A DNA stretch of 64,000 bases from Blastocatellia bacterium. GTDB taxonomy: Bacteria > Acidobacteriota > Blastocatellia > UBA7656. Shown piece by piece: positions 1-64,000 of this stretch. Within the stretch, counting starts at the first letter, position 1, and each line of letters opens with the position of its first letter. The stretch is from contig DASRIZ010000305.1 in assembly GCA_035649735.1 (NCBI GenBank), positions 14,998 through 78,997 on the forward strand, given 5' to 3'. Position numbers and translations under genes: made by a program. Under the pieces are notes generated by a model, which had not been told where the DNA came from, ran no database searches, and was given only the letters and a program-made list of their open reading frames with translations.

Positions 1-104
1 TGATATCGGGACGCAAGGCGTTTCAGAAGCCGATGCCCGAGGGTATCAAGATTCTCAACGCTATTCAGGATGTCTACCTCGCGCAAGAGATTACTGTTGC
101 CTGA
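1..104 (+). CDS. 3' end of an upstream CDS that runs off the window (last 33 codons ...[29 protein letters not shown])
   Basis: Frame 3 is open from the window edge to TGA at 102-104. Absent from the ORF track because it is shorter than 60 aa. Support is protein-like composition only. Confidence 0.3.
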
Positions 105-120
105 GCCGAGGTCTAACCTA

Positions 121-462
121 ATGTCCGAAAAAGAGCAGGAAAAGAGTCCGGTTACCGTTGAGGAGCTGAAGGAGTCGCTCGCCGACCTGCGTTTTAGTGT
201 CTCGGAGTTTCAGGACAGCATCGGCGAATATCTGGTCGCCGTTGAGGAACTGTGGAGTGAGGTGAAGTCCCACCTTGCTTCGGTTGAGGCGCGACTTGCG
301 GGGTTAGAGGTCCAGCTCTCGGGTCTGTCGAGCGATGAGGAATGGCAACCCGAGAAGCTTAGCCAGATGCTGCGAGACCTCCGGGAAATTGGCGGGGGAA
401 TCGCGAGGATGCGCCAGCGATTCAGATCCTTTACCCAAGGTTACCGGGACAGGGTAAACTGA
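121..462 (+). CDS. Hypothetical coiled-coil protein
   Basis: ORF 70..462 trimmed to the ATG at 121, which is preceded by GAGG at 108-111. Heptad-like, E/L/R-rich sequence with no recognisable family motif. Confidence 0.5.
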   Translation: MSEKEQEKSPVTVEELKESLADLRFSVSEFQDSIGEYLVAVEELWSEVKSHLASVEARLAGLEVQLSGLSSDEEWQPEKLSQMLRDLREIGGGIARMRQRFRSFTQGYRDRVN

Positions 463-468
463 CGTCTG

Positions 469-1320
469 TCACTTGACCTCTTTGATGTTGGATGGCTTGG
501 CAAAGATCTTGTCGGGTAAGGCGACATTAAAAGTGACGGTGTCGAATCCTACGCGCGAGGTCTGTTTTCCGTTTCGATAGGAGTCCTGGATAGTTGGAAA
601 CTTGATGCCACCGAAATCAACCCACCGAAAGTAACGCGTCTCATTGTTCGTTGGTCCCTCTTCACTGACGGTCTTGTATTCAACCATTATCGGAAGCTTT
701 GACCGAGGATCGAAATGCACAGTCGCGGCTCCTCCATCGTTGAAGTCAACGCGCACGGCTTCTGAAAAAGTATTGCGCCACGGCTCGCGACGACCCAAAT
801 AGACGAGCTTCACGTTGGCAAGCTTTGAAGCCGTTCGCAACAGATTCTCGAGGTCGTACCGCGCGCCCAGTTGAAACTGTTTTACCTGCTCTTCCTTCTG
901 GTCCCGTATCATTCGCTGGCTCGCATCATAGACCCAGTTAGCCGTTTCGGAGTTGCTCTGAATAAACTTGGTATCGCCTTTGCCAAACTCGGTGCGCTCT
1001 CGTGCCGGGTAAACAAAGTAGTCGACGAATGGGCTCGGATCCCCGGAAACGCCCTTGTCAAAGGGGGTGAACTGCCCATGGCTCTCTACCGAGGATACTT
1101 TTAGAAACGCCTCGCCTCCGCGAGCGGCGACCGCCTCGCGTATCAATGCACTGGCTTTCGCCGGATCATTTTCATCGGATTCCTGAGCTATCGTAGCCAG
1201 GGGTAGAACGACTATTGCGACGAGCAGCCAGCGAGCAAGCAATACTGATGAACTCAACAAGGCAAACCTCCGAATAGAATGTCCCTTCAAATTGTATCGC
1301 AGAGACGGGGAGAGGCGCAT
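469..1320 (-). CDS. Secreted hypothetical protein, possibly LolA/lipoprotein-sorting-like fold (tentative)
   Basis: ORF 469..1539 trimmed to the internal ATG at 1320, because the long version overlaps the clp gene end and a terminator hairpin. A hydrophobic signal-like segment (LLARWLLVAIVVLPLATIAQ) follows this start. Confidence 0.65.
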   Translation of the reverse strand: MRLSPSLRYNLKGHSIRRFALLSSSVLLARWLLVAIVVLPLATIAQESDENDPAKASALIREAVAARGGEAFLKVSSVESHGQFTPFDKGVSGDPSPFVDYFVYPARERTEFGKGDTKFIQSNSETANWVYDASQRMIRDQKEEQVKQFQLGARYDLENLLRTASKLANVKLVYLGRREPWRNTFSEAVRVDFNDGGAATVHFDPRSKLPIMVEYKTVSEEGPTNNETRYFRWVDFGGIKFPTIQDSYRNGKQTSRVGFDTVTFNVALPDKIFAKPSNIKEVK

Positions 1321-1410
1321 GAGGAAAAGCGGGACAGCGGGTGGCGAAAGAGAATCCGGCTGGCCTCCGGAAGACAATGTATGAAATGGCCGTCCTTCGT
1401 AGGTTGAAAC

Positions 1411-1436
1411 TAAAAACCCCCAACTGAAGTTGGGGG
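1411..1436 (-). terminator. Rho-independent terminator downstream of the Clp ATPase gene
   Basis: Perfect palindrome CCCCCAACTGAAGTTGGGGG at 1417-1436. On the minus strand it is followed by TTTTT (plus-strand AAAAA at 1412-1416), 30 nt after the stop at 1467. Confidence 0.6.
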
Positions 1437-1466
1437 TGTTGAGAACCGTTCGGCCGTCCGCAGGAA

Positions 1467-3731
1467 TTAAGGCTGGGATACGTTGATCTTCAGTTCGCCG
1501 TCCTCGAAATCTACCGTAAAGTGTTCCGCTTCCTTCCAACGGGTGGTCATCGGGAGCTTTACGATCTCGTCGATTGTCCGCTTGAGGAATCGTGCGCCGT
1601 ACGCGGGGCTGAATCCTTTTTCGACGAGGTACACCACCGCGCTTTCGCTAACCTCAAGCTCCTTGCCCTGCCGTTTCATCTGGCGCTTTATGATTCCCAG
1701 ATACAACTCGGCAATCTGCTTGACTTCGTCTTGAGTCAACGGCGAGAACACGACTATCTCGTCGATGCGGTTGCGGAACTCCGGTGAGAATCGCTCCTCC
1801 GCCGCTTTTATGACCTCTCGCTTGATTTGCTTCACATCCGCAAGCGTCTTAGTGCCAAACCCGAGCGGCTTCATGTACTTCTTGAAACTATCCGACCCGA
1901 GGTTCGATGTCATAATAACGATTGCATCCGAAAGATAGACTTTTTTGCCACGCCCGTCGGTGATCCAGCCCTCGTCAAAGGCCTGCAAGAATAGATTGAG
2001 CAGATAGGGAGACGCTTTCTCAATCTCATCGAGTAACAACACCGTGTATGGATTGTCTCGAAGCCGCTCTGTCAATATTCCGCCGCGTTCGCTGCCGACG
2101 ATTCCCCTTGGCATCCCAATGAGCTTCTCTATGGCGATGGTACCATCCTGATACTCCGACATATCGATGCGGACCATCTTGTCGTCGTCACCGAACATGA
2201 ATTCAGCTACCGCTTTCGCCAGCTCGGTCTTGCCGACCCCGGTAGGGCCAAGGAACAACAGCACACCATCGGGCTTGTAAAAGTTCTCTTTGAGCGGGCC
2301 CTTGTTTAGCCGCAGCCGTTGAGCGACCGCCTTGATCGCTTCTCTCTGGCCAATTACACGGGCGCCAAGCCCGCTCTCCATATGCAGGAAGCGGTCATTT
2401 GTATCGCGGAAAATCATGTCCCGAGGTATTCGCGATTCCTGGCTTATCACATCGATGATGTGTTCGGAGCGAACCTCGGATAGCTCGGGTTGGCTGATCT
2501 CGACCTTTACCGACGCTGTGTCGAGCCAGCCGATCACCTTATCGGGCAGGTGTAGATTGCGAACATAGCGAGGCGCCATTTCGAGCGCGGTCTCGATTGC
2601 TTCATCGGAAATCGTCACCGAGTAGTTGCGTTCGAGTCTCGGGCGAACCCCCGCGATGATCTTGCGAGTGTCTTCGACAGAAGGTTCGTCGACTTTAACG
2701 AGCCGAAACCTCCTTGCAAGGGCTTCGTCTTCGGAGATGTACTCCTTGTACTCGGTCATCGTCGTTGCGCCGACTATCCGAATCTCGCCGCGAGCAAGCG
2801 CTGACTTGAACATGTTGGCTGCGTCCGAACTCGCTCCCAGAGCCGATCCCGCGCCAATGATCGTATGCGCCTCGTCGATAAACAGGATCAGGTTGTCTCG
2901 TTCCTTTACCTCACTGATGATTCCCTGGATACGTTCCTCGAACATCCCGCGAAGCATCGTGCCGGCGACGATGCCCGACATCTGGAGCTGAACGATATGC
3001 GAGCTCCGCAGACGCTGAGGAATACTCTCGGGTTCGAGCTCGATCTTCCGCGCCAGGCCCTCGACCACCGCAGTCTTGCCGACACCCGCCTCGCCGACGA
3101 GCATTGGCGAATTCGCGCGCTCGCGATGGCAGAGTATCTCGACAATCTGTCTGATCTCTTCATTTCGTCCGATGACCGGCGGAAGCTTGTCCTGACGAGC
3201 GAGCTTGTTCAGGCTTACCCCAAAGTGCTTCAGATAAGGCGGGAGCTCGTAGCGGCGACGATACTTTTCTTCCTTTTCTTCGTGACTTCGCACCCGCGTC
3301 GCGATCTTCTGCATAACCATCTCGCGGTCCGCGCCTAACCTCCGGAGCAACTCGACCGGGTAACTATGAGTATCGGTAAACAGAGCGTAGAAAAGATCGG
3401 TCGACTCGATCAGTCTGCGACCCTGCTCGCGTGAATGTTTCAGCGCATTTGACAGCAACGTCCTGAGCGGCTCGGAGATTTTCATGCCGCGTCCAAGGTA
3501 GTCGCGCTGATCAAGCTTGGTCTCCAGCGCCTGGATAACGACCTGCGGGTCCAGGTTGAGGCTTTGCATTACCTCGTTGAAGAAAGGTCGCTCTACTTCG
3601 GCGATCGAAACGAAAAGATGCTCAGGAGCAAGCTGATTGTGATCGCGTCCACGAGCTTCTTCGTAGGCCTTGCGAATCAGCCGCCTGCCGCTCTCTGCAA
3701 TCTTGTCGGTATAAATTTCGAGGTCGATCAT
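1467..3731 (-). CDS. ClpA/ClpC-type AAA+ unfoldase (two ATPase modules, Clp N-domain)
   Basis: Two Walker A motifs (GEAGVGKTAVVEGL and GPTGVGKTELAKAV) and an N-terminal Clp_N-like repeat. There is no long ClpB middle domain. A PLGFG tripeptide loop is consistent with ClpP docking. Length 754 aa. Confidence 0.9.
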   Translation of the reverse strand: MIDLEIYTDKIAESGRRLIRKAYEEARGRDHNQLAPEHLFVSIAEVERPFFNEVMQSLNLDPQVVIQALETKLDQRDYLGRGMKISEPLRTLLSNALKHSREQGRRLIESTDLFYALFTDTHSYPVELLRRLGADREMVMQKIATRVRSHEEKEEKYRRRYELPPYLKHFGVSLNKLARQDKLPPVIGRNEEIRQIVEILCHRERANSPMLVGEAGVGKTAVVEGLARKIELEPESIPQRLRSSHIVQLQMSGIVAGTMLRGMFEERIQGIISEVKERDNLILFIDEAHTIIGAGSALGASSDAANMFKSALARGEIRIVGATTMTEYKEYISEDEALARRFRLVKVDEPSVEDTRKIIAGVRPRLERNYSVTISDEAIETALEMAPRYVRNLHLPDKVIGWLDTASVKVEISQPELSEVRSEHIIDVISQESRIPRDMIFRDTNDRFLHMESGLGARVIGQREAIKAVAQRLRLNKGPLKENFYKPDGVLLFLGPTGVGKTELAKAVAEFMFGDDDKMVRIDMSEYQDGTIAIEKLIGMPRGIVGSERGGILTERLRDNPYTVLLLDEIEKASPYLLNLFLQAFDEGWITDGRGKKVYLSDAIVIMTSNLGSDSFKKYMKPLGFGTKTLADVKQIKREVIKAAEERFSPEFRNRIDEIVVFSPLTQDEVKQIAELYLGIIKRQMKRQGKELEVSESAVVYLVEKGFSPAYGARFLKRTIDEIVKLPMTTRWKEAEHFTVDFEDGELKINVSQP

Positions 3732-3896
3732 TAGTTGTTACTTCCCGCGTCCCCGGCGCCCTTTCGATCGAAGCAGTATGTCTCCCAATCACGGGAGCCG
3801 AACGCAGTATATCAGATGCAAAAAGTGTCCTCAAGAATAGCCACTTTCAGCGTGGCTTTGTCCAGCAGACTTCAGTCTTCACGGGCCGGGGGCAAT

Positions 3897-3916
3897 CGAC
3901 AAACTGAAGTTTGTCG
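3897..3916. repeat. 20-nt perfect palindrome CGACAAACTGAAGTTTGTCG
   Basis: Read directly. Lies 3 nt downstream of the VWA gene stop. The same 20-mer recurs at 18946-18965, with a degenerate copy at 57287-57308. Confidence 0.8.
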
Positions 3917-3918
3917 GG

Positions 3919-5064
3919 CTAGAGACGATGGTGAAAGCGTGTGAGCACGGGCTGAATGCGCGAGATGAGAACCCGTCCTGCCAACTCAGCATCAACTGAG
4001 TCGCTTATGCGGGCCTCTCGTTTCTCAATCATATTTGCGTAAATACCGCGCCGCGAGCGAATCTGGAGCCCGGGTATCGTCGCGTATACGTTGATGGCGT
4101 GGAACTTCGTGTCGTTGGGTTGACGCTCGGTTGAGTAGGCGAATAAGTACTCGGCGCCGATTTCGGTGACTATCTGAGGGCTGAGTCTTCCAAATTCTTC
4201 GCGGTTTCCTGGGAGCCAAATCGCGCCGCCGGTTTCCTCGGCTAAGCCTTTCAGGGTGATCTCTGCCGCCTCGAGTTGTCGATAGTAGGCTCGCAGCTTC
4301 TCTATTCGTTTCCGAGACTGTGGATCGAGCATCTCGTACCACGACATCGAATTAAAAGCTCGCGGCTTTATCTCTCGCAGCAATATTGAGCCCTGACTGA
4401 CGATGTAGACCGTCGCGCGCGATCGATGTAGCGCAGTAAGAACATTCTCAAAATCCAGTTCGTCAAAGGAGTCGACCCCGTCGGTCATAATTACTACACT
4501 GCGGCGCCCGCTCACCTTCGGCAAAACTTCGACCGCGGCATACATGAGGGTCCGGTAGAAATCCGATTTAAGACCGGGTTTGAACTTCCATTCGAGCGTA
4601 CGCCTTAACGCTTCCTTGTCCCCCGTCCACTGCGAGAGCAGACTGGTCTTCTCCGCATAGGTGATCACCGCAGCCTTATCCTGCTCGCCAAGCGAATCGA
4701 CCATTCTGAGAGCAAGGTCGCGGTTGATGGCCACATTCTTGAGCGTGCTGTCACCACCCGCGTCGAGGATGAACAGAATGTTTGCGGGCGTGTGCATCAC
4801 GGAGTTGATAACCTGCCGCTTGCCGTCCTCGGTGAGGATGAAATCAGTTCGTTGAAGATTAGGGGGAAGTCGTCCGAGATCGCTATGGACGCTAACCGGC
4901 AGCAAAACTTCTTCGACCCGCAGCCGAATCGCGTCCCTGTCGTCGCGTTGTTGAGGAACTTTCGGTTCCCCACGCATGCGGCCGCTCTGGGCGTGCACCG
5001 GCGCCACCGAAGCAATGATCACCCAGAGTAGGGTTGCTGCCTCTGCCTTCAGCTTGAGCGACAT
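3919..5064 (-). CDS. VWA domain-containing secreted protein (acidobacterial VWFA-related type)
   Basis: ORF 3919..5094 trimmed to the ATG at 5064, where the signal peptide begins (MSLKLKAEAATLLWVIIASVAPVHAQ). VWA/MIDAS-like ILFILDAGGDS and VVIMTDGVDS segments. Paralogous to 21418..23544. Confidence 0.8.
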   Translation of the reverse strand: MSLKLKAEAATLLWVIIASVAPVHAQSGRMRGEPKVPQQRDDRDAIRLRVEEVLLPVSVHSDLGRLPPNLQRTDFILTEDGKRQVINSVMHTPANILFILDAGGDSTLKNVAINRDLALRMVDSLGEQDKAAVITYAEKTSLLSQWTGDKEALRRTLEWKFKPGLKSDFYRTLMYAAVEVLPKVSGRRSVVIMTDGVDSFDELDFENVLTALHRSRATVYIVSQGSILLREIKPRAFNSMSWYEMLDPQSRKRIEKLRAYYRQLEAAEITLKGLAEETGGAIWLPGNREEFGRLSPQIVTEIGAEYLFAYSTERQPNDTKFHAINVYATIPGLQIRSRRGIYANMIEKREARISDSVDAELAGRVLISRIQPVLTRFHHRL

Positions 5065-5143
5065 GTCAAATCCCCCAGGAGATCGATCCGCCAATGATGA
5101 GAGATCCCGCCTCGTTTGCGCGCCTTAGAGTTTACTAGAAGTT

Positions 5144-6325
5144 TTAAACAAATGAAACGAATACTTCGTTAGAAAGCAAGCGTCCCTCGGGCGTCAGAGT
5201 CAACCGGCCGCCGCCGATCTCTATCAGCCCGGCATCGGTCAGCCGTGGAAGTTCGGCGCCATAGCGCTCGATTACGTCCACGCCATATTCGGTCCTGAAC
5301 TCTGTCAGGCTAACGCCTTCCCTTAGTCGCAACCCCATGAACAAAGCTTCAGCCGCGCGGTCGGCTTCACTCAGTTCGGTACGTTCGGCTATGGCGTTTC
5401 CTGCTTTCGCGATCCTGTCGATGTATGTTTCGGTCTTCAACACATTAAACCATCTGGCGCCTCCATCGTAAGAATGCGCGCCGCAACCGATGCCATAGAA
5501 GGTTTCGCCAGTCCAGTATTTGGAGTTGTGTTTTGATCTGAATTGACTGAACCGTTCAGACGTATTGGGCCCGGCGATCCGAGCAAAGTTGGAGATTTCG
5601 TAGTGCTCATAGTCTGCGGCTTGTGTGGCGGCGCTTATCATCCGGTACATTTCGGCCGTGAGATCATCATCAGGCTCCGGCCGCAGACCGCGTTTTAGTT
5701 GAGCGAAGAGCTGCGTGCCCTCTTTGAGATCCAGCATATAAAGCGACAAGTGCTCGGGCGTTATCATCAGGGCTTCGCGTAGATTGTATTCCCAATCCGC
5801 TAGAGATTGTTCCGGCAAACCGGCGATCAAATCGAGACTTATGTTCTTGAATCCAGAAGCGCGCAAAACGTCGATAGTACTACGCGCTTCGATAGCGCTG
5901 TGGGTGCGGCTAAGTGAAAGCAACTCGCGATCGATAAACGACTGCACACCAACACTCGCGCGATTAATTCCGGCGCTCAACCACTTATCAACTTTTGTGC
6001 CGGCGAGGGTTGCGGGATTCACTTCGATTGTGACTTCGCAGTCAGGCGAAACGTCAAATACCGCGCGACAAGTGGCCAGTAGCTTCTCCAGTTGATCCGC
6101 TTCGACAATCGAAGGGGTGCCGCCACCAAAGTAAATCGTGTCCACCTGAGCGCGGTCACCCGACTGCCGCACCAGGTGCTTTCCCCACCACGTGATCTCA
6201 CGGGCTACTGCGTCGATGTAGCGCGCGGCCAGCTCGTCAAAGAAATCAGTAGTGTTGAAGTTGCAGTACGTACATTTGCGTTCGCAAAAGGGGATGTGTA
6301 TATAAATGCCGGCTTGCTTTTGCAC
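5144..6325 (-). CDS. hemW: Radical SAM heme chaperone HemW / coproporphyrinogen-III oxidase-like
   Basis: IYIHIPFCERKCTYCNF radical-SAM CxxxCxxC motif close to the N-terminus, plus a HemN-like C-domain. The ORF-track start at 6388 translates the heptamer repeat, so I prefer the GTG at 6325 (VQKQAGIYIHIPFC). The start remains uncertain. Confidence 0.85.
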   Translation of the reverse strand: MQKQAGIYIHIPFCERKCTYCNFNTTDFFDELAARYIDAVAREITWWGKHLVRQSGDRAQVDTIYFGGGTPSIVEADQLEKLLATCRAVFDVSPDCEVTIEVNPATLAGTKVDKWLSAGINRASVGVQSFIDRELLSLSRTHSAIEARSTIDVLRASGFKNISLDLIAGLPEQSLADWEYNLREALMITPEHLSLYMLDLKEGTQLFAQLKRGLRPEPDDDLTAEMYRMISAATQAADYEHYEISNFARIAGPNTSERFSQFRSKHNSKYWTGETFYGIGCGAHSYDGGARWFNVLKTETYIDRIAKAGNAIAERTELSEADRAAEALFMGLRLREGVSLTEFRTEYGVDVIERYGAELPRLTDAGLIEIGGGRLTLTPEGRLLSNEVFVSFV

Positions 6326-6337
6326 CAGGCGATTATA

Positions 6338-6587
6338 GCAAAGAGCAAAGGGCAAAGAGCAAAGGGCGAAGAGCAAAGGGCAAGTCATTGGTCATTAGTC
6401 ATTAGTCATTGGTTAGTAGTCATTGGTCGGTTGTCCTAGTGACTACAGTATTAAACTCGCCATTGGCTACCAATGACCAATGACTAATGGCTAATGACCA
6501 ATGACTTCCCCCTTCCCCTTGCTCTTCGCTCTTCGCCCTTTGCGCTTTGCTCTTTGTCTTTACTCTTTGCCCTTGGCCCTTTGCCCT
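6338..6587. repeat. Composite 250-bp foldback built from two heptamer tandem-repeat blocks
   Basis: Left arm: 6 units of GCRAAGR (6338-6379), then 6-7 units of GTYATTR (6384-6432). Right arm: CAATGAC/TAATGAC units (6461-6505), then about 12 YCTTTGC-like units (6506-6587). The arms are reverse-complementary block by block. Confidence 0.9.
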
Positions 6588-6686
6588 GATATTCTTGCTT
6601 CGCAATTCACAGCCCCCCTGATACAAACAATCCTTGCGGTGTATTCTGGAAGAAGCTACTGCTTACTCAAGGGCAAACACGGAGCG

Positions 6687-7652
6687 ATGATGAGCTATCC
6701 TGATAAAATTGCCGGTCAGAGGATCGTGGTTACCGGAGGAGCCGGCTTCGTCGGGTCAAATGTTGTTCGCAGACTGCTGACCGAGAATGCCCGCGTTGTT
6801 GTCCTTGATGACTTCTACACGGGCGACGACAACAACCTCCCAACCGGTGAACCGAACCTCGAGGTAGTTCGTGGCAGCGTGACCGATTACGACCTCGTCC
6901 GCGATGTGACCGCGGGCGCAAGTCTGGTATTTCACCTGGCGGCTCGCAATATAATCGTCTCGACTCGAAATCCAAGAGAAGACTACGAAGTGAATATCGG
7001 CGGCACACTCAATGTGCTGCTGGCGGCGCGGGAATCAAACATACCCAGGGTCGTCTATTCATCTTCAACCTCCGTCTACGGCAATCCGCGCTATCTGCCG
7101 ATCAACGAAGACGACGCAACCAACATGCTGAGCCCATACGCGGTTTCAAAATTCGCCGGTGAGAACTATTGCAAAGCATTTTACGAGAGCTATGGGTTAT
7201 CGTCGGCGGTGGTTCGATACTCGAATGTCTACGGTACCGCGCAGCGTCCAGACAATCCCTACTGTGGTGTGGTCGCAAAATTCTTCGAATCGGCGATGAA
7301 AGGAGAACCGCCGCGAATTCACGGCGATGGCGAACAGACTCGCGACTTTACATATATTGACGACGTTGTGGAAGCCACGCTGCTTGCGGGAATCAGTCCC
7401 AAGGCGGACGGGCAGGTCTACAACGTCGGGACTGGACGCGAGGTAACCGTCAACCAGCTTGCCCGCACGATAATCGAAATAACCGGTGCGAATCTCGAGC
7501 CCGCTTTCGTCGATCGCCGGGACATTGACAACATTCGAAGACGCGTCGTAAACATCGAGAAAATCCGGCGGGAGCTGCGCTGGATCCCGACCTTCACCGT
7601 CGAGCAAGGTCTGCGGCGAACTTATCAATGGCTAAAAGAAACATCCAAGTGA
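6687..7652 (+). CDS. NAD-dependent sugar-nucleotide epimerase/dehydratase (SDR, UDP-glucose 4-epimerase / UDP-glucuronate decarboxylase-like)
   Basis: ORF 6501..7652 trimmed to the ATG at 6687 (GGAG at 6681-6684), because the earlier part translates the repeat. VTGGAGFVGSN Rossmann motif and the YAVSK catalytic YxxxK. Confidence 0.85.
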   Translation: MMSYPDKIAGQRIVVTGGAGFVGSNVVRRLLTENARVVVLDDFYTGDDNNLPTGEPNLEVVRGSVTDYDLVRDVTAGASLVFHLAARNIIVSTRNPREDYEVNIGGTLNVLLAARESNIPRVVYSSSTSVYGNPRYLPINEDDATNMLSPYAVSKFAGENYCKAFYESYGLSSAVVRYSNVYGTAQRPDNPYCGVVAKFFESAMKGEPPRIHGDGEQTRDFTYIDDVVEATLLAGISPKADGQVYNVGTGREVTVNQLARTIIEITGANLEPAFVDRRDIDNIRRRVVNIEKIRRELRWIPTFTVEQGLRRTYQWLKETSK

Positions 7653-8425
7653 ATACCAAGGTGATAGCAGGCGTCACTGATTCAGCTGAAAAGCTCTTGC
7701 GGGGAACCGGCCAGCCACGCGTGTTGTGTGTGGCTCCGGCGTGGAACGAGGGCGAACGTATTGCGCGAGTTGTGCAAGCCGTGCCCGGTGAATTCGTGGA
7801 AACAACTGTAGTGGTGGATGACGGTTCCGGGGATGACACCGCTTTTCACGCTGAGAACAGCGGCGCAATCGTGATTAGCAGCGGCGCGAATCGAGGTGTT
7901 GGCGCCGCGATTCGAAGCGGCATTGATTACGCCATCGCCAACGGTTACGACATCGTGGTAATCGTGTCCGGCGGCGGCAAGACCCCGCCCGAACAAATCC
8001 CAAGGCTGCTTGATCCGATCATAAACGGCGAGGTCGAACTCGCCCAGGGGTCCCGATACCTGGATGGAGGCGAGTATCTGAGGATGCCTTTGCGACGCAG
8101 ACTTGGCACACGCGGCTACACGATCCTGTTTTCGCTATTCTGTCGCCACCGAGTCACCGATGCCTCGAGCGGTTTTCGAGCGATCAGACTCTCACTGTTT
8201 GACGATAAGCGAATAGATCTGTGGCAGGACTGGCTCGATCGATATGAACTCGAGCCTTACTTGCTTTTCAAGGCGCTGCGGCTCGGACACAAAGTTGTGG
8301 AGGTACCGGTGACGATCGAGTATCCAAAGACCGACGGAATTGCTTATACAAAGATGCGGGCGATTACCGATTGGTGGAAGATATTTCGACCCGTGATTTT
8401 CCTTGGGTTAGGGCTGAAACGTTAA
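7628..8425 (+). CDS. Family 2 glycosyltransferase (dolichol-phosphate mannosyltransferase-like)
   Basis: GT2 pattern: VAPAWNEGERI near the N-terminus and VVVDDGSGDDT. Overlaps the epimerase end by 25 nt, so an operon is likely. A later start is possible. Confidence 0.8.
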   Translation: MAKRNIQVNTKVIAGVTDSAEKLLRGTGQPRVLCVAPAWNEGERIARVVQAVPGEFVETTVVVDDGSGDDTAFHAENSGAIVISSGANRGVGAAIRSGIDYAIANGYDIVVIVSGGGKTPPEQIPRLLDPIINGEVELAQGSRYLDGGEYLRMPLRRRLGTRGYTILFSLFCRHRVTDASSGFRAIRLSLFDDKRIDLWQDWLDRYELEPYLLFKALRLGHKVVEVPVTIEYPKTDGIAYTKMRAITDWWKIFRPVIFLGLGLKR

Positions 8426-8514
8426 CAGTCCAGACGACCCGGAGAATGGTCAGGCGCCTCAAGCCCTTCCTTACCTAATGACAGCTTGAGAACAATCGCG
8501 GAATAGGGAGAAGC

Positions 8515-8572
8515 ACGTAGCGTAGCCACGATGAACCTGGCTTTGGTCGGGTTCATTCGTAGCTACGCAACG
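8515..8572. repeat. Imperfect 58-nt hairpin (CGTAGCGTAGCCACGATGAACC ... GGTTCATTCGTAGCTACGCAACG)
   Basis: Inverted repeat read directly in the intergenic region between the GT2 gene and the convergent 8674 gene. Confidence 0.6.
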
Positions 8573-8673
8573 AGGTCGTAGAAAGGCCACTGCTTTGGCA
8601 GGTTACAATGACCTGCCCAAACTTGGTCGTCCGCACGGACGCCGCTGGCAAGGTACTTACTTCCCGTTGTCGA

Positions 8674-9180
8674 TTAAGGCGTGGTAGTAAGACAGTCTTT
8701 TGTCGGGGGATTAGTGATCGATCGGGCCAGCTCGCTTCGAAACTGTCCGAAGTGGCCGCGAACCTCCCCCATATTCACCCCAGCTTCCTTAGTGATTTGA
8801 CCGATTGACATTCCTGCAACAAGGTCGGCAATGATTGAATCCAGCGACACATCGATTCTGTCTGCTAGAAGGACTGCGGCAACAAACTGCCCGAATGGAA
8901 AATCGGTCAGAGCCTCAAACTTGTCTCTGAGCTCTTGCGCCGTGCCGACGCCAGTGGTGTGAGCGGCCAGGATGCAAAATACCACTTTTCGTCCGAGCTG
9001 ATCCGCGGTTTCTTCGGCTTTCGCTCCGGTCTTGTTGGCCTCTTTATTAAGCTGCTTCATTTCCTGCTTCTCGGCCTTCTTATCGCTCTTACCTTGCGCA
9101 AGAGCCTGGTTCGCGGTTTGCGAAACAAGAAACGCTGCGGCAAAAAGTACTAGTGCTAATCTCAATCCAGAACCTTTCAT
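8674..9180 (-). CDS. Hypothetical secreted protein
   Basis: Strong AGGAGG RBS before the ATG at 9180. Signal peptide MKGSGLRLALVLFAAAFLVSQTANQALA, followed by a lysine-rich low-complexity linker. No family recognised. Confidence 0.7.
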   Translation of the reverse strand: MKGSGLRLALVLFAAAFLVSQTANQALAQGKSDKKAEKQEMKQLNKEANKTGAKAEETADQLGRKVVFCILAAHTTGVGTAQELRDKFEALTDFPFGQFVAAVLLADRIDVSLDSIIADLVAGMSIGQITKEAGVNMGEVRGHFGQFRSELARSITNPPTKDCLTTTP

Positions 9181-9486
9181 GTCATCCTCCTAAAGGGTTA
9201 CGGTTACGACGCGGAACTCCCCGAATATCGGTTCGCTTGGACGTCGTTACGCAGCCTGTGCAGCCGCCGAGCCGTTCTTTCGTCGGCTATTCAACGACCT
9301 TGAAATCATCGGTGAGGAAGAATCTCTGAGGCACCAAAAGTCTAAGCGGGGGTGATGAACACGTCAAGAGTAATAGTCAGATCGAATAATAATGAGCCAC
9401 GGGCCTTCATCGACACAACGCGGCGTGGACGCAACGATACAGCCTGAAGAGTCGCGGGCGACCTCAACTCACTCTCGGCCTTTCAC

Positions 9487-9951
9487 TCAAGACGCCGAAA
9501 AAGCTCCTACTTCGCCGGGCCTGCGAAGCATTTTGTTGACTTCACCGCAGTGCAGTTCTTCTTCGGCGATCATTTTGCGAGCGTATTCCTCGAGCAGAAC
9601 CGAACGATCACGAACCAGCTCCAGGAGTTCCTTGTACATTTCGGTCGCCGCCTTCTCAACCTCGAGCGACTCGCGCAGGATGTCGCCAATTTCGTGTTTG
9701 TGCGTTTCCAACAATGTTCCGACTTTAAGTGAAGGATGCTCGCCGAAATGTGTTACAAGTTCACCTGCAGCATGCGCGTGGGCGAGGCCGGTCGTCGCCT
9801 GGTCTCGAAGCCACGAGATAATGGGAATCCGGCTGTGGCCAAAAACCATAAGGGAATAGTGCGTGTATCGAACCACACCAGCCAACTCGTCTTCTAGAAT
9901 CTTGTTTAGCAACGCAACCACTGCCGCTTTATCCAACTCTTGCTGTGCCAT
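9487..9951 (-). CDS. Ferritin-like / bacterioferritin-family protein
   Basis: AGGAGG RBS. 154-aa four-helix-bundle-like sequence that aligns by eye with Bfr/Dps-like proteins (LNKILEDELAG..., EEELHCGEV). Not all canonical Bfr ferroxidase ligands are evident. Confidence 0.6.
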   Translation of the reverse strand: MAQQELDKAAVVALLNKILEDELAGVVRYTHYSLMVFGHSRIPIISWLRDQATTGLAHAHAAGELVTHFGEHPSLKVGTLLETHKHEIGDILRESLEVEKAATEMYKELLELVRDRSVLLEEYARKMIAEEELHCGEVNKMLRRPGEVGAFSAS

Positions 9952-9992
9952 TGCTTCCTCCTGTTCGGTATGTCTCGTGCTCCAATGTCGGG

Positions 9993-10020
9993 ATTATACT
10001 TGAGCTAGTTTACAATGCAA
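9993..10020 (-). promoter_or_regulatory. Sigma70-like promoter for the ferritin-like gene
   Basis: On the minus strand: TTGCAT (10020-10015), a 16-nt spacer, then TATAAT (9998-9993). This lies about 40 nt upstream of the ATG at 9951. Confidence 0.45.
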
Positions 10021-10091
10021 CGTTGCTTAGTCTTGACCCATCGCGGCTCCTCGGCGCTCGGATTGTTTGAGGCGCCCGCCGCCCGCGTGTT

Positions 10092-12413
10092 ATGGTTAGC
10101 ACTCGGCCACTCCGATCACCGCGCTATCGTCCTGTTGCAGAGGGACTCCGAAAAGTGAGCAGCGACACTCGAGCCCGCGAGGCTCTTCAAAAGTATTTTG
10201 GCTTCACTGACTTCCTTGAAGGGCAGGACGACGTCATCGCATCTGTGCTGGCCGCTCAAAACGCGGTAGTGGTGATGCCCACTGGCGGTGGTAAGTCACT
10301 CTGCTATCAATTGCCGGGGCTGATTCTCGGCGGTGTGACGCTCGTCGTTTCGCCGCTAATCGCGCTGATGAAAGACCAGGTCGATGCCCTGGCAGCGCGC
10401 GAAATCCCCACTACTTTCATCAATAGCTCGCTTGGTTATGCGGAAACAAACAAGCGGTTGAGCGAGATACGGAGAGGCCTTTACAAACTTGTCTATGTGG
10501 CGCCCGAGCGGTTTCGCAGCCAGGTTTTTATGGACACGATCGCTACGGTCAAGGTGACGTTGTTCGCCGTCGATGAAGCCCACTGCATATCCCATTGGGG
10601 TCACGATTTCCGGCCGGATTATCTGAGGCTTAAAGAAGCGATAGAACGCCTCGGGCATCCCCAGATAATCGCACTCACCGCGACCGCTACTCAAAGAGTC
10701 CGAGCGGACATAAGCGAACAGCTCGGGTTGACTGACCCTCGATATCTGGTAGCGGGCTTTGACCGGCCAAACCTCGCACTACGAGTCGTTCACGTCTCGA
10801 CTGAGAAAGAGAAACTGGACACGCTCAAGCAAATAATTAAAAAGTCGGGCGGCGCGGGAATAATTTATGCCGCGACTCGCAAAAGCGTCGAGCAGATTGC
10901 CGCTAAGCTCAAGATGGCCGGGCTTAGCGTTGAACCCTACCACGGCGGTATGGGAGAGCATGAGCGAACTCGCGCACAGGACAGTTTCATGAGTGGCCGC
11001 GTTCAGGCCATCGTCGCAACAAACGCGTTTGGGATGGGAATCGACAAACGAGACATTCGATTCGTCGTTCATTATCACCTGCCCGGTTCTATCGAAGCAT
11101 ACTATCAAGAGGTGGGCCGCGCCGGGCGGGACGGCCGTCCCGCTGACTGTCTGCTGCTGTTCAATTACGCCGACACACGCACCCAGCAGTTCTTTATCGA
11201 CGGCAACCATCCCCCGCCGGAGCTGATCCGTCGGGTCTATAACGAGATCGCTTCGTTCGGTCGCGAGAAGATCGAGATGTCCGCGCGCGAGCTGGCTCAG
11301 CGGCTGGGCGAGAAGAATGAAATGTCCGTCTATACGGCGCTGGTGGTGCTCGAAAAGGCCGGTCACATCGAGCGAGGCCGGCCAACCGACAAGAACATCA
11401 TAGCCCGGTTGACGGCTCGTGTGGACTTTGCGTTGGAACAAGTCGATGGTGATTCAACCGAGGGCTCGGTCCTGCGAGAACTGATCTTTAATTTGGACAT
11501 CAATGATCGCGATCAAACCGAGATCGATCTGAACACGATGCGAAGAGCGCTCGATCTGGAGGATGGGCAGATTCGCCGCGCGCTTCGTGGGCTCTCGGCG
11601 CGGGGCGTGATCTCTTATCGCAATGCGTACCAGGGACGTGGCATCAAACTACTGGATGACCCTCCGGCGCAGACCCTGCGCATCGACACAAAGGAACTGG
11701 CGGCGCGGGCAGCGGCGGAGCAATGGAAGCTTCGCAAAATGATCGACTATTGCTACGCCAAAGCCTGTCTTCGCCGGTTCATCCTGAACTACTTTGGCGA
11801 TCGAAAAAAGGTCGAGCGGTGTCAGAGCTGTTCTGTTTGCGCGCCTCACCCGTCGAGTTATGTAGAGTCTTCGCCTTCAAAAAATGCTCGTGCCCGAGCG
11901 GGCACGTTGAGCATTGGATCGGCGCCGCGCTCAACGACGCTCCCAGCCGCTACCGCGATAGAAGAAATGATCATCGACAATGCGCCAATAGGCGCCGAGC
12001 TTCGAGCCGATTTGCGAAAGCGCGCCGAACTTGAGCGCTCAATGAACGCGGCGGCGAGCAATATTGAACCGGAGGGACCAGGCGGACGAATTCTCACCGC
12101 AGCCGAAGCGATTGTCGTGAAAAAGATTTTGAGCTGCGTGGCCAGACTGAACGGCAGGTTTGGCAAGGGGACAGTTGCGGCGGTGCTTCGCGGTTCGAGT
12201 TCAAAGCAGGTGATGGACAATCATCTCGAGAGGCTCTCTACTTACGGGCTGCTAAAAGAGATGACTCAGGACGACATAACCGCCTATGTTAAGGGGCTCA
12301 TTCAAGCCGGGTGCATTGCGGTAGGCCGAGGGCAGTATCCAACAGTCAGCCTCTCGGAATTTGGCAGAGAGGTTATGCTGTCTCGCGCCGAAGTATATCT
12401 CGATCTTCCTTAA
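10092..12413 (+). CDS. recQ: ATP-dependent DNA helicase RecQ (long form with C-terminal extension)
   Basis: MPTGGGKSLCYQLP Walker A, DEAHCISHWGHDFRPDY, and zinc-binding C-x-C cysteines (CQSCSVC). Carries an additional C-terminal winged-helix-like region. Length 773 aa. Confidence 0.92.
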   Translation: MVSTRPLRSPRYRPVAEGLRKVSSDTRAREALQKYFGFTDFLEGQDDVIASVLAAQNAVVVMPTGGGKSLCYQLPGLILGGVTLVVSPLIALMKDQVDALAAREIPTTFINSSLGYAETNKRLSEIRRGLYKLVYVAPERFRSQVFMDTIATVKVTLFAVDEAHCISHWGHDFRPDYLRLKEAIERLGHPQIIALTATATQRVRADISEQLGLTDPRYLVAGFDRPNLALRVVHVSTEKEKLDTLKQIIKKSGGAGIIYAATRKSVEQIAAKLKMAGLSVEPYHGGMGEHERTRAQDSFMSGRVQAIVATNAFGMGIDKRDIRFVVHYHLPGSIEAYYQEVGRAGRDGRPADCLLLFNYADTRTQQFFIDGNHPPPELIRRVYNEIASFGREKIEMSARELAQRLGEKNEMSVYTALVVLEKAGHIERGRPTDKNIIARLTARVDFALEQVDGDSTEGSVLRELIFNLDINDRDQTEIDLNTMRRALDLEDGQIRRALRGLSARGVISYRNAYQGRGIKLLDDPPAQTLRIDTKELAARAAAEQWKLRKMIDYCYAKACLRRFILNYFGDRKKVERCQSCSVCAPHPSSYVESSPSKNARARAGTLSIGSAPRSTTLPAATAIEEMIIDNAPIGAELRADLRKRAELERSMNAAASNIEPEGPGGRILTAAEAIVVKKILSCVARLNGRFGKGTVAAVLRGSSSKQVMDNHLERLSTYGLLKEMTQDDITAYVKGLIQAGCIAVGRGQYPTVSLSEFGREVMLSRAEVYLDLP

Positions 12414-12468
12414 GACTGTCCGAGAGTGTTCTTGCTTCTGATGTGATAGATTCTGATTGGAGTTATTA

Positions 12469-13614
12469 ATGCAAACCGAACAACCGGCTTCCGGAGTTCT
12501 GCAAATCAATGAGAAAGGCTTTGGCTTTCTTAGGCACGCAGGATCCAACTATCTGCCATCGCCAAAGGATGTTTTTGTCCCGCGAAACTTGATTCAACAC
12601 TTCAGGCTCAGGGAGGGTGTGCATCTCACAGGAACAGCGGCTCCTGGCGAGAACGGGAGAGGTGGGCGAGGACGAGTTCAGTCAGACCAACTCACCAGCA
12701 TCGAGCAGATCAACGGAACAGATCCGGATCAGTATTCGCGGATGCCGGAGTTCACTAAATTGACCAGCGTCGATCCCACGGAACGGCTGGAATTGTCGGC
12801 GGGTAATCCTAATATTTCAATGCGCGTGCTGGATCTGATCGCGCCGATAGGTAAGGGACAACGTGGTTTGATAGTCGCGCCTCCAAAAACCGGAAAGACC
12901 ACGCTAATCGAGGAGATCGCGGAAGCCGTCGCCGACAATCATCCTGAGACTTATCTGGTTGTGCTGTTGGTCGATGAACGCCCCGAGGAAGTTACCCACT
13001 TAAAGCGCCGGGTACGTGGCGAAGTGATCGCCTCATCCGCGGATCAAAACGCCGATTATCATCTGATGATTACACACCTGGTGCACGAACGTGTGAAGCG
13101 CATGGTCGAATGCGGTCAGGACGTAGTGATGCTGCTTGATTCGATCACCCGGCTGGCGCGTGCGTCGAACCGCGAGACTAGTCGGCGCGGGCGAACGATG
13201 AGCGGAGGTGTAGACACGCGGGCTCTCGAATTCCCCCGCAAGTTTTTTGGCGCGGCCCGCAAGGCCGAAGAGGGCGGTTCGCTTACGATCATCGGGACCG
13301 CTCTGATCGACACCGGCAGCCAAATGGACGAAGTGATTTTTCAGGAGTTCAAAGGAACAGGAAATCTCGAAATTGTTTTGGATCGCAGACTCGCCGAGCG
13401 GAGAATCTGGCCGGCGATCGACATTTCAAAGTCGGGCACCCGCAAAGAGGAAAAGCTGTTCGATGCTCAAGCTATGCCGCAAGTCAACCTGTTGCGACGT
13501 GCGCTTGCGGGAAAGAAGCCCATCGAGGCAATGGAGATGCTCCTCAAAGGTCTCAACGACACACGTGACAATCAGGAGTTTCTGGACCGGATGAAGCAAC
13601 ACCGAGGCGGCTAG
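12469..13614 (+). CDS. rho: Transcription termination factor Rho (no N-terminal helical bundle)
   Basis: GFGFLR cold-shock-like RNA-binding motif, PPKTGKTTL Walker A, and an RecA-type core conserved through the C-terminus. Start taken as the ATG at 12469, 6 nt after GGAG. Confidence 0.9.
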   Translation: MQTEQPASGVLQINEKGFGFLRHAGSNYLPSPKDVFVPRNLIQHFRLREGVHLTGTAAPGENGRGGRGRVQSDQLTSIEQINGTDPDQYSRMPEFTKLTSVDPTERLELSAGNPNISMRVLDLIAPIGKGQRGLIVAPPKTGKTTLIEEIAEAVADNHPETYLVVLLVDERPEEVTHLKRRVRGEVIASSADQNADYHLMITHLVHERVKRMVECGQDVVMLLDSITRLARASNRETSRRGRTMSGGVDTRALEFPRKFFGAARKAEEGGSLTIIGTALIDTGSQMDEVIFQEFKGTGNLEIVLDRRLAERRIWPAIDISKSGTRKEEKLFDAQAMPQVNLLRRALAGKKPIEAMEMLLKGLNDTRDNQEFLDRMKQHRGG

Positions 13615-13694
13615 CATCGGTTGATGCTAGCCATCCACAGTTTTCCGACCTCTACCCGACATTAATATTGATGTTCCGAAACCCCGGAACAACT

Positions 13695-13895
13695 CTAGCG
13701 GAGTTGAAGAACTACGCCGGGCTTGTTTATATTGACATCGATTTCGTGCTTCGAAGTGCCGCTTCGAAAGACACCCGAGAAATAAAGCACGGCTAACAGA
13801 ACGAGCAAAAACAGCACAACCGCAAGCACCGTCAATGCACCGCCGCCGCCGCCATCAGTGTGAACAACGTGCTCCTCTATTACCCTGTCTGCCAT
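13695..13895 (-). CDS. Small membrane protein, hypothetical
   Basis: AAGGAG RBS, a single strongly hydrophobic TM segment (LTVLAVVLFLLVLLAVLYF) and a glycine run. Length 66 aa. Confidence 0.5.
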   Translation of the reverse strand: MADRVIEEHVVHTDGGGGGALTVLAVVLFLLVLLAVLYFSGVFRSGTSKHEIDVNINKPGVVLQLR

Positions 13896-14219
13896 TATTA
13901 TTCTCCTTACCTAAAACTCATACCTTCCATTGTGGCTGCAACAGCGATGCCACGCAGATTTGTGCATAAGTGCGCTCCCAGAGCCGCCGCTATGCAGACC
14001 AGGCTCAGCCGCGTGGACTGATTTCAATATCAGGTGTACGGATTGAAAACACCGTGACTGAGATTGATCTCACTCGTTAATCCTGATCCGCGGGAGACGA
14101 AAACTAAACTGCGCTCGTGACTGGATGGCAATATCAGCAAAACACCAACTTCAAACCCAGAATCCGCTGTAGTAGGATTGTCATTCGACTGAAGTCTCGA
14201 ATCTAATCGACCAAGGTGA

Positions 14220-15536
14220 ATGATGAATCAAATCTATATCCGTGACGTATCGAAGCACGTCGGCGAAGAGATCACTCTCAAAGGCTGGCTCTACAACATG
14301 CGCTCGAGCGGCAAACTCATGTTTCCGCAAATCCGGGACGGGTCAGGAATCATCCAGGGCGTAGTTTTCAAGAAGAATGTCCCGGAGCAAGTGTGGAGCG
14401 ATTTTGAGAAGCTCACCCAGGAATCCTCAATAATCGTTACCGGCTCCGTTCGTGCCGACGAGCGGGCGCCGGGTGGTTACGAAATGGACGTTACCGGCGT
14501 CGAAGTCGTCCAGGTCGCTCACGATTATCCGATCACTCCCAAAGAACACGGTGTCGAGTTTCTGATGGACAACCGGCATCTGTGGCTAAGATCCAAACGG
14601 CAACACGCGATTCTCTCGATTCGAGCAGAGGTGATCCGCGCCGTTCGCGATTTCTTCGACTCGAACGGATTTCTGCTGATGGATACGCCAATTTTTACAC
14701 CTGCGGCGTGCGAAGGCACGACGACCTTGTTCGAAGTTGATTACTTCGACGACAACAAAGCTTATCTCACGCAATCGGGTCAGCTCTACAACGAAGCGAC
14801 GGCTGCGGCGTTCGGTAAGGTGTATTGCTTCGGTCCGACGTTTCGCGCAGAGAAGTCAAAGACCCGCCGGCATCTGACAGAATTCTGGATGGTTGAGCCG
14901 GAAGTTGCCTATGCCGAGCTCGATGACATCATGAATCTCGCCGAGGAGTTCATAACATTCATCGTGCAGCGAGTGCTCGAAAATCGCCGCAAGGAACTGA
15001 CAGAGCTCGAACGCGACATTTCAAAGCTGGAGAAGATCGCGCCGCCGTTTCCGAGGCTGCCTTATGACGATGCGGTAAAGATGCTTCAGGAGGCACACGC
15101 GAAAGGCGAACTTCAGGAACGATTCGAATGGGGCGGCGACTTTGGGGCGCCCGATGAAACTTATCTATCGAACCAGTTTGATCGCCCGGTAATGGTCCAT
15201 CGTTACCCGGCGGCGGTGAAGGCATTTTACATGAAGTCGGACCCGAATAGGCCCGATCTCGCGCTGTGCGTTGATGTGCTTGCTTCCGAGGGCTATGGCG
15301 AAGTGATCGGTGGCGGCCAACGGGCGGACAACCTTGAATACTTGTTGAAACAGATTCAAACACACGGATTGCCGGAAGAGGCGTTCGACTGGTATCTCGA
15401 CCTGCGAAAATACGGAACGTTTCCACACGGCGGGTTTGGCATGGGCATCGAGCGCTGCACGTCGTGGCTGTGCGGCATCGAACACATTCGAGAGACGATT
15501 CCTTTTCCGAGGATGCTCTACAGATTGAAGCCGTAA
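14220..15536 (+). CDS. asnS: Asparagine--tRNA ligase
   Basis: Class IIb synthetase motifs: [25 protein letters not shown] and [10 protein letters not shown]. The 438-aa short AsnRS architecture. Distinction from archaeal-type AspRS rests on the [11 protein letters not shown] motif. Confidence 0.85.
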
Positions 15537-15566
15537 AATAGACACCCGCGGAAAGAGTTAAGCCGG

Positions 15567-16112
15567 ATGGAAGATCCAAACACGAGGTCAAATCGAATCA
15601 CGGTCTTCGGAGGCTCGCGGTGTGGACCGGACTCCGCCGAGTATCAAGAGGCGCTCAAGCTCGGCCGTTTGTTAGTAGAAGCCGGCTTCGATGTGTGTTC
15701 AGGCGGCTATGCCGGCATAATGGAAGCGATCAGCCGTGGCGCCCACGAAGCAGGCGGCAACGTGATCGGCGTCACCATGGAGCAATTCAAATCTGCTCCC
15801 AATCCTTATCTTAGGAAGATAGAGCCCAGCGCTGATTTCTATGCGCGTCTCCAGATATTGATTCGCGAGTCGGCCGGATATATCGCACTGCGTGGAGGCA
15901 TGGGAACCGTCACCGAAATCTCGCTTGTATGGAACAAGCTGGTGATGAACGTGCTTCCAAAACGGCCGTTAATATTGCTTGGCGAATGCTGGCCCCCGTC
16001 AATAAATTGTCTCCGTCAGCATCTCGTAGTCTCTGATAGTGACCTGGGTCATCTCACGTTCGTGGCTAACGCTGATCAAGCCGTTGCGGTTCTGAAAATA
16101 CTCTTGCCTTAA
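15567..16112 (+). CDS. LOG-family (TIGR00730) nucleotide phosphoribohydrolase-like protein
   Basis: ITVFGGSR...SGGYAGIMEA...GGMGTVTEI pattern, typical of LOG / lysine-decarboxylase-like proteins. Confidence 0.75.
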   Translation: MEDPNTRSNRITVFGGSRCGPDSAEYQEALKLGRLLVEAGFDVCSGGYAGIMEAISRGAHEAGGNVIGVTMEQFKSAPNPYLRKIEPSADFYARLQILIRESAGYIALRGGMGTVTEISLVWNKLVMNVLPKRPLILLGECWPPSINCLRQHLVVSDSDLGHLTFVANADQAVAVLKILLP

Positions 16113-16350
16113 GCATCGGCGTGGCAATTCCTCACTTCTTGCAATTTGGTTGCAACGGTTCGCAGGTCTATCTAATGGCATCTCACACTGGTAGTATTGA
16201 CAGTATCAAAACAAAGAAGTTTGGAGTATGGGTAGTTGACTCACGGGTAGAACGACCTCTCAGAAGCAGTTCACCTAAAGTAGTCCTGTAGTCCCAACTC
16301 AAAAAAAACATAAATTAACGCGCGACTGTGGCCAGCGCGAAGGAGTACCA

Positions 16351-17445
16351 GTGAAACTAAGCCAGTTTTGTGCCCCAAGCCCGAACAGCCCTAACAGAAC
16401 GAAACTTGTTGTTAAAAAAGTCCTTACGAGCCTCGCCGCAACAGTGGCAATCGCAATCGCAACCCACGACACAGCTCATGAGCTTCCTCCTGTATTAGAA
16501 CAGGTCGAGAGCGCGCCGACAGTCCGTCTTGGACTAAGTCGTCAGCGCGGCGCCTTTAGAAACGCGGTAAGCATGCTCAAGCAGGCCGCCCCGGAAAATG
16601 AGCGACTCGCCGACTACTATGAACGCGTCACCAGACGCGTAAAGGGTCATGGCGACGAAGCCGAACAGAACGACGGGGTGGGAGTGGCGATAACAGTTCG
16701 CCCGCCCAGTCGGTCCTCCGCAGTCCGTTCGCAGGTTTCATCTCAAGGCTTAGTCGGAGTGGCCCAAGCGGCGTCGTTGGCCCAACCCGCCGCCCGAGCC
16801 CTCGGTTCCCAGGAAACCGATTTCAGCTCTCGTGAAGAGACCGCCGGGTCACTCACTGTAGGCGATGTCGCATTTGACACAAACGCAGCGATTGACCGCT
16901 GGATAGATTACTATACCGAGTCTCCGATCGGCCGAAGCACTCTAAGGATCGGGATCTTACGAAGCAACTCATATCTCGAAATGGCGCGCGCCGAGTTTCG
17001 CAAGGCCGGCGTTCCCGAAGACCTGGTCTGGCTCGCCTTTGTGGAGAGTGTTTGGAACCCCCGGGCAGTCTCACCAGCCGCCGCCGGCGGACTCTGGCAG
17101 TTCATACCTGGAACTGCGACCGAGTACGGACTTCGCGTTGAGAGCGGAAACGACGAGCGCTCGGATCCGTTGAAGCAAACCCGCGTGGCTGCAGCGTACC
17201 TTCGCGACCTCTACACGATTTTTGGCGACTGGAGCCTTGCAATGGCCGCGTACAACTCAGGTGAATCCCGGGTAATGGGCGCGATTGTAAAAAACGGCAA
17301 CGCGAATTTCTGGGAGCTTTCGGCCAAACAACTACTACCGAAAGAAACCTGCGAGTATGTCCCAAAAATCCTGGCGTCAATAAAGGTGGCAGGCCGCGCC
17401 GAGGGCAATGGGTTCGCTACGATAGATACAGTCAACGCAGACTAA
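16351..17445 (+). CDS. Lytic murein transglycosylase (SLT domain)
   Basis: GTG start after AAGGAG. The SLT catalytic region AFVESVWNPRAVSPAAAGGLWQFIPGTA...AAYNSGE sits in the C-terminal half. Confidence 0.85.
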   Translation: MKLSQFCAPSPNSPNRTKLVVKKVLTSLAATVAIAIATHDTAHELPPVLEQVESAPTVRLGLSRQRGAFRNAVSMLKQAAPENERLADYYERVTRRVKGHGDEAEQNDGVGVAITVRPPSRSSAVRSQVSSQGLVGVAQAASLAQPAARALGSQETDFSSREETAGSLTVGDVAFDTNAAIDRWIDYYTESPIGRSTLRIGILRSNSYLEMARAEFRKAGVPEDLVWLAFVESVWNPRAVSPAAAGGLWQFIPGTATEYGLRVESGNDERSDPLKQTRVAAAYLRDLYTIFGDWSLAMAAYNSGESRVMGAIVKNGNANFWELSAKQLLPKETCEYVPKILASIKVAGRAEGNGFATIDTVNAD

Positions 17446-17477
17446 CGACAGACAACCCACTCATCATCTCATCGAAT

Positions 17478-17507
17478 GGAGGCTGCTCTAAGCAGCCTCT
17501 TTTTTTC
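17478..17507 (+). terminator. Rho-independent terminator
   Basis: GAGGCTGCT-CTA-AGCAGCCTC stem-loop followed by TTTTTTT, 33 nt after the stop at 17445. Confidence 0.85.
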
Positions 17508-17649
17508 ACAATCCTCCTATCAAATCGTCTTTCTTGCGACTACCAGGGTGGAATGGGAGAATATCCCTGCGAAAGCACCTGGTTAAGCGGTGCCGTGAAC
17601 CACGTTGTAAATGAATTCTTTCGCTCGGTTAGAGTGCGACGACAAAATA

Positions 17650-18561
17650 ATGAAAAAGAAGGCCAAGATAATTGGAGTGCCAATGGATCTGGGCGCCGGC
17701 CGGCGCGGCGTCGACATGGGTCCTTCGGCGATCCGAATAGCCGGGCTTAACCAGGCCATTGCGTTTCTGGGTTACGAGGTGACCGACGCGGGCAATGTCC
17801 ACGTACACCCACCCGAAGCCGTCGAAGAAATGAACCCGCGCGCCAGGTACCTTTCGCAGATCGCAGCCGCAACCGAGGAGCTGGCGGCAATGACCGAAGC
17901 GGCGTTAGAAGACGGCGCCCTGCCGGTCGTTCTCGGCGGAGATCACTCGATAGCTATAGGAAGTGTCGCCGGTCTGGCGTCGTTCTATCGCAAGCGCAAC
18001 CAGAGAGTCGGGATCATTTGGCTGGACGCCCACGCGGATTCAAACACACCTGAGACATCACCCTCAGGGAATATTCACGGTATGCCGCTCGCTGTGCTAC
18101 TGGGTCGCGGCGCTCGGGAGCTCACCCACGTCGCGGGTTTTGCGCCAAAGGTGCTTCCAGAGGATACCGCGATCATCGGCGCTCGAAGCATCGACCCCGG
18201 CGAGCGCGCTCTGTTGAAATCGATGGGTATCCGGGTATTCACGATGAGCGAGCTCGATGAGCGCGGGATGTCAGACGTGATTCTCGAGGCGGTTGAGATC
18301 GCCGGTGTAAACACTGCCGGGCTTCACGTGACTATGGACATGGATTTTCTCGATCCGTTCTATGCGCCGGGGGTCGGAACACCTGAACGCGGTGGAGCAA
18401 CATATCGGGAGGCTCACTTGGCGATGGAGAAGATCGCCGAATCCGGACGAGTTCTTTCAGTTGAGCTCACCGAGGTGAACCCGGTATTCGATAAGGCCAA
18501 TCAGACGGCGCAACTGGCGGTTGAGTTGATACTATCGGCGCTGGGAAAGAAGATCCTTTAG
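17650..18561 (+). CDS. rocF: Arginase (ureohydrolase family)
   Basis: ORF trimmed to the ATG at 17650 ([15 protein letters not shown]). Mn-binding motifs [33 protein letters not shown] and MDMDFLDP. Confidence 0.85.
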
Positions 18562-18580
18562 ACGCGGTTGTCCAAAACAG

Positions 18581-18922
18581 ATGCCAGAGCAGACATACTT
18601 AAACGATCTGGATTCCGATCCTCGCACCGCACAGTCGCTCGAGCATCGCAAACTCGTTGTCGAACTTGAGGACCGGATCTCAAAGCTCAACGATCAGGCG
18701 AAAATCTTTATCCCATTGATCGCAATGTGTCTTATCGTAGCGATTCCGATCTGGTCGAAATCGCTGCAGAGGTTTCTCATCCTTCTGCTAAGCCCCTTTG
18801 TATTATTGCCACTGGGATTCTGTCTTGTTCATCTTGTGTTGGCTTGGCGCGGAATCGCAAAGGCTCGGACTCGGATACGTGAGTGGGAACGGGTTAACCA
18901 AATTCTGTCCGGCAAACTTTAA
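18581..18922 (+). CDS. Hypothetical membrane protein
   Basis: Two hydrophobic segments after a charged N-terminal region. No family recognised. Confidence 0.5.
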
Positions 18923-18965
18923 GTTTGTCGACTAACACAACGCAACGACAAACTGAAGTTTGTCG
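18911..18965. repeat. Tandem pair of AAC-T(G/T)AA-GTT palindromes
   Basis: GGCAAACTTTAAGTTTGTCG at 18911-18930 and the perfect CGACAAACTGAAGTTTGTCG at 18946-18965, which is identical to 3897-3916. Confidence 0.8.
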
Positions 18966-18984
18966 GACAACTGGAGCCAGCAAA

Positions 18985-20109
18985 TTGAAGCGGAAACTTA
19001 GGGTTGGTGTGATTTTCGGAGGGCGTTCCGGCGAACACGAGGTGTCGTTGCGGTCTGCGGAATCCGTAATAAACGCAATAGACAAGACCAGATACGACGT
19101 AGTGCCGATTGCCATCACCACAGAAGGGCGCTGGTTGACGTCTGGGGATGCAGCGGCGCTGCTGCCGGCGGCGGTGATGGCTTCAAACAGCCATCGACAG
19201 GTCGCGATCATCGGCGACCCAACGCGACATGGGCTTACGCGTCTCGATGAGCGCGAACACGTTGTGCCCAGTGAGCCGCTTGACGCGATCTTCCCGGTGT
19301 TGCACGGCACCTACGGAGAAGACGGAACGATTCAAGGTCTGTTTGAGATGGCCGGCGTGCCGTATGTAGGGTGCGGTGTCCTCGCTTCCGCGACCGGCAT
19401 GGACAAAATTGCGATGAAGCAGTTGTTCGAACGTGCCGGGCTGGAACTCATCGATTACGATTGGTTCCCGCGCTCCGAATGGGAGAAGAATCGCGACGCG
19501 GTGATCAAACGCGTCAGCCGTTTGCTCGGTTTCCCCGTATTCGTCAAGCCCGCGAATCTAGGCTCATCGGTCGGCATCTCAAAAGCGGCCAACAAGCTTG
19601 AGTTGTGCGATGCAATCGACGACGCCGCACGATACGATCGTAAGGTGGTTGTAGAGCGCGCGGTCAACGGGCGCGAGATAGAGGTTAGCATTCTCGGAAA
19701 CGAGAATCCGATCGCGAGCCTTCCGGGTGAGATTATTACCGGGCACGAGTTCTACGACTACGAAGACAAATACATCGATACGACATCGCGAACCGAGGTT
19801 CCAGCAAAGCTGCCAAAGAAGATCATCAGCCGCATTCAGCGTGATGCGATTCGAGCTTTCCAGGCAATCGACGGTTCAGGTCTTGCCCGCGTGGATTTCT
19901 TTGTCGAGCGGGGAACGAACCGGGTCATCATAAACGAGATAAACACGATGCCGGGCTTCACGTCGATCAGCATGTATCCGAAGTTGTGGGAGGCGAGCGG
20001 AATCCCTTACTCGGATTTGATCGACCGGCTGATCCAGCTGGCGATCGAACGCCACGCGGACAAGTCCCGAAATCTCACAAGCTACCAACCGAGGCAGATG
20101 AAGAAATAG
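18985..20109 (+). CDS. ddl: D-alanine--D-alanine ligase
   Basis: ORF 18925..20109 trimmed to the TTG at 18985 (GGAG 8 nt upstream), since the earlier part translates the palindromes. [17 protein letters not shown] and an ATP-grasp C-terminal EINTMPGFT. Confidence 0.88.
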
Positions 20110-20160
20110 GTGTTTCGAGCCTTCCGCGCAACGCCCGATGGCGAAGCCGATCGCATCAGC

Positions 20161-20216
20161 TTCTCTTCTGCCCTTCTGCTTTCTGCCTTCTGCTTTCTGC
20201 CTTCTGCTTTCTGTCA
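20161..20216. repeat. Heptamer tandem repeat (TCTGCTT/TCTGCCT)x~8, no inverted partner seen
   Basis: Read directly between the convergent ddl and pdxJ genes. The units alternate, giving a 14-nt super-period. Confidence 0.85.
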
Positions 20217-20533
20217 CGGTGCCGTGGACAAAACACGCAGCCGGGTAATCTTGGTCTGGTGACTAATTCCCCGTTTGCCTCAGAAGCATCAGTTTTCCCG
20301 GTAGTTAGCTTTGGTCCGATGGTTGCTCAAACGAACATCGCGCCCGCCGCATTTGTCGAGACAGATTCTCAGGTGTTGGGAAGATCGAACAAGGGTTTGG
20401 GTTACTTGAGAATTTCTTGGCAGAGAGCGAGTGCCACGAGAGTTTCAATCTCAGCACTCGATGCGGGCTACTTTCCTTACTGAGTTTTCATCACGGTACG
20501 CCGCGTGGCTCGCAAGTCACGCGGCTATTTTTG

Positions 20534-21277
20534 TCAGGGTCGCCCGCCTATCGCCGCAATCATATCTCGGACTGCGCGCTCCATTCCCAACAGCGCCGCT
20601 CTGGCGACGATGTTGTGTCCAATGTTCAGTTCTTCGATCGGATAGATCTCTGCTATGGCCGCAACGTTTCGGTATGTCAGTCCGTGACCCGCGGCAACCT
20701 TCAGTCCAAATTCGCCGGCTCGGCTCGCACACTCGGAAATGCGCGCCAGCTCAGCTTCTATCTGGCCTGTTTCGACGGCCCGCGCCGGATCGCTGAGCTC
20801 GGCATAGCGCGCGGTACAAATCTCAATCTGGTGGGCGCCCACCCGGTGAGACGCTTCAATCTGGGGAAGATCGGGATCAACAAATATGCTGACGAGTACG
20901 CCGGCCTCCGACAAATCCCGCACCGCTTCCTTAATGCTCTGTTCTCGAAAGGCGACGTCCAGCCCTCCTTCGGTGGTGACCTCATCGGGTCGCTCGGGCA
21001 CCAGGGTCGCCGTATTAGGTCGAATCTCGCAAGCGATTCTTACCATCTCTTCAGTGGCGGCCATCTCGAGATTTAAGTGCGTCTTGACGACCGCTCGCAA
21101 GACCCGCACATCCTCATCCTGGATATGGCGACGATCTCCGCGTAGGTGAATCGTGATCCCACTCGCGCCTGCAAGATCCGCCAACACAGCCGCGGCGGTA
21201 ATGCTCGGTTCCCAAGTTCGGCGCGCCTGTCTGATCGTCGCGATGTGATCTATATTGACGTTCAATCTAATGGTCAT
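20534..21277 (-). CDS. pdxJ: Pyridoxine 5'-phosphate synthase
   Basis: [27 protein letters not shown] and EICTARYA motifs, with the typical 247-aa length. Confidence 0.92.
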
Positions 21278-21417
21278 TGCTACCCTTCAATTTTGATTTG
21301 AAAGAACCGGGGCGACGGTTAACAATATCAGCGCCAGACAGGTTGTGCCAGAATACTGCCACGCTCGCCCGGAACTCCAGCACTCCAAAGTCGACTGTCG
21401 GAGGCTAAGGAAAGTTT

Positions 21418-23544
21418 ATGGTTGATAGGCATATCGGTGTGCTACTTGCAATTCTTCTCGCAACGAACATCCCGGCCATAACTCCTGATAAACCCGCTCA
21501 AAGCCAGACTAAACCGGCCGATCAAAGTGAAGCCGTGCGTTTGAGGACCGAGCTGATTCAGGTGCACGTCGTAGTAACCGATAAGCAAGGCCGAGTCGTC
21601 GAAGATCTGAACAAGGATGACTTCGAACTCCTGGAGCAGGGACGGCCGCAGGAAGTCAGCTTCTTTTCCCTCGAGCGCATCGTGCATCCAGCAAATCCCG
21701 CCGCGAAGACTACGAATCCGATCGCTCCGGAAACAACGACGACCGGCTCGGCCACCAGCTCAACGCCGTCCCGCTCAATAGTGCTCTTCCTTGATACGCT
21801 TCACCTTTCGGGACCCAGCTTGATCCGATCCAGGCTCGCGGCAAAACAATTCGTCGATCAACAGCTGACCGATCAGGATACGATCGTGATAGCCGCGAGC
21901 AACGGTGTGTTTGGCGTCTTTCAAAACGCCGCTCGGAATCGGCTCGCGCTTCACCGGCTGATAGAGCGAATCAATGCTTTCGACGCTTCCCCACAGAGCA
22001 ACTTTACACCCTATCTCGCTGGTATGGTGAAGCTGGGAGACCGGGCAGCGTTTGACCTCGCCGCTCAGATATTGTCTACGGAGTTAAGGATTGACCTGAT
22101 CTTTGCTCGAGATATGGTCAGAGGAAAGGCAAGCGAAGTGCTGGAAATAGCGACCTACAAGCGACAATCCACGCTGAGTGTCCTCTCCGCGGTAGCCGAA
22201 CGCGTCTTCACGGCGCCGGGCCAGCGATTGCTCATATTGCTGTCAGACGGGTTTAGCATGCGAGACTTCAACGGTGCACACGACTCGGGGAATGTTCAGT
22301 CGGTGATCAGCAAGGCGGTCCGTTCGGGAGTCATTATCTATTCGATCGACGTTAAAGGCCTTGAGGTCCCGGCAGAATTCGATGCATCGCGCCGCAGCAT
22401 AACCGGCGGTTCAGCAATGATCGGTCGCCTGTCCAGTTATATGTCTGCCTCCGCCAAAGACCTGCAGGACGGAATAAACGCCCTGGCGCAGGACACCGGG
22501 GGCAAAGCCTTCTTCAACACAAATGATCTGAACGGAGCAGTACAGAAAGCCGTTGATCTCAATCGGACGTACTACTCGCTGGCGTACTACCCGCCCGACG
22601 ACAGAGGCACGAAAGAGTTTCGCCGGATCACAGTGCGGGTCAAGTCTCATCCGGAATATAACGTCAGAGGGCAAAAGGGCTACTTCTCCTCAGATTTGAA
22701 AAAAGCAGAAGAGAAAGAGGTAGGGCAGTCACCGCAGCGGCGGTTGATGAACGCAATAGCGAAGCCTCTCCCCGTTGGCGACCTCGGCGTCAGCGCTTCG
22801 GCTGATTATCTGGAGGCTGCGACCGACAGCGAACAAGTATCGCTGCAGGCGCTGATTGACGGGACCACGCTCGACTACCGTGAACAGAATGGACGCTTCC
22901 TTCTGGAGCTTGAGCTGGCGGCGGTGGTCTACGACCGCACGGGAAAGCCGGTCCACTCGCTCACCGAGACGATACGCGGTTCTCTGTCGGTTGCGGAAGT
23001 CGAAGCGGCAAAACGCACCGGCTTTCATTATTCGAAGCGCATATCGGTGAAGCCGGGACTCTACAACATTCGGATCGGATTGAGAGAAGCGGGCACGGAC
23101 CGGGTTGGGACCGCAGCGACCTGGCTCGAGGTGCCGAATCTCAGCGCGGGCCAGCTGACGTTGAGCAGCATACTGCTGACAAAGGATTCAGCAGAATCGG
23201 CAACACCTTCCGTGAAGGCTGGCGAGCAGACTCCTGTAGTGCTTGGGGTCGCGAATTACAAACCCGGGAGCCCCATCCTGTATTACCTGATGATATATAA
23301 CGGCCGTGAAGGCTCAGATCTAAAGATGCAGTGGGAGATTACGGAATCGGGCAAAGTAATCCACCAGACTGAATGGCAGCCTGTCCCCTCGCGAATAATC
23401 GGGCGAGACAAAAAAGGAATAGAGATTGGCGGCCAGCTGAGTCTGGACTTGCAGCCGGGCATCTACGAATTACGGATTTCCATTACAGACTCAAAAGCCA
23501 AGCAGACAGCTCAACGCACTTCGGTCTTTGCGATCGAGCGTTGA
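21418..23544 (+). CDS. VWA domain-containing secreted protein (acidobacterial VWFA-related type, long form)
   Basis: N-terminal signal-like segment, the conserved LIQVHVVVTDKQGRVVEDL beta-domain seen in this family, and VWA core segments IVLFLDTLH and LLILLSDGFS. Paralog of 3919..5064. Confidence 0.8.
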   Translation: MVDRHIGVLLAILLATNIPAITPDKPAQSQTKPADQSEAVRLRTELIQVHVVVTDKQGRVVEDLNKDDFELLEQGRPQEVSFFSLERIVHPANPAAKTTNPIAPETTTTGSATSSTPSRSIVLFLDTLHLSGPSLIRSRLAAKQFVDQQLTDQDTIVIAASNGVFGVFQNAARNRLALHRLIERINAFDASPQSNFTPYLAGMVKLGDRAAFDLAAQILSTELRIDLIFARDMVRGKASEVLEIATYKRQSTLSVLSAVAERVFTAPGQRLLILLSDGFSMRDFNGAHDSGNVQSVISKAVRSGVIIYSIDVKGLEVPAEFDASRRSITGGSAMIGRLSSYMSASAKDLQDGINALAQDTGGKAFFNTNDLNGAVQKAVDLNRTYYSLAYYPPDDRGTKEFRRITVRVKSHPEYNVRGQKGYFSSDLKKAEEKEVGQSPQRRLMNAIAKPLPVGDLGVSASADYLEAATDSEQVSLQALIDGTTLDYREQNGRFLLELELAAVVYDRTGKPVHSLTETIRGSLSVAEVEAAKRTGFHYSKRISVKPGLYNIRIGLREAGTDRVGTAATWLEVPNLSAGQLTLSSILLTKDSAESATPSVKAGEQTPVVLGVANYKPGSPILYYLMIYNGREGSDLKMQWEITESGKVIHQTEWQPVPSRIIGRDKKGIEIGGQLSLDLQPGIYELRISITDSKAKQTAQRTSVFAIER

Positions 23545-23555
23545 CGGCGTAGTCT

Positions 23556-23593
23556 CCACCGACCTGGTGCGCTCCACCGACACAGGTCGGTGG
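23556..23593 (+). terminator. Stem-loop after the VWA gene (possible terminator, no T-run)
   Basis: 11-bp perfect stem, CCACCGACCTG at 23556-23566 pairing with CAGGTCGGTGG at 23583-23593, 12 nt after the stop. Confidence 0.3.
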
Positions 23594-23675
23594 GTATGCG
23601 CGAAAACCTGACGCGCACCCGGTGCAGACTCACTGACTAGCTCAACCTCAATATGCTATATTCAGAGCTCGAAAT

Positions 23676-24506
23676 ATGGCTTGGTCGCTATCAATCGTAA
23701 TACCCGCGTACAACGAACAGAACCGAATTGGACGCACCCTGGATGAGATCCTCCGCTTTCTCAAAACGCAGAACTACCACGCAGAAGTGATCGTCGTGGA
23801 CGACGGCTCAACCGACGAAACCGCACTGCGAGTGGCGGAGAGAACTGGGCAGTATCACGACCACGGGCACCAGCTTCGCGTTTTGGTAAACAACCCAAAC
23901 CGTGGCAAAGGCTACAGCGTCAAACGTGGGCTCACCGATGCCACTGGCGAAATACTGTTATTCACCGACGCCGATTTATCTTCCCCAATCACCGAAGCGC
24001 CCAAGCTGGTCGATCCCATCGCCGAGGGCCGCGCTGACGTAACCTTTGGCTCGCGCGCACTGAATCCTGAGCTGATCGGCGTACATCAGCCCAGAATGCG
24101 CGAACTGGGCGGCACCGTATTCAATCTTTGTATGCGAACGATTACCGGCTTGAAGTTCAAGGACACCCAGTGCGGATTTAAAGCTTTCCGCCGCGAGGCC
24201 GCGCTTCCAGTGTTTCCGTTACAGCGAATTGAGAGGTTCGGGTTTGACCCTGAGGTGCTGTACATCGCAAAGAAACAGGGCAATCGCCTTCTGGAGGTGC
24301 CGGTAGTTTGGGATCATTGCGAAGGCGGCGAGTTACAAAACAAATTTAACTATGTCCGCGACTCGATAAACATGTTTGCCGATCTGATCAGGATACGACT
24401 CAACGACCTGGCGGGTCGCTACAAGAGTCGACGAGCGGGCTTTCAGATCGAATCAAGCAAGGCCCCCGAACAAGCAAACAAAAGGGCTGTGGGCCGAGTT
24501 GATTGA
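23676..24506 (+). CDS. Family 2 glycosyltransferase (dolichyl-phosphate beta-glucosyltransferase-like)
   Basis: SIVIPAYNEQNRI, VIVVDDGSTDET, FTDADL and QCGFKAF motifs. Confidence 0.85.
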   Translation: MAWSLSIVIPAYNEQNRIGRTLDEILRFLKTQNYHAEVIVVDDGSTDETALRVAERTGQYHDHGHQLRVLVNNPNRGKGYSVKRGLTDATGEILLFTDADLSSPITEAPKLVDPIAEGRADVTFGSRALNPELIGVHQPRMRELGGTVFNLCMRTITGLKFKDTQCGFKAFRREAALPVFPLQRIERFGFDPEVLYIAKKQGNRLLEVPVVWDHCEGGELQNKFNYVRDSINMFADLIRIRLNDLAGRYKSRRAGFQIESSKAPEQANKRAVGRVD

Positions 24507-24517
24507 GCGAGTGCCTC

Positions 24518-25177
24518 TCAGCGACCAACTGTGGGCTGCGACACAACTCGAAAGCGGCTGTCTGAGCTCTCTTCACCGCCAGGGCCAGGGGAGAACAACT
24601 CGAAGCTGCGACCTCCGTCCTCAGTGCGATACACGTAATCGTTTCCCCAGGGATCCACTTCTGGAAGGTTCTCGATGTATGGTCCGTACCAGGGGCTCGA
24701 ACGATCACCCTCAACCATAAATGCCGCAGGCTTGCGCGTCAGGCACCTGAGTCCTTCTTCGTTTGTCGGATACCGTTCTACATCGGCCCTGAAGCGATTC
24801 AACGCGTCTGCAAGTGCATTGAGCTCCCGCCGGGCTGCTTCTTCGCGGGCCATCAGCCTCTTAGCCGCCAGCCGGTTGCGGTTGACAATGTTCCACGTAA
24901 TCAGGCCGCCCACGATCACCACCAGAGAGATCGCAGAAATGATGATAATTCGTTTACGGTTGCGCGAACGGCGTACTATCGCCGCGTGTTTCTCCGGCGA
25001 GAAAACCCGCGTCGGATCCGGGCGGTGGGTTGTTGCTGTCTTGCTCGCCAGCTCTACGTGAGCCCGGGATGCGCTCGCGGCTAACGGTGAATAGCAACTC
25101 AGACAGTAGCGGAGATCGGGCGTCACGGCTACGCCGCATTGGCCGCATACACGGGTGTCTTGTTCCTGAGTTGCCAT
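24518..25177 (-). CDS. Zinc-ribbon / single-TM / GspG-like (type II secretion pseudopilin C-domain) protein
   Basis: N-terminal CGQCG...CLSC zinc-ribbon pattern, then a TM segment (IIIISAISLVVIVGGLITW). The C-terminal region matches the T2SS-G signature (YPTNEEGL...WYGPYI...DPWGNDYVY...FELFSPGPGG). No prepilin leader is present. Confidence 0.7.
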   Translation of the reverse strand: MATQEQDTRVCGQCGVAVTPDLRYCLSCYSPLAASASRAHVELASKTATTHRPDPTRVFSPEKHAAIVRRSRNRKRIIIISAISLVVIVGGLITWNIVNRNRLAAKRLMAREEAARRELNALADALNRFRADVERYPTNEEGLRCLTRKPAAFMVEGDRSSPWYGPYIENLPEVDPWGNDYVYRTEDGGRSFELFSPGPGGEESSDSRFRVVSQPTVGR

Positions 25178-25249
25178 GGAGCTTAAAGCGTCAGTTTAGA
25201 GCGCGCGACGCCGGCGATACAACAGATCGCCAATGGAATTGAAGTGAAT

Positions 25250-26017
25250 TCAAAGTACGCGTCTGAAGAACTGAATCATCTCGATCCACGCTTGATCAGT
25301 GACCTCCGGATCGTATCGCGGACCTTCGTCGCGCATGAAGGCGTGTTCAGCGGGGTAGAGGCTTATGGAGTAGTTTGTACCCGCGCGATCGAGCCCGGCT
25401 TTGATTTTGGCGCGACCCTCTTCGGGTACGTGCGGGTCGAGCGTGCCAAAAACCAAAAGCAGCCCCCCTCGAATCTCCGAGGCCCGTTCAAGCGATCCGG
25501 CGTCTTCGTCCTTGCCAAGCTTGCCGTTATGAATCCCGGTCCCGTAAAAACAAACCGTTGCGAGCACGTCTCGCTGAAGCGCGGCTCGAAACGCCAGATG
25601 CCCGCCTATGCAGAACCCGCCCGCGCCCGGCTTTCCCTTCTCAACGCTCGGATGTTGATCGAGATAGTCGAGCACTGAACGACAATCGGCGTCGAACTCC
25701 GCGACAAGTGTTTGCGCCGCCCCTGACAATCCGCGTGTTCGCCCTTCATCGTCGAACGGGATAACGGTTCCAGCCGGTTCGATCCGATGGTAGATTTCGG
25801 GCGCCGCAACTACATAACCATAGCCGGCCAAACGCATCGTCGCGCGAGTCATCGGTCCAGTGAGTTGAAAAATATCCGAATAGAAAAGAATCCCCGGATA
25901 CTTCCCGGCCTCTTTCGGAGACGAGACAAGCATCCTCATCGGGCTTCCGTCAGAAGGGATGTCAACGTATTTAGTTTCGATAAGCATGACGTTCGCTTCC
26001 AGTCTTATGTCGGACAC
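25250..26017 (-). CDS. Dienelactone hydrolase family protein
   Basis: Alpha/beta-hydrolase with a GFCIGG nucleophile-elbow (Cys type) and DLH-like layout. An internal start at M11 is possible. Confidence 0.8.
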   Translation of the reverse strand: MSDIRLEANVMLIETKYVDIPSDGSPMRMLVSSPKEAGKYPGILFYSDIFQLTGPMTRATMRLAGYGYVVAAPEIYHRIEPAGTVIPFDDEGRTRGLSGAAQTLVAEFDADCRSVLDYLDQHPSVEKGKPGAGGFCIGGHLAFRAALQRDVLATVCFYGTGIHNGKLGKDEDAGSLERASEIRGGLLLVFGTLDPHVPEEGRAKIKAGLDRAGTNYSISLYPAEHAFMRDEGPRYDPEVTDQAWIEMIQFFRRVL

Positions 26018-26041
26018 AGACTAAAGTCTATGCTTGTCCAG

Positions 26042-28804
26042 CTAGCGTCGTGTGAATCGGAACTCGGGCGAAAGCGCTCCGTCAGGATTGGCTACCCGCA
26101 AAGTTACTGTTTGACCCTGTGGGATAAACTTGCCAGCCTTTTTGCCGATTAGATTGGTCGTGGGGCTTGTATCGTCGTTGCGAGTCTTTTGTTGCTCGCC
26201 GTTCAACTGCACTTTGGCGCCTGGCTGAAAGCCCTGCCCAAAGGCAAAAAGCTTCTTGCCCACGACTGACACGCTTCTCAACTTGAGCGGTGCCGGCCCG
26301 AGCTGCACTCGCCATGCCCCGCGTCCGTGCGTAAAAGCGAACAGATGGAGATTGCTACCGACACTGCCGAAGGCAAGTGACTCAACTACCGTGTTCGCAA
26401 ACCCGGTGTTCTCTCTTGCCCAGCTCGCACCGCCATCGAGCGACACAAACACACCGATGTCCGTACCCACGTATAGCGTCTGCGAATTCGTAGGGTCTAC
26501 TACAATCGTGTGAACTGGAACGTCGGGGATCGAAGCGCTCCCCGTGCCATCAATCCCGGCCCAGCTAGCTCCTGCGTCGCTGCTCTTCCATACGTGTGTG
26601 CCGCCAAATGTAGAGTACGTCGCATAAGCCACGTTTACGTTGTTGGGATCAAAAGTCAGCCACGAAATGAACCCAGACCGCGGTTGCACCGACGGCCATT
26701 CGCTTGACGCGCTGGACGTAAGCGCCGTGTTGGTCCTGTGGATAAACCCACCGATATCGCCAGTAAATCGCCGCCCGGTGCCCGCGAGCACATAGTTGGA
26801 ATCGGACTCGGCGATTGCAATCGCACTCACTGTCCCGCCCAGCACGCCCGAGCTCGCTTGACTCCAACTGGAAGCCGCGTCGTCGGTGCGCCACATGAAC
26901 TTGCCGCCAGTCCACAGCCGTTGGGGAATGCTGGGGTCCATGAAAAAGGGGTTGATGAACAAAAAGTTATTGCTCGATTCATTGATCCCGAAGGTCACGC
27001 CCTGAAAGCTTTGCCCTCCATTCTCCGATTTTCGCAGCGATAGCCTTGTAGTCTCGACGTAAATCGTATCCGAATTTGTCGGGTCTAATGCTACATAACC
27101 GCCATCCCCTCCGAACACCTCAGACCAATTCGACCCCGTCGCGTCCGAGCCCCTGAGCGTGCCGTTATCCTGCGTGCCGCCCGCGAATGTGAGTCCGCCA
27201 GGATAGGGAAGTCCATGATAAAACTGGGTCACGCCGTAATCGTTGTTCAGCGAGGTCCAGGTGACCTGTGTGCTGTTAGTTTCACAGGTCGCACCTGACC
27301 CCTTAGCCGTGGCGGCACGTGCATTGTCGGTTCGGAATACGCCGCCGTCATTGGTCACATACATTATCCGGTTGGTGGTGCCGTCATACTGCGGGTGAAA
27401 CACGATGCCGTGCTGGTCTGCGTGCGCGAAATGCGCATCGGATTTCGGAGCCCACCAGTACGATGCCAGACCCCAGCTAGCTCCGCCGTCGTCCGATCTA
27501 AAGAGATCGACGCCTCCTGCCCAAACGCGGTTCGAATCAAGTGGATCAACGGCAATGACGTTGTCATACCATCCCTGGTTCACGAAGAACGTGCCTGAAT
27601 TGCAGCTTGACTGGACTGCGACCACCGGGTTTGATAGCAGAACTGTGTTGAGTTTTGTGGAGTCGGTGTTTCTTACGCGCGCCTCCCAGCTTCCTTCGTC
27701 ACCGCTTGATGTTGAGCGGAAAACCGCAAGCAGGCCGTTGTTGTAATTCCCGGACTCGATGCTCGCAGCCAACCCGTAAATTACGTTCTGATTGGAAGGC
27801 GCGATTGCCAGCGCAGTTCTGCCAAGCATCGGTTCCGTGAGCACGGCGGTCCAGGGAGTGCCGTTGGCCGGGTCGCCGGCGTTCACGTTGCGATAGACAG
27901 TAGCCTGGGTCAGCGTGCCGCAGCTTGCAAACAGATAGTCGTTCGAGCGGTCCGTCCTGATTGCCAGATCAAGACACCCGCCGTTGATTGTATCCTCGGA
28001 CGCGCTTAACGGATTGAGCGTCCGAGCCCAGCTCTGGCCGCCGTCCGTGCTGCGCCACACGCCGGTTCTCGTCGCGGCATACACGCGAAGATGATCGTTT
28101 GGGCTGACAACGATATCGTTGACAAAATGAAAGTCCGTGGTCGAGGTGCTATCAAGAAAAGACCAGTTTCCCCCGCCGTTTGTTGTCTTGAATATGCCTG
28201 CCCCTCGGACGTTGTCGCTCGCGAAGAAGCCCTCACCGGTTCCGGCATAGATCACGTCAGGATTTGTCGTATCAAACGCCAGAGAGCAGAACGCGATATT
28301 AGACAGCACGTCGGCAAGTGCGGTCCACGACCTTCCGCTGTTGGTACTTTTCCATATGCCTCCGGCGACGCCGGCCGCGTACATCACTGTCGGGTCAACC
28401 GGGTGAATCAGCAAAGCTCGCGTCCGTCCTCCGATATTGCCGGGTCCGAGTGGCGTCCAGGCGCCCAAAGCCTGGGTCTCGACATCAGCCGCTTGAATCT
28501 CATCTAACGAAGGGAGAACGGTCCTGTGGGCGGTCGAATACCTGGGCATTCGCTTTGAGTGCTCGATGGCATCGAGATATCGTTGAAAGTGCACCGGGCT
28601 GCTACCGTCGGGTGACCGCTTGAGCAGGAAATACTCGTTAGCCTCAGCCGGCTGATCAAAAGCCACGGCTTCATCGTTGAGGTTTGCCGAACCCGTGAAT
28701 CTCCCCGTTGTCTTTGATTCACTTCCGCGAAATACTATCGCGCCTGCGATTAGCAGGAGCGCAATCATAAAGACTGTGATTGGGACCACTGGGCGGGACT
28801 TCAT
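26042..28804 (-). CDS. Secreted BNR/Asp-box repeat protein (sortilin/VPS10- or GH74-like beta-propellers) with C-terminal Ig-like domain
   Basis: N-terminal signal anchor and many S-x-D-x-G-x-x-W Asp-box motifs (STNSGRSW, STDGGQSW, SDDGGASW, SENGGQSF, SSDAGASW, SLDGGASW). Length 920 aa. Confidence 0.8.
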   Translation of the reverse strand: MKSRPVVPITVFMIALLLIAGAIVFRGSESKTTGRFTGSANLNDEAVAFDQPAEANEYFLLKRSPDGSSPVHFQRYLDAIEHSKRMPRYSTAHRTVLPSLDEIQAADVETQALGAWTPLGPGNIGGRTRALLIHPVDPTVMYAAGVAGGIWKSTNSGRSWTALADVLSNIAFCSLAFDTTNPDVIYAGTGEGFFASDNVRGAGIFKTTNGGGNWSFLDSTSTTDFHFVNDIVVSPNDHLRVYAATRTGVWRSTDGGQSWARTLNPLSASEDTINGGCLDLAIRTDRSNDYLFASCGTLTQATVYRNVNAGDPANGTPWTAVLTEPMLGRTALAIAPSNQNVIYGLAASIESGNYNNGLLAVFRSTSSGDEGSWEARVRNTDSTKLNTVLLSNPVVAVQSSCNSGTFFVNQGWYDNVIAVDPLDSNRVWAGGVDLFRSDDGGASWGLASYWWAPKSDAHFAHADQHGIVFHPQYDGTTNRIMYVTNDGGVFRTDNARAATAKGSGATCETNSTQVTWTSLNNDYGVTQFYHGLPYPGGLTFAGGTQDNGTLRGSDATGSNWSEVFGGDGGYVALDPTNSDTIYVETTRLSLRKSENGGQSFQGVTFGINESSNNFLFINPFFMDPSIPQRLWTGGKFMWRTDDAASSWSQASSGVLGGTVSAIAIAESDSNYVLAGTGRRFTGDIGGFIHRTNTALTSSASSEWPSVQPRSGFISWLTFDPNNVNVAYATYSTFGGTHVWKSSDAGASWAGIDGTGSASIPDVPVHTIVVDPTNSQTLYVGTDIGVFVSLDGGASWARENTGFANTVVESLAFGSVGSNLHLFAFTHGRGAWRVQLGPAPLKLRSVSVVGKKLFAFGQGFQPGAKVQLNGEQQKTRNDDTSPTTNLIGKKAGKFIPQGQTVTLRVANPDGALSPEFRFTRR

Positions 28805-28829
28805 TATGATTCACCTCGGTTACTGATTC

Positions 28830-29345
28830 CTACTTCCTGCGGATGAGCCCTGAGAACCACCTCAGGGCTGTTCGAAAAAAGCCGTGCTTTGGCGGTGGTT
28901 CGTGCGACTCAGTTTTTGCTTCGGCTTCGATGGCCGTGAAGAACTGGGTCGCCATCATCTTCGCCGCACCCTGGATCATCCGCTGCCCAACGCTGGCAAT
29001 CGTGCCTCCAACCTGTACATCTCCCTTGTAGGCGACCGCGGTCACGCCGTCACGCGCCTCGATATCCAGATCGCCCGACCCTTTTAAGAACCCCGGTTGC
29101 CCTTTACCCTCAACAATGATTCGGAAGTGTTGCGGCGGCTGCATCTCCTCGAGACGTATGTTGCCGGTGAAGGTTCCTTTTATTGAACCAACCCCGGCGC
29201 GAAGCGTGGTCGAGTAAGAGTTCTCTCCGGTCTTTTCAAGACGTTCGCAGCCGGGTATGCACCTTTGCAACACAGCGGGATCGATCAAAGTTTCGTAAAC
29301 ACGCTCGGGGCTGGCGTTCAGTTCGTGGGTACCTTCGATTTTCAT
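28830..29345 (-). CDS. coxG: CoxG-like SRPBCC protein (carbon monoxide dehydrogenase subunit G family)
   Basis: The N-terminal MKIEGTHELNASPERVYETLIDPAVLQRCIPGCE pattern is typical of CoxG. Last gene of the cox-like operon. Confidence 0.8.
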   Translation of the reverse strand: MKIEGTHELNASPERVYETLIDPAVLQRCIPGCERLEKTGENSYSTTLRAGVGSIKGTFTGNIRLEEMQPPQHFRIIVEGKGQPGFLKGSGDLDIEARDGVTAVAYKGDVQVGGTIASVGQRMIQGAAKMMATQFFTAIEAEAKTESHEPPPKHGFFRTALRWFSGLIRRK

Positions 29346-29349
29346 GAAA

Positions 29350-29430
29350 GGTTTCTGGTTTCTGGTTTCTAGTTTCTGGTTTCTGTCTCAGGATAGTTAA
29401 CCAGAAACCACAAACCAGAAACGAGAAACC
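29350..29430. repeat. Intercistronic hairpin of heptamer repeats: (GGTTTCT)x5 ... (CCAGAAA-like)x4
   Basis: Left arm 29350-29384, right arm 29401-29430. Fills the whole coxM-coxG spacer and abuts the coxM stop codon. Confidence 0.9.
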
Positions 29431-30296
29431 TACCTCGCGCGAGAGGCGGCCGCCTCGATGGCCCGGCGAGTATACACCTGTGCGAGATGTCGCCGGTAAG
29501 CCTCTGACGCATAGAGATCCCCGTTAACCGAAACACCATCCGTGGCATGTGTCGATGCTGCGGTAACGGTTTGTTCGTTCAAATCGGTTCCGGTGATTGC
29601 CTGTTCGACGCCGCTTGCTCGATATACCTTTGAGGCGACGCCGGTTATGCCAACGCTCGCCGATTGGCACTTCCCACTCGCGTCTCGTGTAAGAGAGACT
29701 GCCACGCCGACAACAGCAAATCCGGATGCGGGTTGAGGTACCTTCAAATATGACTGCCCAAACCGTCCAGCGGGCGCGGCAATACGAATCTCGCGAAGAA
29801 TCTCGCCAGGCTCGAGAGCAGTTGTAAGCATATCGACAAAGAAATCGGTCGCATTGATTGTGCGTTCGCCCGTTGCGCTGACTGCTACGATCTCCGCGCC
29901 CAGCGCGATGATAGCAGCCGGCCAATCACCTGCAGGGTCTGAGTGAGCAACACTCCCGCCGATGGTTCCTTTGTTTCGCACCTGAACATCACCGATTTGA
30001 GCCGCGCACTCAGGCAACAGTGGGCATATCTCGCGCAATCGATCCGAGGATTCCAGTTGATAATGGGTCGTCATCGCGCCGATGCGAATTTGTCCGCCCT
30101 CTTCGCGGATGTAAGCAAGATCTTTGATACGACCGATATCAATCAACACCTGCGGATTCGCGAGCCTCAACTTCATCGCTGGAATCAGGCTGTGTCCTCC
30201 GGCAAGTACCTTGGCTTCGTCGGAATGTTGAGCAAGCAGCCCCACAGCCTCATCGATCGTCGCTGGTGTCAGGTAATCAAATTGCGCTGGAATCAT
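29430..30296 (-). CDS. coxM: Molybdenum hydroxylase FAD-binding medium subunit (CoxM-like)
   Basis: FAD_binding_5-type sequence (AGGHSLIP, NKGTIGGS). Start taken as the ATG at 30296, 7 nt after AGGAG. The ORF-track GTG at 30302 lies too close to the RBS. Confidence 0.88.
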   Translation of the reverse strand: MIPAQFDYLTPATIDEAVGLLAQHSDEAKVLAGGHSLIPAMKLRLANPQVLIDIGRIKDLAYIREEGGQIRIGAMTTHYQLESSDRLREICPLLPECAAQIGDVQVRNKGTIGGSVAHSDPAGDWPAAIIALGAEIVAVSATGERTINATDFFVDMLTTALEPGEILREIRIAAPAGRFGQSYLKVPQPASGFAVVGVAVSLTRDASGKCQSASVGITGVASKVYRASGVEQAITGTDLNEQTVTAASTHATDGVSVNGDLYASEAYRRHLAQVYTRRAIEAAASRAR

Positions 30297-30456
30297 ATTC
30301 ACTCTCCTTCATATCCGTCGTCGAACACTTCCTGCCAGGAAAGTTCCGAGACGCTCGATTTCTCATTCATCTCGCCCTCTTCCTCACGAGTCGCTGCCGA
30401 GACACGCGCATTTCTTCATAGTGCTTCACAGGCGCAGAAGCAACCTCCGCAGCACC

Positions 30457-32817
30457 TCATGCCTGTGCGCTGATGATCCGCCAGACATTCTCCGGCTTAA
30501 TCGGCATATCCAGATGGCGGACTCCAAACGGAGAAAGCGCATCCACAATTGCGCCAACGATCGCGGGTGTGGCGCCGATGGTGCCCGCTTCGCCCACGCC
30601 CTTTACTCCCATCGGGTTGACCGGCGAGGGTGTCTCGGTGCGATCAAGCTCCAACCAGGGTATCATCGCGGCCTTTGGAATCGCGTAGTCCATTAGGGTG
30701 CCGGTGACCAGCTGCCCCTGATCATCGTAAACCGCCTCTTCGTATAGCGCCTGGCCGATTGATTGGACAATGCCTCCGTGCACTTGCCCATCAACCAGCA
30801 TAGGGTTGAGCACCTTGCCGCAGTCGTCCACCGCAACGTAGCGCTGGATATCGATCTGGCCAGTCTCTCGGTCGATCTCAACCTGAACGATGTGTGTGCC
30901 AAACGGGAAAGTGAAGTTTGCCGGCTCGAAGAAATTCGTGGCCGACAGCCCCGGTTCAAACCCCTGCGGAATCTGATGTGCCACGTGAGCCGCCAACGCC
31001 ACTTCTTGAATCGAAACGCTCTTAGGTGCTGGGGCTTCCGTACCTGCGTCGCCGTTTCCGCCAGCCGCCGCCATTGCGGCTTCCACACTAAAACGGCCTT
31101 CTTTAAATGCAACGGACGAAGCATCCGCGCCCAACAAGTGAGCCGCAAGTTCGGTCGCCTTCTCTTTCAATTTCTGAAGCGCGTTGAAGACCGCCGTTCC
31201 GCCGACAGCGGTGCCGCGACTGCCAAATGTGCCGATGCCGTATTGAACTATCGATGTGTCGCCATGAATCACGGTCACGTCGTTCAAGTCGACGCCAAGC
31301 TCGTCGGCCGCAAGTTGGGCAAAGGATGTTTCCTGACCCTGGCCGTGTGGCGATGCTCCGGTCAGAATCGTTACCTTTCCAGTTGGTTCGATTCTCACGG
31401 TAGCGCTTTCCCAACCGCCGGCTGGTGTCGCTTGTGAGGGCCCGATCGCGCAAATCTCAACGTAAGTCGAAACGCCGACGCCCACGACCCGACCTTGCTC
31501 GCGAGCTTTTTTCTGGTCCTCGCGCATCTTTTTGTAGTCAGCCATTCCAAGCGCTTTGTCGAGCGCGCCCTGGTAGTTGCCGCTGTCATAGAACAACCCG
31601 GTCGCGGTTTTGAATGGGAACTCGTCTGGCTCGGGGAAGTTCTTGCGGCGGACGTCCACAGGATCCATCCCAAGGTGGGCCGCAATAAGATCGGCAGCCC
31701 GCTCGATGACTTGCGTTGCTTCAGGCCTTCCGGCGCCGCGATATGCATCGGTAGACATCTTGTTAGTAAACACCGCGGTTACGTTCATTTGAATCGCGGG
31801 GATCTTGTAACAACCCGACAACATCAGCCCGGTCAACGTCGGAATCGCCGGGGTGAGAAGCTGAAGGTAAGCGCCCATGTCGGCAAACACGTTGTAGCGC
31901 AGGCCGGTAATCGTTCCGTCGTTATTGCACCCGACTTCGATATATCCAACCTGCCCGCGCCCGTGAATCGTCGCCTGAATGTTCTCGCGCCTGCCCTCGA
32001 TCCATTTAACCGGCTTACCCAGCTGCATCGATATCCAGCTAACGAGTCCTTCTTCGGCGTAGACGTTCAGCTTTGAGCCAAACCCGCCGCCGACCTCCGG
32101 TGCTATCACTCTCACCTTGTTTTCAGGAACGCCAAGCATTATCGCGAGCTGAGTACGCGCCAGATGGGGAATCTGGGTCGAAGTCCAGATGGTCAGCTCT
32201 TTTTCACCCGGATAGTAGCGCGCGAGCACTCCACGCCCTTCCATCGCGATCGGTATCAGCCGCTGATGGACTATTCGCTGTTTTAAGACATGATCGGCGC
32301 CCGCCAGCGCAGCTTCGATATCGCCCTCGCCGCTGGTGAGGGTGTAAGCAATGTTGTCGCCGTATTCCTCGTAAACTAGCGGAGCGCCCTTCGCAGCTTC
32401 CTCGACATCGACGACAACCGGCAGCTCTTCGTAGTCGACCATAATCAAGTCGATGGCGTCGCGAGCCGCATACTTGTCGGTCGCGACAACCGCGGCGATC
32501 GGGTGGCCAACAAAGGTCACGTGGTCAGTCGCCAGCACCGTGTAGTTCGGGATCTTTAGCCCCGGCAACGCGCCTGCACAGGGCACCGAGCCTATCTTGC
32601 CGGCAACATCAGCGCCGGTGTATACGGCTACAACTCCCGGTGCGTGCGAGGCTTCGCTTGTATCGATGCTCTTGATTCTCGCGTGCGCGTACATCGATCG
32701 CAGAAAGGCGACGTGAAGCGTGTCGGGAAGCTTGATGTCATCGACATAGTGGCCGAGTCCCTGGATCAACCTGGGGTCTTCGGTGCGCTTAATTCTTTGT
32801 CCGACGTATTTAGCCAT
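30457..32817 (-). CDS. coxL: Molybdenum hydroxylase large subunit, CoxL-like form II (xanthine dehydrogenase family)
   Basis: ORF trimmed to the ATG at 32817 (MAKYVGQRIKRTEDPRLI, AAGGAG RBS). Active-site loop AYRGAGR encoded at 31726-31746. Confidence 0.9.
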   Translation of the reverse strand: MAKYVGQRIKRTEDPRLIQGLGHYVDDIKLPDTLHVAFLRSMYAHARIKSIDTSEASHAPGVVAVYTGADVAGKIGSVPCAGALPGLKIPNYTVLATDHVTFVGHPIAAVVATDKYAARDAIDLIMVDYEELPVVVDVEEAAKGAPLVYEEYGDNIAYTLTSGEGDIEAALAGADHVLKQRIVHQRLIPIAMEGRGVLARYYPGEKELTIWTSTQIPHLARTQLAIMLGVPENKVRVIAPEVGGGFGSKLNVYAEEGLVSWISMQLGKPVKWIEGRRENIQATIHGRGQVGYIEVGCNNDGTITGLRYNVFADMGAYLQLLTPAIPTLTGLMLSGCYKIPAIQMNVTAVFTNKMSTDAYRGAGRPEATQVIERAADLIAAHLGMDPVDVRRKNFPEPDEFPFKTATGLFYDSGNYQGALDKALGMADYKKMREDQKKAREQGRVVGVGVSTYVEICAIGPSQATPAGGWESATVRIEPTGKVTILTGASPHGQGQETSFAQLAADELGVDLNDVTVIHGDTSIVQYGIGTFGSRGTAVGGTAVFNALQKLKEKATELAAHLLGADASSVAFKEGRFSVEAAMAAAGGNGDAGTEAPAPKSVSIQEVALAAHVAHQIPQGFEPGLSATNFFEPANFTFPFGTHIVQVEIDRETGQIDIQRYVAVDDCGKVLNPMLVDGQVHGGIVQSIGQALYEEAVYDDQGQLVTGTLMDYAIPKAAMIPWLELDRTETPSPVNPMGVKGVGEAGTIGATPAIVGAIVDALSPFGVRHLDMPIKPENVWRIISAQA

Positions 32818-32828
32818 GATGTCTCCTT

Positions 32829-32911
32829 CGATTGCCGATTGCCGATTGGCGATTGCCGATTGAAAGAACAAGAGGTTCAGAACTGAATCGGCAATCGACA
32901 ATCGGCAATCG
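32829..32911. repeat. Intercistronic hairpin of heptamer repeats: (CGATTGC)x5 ... (TCGGCAA)x3
   Basis: Left arm 32829-32863, right arm 32888-32911. The loop contains the small palindrome TTCAGAACTGAA. Sits between the coxS stop (32914) and the coxL RBS. Confidence 0.9.
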
Positions 32912-32913
32912 CT

Positions 32914-33402
32914 TCAGTCTCCAGTCGCGGACTCGCCTTTCATCCTGCGCGCTGCATTCTGAACCGCTTCGACGATATGTTGATAGCCGGTGCAGCGGCA
33001 TAGATTCCCTTCCAGCCCGTGGCGGATGTCGGCTTCGGTTGGATCGGGATTGCGTTCCAGGATTTGGGCTGCGGCCATGATCATCCCCGGTGTGCAATAG
33101 CCGCATTGCAGGCCGTGCTGTTCCCAAAACCCTTCCTGTACGGGGTGTAAATCGCCGTTCGCAGCCATTCCTTCTATAGTGGTGACGTTCGCGCCATCAG
33201 CCTGAACGGCGAACATCGTGCATGATTTCACCGACTGCCCGTCGAGAATGACCGTGCAAGCGCCACAAATAGAGGTCTCGCAGCCGATGTGTGTGCCTGT
33301 GAGTCCCAGAACATCCCTGATGTAATGGACCAGCAACAGCCGCGGTTCCACTTCGTTTTGATGCGCCACTCCGTTGACAGTGACACTGACAGTTCGTTTC
33401 AT
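32914..33402 (-). CDS. coxS: Molybdenum hydroxylase [2Fe-2S] small subunit (CoxS-like)
   Basis: ORF trimmed to the ATG at 33402 (GAGGTG RBS). [11 protein letters not shown] and CGYCTPG cysteine clusters. Confidence 0.9.
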
Positions 33403-33551
33403 TGAGGTCACCTCGCTTGATTTGAAAACGGTAAAGGATTGGTCTAACCAGACTGATCCGCTCAAAAAAACCGGCTTGGTTTTTATACAACTGAATTCGC
33501 CCGCTTACAAGGTGAATTGGGGCGCGCCTTATTTGGCATACGCCGTCTTAA

Positions 33552-33739
33552 TTTGGAGTGCGCCGCGTTTTTCCGCATTCGACGTCCTGTAGCAAGCGTG
33601 GCGGCGCTTTTGTAGTATGGCGTCGAGGCGAAGGAAGAGCGGTAGCTGCGGTCCGAGTTATAGCCCAGCACCACACTGCGAAAGCGCCGCCACGCATGCG
33701 ACAGGCGTCTAATGCGGAATCGGGCGGCGCACTCCAAAG
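33552..33739. repeat. Long imperfect inverted repeat (about 64-nt arms, about 60-nt loop), MITE-like or structured RNA
   Basis: Left arm 33552-33615 and right arm 33676-33739 align as reverse complements at roughly 85% by eye. Shared blocks: TTTGGAGTGCGCCGC, TTCCGCATT, GCGTGGCGGCGCTTT. Confidence 0.75.
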
Positions 33740-33768
33740 AATCGTCGATTTCGTGCCGTCAAGTTCTT

Positions 33769-34719
33769 CTACTCGCAGTTGCGCCGGACGCTTTCCATTC
33801 GGAAGTAGCGGACCGCCCGAAGGTAATCTTGATCGATCTGCGACCGCAACGCATCAATCGATTCGAACTTTTTCTCGCCTCGCAGCCGATGCAAAAACCG
33901 CACTTGTATCTTCTCACCGTAAAGCTCGCGGTCAAAATCCATTACGTGACTCTCTACCGTCACATCTGAATCGCCGCCGAATGTCGGTTTGTTGCCGATG
34001 TTAGTGATCGAACGTCGCCAGGCTCCTTCGACAAACGTCAACGTTACATAAACACCGTTGGCAGGAATCACCGTGTTGTGGGGCTTGAGGTTTGCCGTCG
34101 CATATCGAAGCTGAGCTTTTCCGATCTTGCGGCCCTCGATCACTCTGCTTTCGATGCCATATGGCCGTCCGAGCATTCTGCGCGCCAGGTTGGTCCGCCC
34201 CGCGCCCAACAAGCGCCGTATCATTGTCGAACTGACGCGGTGGCTGTGGATCAGCACTTCAGGAACCTCTTCCGCGATGCGACCGAGTCGCCGGGCGACT
34301 TCACTCAAGAGCTCAAAACGACCCTCACGATTGTGTCCGAACGCGAACCCCTGGCCCAGATAGACCTCGAGCGCGTCGAGACGTCCGAAGATGTATCTCA
34401 ACAGAAACTCATCGGCACTGAGTCTGGAGAGTTCCGGCGTGAATTCGAGCACTACGGTTTGATCGATGCCCAGCCGCGCCATTCCCTCCATCTTCTGCTC
34501 GAAGGTCTGAAGGAGAGGCGGCGCAGTTGAGGGATGCAGCACCGCTCGCGGATGCGGATCAAACGTGACTACCGTAGCCGGCACGTTCAACTTTTCGGCG
34601 CGCTCTATGACACGCCGCATGATCAGTTGATGCGCAAGATGCAATCCATCGAACACGCCAAAGGTCAGGACAGTCGGCGAGTTGATGGTACTGTCATCTA
34701 TTTCACGGAAGATTCTCAT
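33769..34719 (-). CDS. ribF: Bifunctional riboflavin kinase / FMN adenylyltransferase
   Basis: TFGVFDGLHLAHQ nucleotidyltransferase motif and a C-terminal riboflavin kinase domain (PTANL-like ATANLKP, GVY, ESH). Alternative TTG start at 34737. Confidence 0.9.
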   Translation of the reverse strand: MRIFREIDDSTINSPTVLTFGVFDGLHLAHQLIMRRVIERAEKLNVPATVVTFDPHPRAVLHPSTAPPLLQTFEQKMEGMARLGIDQTVVLEFTPELSRLSADEFLLRYIFGRLDALEVYLGQGFAFGHNREGRFELLSEVARRLGRIAEEVPEVLIHSHRVSSTMIRRLLGAGRTNLARRMLGRPYGIESRVIEGRKIGKAQLRYATANLKPHNTVIPANGVYVTLTFVEGAWRRSITNIGNKPTFGGDSDVTVESHVMDFDRELYGEKIQVRFLHRLRGEKKFESIDALRSQIDQDYLRAVRYFRMESVRRNCE

Positions 34720-34804
34720 CGGATGTATGTGACGCAAGCTGACTGCAAGCGATCAGTTCCGCTCACTCAGCAGGCGCTGAAGCGCGCTGCAAATCGCCAC
34801 AGCA

Positions 34805-35560
34805 CTACTCTACCTCAACCTCCAAGCCATCATAAGCTATCTCGACATTCGGTGGCAGATGACCGCTTGTGTCCGCGTGTTTTATGTCGTGCGAGATGTG
34901 CGTCAGCAAGGCGCGGTGCGGCTTTAGCCTTTCAATGTAGCCGAGCGACTGGTCCAACGTCATGTGAGTCGGATGTTTTTTGAACCGAAGCGCGTCGATC
35001 ACCAGCAAATCCAATCCTGTGAGCCGCTCGCACGCCTCCTCGGGAATCAAGTTGCAATCGGTGACGTAGGCGAAGCCGCGTAATCTAAAAGCGGTCACCG
35101 GCAGTTTTCCGTGAATGACCGTCAGCAGTTCAACCTTTAGGCCAAACAAATCAAAATCGTCGTCTATTTGATGAGGAATTATGCGGGGCACTCCTGGATA
35201 GGGAGAGGGCTCGAAAGCATATGCATAGATGCGTCGAAGCCCCTGCCATGTAACTTCAGTCGCATACACTGGAATCGCACCGTCGCGGAACATTATGGGG
35301 CGCGTGTCGTCCAACCCAAAACAGTGATCGGCGTGCGAGTGAGTAAAAAGGATGGCCGCAAGGTGCTTGAGCCCGATCCGGAGAGCCTGCTGTCGAAAGT
35401 CGGTCGACGCGTCGATGAGTATGTTCTGACCGCTATATTCGATCAGCACCGAGGTCCTGAGCCGTTTGTCGCGGGGGTCATCCGACAGACAGGTGGCGCA
35501 CTCACAGCCCACCGATGGAACGCCGACCGATGTGCCCGTCCCGAGAAAGGTGATTCTCAT
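34805..35560 (-). CDS. MBL-fold metallo-hydrolase (PhnP-like)
   Basis: THSHADH metal-binding motif and an N-terminal FLGTGTS...CxC pattern. Confidence 0.8.
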   Translation of the reverse strand: MRITFLGTGTSVGVPSVGCECATCLSDDPRDKRLRTSVLIEYSGQNILIDASTDFRQQALRIGLKHLAAILFTHSHADHCFGLDDTRPIMFRDGAIPVYATEVTWQGLRRIYAYAFEPSPYPGVPRIIPHQIDDDFDLFGLKVELLTVIHGKLPVTAFRLRGFAYVTDCNLIPEEACERLTGLDLLVIDALRFKKHPTHMTLDQSLGYIERLKPHRALLTHISHDIKHADTSGHLPPNVEIAYDGLEVEVE

Positions 35561-36159
35561 CGCCGCTTGGAAATCGCTACAAACTGCATGCGCAGATCGG
35601 CGAGCATGTTCTCGAGCAGGTTGTCTTCCTCACTCGTGAGGTTGCCGCGAGTTTTGGTTTGAAGGATGCCGAGCATATCGATCAAATGCCGAGCCGCTTC
35701 GAGGTCCGGCGGCGGGGGTTCCTCGCCGGGGCTTTGAATCAATCCCAGGTGCATCGCGGCTTCAACCGCAAGCATATTCGCAAGGCTTAGAAACGAGGCT
35801 TCGGGTAACCGCGACGACTGCGGGCCGCGCGCCTGATTGTAAGCGTTTTCGACGTGACCCGCTGCTGCCTGTTCCGCGGTCTGCTCGCGTTCGATAGCTT
35901 TCGGCCCAGCGGCTACGGTTTCGGCTGAGGTTTCCGCGCTGGGTTCTGTTCTGGGTTCCGCTCGAGGCGACTCTGCAGTCTGTTTCTTGGTCGCCTCACT
36001 CGGAAACGACACGACATTGTTTTGGGCTTCCCGATTTGAAGTTTCCGATGACTCGCGCTCCTGCGAGACAGCTAATTCGCCCGCCTCGCGCGGACTCCCA
36101 TCGGGATTGTACTTTCGTCGGTCTGTGACTTTGAATCCACTCTCTTCTTGTTCAGGCAT
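35557..36159 (-). CDS. DUF1844 domain-containing protein
   Basis: FKVTDRR near the N-terminus, an acidic low-complexity middle, and the conserved C-terminal FLSLANMLAVEAAMHLGL...NLTSEE pattern of DUF1844 (recalled from memory). 4-nt overlap with the MBL gene. Confidence 0.7.
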   Translation of the reverse strand: MPEQEESGFKVTDRRKYNPDGSPREAGELAVSQERESSETSNREAQNNVVSFPSEATKKQTAESPRAEPRTEPSAETSAETVAAGPKAIEREQTAEQAAAGHVENAYNQARGPQSSRLPEASFLSLANMLAVEAAMHLGLIQSPGEEPPPPDLEAARHLIDMLGILQTKTRGNLTSEEDNLLENMLADLRMQFVAISKRR

Positions 36160-36243
36160 ATCGATTCATCCGGCAATTTGGAATCTTATCTCCCTTTTAG
36201 ATCAGTTATGCTAACATTGCGGACGCGTCCCCGCGAAGCAAGT

Positions 36244-36342
36244 TATTTATTATTTTCGATTTTCTATTTACTATTTGCCTTTTCGGCGCGCACGCGCGTC
36301 CAATAAACCAAATGAGCAAATAGCAAATAGCAAATAAAAATG
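36244..36342. repeat. AT-rich heptamer-repeat hairpin (CTATTTA/CTATTTG ... (GCAAATA)x3)
   Basis: Left arm around 36262-36279, right arm 36314-36335, with a GC-rich centre GGCGCGCACGCGCG. Lies in the divergent DUF1844/mazG intergenic region. Confidence 0.7.
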
Positions 36343-36387
36343 TTTCCCCCATTGCTCTCCGGGGCCTTCCTCTTGTAGATTCGGAAC

Positions 36388-37239
36388 GTGTCCGGCTCAT
36401 CCGCAAAACTAGCAGGGAAAGAATTCACCGAGCTTGTCGAATTGATCGCGCGGTTGCGGGCGCCGGGCGGGTGTCCCTGGGACCGCGAACAAACGCACGA
36501 AAGCCTCAAGCCGATGATGCTCGAAGAGGCCTACGAAGTCGTCGAAGCAATCGACGAGGGCAATGACGACGAGTTCAAGGGAGAACTCGGAGACTTGCTC
36601 CTTCAAGTCGTCTTTCACAGCCAAATCGCCACAGAAGAAGACCGTTTCACAGTCGCCGAAGTGATCGAGCGCATATCCTCAAAAATGATCCGCCGCCATC
36701 CTCACGTGTTCGCCGAAGACACTGCCCAAACCGCAGGCGAGGTGCTGCGTAACTGGGAGGCCATAAAGGAAGCCGAGCTCGAGGCCAAAGGCAAACGATC
36801 CGATGAGAGCTCGATGCTCGACGCAGTTTCGACAAAGCTCCCTGCCGTGATGGAAGCGTTCCAGATGACTACCAAGGTTTCGCGTGTGGATTTCGACTGG
36901 CCCGATGTCGCTTCGGTATTGGAAAAATTAGACGAAGAGGTGGCAGAGCTGAAGGAAGCCGTAAGCACTGAGCATCCAACACATGCCGAGATCGCCGGGG
37001 AGGTTGGTGATTTGCTGTTTGTGGCGGTTAATGTCGCCAGGCTTCTGGGGATTGACCCCGAAAGCGCGCTAAAGGCTTCGAACAGAAAGTTCAGGCGGCG
37101 ATTCCGATACATCGAGGACCGCCTCCGAGAACAGGGCCGCAAGCCTGCCGACTCCGATCACGTCGAGATGGACGCTCTGTGGGATGAGGCCAAGGCGAAA
37201 GAGAGGGACAAAACGCCGACGGATGTGCAGTCAGGTTAG
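36388..37239 (+). CDS. mazG: Nucleoside triphosphate pyrophosphohydrolase MazG
   Basis: Two MazG domains: CPWDREQTHESL, EEAYEVVEAI and ELGDLLLQVVFH, repeated in the C-terminal half (EVGDLLFVAVN). Confidence 0.9.
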   Translation: MSGSSAKLAGKEFTELVELIARLRAPGGCPWDREQTHESLKPMMLEEAYEVVEAIDEGNDDEFKGELGDLLLQVVFHSQIATEEDRFTVAEVIERISSKMIRRHPHVFAEDTAQTAGEVLRNWEAIKEAELEAKGKRSDESSMLDAVSTKLPAVMEAFQMTTKVSRVDFDWPDVASVLEKLDEEVAELKEAVSTEHPTHAEIAGEVGDLLFVAVNVARLLGIDPESALKASNRKFRRRFRYIEDRLREQGRKPADSDHVEMDALWDEAKAKERDKTPTDVQSG

Positions 37240-37251
37240 GAGATTCGACAC

Positions 37252-38031
37252 GTGACACTTTTAAAGGATTTATTCGATCTTTCTGGGAAGTCCGCGTTGG
37301 TGACCGGCGGTTCGCGCGGACTCGGCAAAGAAATGGCGGAAGGGCTCGCCGAAGCCGGCGCGTCGCTGATGCTGCTGGCTCGACGCGAACAGTGGCTGAA
37401 TCCCACCATCGAAGAATTTCGCGACCGGGGATACAAATGTGACGGCGCCGTGTGCGACGTCTCCAACGCGGATGATGTTCAAGCCTCAGTCGATCGCATG
37501 ATCGCCACTTACGGCAAGATCGACATTCTGGTAAACAACGCAGGCGTCACCTGGGGACAACCTATCGAAGAGCATTCGCTCGAAAAGTGGAACATGGTTC
37601 TCCAGATCAATCTAACCGGAGCGTTTCTGTTTTCTCAACGCGCCGGGCGTGAGATGCTCAAACGGCGTAGCGGAAACATCATCAACGTTGCGTCAATAGC
37701 CGGCCTGGTGGGCTCGATGGAAGGCGGGCAGCACATAGTTGGTTATGTCGCGGCTAAGGGCGGGTTGATTGCCATGACCCGCGAGTTTGCCGCCAAGTGG
37801 GCTCGACGAGGTATCCGGGTCAACGCGATCGCCCCAGGCTTTTTTCCATCGAGAATGACTGAGAAAGTCCTGGCCGTATCTCAACCCCAGATGGAAAGCG
37901 CGATCCCGATGGGTCGCGTCGGCGCGGAAGGTGAACTGAAGGGAGTGGCGGTTTTCCTCGCCTCTGCCGCATCCGGTTATATTACCGGTCACACCATTGT
38001 CGTAGACGGCGGTGGAACGATTACATCTTAG
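37252..38031 (+). CDS. SDR-family oxidoreductase (gluconate 5-dehydrogenase / 3-oxoacyl-ACP reductase-like)
   Basis: TGGSRGLG cofactor motif, NNAG, and the YVAAK catalytic YxxxK. Confidence 0.85.
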   Translation: MTLLKDLFDLSGKSALVTGGSRGLGKEMAEGLAEAGASLMLLARREQWLNPTIEEFRDRGYKCDGAVCDVSNADDVQASVDRMIATYGKIDILVNNAGVTWGQPIEEHSLEKWNMVLQINLTGAFLFSQRAGREMLKRRSGNIINVASIAGLVGSMEGGQHIVGYVAAKGGLIAMTREFAAKWARRGIRVNAIAPGFFPSRMTEKVLAVSQPQMESAIPMGRVGAEGELKGVAVFLASAASGYITGHTIVVDGGGTITS

Positions 38032-38044
38032 GAGCCACCAGGTT

Positions 38045-39325
38045 ATGAAAAGAGTTCTCGCTTGCGCGGCTAATCTGCTTATTGTCATCTGCCTCGTAGT
38101 AACTGCGAGCGCTCAAAGCAAGCTGACCGCCGGCGTAGCCAAGTCAGACATAACGCCGCCGCTAGGAACTCCGCTCGCGGGATACGGAGCACGTCGCGCT
38201 CAACCGTCCACCGGCGTGCACGACCCCACCGAGGCGCGAGCTTTGATCATCGACAACGGCAGCGAAAAAATTGCTTTCGTCAGCGTCGATCATCTCGGCT
38301 TCGATCACGGAATGGTTGAACGAATAAGAGGGATCGCATCCGAAGCTACGCAGATTCGTCCCGATCATATCTTTGTGATGTCGTCGCACACCCACTCGGG
38401 TGGCGGGTCGTTCATGGAAATGTTGCCGCTCCTCGCGAACGCGCTTGCGGGGAAGTTCGATCCAAAGACCCGCGCGTTCTACGAGCAACGTACCGCGGAA
38501 GCCATCATCGCCGCGAACAAAACCCTTAAACCCGCTCGAATCGCAATCGGAGCCGGGGAAGCTCGAGGGATATCGCGCTTCCGGTCGAGCTGGCCACCCG
38601 ATGGTCCGGTCGATCCCGAGGTCGGGTTGATTCGAGTTGACTCGGTAGCGACTGGTAAACCGATGGCCGTGTTGATGAACTTTGCCGCGCACCCAACAGT
38701 ATTGGGGGCCGACAACATGACCTTCTCAGCCGATTTCGTCGGCTTTGCCCGAAACGCGCTCGAGCGGATGATCGGGGGCGATGTGATGGCGATCTTCGCC
38801 AACGGCGCACAGGGCACCATCGCGCCTCGCGCACTTCAAGGCGATGATCCCTGGCAGCGGGCGGAAAACGTCGGGACGATCCTCGCCGCCGAAGCCTTCA
38901 AGATCTCGTTGATGATCAAGGCTCAAGACTCGGTCGAACTAAAGTTGGTTCGCACACCGCTCACGCTAAAGCTCGTGCCTACGTCCGTCTTTGCGGCTGG
39001 AATGACTTATCCGCCAAGTTATGAGTCGGAGATCGGCGCCCTCTCGTTCGACAACCGCATCGCGTTTGTTGCGATACCTGGTGAGCTTGGCAGCATTCTG
39101 AATTTTCAGGTCAAGGAACGCGGTAAACTGCTCGGGTTCGAAAAGACCTTTCTGCTGGGCCTCACCAATGATGCGCTCGGTTACATCATCACCGAGGACG
39201 AGTATCGTCACAAGACATACGAGTCTACGATTTCACTTTTCGGATCGGCGTTTGGGAGCCTCATAGCCAATGAATCATTCCAGCTTCTCGAGAAGCTGCG
39301 GCCGGTTGAGAAGAAAAAGCCTTAG
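38045..39325 (+). CDS. Neutral/alkaline ceramidase-like N-terminal domain protein, secreted
   Basis: ORF trimmed to the ATG at 38045 (AGGAG at 38031-38035). Signal peptide, DITPPLGTPLAGYG and SSHTHSGGG motifs. Confidence 0.75.
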   Translation: MKRVLACAANLLIVICLVVTASAQSKLTAGVAKSDITPPLGTPLAGYGARRAQPSTGVHDPTEARALIIDNGSEKIAFVSVDHLGFDHGMVERIRGIASEATQIRPDHIFVMSSHTHSGGGSFMEMLPLLANALAGKFDPKTRAFYEQRTAEAIIAANKTLKPARIAIGAGEARGISRFRSSWPPDGPVDPEVGLIRVDSVATGKPMAVLMNFAAHPTVLGADNMTFSADFVGFARNALERMIGGDVMAIFANGAQGTIAPRALQGDDPWQRAENVGTILAAEAFKISLMIKAQDSVELKLVRTPLTLKLVPTSVFAAGMTYPPSYESEIGALSFDNRIAFVAIPGELGSILNFQVKERGKLLGFEKTFLLGLTNDALGYIITEDEYRHKTYESTISLFGSAFGSLIANESFQLLEKLRPVEKKKP

Positions 39326-39342
39326 CTTCGCGAGGATGAGTT

Positions 39343-39452
39343 TTCTTTGCGTCTTTGCGGTCCTTGGCGTCTTTGCGCCGAACTCTGACCTTTCAAATGC
39401 TACGAAATGGAAGGGGCGGGTTCAGCGCAAGGACCGCGAAGACGCAAAGAAG
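39343..39452. repeat. CTTTGCG-family hairpin, copy 1
   Basis: Arms TTCTTTGCGTCTTTGCGGTCCTTGGCGTCTTTGCGC (39343-39378) and GCGCAAGGACCGCGAAGACGCAAAGAAG (39425-39452). Related to the copies at 43131 and 46548. Confidence 0.85.
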
Positions 39453-39535
39453 TAGCAGTATCTTATGTCGAACTTTCGAATTCGCCCGTTCGTAACCTAG
39501 AGCGACATCTGCAAGAAGAAAAAGGAGACCCCAAC

Positions 39536-39712
39536 ATGTTTAGTACCTTAATAGGCCTCGCAGTCATAATTTTGGACATATTCGCCCTCACGGACGTGGT
39601 GAATTCGAGTCGCGATACGACCACAAAGGTTGTGTTGATGATCCTGATACTGTTGTTCCCGTTTATCGGAGCCGGCCTCTACCTTCTGGTCTTCCGCCAA
39701 AAAGGCTACTAG
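39536..39712 (+). CDS. Small membrane protein, PLD-nuclease N-terminal (PLDc_N)-like
   Basis: ORF 39407..39712 trimmed to the ATG at 39536 (AAAGGAG RBS). Two TM helices with the LLFPFIGAGLYLL pattern. Confidence 0.65.
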   Translation: MFSTLIGLAVIILDIFALTDVVNSSRDTTTKVVLMILILLFPFIGAGLYLLVFRQKGY

Positions 39713-39867
39713 ATACTCGTCGCTTCGGATGATCGCTTCTTTCGCGAGGCGGCGAGTCACCAAAAGCGTTTTTGGACTTCCGCTAGATCCGCTGCTTCGC
39801 GTCGTCGACAATCCTCTACCGTATCTTCCTTTAAGAATCCGACTGCTGAGTGCGAAAAGCCCCAACA

Positions 39868-39887
39868 CCCCCAACTTCAGTTGGGGG
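39868..39887. repeat. 20-nt perfect palindrome CCCCCAACTTCAGTTGGGGG
   Basis: Same stem as 1417-1436, with the loop in the opposite orientation. A degenerate copy, CCCCCAACTGAAGCTGGG, lies at 40109-40126. Confidence 0.8.
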
Positions 39888-39938
39888 TCTGGAGTTTGGA
39901 CATTTCGCGCTCGCCAATTTCAGCAAGACAACAAAGGA

Positions 39939-40108
39939 TAACCGCGTAGCGGTGTCCTCTCGGTAGCTTGCGCGGAGTGGGCGACACCCTGGGCCGCGTA
40001 GCGGTTACCTATTTTGACTAGAAATCGATTTTGACGCCCAGAGGTAACCGCTATGCGGCCCAGGGTGTCGCCCACTCCACGCAAGCTACCGAGAGGACAC
40101 CGCGGTTA
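39939..40108. repeat. Near-perfect long inverted repeat (about 66-70-nt arms, 33-nt loop), MITE-like foldback
   Basis: Left arm 39939-40009 and right arm 40043-40108 are reverse complements with only a few mismatches. Each arm begins and ends with an ACCGCGTAGCGGT-like mini-palindrome. Confidence 0.85.
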
Positions 40109-40231
40109 CCCCCAACTGAAGCTGGGACTGTTACTGGAGTCTTCGCACAGTATCGTAAGAGGTGGGTACGGGAAAACCTGGAGCGCATCAATCAACCGGG
40201 CCGTTTGACCATTAATAAACTTTCGTGCTAC

Positions 40232-40265
40232 TTTATGCATCGTATTCGCATACTATGCGCATAGT
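40232..40265 (+). promoter_or_regulatory. Candidate ArgR operator / arg promoter region
   Basis: TTTATGCATCGTATTCGCATACTATGCGCATAGT contains TATGCA/TGCATA-type half sites and the 10-bp palindrome TATGCGCATA, ending 10 nt before the argR start. A TTGACC -35-like hexamer lies at 40205-40210. Confidence 0.3.
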
Positions 40266-40275
40266 AAGGGGAAAG

Positions 40276-40770
40276 ATGCATAGAAGTGAAATGAACGGAC
40301 GGCATCGGGTGATCCTCGAGATCATAAGCACGAAGCCGGTAGCGACCCAGCAGGAACTGGCGGCGCAACTTTCTCGCCGGGGATTCCCCGCGACTCAGTC
40401 AAGCGTCTCCCGCGATATCGTCAGGCTCGGGCTCACAAAGCTGGACGGCCTCTATGTTGCCCCCGAAGACGCTGTTAATGTTGGCGGACCGGTCACCGAG
40501 ATCGACACCGCCGGCGATAATCTAATCGTGGTAAAGACTGAAGTCGGTCTGGCTCAACCGGCCGCTTTGACCATCGACCGCGCCAGTATAGACGAGATAG
40601 TAGGCACCGTGGCAGGCGATGACACGATTCTCATTGGCGTAAAAAACGCCGCAGCGCAGCGGCTTGCCATTAAAAAGATCGTCAAGCTGTTCACGACTTC
40701 GCAAACCAGGGCTCGCGGCGCCGGCAAACGCCCATCAGGCACACGCGCCCGCTTGTTATGGTCTGAATAA
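40276..40770 (+). CDS. argR: Arginine repressor ArgR
   Basis: ORF trimmed to the ATG at 40276. Winged-helix TQQELAAQLSRRGFPATQSSVSRDI and the C-terminal oligomerisation motif GTVAGDDTILI. Confidence 0.88.
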   Translation: MHRSEMNGRHRVILEIISTKPVATQQELAAQLSRRGFPATQSSVSRDIVRLGLTKLDGLYVAPEDAVNVGGPVTEIDTAGDNLIVVKTEVGLAQPAALTIDRASIDEIVGTVAGDDTILIGVKNAAAQRLAIKKIVKLFTTSQTRARGAGKRPSGTRARLLWSE

Positions 40771-40787
40771 ATATGGAGAACTCATAG

Positions 40788-42011
40788 ATGCAAACCGGAA
40801 CGGAAACAATAGACAAGGTGGTGCTCGCTTACTCGGGCGGGCTGGACACGTCGGTAATCCTTCGATGGCTCAAAGAGACTTATGGCTGCGAAGTTATTTG
40901 TTTTGCCGCTGATGTTGGGCAAGCCGAGGAACTGGGTGGGCTCGAAGAAAAGGCCTTCGCCACCGGCGCATCAAAGCTGTATGTGGAAGACTTGCGTGAG
41001 GAGTTTGTACGCGATTTTGTGTTCACTGCGCTCAAGGCGAATGCTGTTTACGAAGGCGTATATCTGCTCGGAACCTCGCTCGCTCGCCCGCTCATCGCCA
41101 AGAAGCAAATCGAGATAGCCCATAAGGAGGGAGCTCGGGCCGTTTCTCACGGAGCGACGGGAAAAGGAAACGATCAAGTTCGCTTCGAACTGACTTATTA
41201 CGCTCTCGATCCGCACATTCGAGTGATCGCACCGTGGCGCGAGTGGCCGTTCAAATCGCGCACCGATCTAATCGCCTATGCGCAGGAACACAAGATCCCT
41301 ATCACCGCGACAAAAGAGAAGCCGTATTCGATGGACCGCAATCTGATGCACATAAGCTATGAAGGTGGAATCCTGGAAGACCCCTGGGCCGAGCCGCCGG
41401 CTTCGATATTCATACTGACTCGATCCCCCGAGGACGCGCCGGATAAACCGGCTTACGTCGAAATCGGTTTCGAATCCGGCGTTCCCGTGGCGGTCGACGG
41501 CGAGAGTTTATCGCCTGCGTCTCTTCTCGATCGATTGAATCGATTGGGAGGCGAGCACGGTATCGGTCGAGTCGATCTGGTTGAGAATAGATTCGTTGGG
41601 ATGAAGTCGCGGGGCGTATACGAAACGCCCGGGCTGACGATTCTTCAAGCCGCGCATCGAGCTGTCGAGTCGCTTACGCTCGATCGTGAAGTTTCACACT
41701 TGAAGGACTCGCTCAATGCCCGCGTGTCGGAGATGATTTACTACGGCTTCTGGTACACGCCGGAGTTTGAAGTCATTCGCGCAATGATAGATGAAAGCCA
41801 GAAGAACGTAACCGGGACAGCCCGACTTAAGCTGTACAAAGGCAATTGCATTGTCGTAGGGCGACGGTCGCCCTGTTCGCTCTACTCGGAGGAATTTGCG
41901 ACTTTCGAGCGCGACACTGTCTATAACCAACGCGATGCCGAAGGCTTTATCAAGCTGAATGCGTTGCGCTTGCGCATGCGAAAGATGGCGCAAGAAAAGA
42001 GAGAAAGCTAG
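40788..42011 (+). CDS. argG: Argininosuccinate synthase
   Basis: [12 protein letters not shown]-binding motif, [13 protein letters not shown], and conservation along the full length. Confidence 0.95.
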
Positions 42012-42026
42012 ATAGGAGAATCAGAC

Positions 42027-43130
42027 TTGAGCACATACAGTACCCGAACGAAGCAGAGTGCCATTTCCGGCGACGGAATGATCGTCGATTCAGAGGTCCG
42101 GCTGGTGCGTGTGGATAAGATCGCATCGGCAACAGTGAATCTGGGTCTGAGTCACGATATAGAGATAACGACGCGATGTGAAGCTCGAGCCGGCAACGTC
42201 GTCGTCGTTCGCGCGCTTACCGACAACGCGACTTACAACACGCTGGAGCTGGGCACCGGCAGAATGGCGAAGATCAATCCGGGCGACATCATAGCCGGGG
42301 TGCTCGGATATCGGCGCGCGCTAAAGGGGTTCGTTGGCGACGTGCCCGAAAGCATCGAAGCGGGCGATCGTCTGCATTTGCTAAACCTCGGCGGATTGGT
42401 TGGACGGTGCGTGGGTCACCATCACAGCTTGAGCAACGCGATTGAAGTCGAAGTGATCGGCATGCCGGTGAGCGACGGCCGAATCCTTAATATCGCTGAA
42501 GGCGCAGTTGCGCCGCGCGAGACTCTGGAATGCCGGGTTCCTCTTGTGCTGGTTGCGGGCACCTGTATGAACTCGGGCAAGACATACGCGGCGACAGAGA
42601 TCATCAAACACCTGACTCGGGAAGGCCGCCGGGTTGCAGCCGCTAAGCTCGCCGGGGTCGCTTGCCTGCGTGACACGCTGAATATGGAAGATCACGGGGC
42701 AATCGAAACCATGAGCTTTTTGGACTGCGGGCTTCCGTCTACTGTCGGTCTTGAGGATCTCGCGCCCATGGCAAAGGGTGTTATTTCCAAGCTGGCTGAG
42801 AACAGTCCCGACTGCATTGTGATTGAGCTTGGCGATGGCATTCTGGGCGGCTACGGCGTTGAAACGATCTTCAACGATAAGGAGCTGATGAACGCGACGG
42901 CGGCGCTTGTCTTTTGCGCGGGCGATTTTGTGGGAGCTTGGGGAGGGCGCCAGTTGTTAGCGGAGCACGGCGTGAAGATCGACGTGATTTCGGGTCCAGT
43001 GGCGGACTCGCAGATGGGCACGGATTATGTAAAGCGGGAGCTTGGCCTCGACGCCGCAAACGCAGTGAACGGCGCCGAGCAGCTCGCGGGGTTGATCAGG
43101 ACCAAACTGGCAGAGTGGGCTGAAAAGTAG
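42027..43130 (+). CDS. Uncharacterised P-loop protein inside the arg operon
   Basis: TTG start 8 nt after AGGAG and 15 nt after the argG stop. Walker A GTCMNSGKT encoded at 42558-42584. The roughly 170-aa N-terminal domain has no motif I recognise. The C-domain has a dethiobiotin-synthase / DUF1611-like feel, at motif level only. Confidence 0.8.
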   Translation: MSTYSTRTKQSAISGDGMIVDSEVRLVRVDKIASATVNLGLSHDIEITTRCEARAGNVVVVRALTDNATYNTLELGTGRMAKINPGDIIAGVLGYRRALKGFVGDVPESIEAGDRLHLLNLGGLVGRCVGHHHSLSNAIEVEVIGMPVSDGRILNIAEGAVAPRETLECRVPLVLVAGTCMNSGKTYAATEIIKHLTREGRRVAAAKLAGVACLRDTLNMEDHGAIETMSFLDCGLPSTVGLEDLAPMAKGVISKLAENSPDCIVIELGDGILGGYGVETIFNDKELMNATAALVFCAGDFVGAWGGRQLLAEHGVKIDVISGPVADSQMGTDYVKRELGLDAANAVNGAEQLAGLIRTKLAEWAEK

Positions 43131-43228
43131 TCTTCTTTGGTCTTGGCGGTCCTTTGCGTCTTTGCGCTAGGCGGTTCATTCGAATGGCTTGTCTCGCGCA
43201 AAGACGCAAAGGACGCCAAGACGCAAAG
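43131..43228. repeat. CTTTGCG-family hairpin, copy 2
   Basis: Arms TCTTCTTTGGTCTTGGCGGTCCTTTGCGTCTTTGCGC (43131-43167) and GCGCAAAGACGCAAAGGACGCCAAGACGCAAAG (43196-43228). Starts at the base after the stop of gene X. Confidence 0.9.
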
Positions 43229-43250
43229 TTATCAAGAAGGTAATAAGACA

Positions 43251-44282
43251 TTGATTAAGGTAGCTATACTCGGAGGATCTGGTTACGGCGGCAGTGAACT
43301 GCTTCGCATTCTGCTGTTTCATCCCGAGGTCGAATTGGCCCTGGTTACCGCAAATGAACACGCCGGCAAACGTGTCGACGCCGTTCATCCAAACCTTGCA
43401 AAACTCACCGACCTCTCGTTCGAGACAGCGCCCGACGCGCGCACTCTCGAAGGGTTCGATTGTGTTTTTCTGGCGTTGCCCCACGGACAGGCGATGGAGA
43501 TCGTCCCTTCCCTTCCCCGGTCCGTGAAGGCGATCGATCTCTCCGGCGATTTTCGGCTGAGCGATGCGGCCGCCTTCAGGAAGTTCTATGGACGCGAACA
43601 AACTGCGATCGATGCGCAGCGCGAATTCGTTTACGGGTTGACCGAGGTGAATCGCAAACAAGTGAGCGAGGCAACGCGCATCGCGAATCCGGGGTGCTTT
43701 GCGACCGCGCTTGAGTTGGGTCTGTTTCCGCTGGTTGCGTCGGGCCTGGTCGCCGGCAAGGTTATCGCCGACATGAAAACCGGTTCGTCGGGCTCAGGCG
43801 CCAAGGCTGCGGCTAACACACACCACCCGAAGCGCGCGAACAGCTTTTACGCATACAAGACGTTCGAGCATCAGCACCAGCCGGAAGTTGAGCAGCTACT
43901 CGCGACGGTGAGCCCAAAGTGGTCATCCGACTGCAAACTCGTGTTTCAGGTTCACTCGATTCCGGTTGTACGCGGCATATTCGCGTCGATCTATGTGACG
44001 CCGGCGCAGCCGGTGACCCGCGAAGAACTTGGGCGTCTGTTTCAAGAATTCTACGGCGGCGAATTCTTTATTCGTTTAGTTGATGGTTCGCCTGACATAA
44101 ACTGGGTAAAGAACACAAACTTCGTTGACATAGGTTGGGCGGCGAGCGGCGACACGGCAATTGTATTCGTGGCGCTCGATAACCTGGTGAAGGGCGCTGC
44201 CGGCCAGGCTGTGCAGAATATGAATCTGATGTTTGGTATCGACGAGCGCGAAGGACTAGTGTTGCCGGGTAGCAATCCCTAG
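43251..44282 (+). CDS. argC: N-acetyl-gamma-glutamyl-phosphate reductase
   Basis: ORF 43137..44282 trimmed to the TTG at 43251, because the earlier part translates the hairpin. ILGGSGYGGSELLRIL, and the catalytic Cys in NPGCFAT. Confidence 0.9.
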   Translation: MIKVAILGGSGYGGSELLRILLFHPEVELALVTANEHAGKRVDAVHPNLAKLTDLSFETAPDARTLEGFDCVFLALPHGQAMEIVPSLPRSVKAIDLSGDFRLSDAAAFRKFYGREQTAIDAQREFVYGLTEVNRKQVSEATRIANPGCFATALELGLFPLVASGLVAGKVIADMKTGSSGSGAKAAANTHHPKRANSFYAYKTFEHQHQPEVEQLLATVSPKWSSDCKLVFQVHSIPVVRGIFASIYVTPAQPVTREELGRLFQEFYGGEFFIRLVDGSPDINWVKNTNFVDIGWAASGDTAIVFVALDNLVKGAAGQAVQNMNLMFGIDEREGLVLPGSNP

Positions 44283-44340
44283 CAACAGCAGCGTCTCTCG
44301 GCTATTGTCGCTTGCGGAATAAACCAGAGGGAGAACGTAA

Positions 44341-45522
44341 TTGAGCACACAAACACAAAAGGAAAACCTGATCGAGATCGAAGAGCAATACCAGGTCGCG
44401 ACTTATAAGAAGTTTCCTTTCGTCATCGAGCGCGGTGAAGACGTCTGGGTCTATACCACTGACGGCGAGCGGTATCTTGATCTTTATGGCGGGCACGCGG
44501 TTGTCTCGACCGGACACTCGCACGCGCGCATCGTAAAAGCCATCGCTGATCAGGCTCAACGTCTTATCTTCTACTCGAATCTTGTGTACAACGACGCGCG
44601 CGCGCGCGCCGCCAAGAAGCTGGTCGAAGCAGCACCCGATCCTCTTACAAAAGCGTTCTTCGTCAACTCGGGGACGGAAGCAAATGAGAGCGCGATGAAG
44701 ATCGCGCGGATGCTCACTGAGCGAACCAGAATCATCTCTTTCGAAGGCGCGTTTCACGGCCGCACCCCGGGCTCCGTTTCGGCAACAGGTCTGACGAAGT
44801 ACCGCGAGAACGTCTCGCCGCTGCTCGAAGGTCACGTGTATGCAGAGTTTGGGAGCGTATCATCGGTCGAGAGCCTGCTGGATGACCAGACCGCGGCCGT
44901 AATACTCGAACCTATTCAGTCTATGGGCGGCGTGAGAATGGCTGAGCCCGGGTTCTATCTGGCCCTTCGCGAAATGTGCGATCAAGCCGGGGCGATGTTG
45001 ATCTACGACGAAGTGCAAACCGGTATGGGGCGGACGGGCAATTTCTTTTTCGCGGGCCGGCATGGCGTTGTGCCCGATCTGATAACGCTGGCAAAGGGCA
45101 TCGCCAGCGGTGTTCCGATGGGTGCGGTGTTGATGACCGACGCGATTGCGGGTGAGATAAAAGTTGGCGATCTGGGAACGACGTTCGGCGGCGGGCCCCT
45201 TGCTTGTGCCGCGCTCGAAGCAACCATCGATGTAATGCGCGATGAGGAACTGCTCGAGAACGTCCGGGAGAATTCCGAGTATCTGTTTGTTGAGCTGAGA
45301 AAGATGCTGCTGATCGAAGAAGTTCTCGGCCTCGGGTTTTTGATCGGGATAAGGTTTCCAGGCGGAACTGCAAAGGTTGTTCAGCAGGCACTGCTGGAGA
45401 AAAAGATCATAACCGGGCTATCGGAGAATCCGAGTGTGTTGAGGTTGCTGCCGCCGCTCACACTCAAGCGCGCGGAGATTGATTTGTTTTTGGATGAACT
45501 GAGCACGATTGCGCTTGGATAA
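44341..45522 (+). CDS. argD: Acetylornithine (acyl-ornithine) aminotransferase
   Basis: Class III PLP aminotransferase: NSGTEANE, DEVQTGMGRTG and TLAKGIASG (PLP lysine). Confidence 0.9.
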   Translation: MSTQTQKENLIEIEEQYQVATYKKFPFVIERGEDVWVYTTDGERYLDLYGGHAVVSTGHSHARIVKAIADQAQRLIFYSNLVYNDARARAAKKLVEAAPDPLTKAFFVNSGTEANESAMKIARMLTERTRIISFEGAFHGRTPGSVSATGLTKYRENVSPLLEGHVYAEFGSVSSVESLLDDQTAAVILEPIQSMGGVRMAEPGFYLALREMCDQAGAMLIYDEVQTGMGRTGNFFFAGRHGVVPDLITLAKGIASGVPMGAVLMTDAIAGEIKVGDLGTTFGGGPLACAALEATIDVMRDEELLENVRENSEYLFVELRKMLLIEEVLGLGFLIGIRFPGGTAKVVQQALLEKKIITGLSENPSVLRLLPPLTLKRAEIDLFLDELSTIALG

Positions 45523-45528
45523 TGCAAG

Positions 45529-46539
45529 TTGATGAATTTAAGAGGAAAAGATTTTCTCAGCACCGCGGACTTCACGCTCGAGGAACTGATCTCTCTGATT
45601 GACCTCGCAGCGAAGATCAAGGTCGGCGACTATCGCGAGCGCCCGCTTCAGAGTAGGAGCGTCGCGCTTGTGTTTTTCAACCCGTCGCTGCGCACCCGGG
45701 CCTCGATGGAGATTGCCATCTACGAACTCGGAGGGAACGCGGTGACCCTCGATGTCGGTAAGGGCACCTGGAGTCTCGAGCATCGAGAAGGTGTCGTTAT
45801 GGACGCGGATAAGACCGAGCACATCAAAGAAGCGGCGCGAGTATTATCACGTTACGTCGCCGCAATCGGCGTGCGCGCGTTCCCTGAGATGAAGGATTTT
45901 GAAAATGAGATGACTGATCCGGTTGTCCGAGGTTTCGCCGAGTACAGCGATGTGCCGGTGTTCAATCTCGAGTCGTCGCGGCATCACCCATTTCAAGCAC
46001 TCGCCGACGCGATGACCATTCGTGAGAAGCTCGGCGGATTCTCAGGTCAACGAGTGGTGCTCTCCTGGGCTTATCATCCAAAGCCGTTGCCGATGGCCGT
46101 GCCGAATTCATTTGCTCTGATCGCGGCGCAGTGCGGTCTCGATCTGACGATCGCCTGTCCGCCGGAGTACGACCTCGGCGCGGATGCAATGGCTGAGATC
46201 GAGGCGGGTGCGAAATCAAGCGGCGGCCGGGTGACACTCTCGCGAGACGCCCGCAAAGCTTGCGAAGGGGCGCGGATTGTCTACGCAAAGAGCTGGGGAA
46301 GCAAGGAGTTTTACGGCCGCGGTCAGGAAGACATAGAGCTTAGAAAGCAATATAAGCACTGGTGTATAGATGAAAGCGTGATGGCGTCGACGGACAACGG
46401 TTGGTTCATGCATTGTCTTCCGGTGCGCCGAAACGTGGTGGTTACTGACGGCGTTCTGGATGGAGCGCAAAATGCGGCAATCGACGAAGCCGAAAATCGG
46501 CTTCACGTTCAAAAGGCAGTGCTCGCGTCGATCCTGTAG
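45529..46539 (+). CDS. argF: N-acyl-L-ornithine carbamoyltransferase (argF'-type, acetyl- or succinyl-ornithine)
   Basis: Carbamoyl-phosphate motif is SLRTR instead of the STRTR of OTCase. HCLP is present. The canonical ornithine-binding DxxxSMG is replaced by YAKSWGS. Confidence 0.8.
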   Translation: MMNLRGKDFLSTADFTLEELISLIDLAAKIKVGDYRERPLQSRSVALVFFNPSLRTRASMEIAIYELGGNAVTLDVGKGTWSLEHREGVVMDADKTEHIKEAARVLSRYVAAIGVRAFPEMKDFENEMTDPVVRGFAEYSDVPVFNLESSRHHPFQALADAMTIREKLGGFSGQRVVLSWAYHPKPLPMAVPNSFALIAAQCGLDLTIACPPEYDLGADAMAEIEAGAKSSGGRVTLSRDARKACEGARIVYAKSWGSKEFYGRGQEDIELRKQYKHWCIDESVMASTDNGWFMHCLPVRRNVVVTDGVLDGAQNAAIDEAENRLHVQKAVLASIL

Positions 46540-46547
46540 GGGTGAGT

Positions 46548-46656
46548 GTCTTTCTTCTTTGCGCCTAAGCGGTCCTTTGCGTCTTTGCGCTAACGTAACT
46601 TTCCAATTGCTTATTTAGCGCAAAGACGCAAAGGACCGCTAAGACGCAAAGAAGAC
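46548..46656. repeat. CTTTGCG-family hairpin, copy 3
   Basis: Arms GTCTTTCTTCTTTGCGCCTAAGCGGTCCTTTGCGTCTTTGCGC (46548-46590) and GCGCAAAGACGCAAAGGACCGCTAAGACGCAAAGAAGAC (46618-46656). Lies between argF' and argB. Confidence 0.9.
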
Positions 46657-46679
46657 AAAAGAGAGTTTAGGAGTGTCCA

Positions 46680-47576
46680 TTGGCAACGATGATTCAAGAG
46701 AGGCTGGATTTACTACGCGAAGCTCTGCCGTACATCCAGCGGTTTAAGAACAAGACCTTCGTGGTCAAACTCTCCGGCAAAGTCACCGAAGACCAGGAGC
46801 AGCTCAATTCGCTGGCGGAGGAAATAACCCTGCTTCAGCAGGTAGGAATTCACGTTGCAGTAATCCACGGCGGCGGCAAACAACTCACCACGATCGCCGA
46901 ACGCCTGGGTATCGCCCAACGAATCGTAAACGGCCGGCGGGTAACTGATACCGAAACGCTCGAGGTCGCCAAGATGGTCTTCGCCGGGCAGATAAACATG
47001 GACATACTCTCGGCCCTTAGACGGTGCGGTTGCGAGACGGTTGGTCTGTCGGGCGTTGACGGAAACATTATTCAAGCTCGTCGGCGCGAGATTCAAAAAG
47101 TGCTGAACCTGGAAACCGGCGAGGTAGAAACAATCGATTTTGGGCACGTCGGCGACATCGTCGAGATCGATGCTCGCTTGTTGAGCCTGCTGCTCGAAAA
47201 CGGATATGTGCCCGTAATCTCGTCCCTCGGCGCGGACGAGCAAGGCAACATCTATAACATTAACGCTGACACGATTGCGGCAGAGATCGCGGTTCACCTT
47301 CAGGCAGAGAAGCTCGTGTTGTTGACCGACGTGGACGGTATTCTGCGCGACCGCAACGATTCAGGATCGAGAATGTCGCGGCTCACAGTGGAGGAGGCGG
47401 ATCGACTCGTAAAAGATCGGGTAGTCTCGTCAGGAATGCTCCCAAAAATCGCGGCGATTGCGTCGCTGATTCGCCGCGGAGTCCGTAGTGCACACATCAT
47501 AAACGGCTCCAAGCGGAATGCGCTGCTACACGAAGTGTTTACCGACGAAGGCGCGGGCACGATGATAACCAGCTGA
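46680..47576 (+). CDS. argB: Acetylglutamate kinase
   Basis: Amino-acid kinase fold: VVKLSG, IHGGG, NINAD. TTG start 8 nt after AGGAG. At 298 aa it has no fused GNAT domain. Confidence 0.92.
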   Translation: MATMIQERLDLLREALPYIQRFKNKTFVVKLSGKVTEDQEQLNSLAEEITLLQQVGIHVAVIHGGGKQLTTIAERLGIAQRIVNGRRVTDTETLEVAKMVFAGQINMDILSALRRCGCETVGLSGVDGNIIQARRREIQKVLNLETGEVETIDFGHVGDIVEIDARLLSLLLENGYVPVISSLGADEQGNIYNINADTIAAEIAVHLQAEKLVLLTDVDGILRDRNDSGSRMSRLTVEEADRLVKDRVVSSGMLPKIAAIASLIRRGVRSAHIINGSKRNALLHEVFTDEGAGTMITS

Positions 47577-47592
47577 CCTCAGGAGGGACGAG

Positions 47593-48054
47593 ATGAGACA
47601 AACCGTTCGCTTCAACATCATTCTTCTAACCGTGATAGCCAGCCTCTCAATAGCATCCGAGGGTACGGCGCAGACACCAAGACCCCGGGTCGATGAGGAA
47701 CCTTTTGTCGCGGACTATTACTACAAAGCAAAATGGGGTTACGCGGACGAGTTTATTGCCCTATTCAAGAAAAACCACTTCCCGGTGTTGAAGAAACAGA
47801 TGGAGACCGGACGGATACTCAGCGTCACCGCCGCGAAGCCGAGATACCACGCGACCGAAGATGGGCGCTGGGATTATCGAGTGACCATCGTTTTTAAGAA
47901 CGCCACGGTCGCCAATGATCCGACCGGAGAAGAGGCGATCATCAAACGGTTATTTCCAGATCAAGACACTTTCAAACGTGAGGAGCAACGACGATTCGAG
48001 ATACTGCTCGCCCACTGGGACGTGCCGGTCGTTAACGTAGACTTAGCGAGGTAA
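47593..48054 (+). CDS. Hypothetical secreted protein (possibly alpha+beta barrel-like)
   Basis: Starts 17 nt after argB with a GGAGG RBS. Signal peptide MRQTVRFNIILLTVIASLSIASEGTA. No family recognised. Confidence 0.65.
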   Translation: MRQTVRFNIILLTVIASLSIASEGTAQTPRPRVDEEPFVADYYYKAKWGYADEFIALFKKNHFPVLKKQMETGRILSVTAAKPRYHATEDGRWDYRVTIVFKNATVANDPTGEEAIIKRLFPDQDTFKREEQRRFEILLAHWDVPVVNVDLAR

Positions 48055-48057
48055 GGT

Positions 48058-49191
48058 CTAGGGTGACTTCTGCTTAATCCTGAAGGTCAAGCCGGCCACG
48101 GTTATTGTTGTGCTGCGCCCTCCCGGGCCGGGGTTTGGACCGACTGTGTACTCTGTCGTTCCATCTCCTATACCGGAATTGCCTGACTTTACACTGACCC
48201 ACCCGGCATTGCTTACCGCCTGCCAGGCGCAGCGGCTCTCGCAGATCACATTGATCGCTCCACTCCCCCCGGCCGACGGATAGGCTACGGAGATTGGGGA
48301 TAGGGCGTAGTTGCAATCCTCTCCGAGCCCTCCATCCTGGAACACCGTAAAGGTAAGCCCTCCAATGGTTAGTGTCCCCGAGCGAGCGCTCGCCGTGAAG
48401 TTCTCTCTCACCTCAAAGGTCACGGTATCACTCCCTGTTGCATCCGGGTTGGACGTGAGTGTAATCCACTCCTCATTGCTCGCCGCAGTCCACGCGCACG
48501 ACGCGTCGGTCGTAAGGTTCACGCTTCCGGATCCTCCCGACACAAGAAAGAAGCCGCTACTGGAGGACAGCGAATAACTGCAGCTCAACGGATTAATTGT
48601 CGCCTCCGCGAGATAAATCTGATCGCCGCTCGGTGAAAAGTTACCGTCTGCCTGGTTTCCCGCCGCGTAGAGTCTGACAGGACCCATATCCGTGGCCGGC
48701 GCCACCCAGTTAAACGTCCAGCTCGCTCCTCCAAGCTGGCCTTCGAACGCTCCGGAATGCGTATGTTCAATGTACTGGCGATTTTCTCCGGGCCCGCCGG
48801 TAATGACCTGGGTAAGTGCGCTCTTTGGGAGACTCTGAAGATCGCCTACCGGCAATGATCCGGAGACAGTCAGCGCCGTCAGCTCGAAGCCCCATTGCAT
48901 GCGAGGGGTTACATCGTCGGAATTCACGTGCGTGACAGTTATTTGATAGGCGTTGCCGGGCACGTAATTGATCGGGGCGGTGATAGTAAACTCGCCGCGT
49001 TTCCCTGACGGTGTTATATGACATTGCGTGCAGTTGTTTTCACCTGGAGCGCCCGTTACACCCGCGATGGGACCGCCGGCAGAAGCGTGTGCTGTGCGAG
49101 TTATGCCTTCGCCCGAAAGGAAAACTGCCGACATACTTATTATAAAAAAGACCAGAGCCACATACTTCGCTCGATTGTCGAGTGACATCAC
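48058..49191 (-). CDS. Secreted protein with an N-terminal CxxCH-containing domain and two Ig/BACON-like repeats
   Basis: Signal anchor. GAPGENNCTQCH encoded at 49018-49032. Two internally similar C..W.A.S...W(I/V) beta-repeat modules follow. Confidence 0.7.
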   Translation of the reverse strand: MMSLDNRAKYVALVFFIISMSAVFLSGEGITRTAHASAGGPIAGVTGAPGENNCTQCHITPSGKRGEFTITAPINYVPGNAYQITVTHVNSDDVTPRMQWGFELTALTVSGSLPVGDLQSLPKSALTQVITGGPGENRQYIEHTHSGAFEGQLGGASWTFNWVAPATDMGPVRLYAAGNQADGNFSPSGDQIYLAEATINPLSCSYSLSSSSGFFLVSGGSGSVNLTTDASCAWTAASNEEWITLTSNPDATGSDTVTFEVRENFTASARSGTLTIGGLTFTVFQDGGLGEDCNYALSPISVAYPSAGGSGAINVICESRCAWQAVSNAGWVSVKSGNSGIGDGTTEYTVGPNPGPGGRSTTITVAGLTFRIKQKSP

Positions 49192-49301
49192 GACCTCCGC
49201 CCACAGAACACTTGTAATTTGATTTTATGATTACGCAATGGGTGGGAACATTGCTGCCGGGCGTTGATTATCTTTTAATGAATTGTAATTCGCAATAGTA
49301 C

Positions 49302-49766
49302 TTATTTAGCTGGATCTGATGGGTGCGCGTCGTCGATCCATCTCACCTGTTCGGGGGGCTCGCTTGAAGCGATTTCGAGATTCACGACGATTGGCTCCTG
49401 GCCGCTTCGCACGACGACACATTGCAGGGGGTCGTCGACGCTTGCGTTGATCTCCTGGTGAGGAACAAACGGAGGTACGTAAATGAAGTCTCCCGGGCCT
49501 GCTTCGGCGGTGAACTCGAGGTGATCTCCCCAGCGCATGCGCGCACGGCCGTTGACGACGTAGATTACACTTTCGAGCTCGCCATGATGATGGGCCCCGG
49601 TCTTGGCGTCGGGATGGATGGTAACCGTCCCGGCCCAGAGCTTTGAGGCGCCGGCGCGCGCGTAATTAATGGCCGCGGCGCGATTCATTCCGGGCGTTTG
49701 TGGAGTGTTGGTGTCGAGCTCGCCCGCGCGAACTATGCGAACTCCCTTGTTTCTCCAGTCCGTCAT
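49302..49766 (-). CDS. Cupin domain protein
   Basis: Cupin motifs G(x)5HxH...E (GAHHHGELES) and GDFIYVPPFVPHQ. Its start overlaps the argH stop as ATGA. Confidence 0.75.
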   Translation of the reverse strand: MTDWRNKGVRIVRAGELDTNTPQTPGMNRAAAINYARAGASKLWAGTVTIHPDAKTGAHHHGELESVIYVVNGRARMRWGDHLEFTAEAGPGDFIYVPPFVPHQEINASVDDPLQCVVVRSGQEPIVVNLEIASSEPPEQVRWIDDAHPSDPAK

Positions 49767-51142
49767 TGGTGATCTACTTCCCTTCTTGCCTTAGCCAATG
49801 CCTCATTCACTCGCCCGGTTGACGTCCCGCCTAACGCCGATTTGCCTTCGAGCGACGACTCCAATCTTAGCGATTCATAAAGATCATCACCAAACACATC
49901 CGAAAGCTCTCTATATTCTTCGAGCGGTATTTCTTCGAGCGGTTTGCCGCGCTCGATTGCCTGCATCACAACTCGACCGACTAGCTCGTGTGCTTTTCGA
50001 AACTCGAGACCCTTTCGCACAAGATAATCCGCCAAATCAGTCGCGTTAAGATAGCCGGCCTTCGTTGCCTCCAGTGTTTGTGCGCTGTCCACTTTCAAAT
50101 TTCTCAGAACGGTTGTCATCACGCCAACTGAGCCAGTGAGCGTATCGATCGTATCGAACAGCGCTTCTTTGTCTTCCTGCATGTCCTTGTTGTAGGCGAG
50201 CGGCAAGCCCTTCATCGTCGCAAGCATAGCCACGTGATGACCAAACACCCGCGCGGCCTTGCCGCGAATCAGCTCGAGCGAATCGGGGTTTTTCTTTTGG
50301 GGCATCAACGACGATCCCGTCGAGACTGAATCAGAAAGTTCAACGAATCCGAACTCGGCGGTCGAGTAGACGATCAAGTCTTCGGCCAGCCTGCTAAGGT
50401 GCATCATGGCGATCGCTGCGGCGCCTATGAACTCGATCACAAAGTCCCGGTCGCTTACGGCATCGACGCTGTTCTCGCATACGCCGTCAAACCCCAGACG
50501 CCGAGCTACCAGTTCGCGATCGATCGCGAAACCGGTGCCCGCCAGCGCTCCGGCCCCGAGCGGCAACTGATTTACGCGCGATCGAACATCCACCAGGCGC
50601 GCGCGGTCTCGTTTTAGCATTTCGTAGTATGCCAGCAGGTAGTGTGCAAACAGTATCGACTGGGCTCGCTGGAGATGAGTATATCCCGGGAGTACACAAT
50701 CTCGATTGGCTTCCGCCAATTCGATCAGCGCTTTTTGCAGGCCGGCGATCTGCTCTCGCGTCGCATCAATTTCACCGCGGAGAAACAGCCTCAGGTCGGT
50801 AGCGACTTGATCGTTGCGGCTGCGTCCGGTGTGCAGCTTATAACCCGTATCGCCGATGGCCGTCACAAGCTCGGCTTCTACAAAACTGTGGACGTCTTCG
50901 GCGCTGGCGGTCTCAAGATAGCACTTGTCTTCCTTTGCCCGGCGAAGTATTTCACTGAGACCCCAGGCAATCCTGCGCGCCTCGCCTTCGTTCAAGATCC
51001 CGGCGGCCACGAGGGCTTCTGCGTGCGCGCGGCTGCCTTCGACGTCCGCCTCAATCAAGCGGCGATCGAAGCTGAAGGATGAATTGAACCGCGCAAACGC
51101 GGCATCAGCTTCGCCTTTGAATCTGCCACCCCAGAGTTTCAT
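49763..51142 (-). CDS. argH: Argininosuccinate lyase
   Basis: ORF trimmed to the ATG at 51142 (MKLWGGRF). Fumarate-lyase signature GSSLMPQKKNPD. No fused acetyltransferase domain. Confidence 0.93.
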   Translation of the reverse strand: MKLWGGRFKGEADAAFARFNSSFSFDRRLIEADVEGSRAHAEALVAAGILNEGEARRIAWGLSEILRRAKEDKCYLETASAEDVHSFVEAELVTAIGDTGYKLHTGRSRNDQVATDLRLFLRGEIDATREQIAGLQKALIELAEANRDCVLPGYTHLQRAQSILFAHYLLAYYEMLKRDRARLVDVRSRVNQLPLGAGALAGTGFAIDRELVARRLGFDGVCENSVDAVSDRDFVIEFIGAAAIAMMHLSRLAEDLIVYSTAEFGFVELSDSVSTGSSLMPQKKNPDSLELIRGKAARVFGHHVAMLATMKGLPLAYNKDMQEDKEALFDTIDTLTGSVGVMTTVLRNLKVDSAQTLEATKAGYLNATDLADYLVRKGLEFRKAHELVGRVVMQAIERGKPLEEIPLEEYRELSDVFGDDLYESLRLESSLEGKSALGGTSTGRVNEALAKARREVDHQ

Positions 51143-51246
51143 CCGTTGCAGAATACTATAGGGACCGAGGGAATGAAACACGGATAGATCAGTGGTTGAA
51201 TCATCGTCATCCGTGCTCTATTCTCTCTTAGCGAGATCGACTAACC

Positions 51247-53307
51247 ATGCAAGAGCTCAAGATCATCCATGCAGCCTGTCCCCACGATTGCCCGGATACC
51301 TGTGCGATGCTGGTCGAAGTAGAAGACGGCCGCGCAATAAAAGTCTCCGGTGATCCCGACCATCCGCCAACCCAGGGGTTCCTTTGCACCAAGGTGACAC
51401 GTTACCTCGAACGCGTCTACAACCCCGATCGTCTGCTCTATCCCATGCGTCGAATCGGCGCAAAAGGCGAAGGCCGGTTTGAGCGAATAGGTTGGGACGA
51501 AGCTCTGGAGACGATTGCAAACCGCTTTCGTGAGATTGCCGATTCCACTGACGGTCCCGAGTCGATACTTCCGTATAGTTACGGCGGGACGATGGGAATA
51601 GTCAACGGAGGCAGCATGGACCGGCGCTTTTTCCACCGGCTCGGCGCGAGTAAACTCGCCCGCACGATCTGTTCATCTGCCGGCGGTGACGCGATGAACT
51701 ACACGGTCGGCGCGAAAATCGGCACCGACATCGAGAACTTTCATCGCGCACGGTTGATCGTGTTGTGGGGTACAAACACTCTCTCCTCAAACATCCACCT
51801 CTGGCCCCAAATCAAAGAAGCGCTCGCAAACGGCGCGAAGTTGATCGGAATCGACCCTTATCGCAATCACACCATCGATCAATGCGATCAGTTCATACAA
51901 GTGCGACCCGGGACAGATGCGGCGCTGGCTCTGTCCATGATGAATGTAATCATCAGCGAAGGGTTAGTGGACGCCGATTACATCGAACGTTATACGCTCG
52001 GCTTCGACAAACTTCGCGAGCGGGCCGCTGAGTTTTCACCTGCGCGGGCTGCCGAAATATGCGGTGTGAGCGAAGACGAGATCGTAAACCTGGCGCGTGA
52101 GTACGCGACTACTCGGCCTGCGGTGATCAGGGCGAATTACGGGCTGCAGCGTCACGCCGGTGGTGGGATGGCGGTGCGGGCGATCGCGTGTCTGCCGGCT
52201 CTGATCGGTTCGTGGCGCGATGCCGGAGGCGGCGTGTTGCTTTCCAGCAGCGGTATGTTTGCGTTCGATGAAAGGGTGCTCCACCGGCCCGATCTGATGC
52301 GTGGGAATCCGCGAACGATCAACATGACACGGCTTGGCGAGGCTCTCACGCAAGCACGTCCTCCGGTCCGCGCGATCTACGTCTACAATTCAAACCCTGC
52401 GGCAATCGCCCCGGATCAGTCGAAAGTCCTGGAAGGGTTCCGTCGTGAAGATTTGTTCACCGTTGTGCACGAGCAGTTCCAGACGGACACGGCTGACTAC
52501 GCTGACATCCTGTTGCCCGCAACGACTCAACTCGAGCACCGCGACCTGGTGAAGCCTTACGGTCACTACTATCTGGTTTACAACGAGCCGGCTGTTGCGC
52601 CGCTCGGAGAAGCAAAGCCTAATTGGGAAGTGTTCAAGTTGCTGGCCGATCGAATGGGATATGAGGATGCCTGCTTCGACGACACCGATGAGGACATTAT
52701 TCGTCAGGCACTGGCTACGGATTATGAACCGCTAAAAGGAATAACGCTCGAGCGTTTGAAGCAAGATGGTTGGGCGCGGATGAATCTTCCTCAGACGTTT
52801 ACTCCATTTTCTGACGGTGGTTTTATGACGCCTTCCGGGAAGTGCGAGTTTTTCTCTGATACGTTGGAGCGTGAGGGGCTCGATCCGCTTCCGGCTTACA
52901 TCCCGCCTCGAGAGTCCCCGGCAACAGCACCGGAACTCGCGTCCAGATATCCGCTTCAGTTGATCTGCCCGCCGGCAAATTCTTTCCTCAACACGACGTT
53001 TTCCAACCTGCCTTCTTTCCTGAAGAGCGAACGCCAACCGTTCATCGAGCTTCACGCCGACGATGCCGCTCCGCGTGATATCAAGGACGGCGACCCGGTG
53101 CGGGTGTGGAACGATCGAGGTGAATGCCAACTAGTTGCGCGAATATCGGATCGCGTGAAGCCGGGCGTCGCGGTCGCGCTTTCGATATGGTGGAACAAGC
53201 TGAGTCCGGGAAGAACTAATGTGAATCAGACGGTTTCTCAGGAGCTGACCGACATCGGCGCGGGCGCAACTTTTTTTGACAATCTGGTGGAGGTGGCGAA
53301 GAGCTGA
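51247..53307 (+). CDS. Molybdopterin (bis-MGD) oxidoreductase, DMSO-reductase superfamily, cytoplasmic type
   Basis: N-terminal Fe-S motif CPHDCPDTC...C and no Tat signal, followed by molybdopterin-binding and C-terminal dinucleotide-binding beta-barrel regions. The substrate cannot be called. Confidence 0.85.
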   Translation: MQELKIIHAACPHDCPDTCAMLVEVEDGRAIKVSGDPDHPPTQGFLCTKVTRYLERVYNPDRLLYPMRRIGAKGEGRFERIGWDEALETIANRFREIADSTDGPESILPYSYGGTMGIVNGGSMDRRFFHRLGASKLARTICSSAGGDAMNYTVGAKIGTDIENFHRARLIVLWGTNTLSSNIHLWPQIKEALANGAKLIGIDPYRNHTIDQCDQFIQVRPGTDAALALSMMNVIISEGLVDADYIERYTLGFDKLRERAAEFSPARAAEICGVSEDEIVNLAREYATTRPAVIRANYGLQRHAGGGMAVRAIACLPALIGSWRDAGGGVLLSSSGMFAFDERVLHRPDLMRGNPRTINMTRLGEALTQARPPVRAIYVYNSNPAAIAPDQSKVLEGFRREDLFTVVHEQFQTDTADYADILLPATTQLEHRDLVKPYGHYYLVYNEPAVAPLGEAKPNWEVFKLLADRMGYEDACFDDTDEDIIRQALATDYEPLKGITLERLKQDGWARMNLPQTFTPFSDGGFMTPSGKCEFFSDTLEREGLDPLPAYIPPRESPATAPELASRYPLQLICPPANSFLNTTFSNLPSFLKSERQPFIELHADDAAPRDIKDGDPVRVWNDRGECQLVARISDRVKPGVAVALSIWWNKLSPGRTNVNQTVSQELTDIGAGATFFDNLVEVAKS

Positions 53308-53438
53308 TCTTTCACCAACTACAAGAAACTTCATCGCCAGCTGCCGTCAGTCCCCGATCAATCTGCGTGAATCCGTCAGATCTGCGTCATCCGTGGTCTA
53401 TGATTATTGAGCGCGGTCACTGCCACCCTAAGAGTTGC

Positions 53439-54362
53439 TCAGGGTTTAGCTAACAACACGCGGTCGCGGATAACTTCAACCGAACAATGTGCGTGCATGG
53501 CTACAGCTTCCGAAACGCTTCCCAAAAAGTAACGCGTCAGGCCGCGACGTCCGTGTGAGCCGACTACTACAAGGTGTGCGCCCCACTTTTTTGAGTCTTC
53601 CACGATTTGTCTCTTTGGGCTTCCCTCAAGCACAGCGGTCTCAATCTTGAGTCCGGTACTGGCGACAATCGCCCGCGCGGCGCTGACTGCTTCCTCGCTC
53701 CTCTTTGTATCGTCTTCACGAACGCGCTTTGCGATTGCCGCCGCCGCGTACCATGGATCCGCCGCCGGGGCTATGGGCTCGGCGACGCTGACAATTCTGA
53801 TCTCGGACTCATCTGGCCAGGGACGCGCGGCGACGGAACGCGCGGCTGCAGCGGAATACTCAGAACCATCAGTGGCCAGCAGGACCCTAATGCGGCCCGA
53901 CTCCTCGCCGTCTTTGTGGTGATCCGGATGATCCTCGTCGTGTTTCGGATGACGAACGATCTCCACCGAACAAGGGGCGTTTTGAACAACTGCCTTGGCG
54001 ATGCTGCCAAGGAGGAACCTTACAACGCCGCTGTGTCCGTGGGAACCGACGAAGACAAAGTCAGCACCCCATTTTTCTGCTTGTTCAACGATGGTGGTCC
54101 CGGGATACCCCTCAACCGTCAGCGTCGTAGTTTGAAGGTTACGTCGAGCAAGACGCTCAGCAACCGATTCTACGAGCGCTTTGGCAGCCTCATTTTCGCT
54201 CTTGATAAAGGGCTCCAGGTATCCAACCGCCGCAGTAAACGCCAGCAAGTCGATTACCGTGAGCACACACACAACGGTTTCCGGCGGCCAGGGCCGGCGT
54301 TCGACTTCGCTGGCGACCGCCTCGGAAAGCTCCGACGAATCAATGGCCAGAAGTACTTTCAC
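53439..54362 (-). CDS. Universal stress protein, tandem Usp domains
   Basis: ORF trimmed to the GTG at 54362 (GGAG 9 nt upstream). Two copies of the VGSHG(x)G...LGS(V/I) ATP-binding motif. Confidence 0.85.
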   Translation of the reverse strand: MKVLLAIDSSELSEAVASEVERRPWPPETVVCVLTVIDLLAFTAAVGYLEPFIKSENEAAKALVESVAERLARRNLQTTTLTVEGYPGTTIVEQAEKWGADFVFVGSHGHSGVVRFLLGSIAKAVVQNAPCSVEIVRHPKHDEDHPDHHKDGEESGRIRVLLATDGSEYSAAAARSVAARPWPDESEIRIVSVAEPIAPAADPWYAAAAIAKRVREDDTKRSEEAVSAARAIVASTGLKIETAVLEGSPKRQIVEDSKKWGAHLVVVGSHGRRGLTRYFLGSVSEAVAMHAHCSVEVIRDRVLLAKP

Positions 54363-54513
54363 GGTTACGTTCTCCTTTGGCCGGTTACGCCTGAGCGCCA
54401 ACCACCGAGTACGGGCACTCCTGCGCGTGCGCGCCAACCTACCAGCGACTACAAAGATCAACCGCTACGTGATGACACCAACAAACAGTTTCACGAGGTT
54501 ATTATCAAATACC

Positions 54514-54789
54514 TCATCGTCGAAGTTTGGGAATCAGCAGCCAGCCGATGAGAGCACCCAGAGCAAGAGAGCATAGCACCGATCGAAACGGATGACGCTT
54601 AATCTCATGAGCCGTTTCCTCCAGATAGTCCTCAGCGGTATTGTACCCGCGTTTTGCGGCGCGCCTTGCGTTCACAAGTGAGTCGTCGACCGCTTCGGAC
54701 ACTACGCCTCTGAACCGCGAGGCTTCGCGGCCCAGGTTTGAAAACTGTTCTTCCACAAAATGAGCTCCCTTCGCCACGTTCTCTTTCAT
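54514..54789 (-). CDS. DUF883 / ElaB-YqjD-like membrane-anchored protein
   Basis: ORF trimmed to the ATG at 54789 (AGGAGG RBS). Helical region plus a C-terminal TM segment (SVLCSLALGALIGWLL). Confidence 0.65.
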   Translation of the reverse strand: MKENVAKGAHFVEEQFSNLGREASRFRGVVSEAVDDSLVNARRAAKRGYNTAEDYLEETAHEIKRHPFRSVLCSLALGALIGWLLIPKLRR

Positions 54790-55257
54790 TTTTGTTCCTC
54801 CTGGCAGCCTAAAGGTCTCACCGCTCAGTCCACACATTTCAAAGCACGAGCCTCTTTACTGGGAGAGATGCTCGCACAATGGGTACGCAAATAATTCTAC
54901 GGCTTTCAGCGTGAGCTTGCCATTCGCTGCTGGCGCACCCTTAAAGTCTGGCCGGTTTATCACACGTTGAAGCCCGTTCGTCACAATCTTATTCCGCCAC
55001 CAGCCACTTGACTTAGAATGGTCCGTCTACGTCTGACGCTGGAACTTTGCGGTTTGCAACGTAAACGTGAAGCAATTTCAAGGCTCATTTCGCGTAATAC
55101 GTAGCGGTTGCAAATACACCAAGGGTTGAAGTAAGCCGACGGGGCCGCACTCGTCGTTCGCACACGATCTAATCTCAAGGGGAAACAATTAGCTCTGCGG
55201 TTTGGGTGCTGCCGGCCAAGGCGAGCACCGTTAGCACCGCTTGGAGTGGTGGAAAAA

Positions 55258-56454
55258 ATGGAGCCGACTCCGATGGATTGTGCTATTGTGTTTGCACATA
55301 AAGAGCTGACCTCGGGAAACAGAGAAGCTACCGTCGAAATGGGTATTGGCAGGTTATTGCAACGGAGTTGGGTTCGCGCGGCGTTGATCATCGGGGCGTG
55401 GACCGTCCTGGCTGCATTCCTTACAAGCCAGATGTATCTCGCTTACAGCCGGCGCGAAATACCTATTCGATGGGAGAGGATCTTCCTCGTTGAGCTAATT
55501 TACGCTTACATTTGGGCCGCGCTCACCCCGTTGATCTTGTGGCTGGCGCGCCGTTTTCCGATCGAGCGCTGGAAGTGGATTCGCAGCATGCTGGTACACC
55601 TCGGCGTGTCCCTATTTATCGGGTTTTCAACACGCGTCCTGCACGATTTGATGCTTTTTTATGTGGTCTCCGACGCCGAGTGGAAGTTCTCGCTAACCAA
55701 ACTATTGATGAACGTCTACTTCATGACGGATTACGGGGTGATGCTTTACTGGCTGATACTGCTGATCAGCTATTCATTCAACTATCAACGCCGCTATCGA
55801 GAAGGAGAGGTGCGCGCGACCCGTCTCGAAGCACAGCTGGCGCAGGCGCAGTTGCAGGCGCTCAAAATGCAGCTTCATCCTCATTTCCTGTTCAACACTC
55901 TCCATTCGATCTCGGCGTTGGTGCATAAGAATGCTGATGCAGCCGACAAAATGATCGCCCGTTTGGGAGACTTTCTGCGGTTAACCCTTGAAAACTCGGG
56001 CGCTCAGGAAGTATCGCTTCAAGAGGAGCTCGAGTTTCTGAAGTGCTATCTGGAGATCGAGCGTATCCGATTTCAGGATCGTTTGACCGTGCAAATGGAC
56101 ATCGAGCCGCAGGCGTTAGACGCACGGCTGCCGAACCTGATTCTGCAGCCAATCGTTGAGAACGCGATTCGTCACGGTATTTCTACGCGAACAAGCGCCG
56201 GCCGGATCGAGATAGAAGCGCGGCGGTTAAACGGCACTCTTCAAGTTCAAGTAACCGACAACGGGCCGGGACTTTCCTCTGATTCAAACACCGGCAGCAT
56301 CGTAAAAGCGGGTGTTGGACTCGCAAATACCCAGGCCCGTCTCAAGCAGCTCTACGGCGCCGAGCACCGATTGGACCTGTCGAATGCCGCCACCGGCGGA
56401 CTCAGCGTTATCCTCGAAATACCGTTCCGCGAGCACATATCCACTCAAAACTGA
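55258..56454 (+). CDS. Sensor histidine kinase, LytS/YehU family
   Basis: Multi-TM N-terminal half, the QLHPHFLFNTLHSI H-box typical of PF06580-type kinases, and an HATPase region (NAIRHG, DNGPG, GVGLAN). Start uncertain: GTG at 55246, ATG at 55258, ATG at 55339. Confidence 0.85.
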   Translation: MEPTPMDCAIVFAHKELTSGNREATVEMGIGRLLQRSWVRAALIIGAWTVLAAFLTSQMYLAYSRREIPIRWERIFLVELIYAYIWAALTPLILWLARRFPIERWKWIRSMLVHLGVSLFIGFSTRVLHDLMLFYVVSDAEWKFSLTKLLMNVYFMTDYGVMLYWLILLISYSFNYQRRYREGEVRATRLEAQLAQAQLQALKMQLHPHFLFNTLHSISALVHKNADAADKMIARLGDFLRLTLENSGAQEVSLQEELEFLKCYLEIERIRFQDRLTVQMDIEPQALDARLPNLILQPIVENAIRHGISTRTSAGRIEIEARRLNGTLQVQVTDNGPGLSSDSNTGSIVKAGVGLANTQARLKQLYGAEHRLDLSNAATGGLSVILEIPFREHISTQN

Positions 56455-56498
56455 ACTTCCGGCAAGGGGCCTGCGTTAAAGCCGGTAAGGAGAAGTCG

Positions 56499-57278
56499 AT
56501 GTCAGGCTCGGCGTGTATCCGTACCGTGATAGTGGATGATGAATCGCTCGCGCGCGAGCGGATTCGCAACATGCTCGGTTCCGATCCACGGATTGAGGTC
56601 ATCGCCGAGTGCTCCAACGGCCAGGACGCAATCGAAGCGATTCAACTGCATTCGCCCGAATTGGTTTTCCTCGACGTAGAGATGCCCGGGATCGATGGTT
56701 TTGGCGTCCTGGAAGCCCTCCCCCCAGATCGAATTCCCACCATAATTTTCGTCACTGCATACGATCAGTACGCGGTGCGCGCCTTTGAGGTCTACGCGCT
56801 GGATTATCTTTTGAAGCCATTCGATCAGGAGCGGTTCGATAAGGCGCTTGAACGCGCCAAGTCCCAGATATCGACCCAACGAACCGACTCATTGAGCGAA
56901 CGCATCCTGAGCGCGCTTGAAGAAATCAAAACCAGGCCCGTTCACCTGGAACGACTGGTCATTAAGATGAACGGCCACGTTTTCTTTATAAAGGCCGAAG
57001 AAATCGATTGGCTCGAAGCGGAGGGAAACTATGTGCGGCTTCACGCCGGTAAAGAATCCTATCTGCTGCGAGACACTATAAGCGCGCTGGAGTCGCAGCT
57101 TGATCCAAAGAAGTTTATACGCGTCCACCGATCCGCGATCGTCAACATCGATCGCATTACCGAATTGCAGCCCTGGTTCCACGGCGAGTATCGCATAATC
57201 CTCAGCGAGGGCGTTCAGTTGACTCTCTCTCGCACATACAGAGAGAAGTTGCACGACCTTTTGGGGAGACCACTCTAG
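56499..57278 (+). CDS. LytR/AlgR-family response regulator (receiver + LytTR DNA-binding domain)
   Basis: AAGGAG RBS. Receiver motifs VDDE, FLDVEMPG and a conserved K. LytTR domain (IDWLEAEGNYVRLH...FIRVHRSAIVN). Confidence 0.9.
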   Translation: MSGSACIRTVIVDDESLARERIRNMLGSDPRIEVIAECSNGQDAIEAIQLHSPELVFLDVEMPGIDGFGVLEALPPDRIPTIIFVTAYDQYAVRAFEVYALDYLLKPFDQERFDKALERAKSQISTQRTDSLSERILSALEEIKTRPVHLERLVIKMNGHVFFIKAEEIDWLEAEGNYVRLHAGKESYLLRDTISALESQLDPKKFIRVHRSAIVNIDRITELQPWFHGEYRIILSEGVQLTLSRTYREKLHDLLGRPL

Positions 57279-57514
57279 ACCTGTCTCGACAAACTGAAAT
57301 TTTGTCTGACGTCTCTCGTCACGGATTTCGGTCAGACCATCACGGAGTCCTCCCCCTTCATCCCAAAGTAGTTCTTCGAAAAACTAACTCAACCTAAACT
57401 CCATCAGTAACGGGCGCGCGTTCGGGCGGGTACGCGCGCATTGTTAACGCCCGCGCCAATGCGAAGGCGGCAATTTGGTTTAGCGCGGCACACCTTGACC
57501 GGTTGGAGTTGGTC

Positions 57515-58159
57515 ATGAAAAGGATTGTGCAATTCGTCGCTTCTGCCGTCTTGCTAACCATAACCACAGCGCCGGCGCGCGGTTTCAGCATAACCGCCAG
57601 TCTCGCCGCGACGCTGCGACAGGCTTGGGGTTCAGGCTTGAGCCTGCGTTCTCAGTTGGAAAATGAATCGAAGCCCGAACTCCACGCGCTTTCGGATGCC
57701 GCCGCCCCGTCAACAGCACACCCAAATCGCTCAGCCCGTTTAAGCCCGGCGGAGTTCGCTATATTAACATTTGATAAGCAAACGATTGAAGCATTTGGCA
57801 TTGCATGGCGACGCTCGGGCAACGGGTCTCTGCCTCTGGAAGGAGTCGTTCTGATCCTGCAAATGGCGAATGGCGGGTACAGCGGCAGGGAGATGGGATC
57901 AACAAACGAACATAAAAAATTCACATTTAGATGGCACCCGGCAACGATAGCAATCGTACACACTCATCCAAACTTGTCTGATCCCCGACCACAGCGAGAA
58001 GACATCATGATCGCCGACCAGCGACAGGTACCCATCTTCACGATCACCAGCAGAGGCATGCACGTGTATGATCCGTTAACCAAAAAGATTTCTGCTGTCA
58101 TGCGGAATCTTGATTGGCTCGACATTTCGAATTGGCGGAAGCTATCCGCAAGGCAATGA
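57515..58159 (+). CDS. Secreted JAB/MPN-like protein with degenerate JAMM motif
   Basis: ORF trimmed to the ATG at 57515 (GGAG upstream). Signal peptide MKRIVQFVASAVLLTITTAPARG. PLEGVVLI then HTHPNLSDPRPQRED (57959-58003), resembling the RadC/JAB motif HxHPxxxxxPSxxD. Confidence 0.6.
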   Translation: MKRIVQFVASAVLLTITTAPARGFSITASLAATLRQAWGSGLSLRSQLENESKPELHALSDAAAPSTAHPNRSARLSPAEFAILTFDKQTIEAFGIAWRRSGNGSLPLEGVVLILQMANGGYSGREMGSTNEHKKFTFRWHPATIAIVHTHPNLSDPRPQREDIMIADQRQVPIFTITSRGMHVYDPLTKKISAVMRNLDWLDISNWRKLSARQ

Positions 58160-58161
58160 CA

Positions 58162-58219
58162 GTCTGTGTAGCATAAACCCTGGTGATCCCGAGACAGACT
58201 AGGTCTATGCTACACAGAC
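58162..58219. repeat. 14-bp perfect inverted repeat immediately after the JAB-like gene
   Basis: GTCTGTGTAGCATA (58162-58175) pairs with TATGCTACACAGAC (58206-58219). Begins 3 nt after the TGA at 58157-58159. No T-run follows. Confidence 0.7.
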
Positions 58220-58429
58220 CAAAGTCTAATCACTCACTCGCGATTCAAGGAGTTCATCAGCTCTTTCGTCCACCTCGTCACAAAACAAGCCACGCTCATC
58301 CCAAAGTTGTTTCACGACCTACTACTGACACCTTAAACTCGTCGCGGCACATGCTGTTTCGCGTGGCGTATAAGAGCGATCAAATTCTTGGATGTTTCGA
58401 CTTCCTGTCTTCCTCGTGTGAGTACCTCC

Positions 58430-58458
58430 GGGGAGCCCTCTCAGGCTCCCCTTTTTTT
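58430..58458 (+). terminator. Strong plus-strand Rho-independent terminator with no adjacent plus-strand CDS
   Basis: GGGGAGCC-CTCTCA-GGCTCCCC stem-loop (58430-58451) followed by TTTTTTT (58452-58458). The nearest upstream plus-strand CDS ends at 58159. Confidence 0.75.
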
Positions 58459-58496
58459 GCGCAATGCCCGCCGTGGAACGATTCGCCCGTTCCTCG

Positions 58497-61400
58497 CTAT
58501 TTCAGCTGAGTGGTTGGGTCGCCGAACAGGATCCAGGTTCGGCGAACATCACTGTCGGTTACCCGGGACTTGGCTCGCATTATCAGTTCGCCAAGCGATC
58601 CTCCGTTCGAATTGCTGCTCTCAAAGATAAGCCCGTACAGCTGTTGGTTCATCTGCGATTGACCTCCAGGCAATGTCATTCCAGATGAAGCCCAAACAGC
58701 TATTGCGCCGCCCTGCTCCGCCTTCATTAACGACTCAGCAAGGCTGTCCAACCCCGTGTCCTGGAAGTAGCCGTTAAGACAGGTCATCATCACAAACAGC
58801 GGAAGGCGATCGCCGTTGTTCAAACCCCTCGCTTCGGCTGAAGTCAACAAACTATTCCGCCACACATCGACAGATCCGTGTCCGAAGTAGTTGACGATTC
58901 TCTGGCCGCGTTTGATACCATCGAGCAGCGCCTTCTTCGCCGCAGCGGTCCCGATCTGGCCGCGATCAATCCGCTCTACCGGAACATCCGGCGGAACTAA
59001 CGCTCTCAACTGATTGTTGGCGCGCTCAAAGTCAAATCCTTCATTGCTATCGCTAGCCAGGATCACGCCGCCTGAAGCCGGTCGCGCCTCATAGTTCATA
59101 ATTTTGGCGACGATCCGCGCGGCTTCATCGGCGCCGCGAACGGGCAAGCGGCCAATGGCCATTTCTGCGACGCCGCTGGACGTGAAATCCGCAAACCAGT
59201 CGTCGCTGGCCGTTTCCATATTCCTGGCGTCGAACAACTTTGTCGGAACGAGATCGAAGTCTCCGCGACCGAGATAGTCTTTCGGGTCGAAAGTGGCATC
59301 TCCCATGAGCAACACGAATCGGGGAGCAAGCTTCCAGTTAGATTTCGCGAAGGCGAGAAACTCTCTTATTGCGTAGGCGCTTCTGTTGCCAAAGCTGAAC
59401 TCATCAAAGATGTCTTCGGCATCCACAAGAGCGACTCGAAGCCCCCGGCTCTCGCGGTAGGCTTGAAGCTCCTTCGCACTCTCGAAGAGGCTGCGATGAG
59501 TTATTATCACCAGATCGGCTGCCTGGTTCGACTGTCGCCAATTTGACGGGACGTTAGCTGCCACGGATGATGGCGGCTGCACCTTATCATTCGTCAAAGC
59601 GATCAACGTCCTGAAGTCGCTCCCAGGGACCGTGAGCGAGACCTCAAACCCATTCTTCTGCGCCCGGACAACTCCGACGACCTCTTGCACAGCCTCTGGA
59701 TTGGTCACGTCAAAGACGCGAATGGAGCTGCCCCTAAAACCTGAGACAGTGAGCTCCTGTTTGCCGGCGGCTCGGAATTGCAATGCATCATCATCTGCGG
59801 TGAAGGTGTGGTTGTAAGTCGCGCGTATGTAATCCAAAAGACTCACATCCGCTTCGCCCCGTTGAGCTGCCAATCTAACGACGTTTACTCCCTCTCTCAG
59901 CAGAGCTCTTGAGACGGGGAGCTTCGCCGAATACGAACTCTGTCCGTTGAAATCGGCTTCACCGACTACCGCGCCGTTGAGAAAAATCTTTACCGTATGC
60001 TGGGCCGGGGTTACGCCCTGAAGAACAACTTCGAGCATAGCCGGGCCCGCCGCCTTCGCATCGACGTTTCGAAGCGTAAGCGTCTGATCTATTGGGCTTA
60101 CAGTCACAACCGGTCCGAAGAAATTCTCCTTGTCCCCGTTTCTCAGCCCTGAGAAATAGAGCGTTCGATCTTTTCGCTCAACGGTATAAGCGAAGCTCGA
60201 TGACTCGGCTGGCGGCGACCCGCTCTTCAGTTGCTCGATACGCAAGCCCGGCGCTGATCCGGCAATGAGCCAGTAAACGCGCGAGTTGGTGGAAGAAGTG
60301 TCGAGCCCCGTCCCGTAAAACTCGATCGCATCAGACGGTCCAAACTCCGAGCCCCCGTGTTCCGCCTTCCCCGTAACCAAGATTGGCTGCTCCCGGCCAT
60401 CCACAAAAAGCTGGAGGAACCGCGCATCAACTTTGGGATCAAGCCCTGCGCTAACCAGCTCGGGTTGGGTGACCCTGTACAAACCTTCGCGCTTGATTGT
60501 GATCTTTACCGCCTTTTGTGAGGCCGGGTTTGCGCCGGTCTGGATCTGCGCGCCCGCCAACTGAACCGATTCCGTCTTAAGCTCGACCGGTCGTGTCGGG
60601 CTTTCCTGAATCTGATCTCTACCGAGCATACTGAGCATTATGGCCTGGCGTTCTCTGGTTACAGATCGCTTTTTGCCGTTTTCACTTTCAATAGTGACCG
60701 GTCCGTGCCATGTGCTTTCTCCGTTGATGTTGATCTCTTCGAGCCAGTACTGGGCGTTCTTATGCTGAAAGCCGCGGTCATCCCACCACGAGTACGAACG
60801 TCCGGCGGAAAGCTTTGTGCCGGCGCCGGCGACGAGTGCTGACCCGGCAAGCATTTGAGGATTCAAACGACCGCGTTCGCCGTTTGCTTCTCGGTAGATG
60901 TTGAACCCAAGGTTGTCGACTTCTTCGCCGGTCTGCCAACGAAGCAAGACCTCACCGTCATAACCGCTTGCTTCAAAACTGTCGAGTTTGGCCGCGGTCG
61001 GGCCAAGAGTGAAGCGCACAACCGAAGGATCGTGGTCGCTCGACTGCACAACAAACTCCGAGTTGACATGCACAATGTCATAGACAAAAGGCGCGGCGTT
61101 TAGATTATTGCTAACCATAATGTGATCGAGGGTCTGCGCGTTGCCTTCAAAATTGTAGCTGTAGCGCTCGCTCTGCGGTAAGGATTCAACGAGTGCGGTG
61201 AGCACCCCGCCTTTCAACGTGTTGCCAACCGTAGAGAACTCGAAATCGTTGATGTCGCCGAGCACTACGATATTCGCGCCCGTATCAACGGCGAGGATGG
61301 CATCGACAAAGTTATTGACTATTTGGGCCTGCTGATTACGCGCCGTTTCGCTTGACCTGACCGGCGGCTGGCGATGCCCAAAGAGCGGATCATCCCCGCC

Positions 61401-63827
61401 TTTGGAATTGAAATGGTTCCCGATGATAAACAGCTTATTGCCGTTGAAAACGAACTCGCCCGCCAGCGGCTTACGGCTGCTGTTGAAGGCAGCGTTGGTA
61501 GGTTCAACACGCCCGGGGCTGAAAGACAACTCCGCGGAACCCATGTTGTTGACCACCGTGGTTGCGGTAGTTGAGCCGCCGCCCGGCCTGTCTATAAACG
61601 AGACGCCCCGATCAGTTCTATACATGAACCCCTGGCGAATGTTTCCGCCGGGTTCGCCACCGTCCTGATTGTTTACGGGATTAATCTGGCGGAACTGATA
61701 AGTGGGGCCACCAGCGGTCACAATCGCTGCGATGAGCGTGTTATAGGTGGTCGTTGCGTCAACCGTCCCATCGTTTGTCGCTCCGGTGTTGTCCTGAACC
61801 TCCTCGACACAAATGATATCCGGAGATTTGAGGTTGTTGACGATCAGTGACGCGAGTGTATTGAACTTAGGCGCACCGTCGCTCGGGTCCAGATTCTCGA
61901 CATTGAAAGTAGCAATGGCGATCTCGTTGGTGGTCTGCGTAGTTGTGACCTCTTGCGTGAGCCCGCCGGAAACTCCGGTCAGCGCTGTGGTGATATGGAT
62001 CCTGTAATTGCTAAACCCATAATCCAGAATTCCAATAGCCGGGCCTGAAAAATGATCGCCCACATTGACGGTGGGAGTGCTCGCAAATAGATCGTCTATG
62101 TAAATACGCTCCGGGTTGAAGTCGTTACTGCGAATGACAATGCCACCTCGTGCGGTTCTTACACTCGCATTCGCGCCATCATCGCCCAGAACTGGTGTGT
62201 CACCGAAGTCGGTAGTCGGGCCGACGGCTACAGGATTATTGAGCTGCACACGCATCCCCTCGAGGCTCTCGTAGAAATCAATCCCGTCTGTTGCCGGATC
62301 AAAAGTACCGCTTGTTTCGACGTCACCAGCAGCGTCATCATCGATGACCGACATCGGCGGGATGCGGCCACCGGTGCCGATCACTATAGGCGGAGGAAGT
62401 GGGTTGCCGGATGACTGTAGCGCGACTGTCGGTGTTTGGATCTCAGTGATGGTCAAGTCCGCGGAGGAAGGACGAAACTCAGCCACAGTCCCACTCACAG
62501 TAACTGAGTTGCCCACGACAGCGGCCGCGGGTGGAGCGGAGCTCGTGAAGACAAAGATGCCTTCTGATGTAGCGTCGTCGCTGTCGGGGGTTGGGTCCTG
62601 TATGTAGAACCCATTGCTTCTCACCGCTGTCACGATGCCAGGTATATTCGATACGACCATCGCTAGCTGCACCGATATGTGACTCGACCCCTGGATATCA
62701 TGAATTCGCGTCGCTACCGGCGGCAAAACGGTAAGTGCGATCGATGTGTTACCGGTTCGCATTTGTGCATCGGTGATCGTTATTGGGAGGTTTTTTGCGC
62801 CGGGTGGCGTGGCAATCCCAACGTTGGTCTGGAAGGAAAAGATATTGTCACCCAGCGTCATGTCGCCATTTGTTGCGTCATCGAAAAACTGCTGAGTCAT
62901 GCTTCCGCCGATGGAGCTGAGGTCTCCCGTAACGCCAAGACCAGTGCTCGCTGGATTGGTGCCCGGCGTAACCGTTACCGTGAGCAGCGTCGCGCCCCCC
63001 TGCATTACCGAGTTTGGACTTGCGTTGCCGACGCCCGACGGGTTGGTGGAGCCCCCGCCCATGCCGGTAACACTTATATCGTCGATACCAATCCACTCGT
63101 CCGACCCGACGGCGTCTGTCGTAATGATGCGAATTTGGACAATAGACTGGTTTTCGGCGGCGACAGGTAGAGTTGCGCTGACAGGTGTGACTAAGGTGGC
63201 CAGGCTTGGTCCCGTACTGGCATCAGCCACAAAGCCCGCCGGAACATTTGTAAAACTGCCGGCCGTGCCAACACGGAATTGGAGCGCTACGGGCTGGACC
63301 GAATTGTCGGTCGAGCCGTCTATATCTCTGAGGTTGTACGCGACATTAATAGTGTTCAGCCCGGTAGTATTAACGTGGAGTTGAATGTATGGAGCTCTTG
63401 CGGTGCCCGAACCCTGAAGGGCAACCACCGGATTTGTAATCTCAAATTCGCTGACGCCCCCGGTCGTAAATGTGTTGGGAGCGGTCTGGTTCGCGTTAAC
63501 GTCAACAACGATACTTTCAGCCACAACGGTCTGAGGGTCTACGCCGGTGCCTCCGGTCAATCCGTCTCCGCGAAACCCCACTACGCCCGGGACTCCGGAC
63601 CAATCATCGTTTAGAGTAATCAGGCCTATGTTCGTCCAGTTCTGGCTAAACGGCAGGGACTGAGCGATGTTGTCCGCCCGGACAACCAGCGATAGAAATT
63701 CATGAATAGGACCACGCGCAATAAGCATGCACAATATGAGTACAAGCAGCTTGGGTGTTGACCCGACAAACTGTGCGAATGAGTGAGCGGACTGCTTCGG
63801 GGGCATTGCGTTCTGTCGTTTAATCAT
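58497..63827 (-). CDS. Giant secreted fusion protein: ExeM/NucH-type extracellular nuclease (EEP domain) + C25 (gingipain-like) cysteine peptidase
   Basis: N-terminal TM/signal segment. ExeM/NucH-like N-domains. EEP region about aa 636-941 (61005-61922: IATFNVENL ... SDHDP). C25 region about aa 1436-1776, with NYFGHGSVDVW (His near 58878-58880) and LFVMMTCLNGYF (Cys near 58779-58781). Confidence 0.9.
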   Translation of the reverse strand: MIKRQNAMPPKQSAHSFAQFVGSTPKLLVLILCMLIARGPIHEFLSLVVRADNIAQSLPFSQNWTNIGLITLNDDWSGVPGVVGFRGDGLTGGTGVDPQTVVAESIVVDVNANQTAPNTFTTGGVSEFEITNPVVALQGSGTARAPYIQLHVNTTGLNTINVAYNLRDIDGSTDNSVQPVALQFRVGTAGSFTNVPAGFVADASTGPSLATLVTPVSATLPVAAENQSIVQIRIITTDAVGSDEWIGIDDISVTGMGGGSTNPSGVGNASPNSVMQGGATLLTVTVTPGTNPASTGLGVTGDLSSIGGSMTQQFFDDATNGDMTLGDNIFSFQTNVGIATPPGAKNLPITITDAQMRTGNTSIALTVLPPVATRIHDIQGSSHISVQLAMVVSNIPGIVTAVRSNGFYIQDPTPDSDDATSEGIFVFTSSAPPAAAVVGNSVTVSGTVAEFRPSSADLTITEIQTPTVALQSSGNPLPPPIVIGTGGRIPPMSVIDDDAAGDVETSGTFDPATDGIDFYESLEGMRVQLNNPVAVGPTTDFGDTPVLGDDGANASVRTARGGIVIRSNDFNPERIYIDDLFASTPTVNVGDHFSGPAIGILDYGFSNYRIHITTALTGVSGGLTQEVTTTQTTNEIAIATFNVENLDPSDGAPKFNTLASLIVNNLKSPDIICVEEVQDNTGATNDGTVDATTTYNTLIAAIVTAGGPTYQFRQINPVNNQDGGEPGGNIRQGFMYRTDRGVSFIDRPGGGSTTATTVVNNMGSAELSFSPGRVEPTNAAFNSSRKPLAGEFVFNGNKLFIIGNHFNSKGGDDPLFGHRQPPVRSSETARNQQAQIVNNFVDAILAVDTGANIVVLGDINDFEFSTVGNTLKGGVLTALVESLPQSERYSYNFEGNAQTLDHIMVSNNLNAAPFVYDIVHVNSEFVVQSSDHDPSVVRFTLGPTAAKLDSFEASGYDGEVLLRWQTGEEVDNLGFNIYREANGERGRLNPQMLAGSALVAGAGTKLSAGRSYSWWDDRGFQHKNAQYWLEEININGESTWHGPVTIESENGKKRSVTRERQAIMLSMLGRDQIQESPTRPVELKTESVQLAGAQIQTGANPASQKAVKITIKREGLYRVTQPELVSAGLDPKVDARFLQLFVDGREQPILVTGKAEHGGSEFGPSDAIEFYGTGLDTSSTNSRVYWLIAGSAPGLRIEQLKSGSPPAESSSFAYTVERKDRTLYFSGLRNGDKENFFGPVVTVSPIDQTLTLRNVDAKAAGPAMLEVVLQGVTPAQHTVKIFLNGAVVGEADFNGQSSYSAKLPVSRALLREGVNVVRLAAQRGEADVSLLDYIRATYNHTFTADDDALQFRAAGKQELTVSGFRGSSIRVFDVTNPEAVQEVVGVVRAQKNGFEVSLTVPGSDFRTLIALTNDKVQPPSSVAANVPSNWRQSNQAADLVIITHRSLFESAKELQAYRESRGLRVALVDAEDIFDEFSFGNRSAYAIREFLAFAKSNWKLAPRFVLLMGDATFDPKDYLGRGDFDLVPTKLFDARNMETASDDWFADFTSSGVAEMAIGRLPVRGADEAARIVAKIMNYEARPASGGVILASDSNEGFDFERANNQLRALVPPDVPVERIDRGQIGTAAAKKALLDGIKRGQRIVNYFGHGSVDVWRNSLLTSAEARGLNNGDRLPLFVMMTCLNGYFQDTGLDSLAESLMKAEQGGAIAVWASSGMTLPGGQSQMNQQLYGLIFESSNSNGGSLGELIMRAKSRVTDSDVRRTWILFGDPTTQLK

Positions 63828-64000
63828 TTCGTTGGTGCTGAATCTGGCCGACCTGTGGGGGCGCGAAGGGCATCACTTAGACGTGTGCTTACAGACCCAG
63901 GCATACTCCTTTCAAACTGTTTGGATGTCTGGTGGAAACGGTTCGCTTCGAGAAGCTGGATTTTAGCTCAGATCAACCGGCGCCGCCTAGTCGAAACGGC

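Follow-up and report, generated by a model that had tools for sequence, protein, structure and literature searches.

The window, a 64,000-nt stretch of a Blastocatellia contig (GenBank assembly GCA_035649735.1, contig DASRIZ010000305.1), contains a two-tier fold-back at positions 6337–6587, in which TRF and an inverted-repeat search identified outer and inner heptamer arms in mirrored order. The fold-back lies between a hemW-like gene on the minus strand and the genes for an epimerase and a GT2 glycosyltransferase on the plus strand. Pfam assignments agree with this divergent arrangement, which had originally been read from the sequence alone, and the divergent hemW/epimerase arrangement is conserved in relatives. 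The locus comprises the following features.

5144–6325, minus strand: hemW-like radical-SAM gene (Pfam Radical_SAM and HemN_C), start codon GTG at 6325–6323
6332–6340, minus strand: putative hemW extended −10 box, TGC-TATAAT, 6 nt before the GTG, from conservation in orthologous spacers
6337–6383, no strand: outer left arm, GCAAAGA/GCAAAGG (TRF unit AGCAAAG), 6.7 units, pairing with 6519–6565
6383–6428, no strand: inner left arm, GTCATTG/GTCATTA (TRF unit AGTCATT), 6.6 units, pairing with 6469–6505
6429–6468, no strand: 40-nt apical loop, matched nowhere else in the genome by blastn
6469–6505, no strand: inner right arm, CAATGAC/TAATGAC (TRF unit ACCAATG), 5.3 units
6506–6518, no strand: C-rich linker TTCCCCCTTCCCC from the inner to the outer right arm, unpaired in the fold
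6519–6586, no strand: outer right arm, YCTTTGC-type, about 9.6 units (TRF unit TTGCTCT at 6519–6584; ortholog comparison)
6567–6572, plus strand: putative epimerase −35-like hexamer TTGCCC, within the right arm and separated from the −10 box by 17 nt
6587–6595, plus strand: putative epimerase extended −10 box, TGA-TATTCT, from conservation of TGn-TATYCT
6596–6686, plus strand: epimerase leader of about 91 nt, conserved at the DNA level (TTCACAGCCCCC...) in a by-eye alignment of orthologous spacers
6687–7652, plus strand: NAD-dependent epimerase/dehydratase gene (Pfam), with orthologs of 86–93% identity
7628–8425, plus strand: GT2 glycosyltransferase gene (Pfam), overlapping the end of the epimerase gene

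Both tiers are built as two inverted arrays of one 7-nt unit around a short loop, with arms of 42–52 nt that are 85–90% complementary in mirrored order according to the inverted-repeat search. TRF, the inverted-repeat search and folding bear out the original prediction of two heptamer arrays in a mirrored dyad, and TRF also confirms that the arms carry unequal unit numbers (6.7 versus 9.6 in the outer tier, 6.6 versus 5.3 in the inner tier). The count of about 12 units originally given for the outer right arm is reached only when the degenerate TTCCCCCTTCCCC linker is included; by TRF the arm has 9.6. The outer left arm additionally shows a 14-nt super-period of GCAAAGAGCAAAGG with a 93% match in TRF. 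Folded as RNA, the plus strand reaches −145.1 kcal/mol (z = −18.3) and the minus strand −137.6 kcal/mol; the DNA fold reaches −84.6 kcal/mol (z = −18.5), and none of 200 shuffled sequences folded equally well. The 40-nt loop contains no ORF and returned only its self-match in a blastn search against the genome. The order of unit variants is not significantly mirrored between the arms at this locus (p = 0.1 and 0.6). A G-quadruplex reading was rejected, as the element has too few G-tracts: GTCATTR contains none, and GCAAAGG gives a GGG only every 14 nt, amounting to three tracts in the left arm.

The sequence of the element is reproduced in an independent assembly. A JGI metagenome contig of 2862 nt (L121) is 99.895% identical to window positions 5380–8241, with three SNPs and no gaps; it encodes the epimerase protein letter for letter and carries the fold-back base for base, without any difference in unit count. 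The element furthermore sits in the interior of a 91-kb contig, and several other assemblies have homologous fold-backs at this position. Repeats of this kind do upset assembly from short reads, since 52 of the 438 hairpin loci of this genome lie at contig ends. Nevertheless, with an identical fold-back on a second contig at 99.9% identity, a chimeric or collapsed repeat, the assembly artefact that the original prediction had allowed for, has a practically negligible probability.

HemW orthologs with 65–81% identity all come from Blastocatellia MAGs, in agreement with a soil acidobacterium of this class as the source. Ortholog comparison places the hemW start at the conserved GTG at 6325–6323 rather than at a repeat-internal ATG at 6388, and an in-frame stop lies just upstream of this GTG in five of seven orthologs. 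The epimerase orthologs (86–93% identity) align from residue 1, MMSYPDK, at 6687, and a GGAG Shine-Dalgarno sequence is found at 6681–6684. The earlier reservation that orthologous proteins might genuinely begin with repeat-encoded peptides thus fails for both genes. The repeats are not translated, and the longest-ORF extensions into the repeats are not genuine for either hemW or the epimerase. The JGI gene call sets the hemW start within the repeat; as a practical consequence of such elements, gene callers put the hemW start inside it. The epimerase leader matched no Rfam family.

We compared about 30 orthologous spacers, taken from 17 genomes belonging to the genus and family and from 13 further metagenome loci. 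Two conserved boxes flank a hypervariable segment, which measures 246 nt in the window (6341–6586) and 21–454 nt in the relatives. On the hemW side, TGn-TATAAT-N6-GTG is present in 16 of the 17 genome spacers across the genus and family. On the epimerase side, TGn-TATYCT is conserved in about 14 of the 17 and in additional metagenome loci, preceded at 17–18 nt by TTGCCC in 11 lineages and by TTGCTC in two more. The putative epimerase −35 box and its spacer coincide with three heptamer units (e.g., TTTGCCC-TTCGCGC-TTTGCGC) at the promoter-proximal end of the outer right arm, and these three units are conserved genus-wide in the ortholog comparison. The TGC of the putative hemW −10 box is likewise part of the first GCAAAGA unit of the left arm. 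A simple sigma-70 scan of the spacer found no canonical −35/−10 pair. A terminator scan of positions 6200–6800 found no GC-rich stem followed by a T-run, and the element lies upstream of both genes.

From the conservation of the two boxes we infer that they are promoters, an extended −10 promoter for hemW and TTGCCC-N17-TGATATYCT for the epimerase, with predicted start points at about 6325 on the minus strand (hemW) and about 6602 on the plus strand (epimerase). Because TATAAT is located only 6 nt before the GTG, the hemW mRNA would be leaderless. The three proximal right-arm units presumably serve as the epimerase −35 box and spacer, which would explain their persistence where the rest of the hairpin has been lost. 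The first left-arm unit would provide the TG of the hemW extended −10 box, the sole contribution of the array on that side. The proposed location between divergent promoters is thereby upheld, and the suggestion that the element contains or flanks both promoters can be stated more precisely: it adjoins both putative −10 boxes, and its last three right-arm units make up the putative epimerase −35 box and spacer.

The same site is occupied very differently among the relatives. Two tiers of the same two unit families are found in this genome (G000) and in its closest relative (L122, HemW 81% identical). Three tiers are present in G011, with GCNAAGR outside, GGGCGAGG 8-mers next and then an inner pair, and a single GCAAAGR tier is present in G003 and L124/L128. 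The arms have decayed in G013, and only the right arm is found in G014, G009, L132 and L127, three right-arm units constituting the whole 21-nt gap between the boxes in L127. Four relatives carry a 69-aa ORF, which had no Pfam match and is absent from this genome, together with a right-arm remnant in G004, G006 and L123 and without it in G005. The site contains a DUF2442 gene in G012 and its remnant in G002, a hairpin of the 9-mer CGCAAAGCT in G001 and a GGGGCC-type hairpin in a member of another genus (G015). Three genomes (G007, G010 and G017) have both genes and both boxes without any such element. Even between the two two-tier lineages the inner tier differs considerably. The inner left arm of L122 comprises about 17 GTCATTT units compared with 6.6 GTCATTR units in the window, and its loop is unrelated to that of the window. 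The inner right arm of L122, through drift, now reads AAATAGA/AAATAAC and does not pair, implying that pairing has not been maintained there. The length and decay of each arm change independently between species.

In the HemW tree, a single clade (support 88/88) unites both two-tier lineages with relatives in decayed, arm-only or ORF-bearing states. Its sister is G011 (95/86), and the one-tier forms belong to the neighbouring sister clade. The outer array family and its junction CTTTGCGC/TGATAT are common to the two sister clades. The inner GTCATTR tier is common only to the window lineage and its nearest relative, between which unit variant, unit count and loop all differ. We read the outer GCAAAGR/YCTTTGC tier as at least as old as the genus at this locus and the inner GTCATTR tier as the younger one. 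The inner tier probably arose once, which is the parsimonious view, the HemW tree placing G000 and L122 in one clade without resolving them as sisters. A search of metagenome contigs for intermediate relatives of 85–99% identity returned none, the best match having 81%. As we read the comparison, only the three promoter-proximal units appear to be kept and the rest of the hairpin is variable. Since relatives keep the genes and boxes with the hairpin absent, decayed or replaced, the spacers indicate that the hairpin itself is dispensable.

The wide differences in unit number between species, such as 6.6 versus about 17 units in the inner left arm, together with the proneness of tandem heptamers to slippage, could suggest a phase-variable contingency locus in which heptamer slippage switches or tunes one or both promoters. 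However, the repeat tract is located neither between −35 and −10 boxes nor in a 5′ coding region, unlike that of a phase-variable SSR promoter. Both −10 boxes are downstream of the arrays, and an in-phase unit itself provides the −35-like hexamer, so that changes in unit number leave the −35/−10 spacing unchanged; the distance between the two boxes in turn ranges freely from 21 to 454 nt among relatives. The original suggestion that slippage tunes promoter spacing is not in keeping with these observations. In the comparison of unit counts proposed with it, counts differ between species but are equal in the near-identical L121, at a divergence of three SNPs in 2.9 kb. We therefore consider phase variation highly improbable at this locus.

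We analyzed the whole assembly (8.4 Mb, 55.5% G+C) with TRF. Among 4555 TRF rows, 1375 are period-7 arrays with 244 distinct units; enrichment extends to periods 14 and 21. Merged, the arrays give 483 inverted pairs at 438 hairpin loci with a median loop of 32 nt. This genome-wide scan for period-7 repeats with inverted partners, recommended in the original prediction, identifies the element as one member of a class of about 438 hairpin loci, and at this site relatives can lack the hairpin, which rules against a special device of this locus. The arm with more G than C comes first in 412 of 473 pairs, and both tiers of the locus obey this rule with GCAAAGR and GTCATTR as the 5′ arms. The polarity is intrinsic to the hairpin and independent of gene direction, because the reverse complement again reads the G-rich arm first. 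The mirror order of unit variants gives a modest signal genome-wide, with 18% of hairpins at p ≤ 0.05 (124 versus 46). A separate, fixed 8-mer family of about 98 bp in the same genome looks REP/MITE-like.

To place the hairpins relative to genes, we used our own codon-usage gene caller, which is crude and unreliable for gene starts; it called 5947 genes with a coding fraction of 83%. Hairpins in tandem, divergent and convergent spacers number 270, 55 and 49, compared with 3875, 710 and 698 spacers in the background. Divergent spacers hold 14.7% of the classifiable hairpins and represent 13.4% of spacers; there is thus no shortage of hairpins between divergent genes and no excess between convergent ones. 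Within tandem spacers, the median distance from the stop codon to the hairpin start is 4 nt. The window copy departs from this position in residing within a divergent spacer and adjoining two putative −10 boxes. With 55 divergent loci, the post-stop position is typical of the class, not defining. Occurrence of the class beyond gene 3′ ends speaks against an explanation solely by termination or mRNA stabilization.

Nesting is also a recurrent feature. Truly nested loci with two different units number 15, versus 4.6 expected for hairpins landing at random in intergenic DNA (Poisson P = 1e-4), and the junctions between nested tiers are tight, mostly 0–10 nt. At one of the other loci (C557:6914–7110), the same two families, GCAAAGR and GTCATTR, are nested in the swapped order. 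The 16 loci of the GTCATTR family share only the unit, with unrelated loops, very unequal arms and the GTCATTG strand always as the 5′ arm. GTCATTR arrays are distributed patchily, with 15 positive genomes among 151 from the class, and five relatives contain 0–15 inverted pairs per 80 kb in comparison with 4.4 in this genome. Heptamer-armed hairpins are a class typical of this Blastocatellia family.

The near-palindrome could act as a regulator at the DNA level, extruding as a cruciform under negative supercoiling to buffer or couple hemW and the epimerase operon. Compatible with this are its very stable fold as DNA (−84.6 kcal/mol, z = −18.5), its placement right between the two divergent putative promoters and the persistence of arrays at the site across the genus. 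According to the twin-domain model, negative supercoils collect between back-to-back promoters. However, genes and boxes are kept where the hairpin is absent, single-armed or decayed (G007, G010, G017, L127, G014 and G013), the inner arms of L122 are no longer complementary, and hairpins are no commoner in divergent spacers than expected from the background. We hence regard a cruciform switch as unlikely.

Another possibility is that a DNA- or RNA-binding protein recognizes the GCAAAG core and is recruited near promoters by the array. The core recurs at periods 7, 8, 9 and 10 in the lineage, for instance as CGCAAAGA in the window, CGCAAAGCT in G001 and CGCAAAGACA in L029, and the proximal YCTTTGC units are conserved beside the epimerase −10 box. 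The GCAAAGR family is also weakly enriched in divergent spacers, with 6 of 18 loci compared with 49 of 356 (p = 0.035 in a single uncorrected test). A role as −35 box and spacer is nevertheless the simpler explanation for the conserved proximal units. No GCAAAG core is present in the inner tier or in over 200 other units, and no candidate protein was identified. A protein-binding array appears very unlikely on this balance.

We also searched blindly for inverted same-unit arrays 260–480 nt apart and ran the enclosed frames through Pfam. The search recovered frames assigned to PF05635, and seven of the eight PF05635 genes in the genome sit between inverted tandem arrays. PF05635 is the family of the Avd-like protein of 23S rRNA intervening sequences (PMC10053308; PMC4990558). 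One such cassette (C204:45439–46105) has arms of the GTCATTG family, like the inner tier, and seven orthologs of its protein (62–76% identity, from other genera and families) are all placed directly between inverted heptamer arrays. The cassette units differ by genome (GTCATTG, GTTACTG, AGTCCGT/AGTCAGT and GGTCTTT) and yet the two arms of each cassette stay complementary; conservation therefore extends to the cassette architecture, with co-evolving arms, and the protein does not dictate the unit. Gene-enclosing pairs in general are not a class of their own, as inverted and direct same-unit pairs are equally common, that is, at chance level, beyond a gap of 400 nt. A specificity of protein for unit was likewise rejected, orthologs of the C204 type being present in 5 of 14 genomes that have GTCATTR arrays and in 2 of 14 that lack them, next to differing flanking units. 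The number of PF05635 genes showed no trend with hairpin density in six genomes. The locus in the window has no PF05635 gene between its arms, the eight genes of the genome lying elsewhere, and the idea of the inner tier as an emptied cassette was rejected, its loop having no similarity to the interior of the C204 cassette or to anything else in the genome.

The cassettes nonetheless raise the idea that the hairpins are built by an active process linked to Avd-like PF05635 genes and not by passive slippage, an idea we consider quite unlikely. Such a process might extend both 3′ ends of a break by templated synthesis of the G-richer strand and then join them, where the break could be a cleaved hairpin tip. 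If true, it would cover the polarity that puts the G-richer arm first on either strand, the inequality of the arms, the lack of relation between loops, the co-evolution of complementary arms that flank orthologous PF05635 genes and the emergence of new tiers at the apex of old ones.

The strong RNA fold of both strands, together with the transcribed position of most family members at a median of 4 nt past the stop codon, would fit an RNA element, a transcribed hairpin acting as a processing site (e.g., for RNase III), stabilizer, terminator or small RNA. The gene-bearing relatives of the class moreover resemble 23S rRNA intervening sequences, which are excised by RNase III (PMC4990558). At this site, however, the element is presumably not transcribed from either promoter, because it lies upstream of both inferred start points without a co-oriented upstream gene on either strand. 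The terminator, stabilizer and processing-site roles open to the post-stop members would thereby be removed for this copy. No terminator-like site was found, and Rfam gave only generic miRNA-like hairpin matches far below the gathering scores. The hairpin role at the RNA level proposed in the original prediction is consequently of very slight probability for this copy.

The element is best read as occupying the sole freely varying stretch of the hemW–epimerase spacer, between two back-to-back putative promoters. We consider it likely that it is a tolerated structural repeat of two generations, whose ends have been built into, or have grown out of, two core promoters. New tiers would arise at the apex of existing hairpins, and the arrays would then lengthen or shorten by slippage in 7-nt steps. 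Any action of the element at this site would be at the DNA level, its most probable part being that of a tolerated spacer. The long persistence of arrays at the site and the weak excess of GCAAAGR arrays in divergent spacers could mean that arrays are useful near promoters. The locus provides a dated series of events at a single site, comprising a genus-old outer tier, a younger apex tier and the independent growth, decay and loss of arms, as well as a case of repeat units that form part of two putative core promoters.

Hairpins of heptamer repeats were recognized decades ago in cyanobacteria and Xanthomonas and, to our knowledge, have no accepted origin or function. The STRR sequences of cyanobacteria, short tandemly repeated repetitive heptamers, were reportedly described by Mazel et al. 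in 1990. The canonical STRR units in heterocystous cyanobacteria are CCCCAGT, TTGGTCA and CAACAGT. The inner unit GTCATTG is, as a string, a rotation of TTGGTCA, which we take to be the unit of STRR2. Cyanobacterial STRR heptamers can form hairpins, e.g., between hupS and hupL (PMC2670836). The elements described here have in common with them the tandem 7-bp units, the intergenic location, the many dispersed copies and the capacity to form hairpins. In contrast to the few units of the cyanobacterial STRRs, this acidobacterial genome has hundreds of units, and its arrays are nearly all inverted pairs with fixed polarity and nested tiers; the window copy is located between two putative promoters, not inside an operon. 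In view of the shared architecture, the kinship with STRR-type heptamer hairpins that had been proposed is reasonable (PMC2670836; PMC4692102).

A closer likeness in arrangement is found in the GGGAATC repeats of Xanthomonas and the GGGGAYT repeats of Nostoc, for which a G-quadruplex role has been proposed (Rehm et al., 2015; PMC4692102). The Xanthomonas GGGAATC repeats form 70–75 convergent inverted pairs that are capable of forming stem-loops with the G-rich array first (PMC4692102). As in the present genome, heptamer arrays are spread genome-wide near stop codons, with the G-rich array first and variable unit numbers. The differences lie in the single G-tract unit per genome, compared with units mostly without G-tracts here, and in the distribution: the GGGAATC/GGGGAYT repeats are under-represented between divergent ORFs, at 7–9%, whereas the hairpins of this genome use divergent spacers in proportion to the background. 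No nesting was reported for those repeats (PMC4692102).

The TAACTGA heptamers known from Beggiatoaceae, Cyanobacteria and Bacteroidetes repeat one unit in direct orientation immediately before start codons, and a translational regulator was proposed to bind them (MacGregor, 2015; PMC4679880). They resemble the present arrays in their abundance between genes, in 7-nt-step indels between strains and in a patchy phylogeny, and differ in being direct repeats, with one inverted case only. The PF05635 cassettes and the ORF-bearing 23S rRNA intervening sequences share the arm architecture (PMC4990558; PMC10053308), whereas the 40-nt loop of the window copy is gene-less, unlike a cassette interior, and the element lies outside any rRNA gene. 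REP/BIME elements and MITEs are similarly short, intergenic, palindromic and highly repeated; in contrast, the copies here share the repeat unit only, with unrelated loops and free arm lengths, and no target-site duplication was seen at GTCATTR-family hairpins. A literature search gave no report of such elements in Acidobacteria, in line with the original remark that none was known to be described there. The element thus shares its heptamer arms and G-first inverted arrangement with published repeats. It departs from them in phylum, in the existence of hundreds of unit types, in nesting, in the proportional use of divergent spacers and in its overlap with two putative promoters.

The hemW gene and the epimerase/GT2 operon diverge from the spacer that holds the two-tier fold-back, and their upstream regions were compared with those of relatives.

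Window 6323-6340, minus strand: hemW start region, compared with orthologs
Window 6596-6686: epimerase/GT2 operon leader, ~91 nt, TTCACAGCCCCCAACTACAAGCTAATCCTTGCGG...

Of 17 genomes from the genus and family, 16 carry the motif TGnTATAAT exactly 6 nt upstream of the conserved GTG start of hemW, and from this sequence arrangement the hemW mRNA appears to be leaderless. Gene callers, both our own and that of JGI, set the hemW start at an ATG inside the repeat. The epimerase/GT2 leader, which is conserved at the DNA level throughout the genus and found no match in an Rfam search, may be a regulatory 5' UTR.

The same spacer harbors genes in relatives. A conserved 69-aa ORF (MVDERRQHLELVAAGL...), missing from the source genome and without a match in a Pfam search, was observed there in four relatives of different clades (loci L002, ~2560-2770; L007; L123; and L097, from genome G006). 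A DUF2442 gene occupies the spacer in the relative G012 and is reduced to a 3' remnant in G002.

Orthologous PF05635 genes (62–76% identity) from five genera of two families are all directly flanked by inverted heptamer arrays (loci L202-L208; genomes G031, G017, G025, G011, G018, G117, and G046). The heptamer unit varies by genome while both arms within each cassette remain complementary, indicating that the arms co-evolve. PF05635 genes number 4–13 per genome in this family and are absent from 13 of 14 control genomes.

Window 29350-29430, 32829-32911, 36244-36336, and 20166-20213: further heptamer hairpins (units GGTTTCT/AACCAGA, CGATTGC/AATCGGC, and TATTTAC/CAAATAG) and one unpaired TTCTGCY array

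A GGTTTCT/AACCAGA hairpin also follows each ~810-aa paralogous gene in the runs at C509:6230-26897 and C490:2757-10533; hairpins of a single family thus cluster around tandemly duplicated genes. Of the 438 hairpin loci in the genome, 52 are located at the end of a contig, suggesting that these repeats break the short-read assembly of this MAG.

A second, distinct family comprises 13 elements of ~98 bp with a fixed architecture, TCTTTGCG-TCTTCGCG-GTCCTTTGCG-TCTTTGCGC, followed by a ~30-nt loop and the mirror image.

Window 46548-46652, 39344-39452, and 43131-43228: copies of the ~98-bp family
C19:5837, C24:18827, C328:1444, and others: copies in the rest of the genome

They are C-first and make up some of the 61 pairs that depart from the G-first rule, by which the arm richer in G than C comes first. 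These elements look more like REP/MITE elements than like the free arrays.

Follow-up and report, generated by a model that had tools for sequence, protein, structure and literature searches.

An exported Blastocatellia protein joins an SpnA/ExeM-type nuclease to a PorU-like C25 peptidase module: a candidate extracellular nuclease-protease

Introduction

Blastocatellia are abundant soil oligotrophs, and little is known of how they gain carbon, nitrogen and phosphorus from dead biomass. A gene in a 64,000-nucleotide stretch of DNA from a Blastocatellia bacterium (referred to below as the window) raises the question of whether a single exported protein may act on both DNA and protein. A sequence-only reading had described the product as an extracellular nuclease fused to a gingipain-like C25 cysteine peptidase. 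A conserved exported DNase plus cysteine peptidase would offer a concrete candidate enzyme for degrading DNA-protein necromass or biofilm matrix. A literature search returned nothing relevant on Acidobacteria C25 peptidases, on nuclease-C25 fusions or on the orthologues of this protein. Blastocatellia entries annotated automatically as 'C25 family cysteine peptidase' or 'predicted extracellular nuclease' proved to be true orthologues with the same architecture and 57-74% identity, and they bear automatic names only.

Architecture of the protein

Analysis of the open reading frames (ORFs) in the window gave a single unbroken frame encoding a 190-kDa protein, with the following features:

58497..63827, minus strand: whole ORF, 1776 aa plus stop, apparently monocistronic
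63675..63827, minus strand: Sec-type signal, residues 1-51 (hydrophobicity and aligned N-termini)
63063..63674, minus strand: 'Ndom', a CBM-like β-jelly-roll, residues 52-255 (structure model and homologue alignment)
62709..63062, minus strand: Ig-like linker domain, residues 256-373, present in some relatives
61923..62708, minus strand: OB-fold DNA-binding region of the SpnA/ExeM/NucH type, residues 374-635 (alignment with SpnA 9SF9 from residue 374)
61008..61922, minus strand: EEP (endonuclease/exonuclease/phosphatase) catalytic domain, residues 636-940 (Pfam and SpnA alignment)
59511..61007, minus strand: N-terminal β-sandwich domains of the PorU-like module, residues 941-1439 (alignments and AF2 model; NCBIfam PorU over 1102-1775)
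58500..59510, minus strand: Peptidase_C25 catalytic domain, residues 1440-1776 (Pfam)
58878..58880, minus strand: codon of catalytic His1650, aligned with RgpB His211
58779..58781, minus strand: codon of catalytic Cys1683, aligned with RgpB Cys244

The minus-strand location had been absent from the sequence-only reading. Every motif which that reading had quoted was found in the translation, namely the nuclease motifs RIHDIQG, FYIQD, VSGTVAEF, ATFNVENL, GDINDFE and SDHDP (residues 374, 407, 444, 639, 857 and 930, respectively) and the peptidase motifs NYFGHGSVDVW (1646) and LFVMMTCLNGYF (1677). The gene is apparently monocistronic, with 677 nt of intergenic DNA upstream and a convergent gene downstream.

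The N-terminal export signal proposed earlier was recovered as a hydrophobic core at residues 26-37 followed by V-R-A|D. Because the pattern V-x-A|[DN] recurs immediately ahead of the first domain in orthologues and in paralogues composed of Ndom plus module, signal peptidase I probably cleaves after Ala51. Hydrophobicity and aligned N-termini indicate signal-like N-termini throughout the C25-module family. The model of Ndom (pLDDT 84) is similar to CBM4/16/22/61 and to the cleaved-adhesin domains of Kgp at TM 0.35-0.45, and Ndom is 60-78% identical in ExeM-type nucleases from many phyla and in proteins of about 1077 aa that consist of Ndom and the C25 module. It thus heads stand-alone nucleases as well, while the simplest members of the C25-module family are a CBM-like Ndom plus the module. 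Pfam gave no matches for Ndom, the Ig region or residues 940-1440 of the module.

The nuclease half

The assignment of the first half to the nucleases, made earlier from motifs, agrees with the Pfam matches: Exo_endo_phos (PF03372) covers residues 639-932 with 40.5 bits against a cut-off of 24.5, which places the domain in the EEP superfamily. Residues 374-939 match the structure of SpnA (Streptococcus pyogenes nuclease A; PDB 9SF9) over 566 residues with E 1e-104. As in SpnA (PDB 9SF8/9SF9) and in ExeM/Xds/NucH, an OB-fold region precedes a DNase-I-like EEP domain with the catalytic His/Asp/Asn/Glu set. N642, E676, H805, D858, N860, D901, H902, D931 and H932 are invariant among 24 fused orthologues, and H805, D858 and D901 fall at SpnA motif positions in the alignment. 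The SpnA/ExeM/Xds/NucH proteins are likewise exported and keep the catalytic His/Asp motifs, and dependence on cations is to be expected (PMC6085458). The NCBIfam model ExeM_NucH (NF033681) scored 143 bits over residues 396-924, below its subfamily cut-off of 300.

What follows the nuclease sets the protein apart. SpnA is an OB plus nuclease protein ending in LPXTG (PMC13601614), and ExeM carries a GlyGly-CTERM anchoring signal right behind its EEP domain (PMC6085458), while other nuclease homologues have RTX repeats or a C-terminal TM helix there. Here, no short C-terminal sorting signal of the GlyGly-CTERM or LPXTG type is present, and an 837-aa peptidase module directly follows the EEP domain. 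The N-terminus differs too, with the CBM-like domain, unannotated, in place of the LTD of ExeM.

The C-terminal module

Peptidase_C25 (PF01364) matches residues 1440-1775 with 272.4 bits against a cut-off of 23 (E 9e-81; model positions 2-374 of 374), and the protein ends ...WILFGDPTTQLK, one residue beyond this domain. In phmmer alignments, the counterparts of H1650 and C1683 in RgpB (chain 1cvr) are His211 and Cys244, within an aligned region that excludes the S1 pocket residues, and the two also align with the GHG and TATC motifs of PorU. Neither residue varies across the 16 paralogues and 24 orthologues compared, and the GHG and C-x-N-G contexts are retained, so that the C25 call and the intact catalytic contexts of the sequence-only reading hold. 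The AF2 model of the module (pLDDT 77, pTM 0.72) has the caspase-like α/β fold and matches the catalytic domains of RgpB, Kgp and PorU.

The extent and the nearest relative of the module had to be revised. The earlier estimate was about 650 residues, but the conserved C-terminal unit measures about 837 aa (residues 940-1776). The gingipain likeness stood for the catalytic core, where Foldseek aligns RgpB and Kgp over about 375 columns, whereas the whole 837 aa resembles PorU: PDB 6ZA2 from Porphyromonas gingivalis aligns over about 820 columns (E 8e-31, TMq 0.45) and shares the multi-domain fold, with β-sandwich domains ahead of the C25 domain and aligned His/Cys contexts. The first module domain (941-1050) bears the signature V-L-L-x-W-x-T-G-x-E-V-D-N-L-G-F-N-x-Y-R-E. 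The NCBIfam PorU model NF033707 scored 268 bits over model positions 3-732 of 1095, under its equivalog cut-off of 420.

Compared with PorU, the module lacks the last ~350 residues including the CTD, sits under a large N-terminal head and occurs in 16 copies per genome. P. gingivalis has a single PorU. The gingipains RgpB, Kgp and RgpA (MEROPS C25) have the same catalytic fold and dyad, and in RgpA and Kgp the protease likewise belongs to a long protein of several domains, among them binding domains with a β-jelly-roll fold. However, the accessory domains of gingipains are C-terminal and those here N-terminal, and the flanks of gingipains proper (prodomain, IgSF domain and T9SS CTD) are all absent; Pfam found neither Propeptide_C25 nor Peptidase_C25_C in the protein.

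Conservation of the fusion

About 10-27 Blastocatellia MAGs have full-length orthologues with 45-74% identity, located on independent contigs. The fusion is carried by 27 full-length clusters (57-70% identity); 10 named Blastocatellia genomes have a full-length orthologue, and 8 further genomes of the same family have junction-spanning frames of 1750-1860 aa. The short junction between the EEP domain and the module has the conserved motif P-[TS]-A-x-x-L-x-x-F-x-A, and in a tree the modules from all fused proteins form one clade. The fusion is therefore genuine and no assembly artefact. The sequence-only reading had advised a check for a frameshift or chimera near 60900-61000; with the same architecture in 18 or more independent assemblies, in several of them on long contigs of Mb scale, no break in composition and a conserved junction sequence, a chimera or two genes merged by sequencing error there is next to impossible and was rejected. 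The nuclease also occurs unfused in related genomes, so fusion is dispensable for either activity.

The module family and type IX secretion

A survey of the module showed that the C25 half is no unique partner of this nuclease. In this genome, the module (about 835-837 aa) is common to 16 paralogues at 47-52% identity, and it forms the extreme C-terminus in all 16 and in 148 of the 150 best metagenomic representatives. A search of representative metagenomic sequences returned 22,516 clusters at E ≤ 0.001, the best 150 of which are all full-length modules. The heads of the paralogues are mutually unrelated and include β-helix, FG-GAP, propeller, cohesin/dockerin and Ig types. Therefore, the nuclease is one head among many on a shared chassis. 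The first module domain is not a separate 'tag' in this genome, where an HMM of residues 941-1050 matches C25 paralogues only. P0218, a signal peptide plus module, is nearly head-less and is the sole convincing case of its kind, the others resembling truncated gene calls.

The earlier remark that a T9SS CTD is missing was confirmed, as the protein stops one residue past the C25 domain and TIGR04183 has no match genome-wide. The genome, which is 98% complete, has no T9SS by profile searches with TIGR04183, TIGR04189 and NF033710, control genomes also being silent in two of the three. SprA, PorV and CTD cargo were likewise not found by profile searches in the genome, with the same silence of the controls in two of three.

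Candidate assignments of the protein as T9SS cargo or as a PorU orthologue were rejected, with the CTD missing, SprA and PorV missing from the genome and the HMM scores below their cut-offs.

Function of the fused protein

We lean towards reading the protein as an exported bifunctional extracellular nuclease-protease built on a family-wide PorU-like peptidase chassis. The protein would be exported by Sec and lose its signal after Ala51, and the CBM-like β-sandwich and the Ig-like domain would bring it to a surface or a polymeric substrate. There, the SpnA/ExeM-type nuclease (OB folds plus DNase-I-like EEP) would cut extracellular DNA with divalent cations. The 837-residue C-terminal module, made of β-sandwich domains and a C25 cysteine peptidase of clan CD whose His/Cys dyad is intact, would be the standard chassis in this bacterial family, onto which differing N-terminal heads, the nuclease among them, were grafted. 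The module is predicted to act outside the cell as a peptidase on foreign proteins and possibly also on its own precursor. In this way, necromass, biofilm matrix or other DNA-protein material would be degraded for a protein-feeding oligotroph. A working enzyme with targeting heads is favoured by the make-up of the simplest family members (CBM-like Ndom plus module), by the presence of Ndom on stand-alone nucleases and by the family-wide signal-like N-termini. Matrix scavenging and an autoprocessing precursor, the two functional ideas of the sequence-only reading, are both possible. Several points argue against a bifunctional enzyme: many heads of the paralogues are giant adhesin-like repeats and more like surface cargo than modules that target a protease; PorU, the best structural relative, is the C-terminal signal peptidase/sortase of the T9SS and not a digestive protease; and related genomes have the nuclease without the fusion.

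The occurrence of a PorU-like unit as the C-terminus under interchangeable heads, in organisms without a type IX secretion system, raises the question of what PorU-type enzymes do before or outside T9SS. They might digest protein, mature themselves or serve as a separate device for anchoring at the surface, and the nuclease head offers an easy activity read-out for this question.

An anchoring role has some weight but is on the whole unlikely. The module would then be a T9SS-independent C-terminal signal peptidase/transamidase acting in cis or on sister molecules. It would cut at the junction of head and module, and the nuclease head would be moved to a cell-surface acceptor or released; the nuclease would be surface-anchored cargo and C25 a single-purpose maturation device. 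Consistent with this, the likeness to PorU spans the whole module beyond the catalytic core, and the module is constantly at the extreme C-terminus (16/16 paralogues and 148/150 best representatives), under heads that resemble the cargo repertoire of sortases and T9SS. The position behind the EEP domain holds the anchoring signal in ExeM (GlyGly-CTERM, PMC6085458) and in SpnA (LPXTG), and the junction motif is conserved, although these residues may instead be the first strand of a β-sandwich. Other observations point the other way: PorU acts in trans, in a complex with PorV/PorZ/PorQ that is absent here, a device of 835 aa with a single turnover per molecule would be expensive, nearly head-less members exist in at least one case (P0218), and no acceptor or partner gene is linked at the loci examined. 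Clan CD includes the transamidases GPI8 and PorU, which we count in favour of sorting. A little more doubtful still is the wider proposal that the module is the core of an unrecognised T9SS-independent sorting system of Acidobacteria, in which about 16 proteins per genome would each carry their own clan-CD transamidase. If so, the head would be cut off and coupled to a cell-surface acceptor or released, which would make the nuclease a cargo displayed on the surface instead of one partner in a digestive pair.

RgpA and Kgp are polyproteins from which gingipain activity yields catalytic and adhesin pieces. By analogy, C25 might mainly cut its own precursor at inter-domain linkers, releasing the nuclease on the one hand and a protease or adhesin complex on the other, the second option of the sequence-only reading. 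The intact dyad and the weak similarity of the Ndom fold to the cleaved-adhesin domains of Kgp would fit such a polyprotein, but the EEP-module junction is short, conserved and without a flexible linker, the domain order is reversed relative to gingipains, and Pfam found neither Propeptide_C25 nor the Ig-like C25_C domain, which makes this reading quite improbable. It is very unlikely that the module serves as a scaffold or binding unit without proteolytic activity, leaving the nuclease as the sole relevant enzyme. In favour of this, the scores for the PorU equivalog lie below threshold and many C25 homologues have yet to be characterised; against it, His and Cys do not vary among paralogues of about 50% identity or among all orthologues, and the GHG and C-x-N-G contexts are retained.

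Genomic neighbourhood

The genes around the locus are as follows:

55246-57278, plus strand: His_kinase (PF06580) and LytTR response-regulator pair, convergent with the gene
upstream: PNPOx, YbaK-like and Pta genes
downstream: a convergent ORF

The sequence-only reading had connected the gene with the LytS/LytTR pair. Their proximity is real, the pair lying 1.2-3.2 kb away, but the functional link did not stand. Control of the gene by this pair within a lysis or eDNA programme is highly improbable, as the pair is convergent and not co-directional, another ORF and a terminator hairpin lie between, and it is found within 6 kb at none of 10 orthologue loci. A promoter scan found no sigma-70-like site upstream, a scan that is uninformative for Acidobacteria.

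The locus holds no partner gene or operon. When eight window neighbours were compared by tblastn with 76 related loci, nothing was found, and they are absent beside all 10 orthologues; a link to LytS/LytTR or to any other neighbour was rejected on this basis. Beside the orthologues, parA/parB alone recur.

A single reading frame joins a nuclease to a C25 peptidase

The gene under study occupies window positions 58497-63827 on the minus strand as one unbroken ORF of 1776 aa. All motifs quoted in the sequence-only reading were found at their residue positions in the translated ORF, and its EEP nuclease and C25 calls were confirmed by Pfam. The domain matches are as follows:

Exo_endo_phos, residues 639-932 (Pfam, above gathering score)
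Peptidase_C25, residues 1440-1775 (Pfam, above gathering score)
ExeM_NucH, residues 396-924 (NCBIfam, sub-threshold at 143 bits vs a cut-off of 300)
T9SS sortase PorU, residues 1102-1775 (NCBIfam, sub-threshold at 268 bits vs a cut-off of 420)

Neither GC content nor skew changes abruptly within the gene. A protein search returned ~27 clusters of the same architecture (1727-1815 aa, 57-70% identity), each from its own contig, from Blastocatellia/Acidobacteriota MAGs and named solely 'C25 family cysteine peptidase' or 'predicted extracellular nuclease'. Full-length orthologues turned up in ten named Blastocatellia genomes when species-representative genomes were scanned, 'Candidatus Onstottus arcticum' and Mb-scale contigs among them. 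Eight further genomes, all from the window's taxonomic family, gave contiguous matches to a junction query (residues 601-1100), in open frames 1750-1860 aa long. The in-frame fusion proposed earlier is therefore borne out by the same architecture on independent contigs, by junction-spanning frames and by the uniform composition.

The junction query also found the nuclease unfused in three genomes of the same family (G046, G101 and G126; frames of 924-991 aa, 68-69% identity), one of them from the window's own genus. The fusion is thus patchily distributed, and either half can stand by itself; these nucleases and the fused orthologues provide natural fused/unfused pairs for comparison. A tree of the C-terminal module sequences places every nuclease-fused protein in one clade, apart from the other paralogues, and sequence relationships thus point to an old fusion that arose once and was then inherited vertically.

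Both enzyme units are catalytically intact

Residues 374-939 match cryo-EM chains 9SF8/9SF9 (E 1e-104). These chains are SpnA, nuclease A of Streptococcus pyogenes, an LPXTG-anchored enzyme that combines OB-fold and DNase-I-like parts (PMC13601614). Aligning 24 fused orthologues, with codons checked, showed N642, E676, H805, D858, N860, D901/H902 and D931/H932 to be invariant, and the motifs of H805, D858 and D901 (NH-x-NSK, LGD-x-NDFEF and TLD-x-I) are the same as in the SpnA chain. Shewanella ExeM, the family namesake, requires Ca2+ plus Mg2+/Mn2+ as well as both its OB-like and EEP parts, and carries a GlyGly-CTERM anchor immediately after the EEP domain (PMC6085458). Whereas characterised nuclease relatives have a sorting signal in this slot (GlyGly-CTERM in ExeM, LPXTG in SpnA), the present protein has the C25 module.

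In the peptidase half, H1650 and C1683 aligned with RgpB (1cvr) residues His211 and Cys244, and also with the PorU motifs GHG and TATC. The catalytic contexts recognised from sequence stood, but not the extent assigned to this half: BLAST against the genome's own paralogues delimits a common block from ~residue 940 to 1776, which exceeds the Pfam domain. Modelled with AlphaFold2 from a 30-sequence alignment (pLDDT 77, pTM 0.72), this block matched dimeric latent PorU (6ZA2) over ~820 columns (E 8e-31), whereas RgpB and Kgp matched over ~375 columns only. The module corresponds to PorU without its last ~350 residues, among them the CTD (A1054-Q1158; PMC11285876), and the protein terminates ...WILFGDPTTQLK, one residue past the C25 model. 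The 1776-aa product is a multi-domain protein, predicted to be exported, whose two enzyme units keep their catalytic residues and are conserved together.

A loop of the C25 domain (residues 1511-1540; window ~59208-59297, minus strand) has very low model confidence (pLDDT 30-40). Many invariant acidic residues occur here (D1514, D1525, D1533, E1538, D1542 and D1547), and the loop could be a candidate metal-binding or regulatory (latency) element.

The module is shared by proteins with unrelated heads

The window's genome, G000 (8.4 Mb, 98% complete), contains 16 Peptidase_C25 matches, every one ending 1-2 residues past the domain. The module is common to all 16 (47-52% identity), with 102 invariant positions that include H1650 and C1683. 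The preceding heads are unrelated (right-handed beta-helix/NosD, 14 FG-GAP repeats, DUF5122 beta-propeller, Ig, PPC, cohesin/dockerin), some belong to no recognisable family, and only one of the 16 is a nuclease. Two matches are C-terminal ends of genes split across contig ends: the frame on contig C406 halts at module-HMM position 226 and C352 picks up at 221, and C75 halts at 39 and C273 picks up at 37. The assembly appears to be broken by the repeated module.

At E <= 0.001 the module retrieved 22,516 of 1.84 billion representatives. The best 150 of these all aligned across essentially all 837 residues (44-63% identity); in 148 the module ends at most six residues from the C-terminus, behind heads of 0 to ~2100 residues. 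Expansions to at least 10 copies are, within the class, concentrated in the window's own family. T9SS is probably absent from G000, where no type-A CTD, SprA or PorV was found, control genomes being equally silent in two of the searches.

In three nuclease-only homologues from other organisms (P0042, P0062 and P0078), the last ~100 residues, which follow the EEP domain, consist of one copy of the first beta-sandwich domain of the module, with the signature ...Y-x-W-x-D...Y-W-L...G-x-x-x-W-x-G-P; this domain therefore also travels alone. Its HMM matched nothing in G000 besides the paralogues, so it is not a tag on separate substrates there.

The N-terminal domain and the role of the protein

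No Pfam model matched the N-terminal domain (Ndom, residues 40-255), of which residues 52-255 correspond to window 63063-63674 (minus strand). Ndom recurs at 60-78% identity in 41 Ndom+OB+EEP nucleases of several phyla, and likewise in 14 C25 proteins of ~1077 aa consisting of Ndom and the module, one of them a G000 paralogue. Source names place the Ndom-bearing ExeM-type nucleases in Methylomirabilota, Chloroflexota, Cyanobacteria and Bacteroidota. Judged from these identities, conservation is unusually strong for a putative binding domain of this sort. The Ndom model (pLDDT 84) is a beta-jelly roll weakly similar to CBM4/16/22/61 and to Kgp cleaved-adhesin domains, and the CBM likeness therefore predicts a polymer-binding type of fold. 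Since a hydrophobic core at the N-terminus precedes V-R-A|D-N, and V-x-A|[DN] recurs immediately before Ndom in orthologues and paralogues, we infer export by the Sec route and cleavage by signal peptidase I.

On balance, we favour a bifunctional extracellular enzyme, both nuclease and peptidase, that is positioned on a polymeric substrate by its binding domains. These domains would co-target DNase and protease to the same material, which fits because the simplest members consist of a binding domain plus the module, and stand-alone nucleases begin with this same binding domain. The main rival, to which we give a distinctly smaller chance, is that the module acts in cis as a PorU-like signal peptidase/transamidase maturing or anchoring its own head; the PorU resemblance spans the whole module, the module is strictly C-terminal, many heads are cargo-like, and the post-EEP slot holds a sorting signal in characterised nuclease relatives. 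A self-processing polyprotein in the style of the gingipains is improbable, and a non-catalytic scaffold function of the module more improbable still.

Both the nuclease and the C25 peptidase are of known kinds, and the orthologues are in databases under automatic names. Neither the nuclease-C25 architecture nor C25 expansions in Acidobacteria turned up in a literature search; of greater interest is the family of heads joined to a PorU-like module in a lineage that probably lacks T9SS.

Genomic context

Upstream of the gene lie 677 nt of intergenic DNA and then the housekeeping genes PNPOx, YbaK-like and Pta; downstream, a convergent ORF precedes a LytTR/His_kinase pair:

57503-58159, plus strand, 218-aa ORF between the LytTR regulator and the C25 gene, no Pfam match

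A strong GC hairpin with a T-run (GGGGAGCC...GGCTCCCC TTTTTTT; window 58430-58451), oriented for the plus strand, sits between this ORF and the C25-gene stop (58497) and may serve both convergent genes. The suggested link to LytS/LytTR was not supported, as none of the window neighbours, this pair included, was found within 6 kb of any orthologue. The orthologues' only recurrent neighbours are parA/parB, reflecting chromosomal position, not function.

The window's gene is without a small cassette that follows four of the 16 paralogues on the same strand (C239:7899-14127, minus; C468:45926-52164, plus; C554:22022-25991, minus; C249:3-4301, plus). This cassette encodes an HprK-like P-loop protein of ~290 aa, a nucleotidyltransferase-like protein of ~360 aa and, with an internal Tat-like/TM segment, a PqqD/RRE-like protein of ~160-170 aa. 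The RRE-like protein ends in ...AANCLPSGQGCTSSAQCCSQVCSGGMCA in two of three copies (C239, C554) and in a different Cys-containing tail in C468. CadC-like regulators (winged-helix, TM and TolB-type beta-propeller; 750-1100 aa) lie within 8 kb of four C25 paralogues:

C273:14994-17321, CadC-like regulator
C40:8076-10325, CadC-like regulator
C560:16059-19379, CadC-like regulator
C89:12660-15680, CadC-like regulator

Their proximity may be due to chance, such regulators being common in Acidobacteria.
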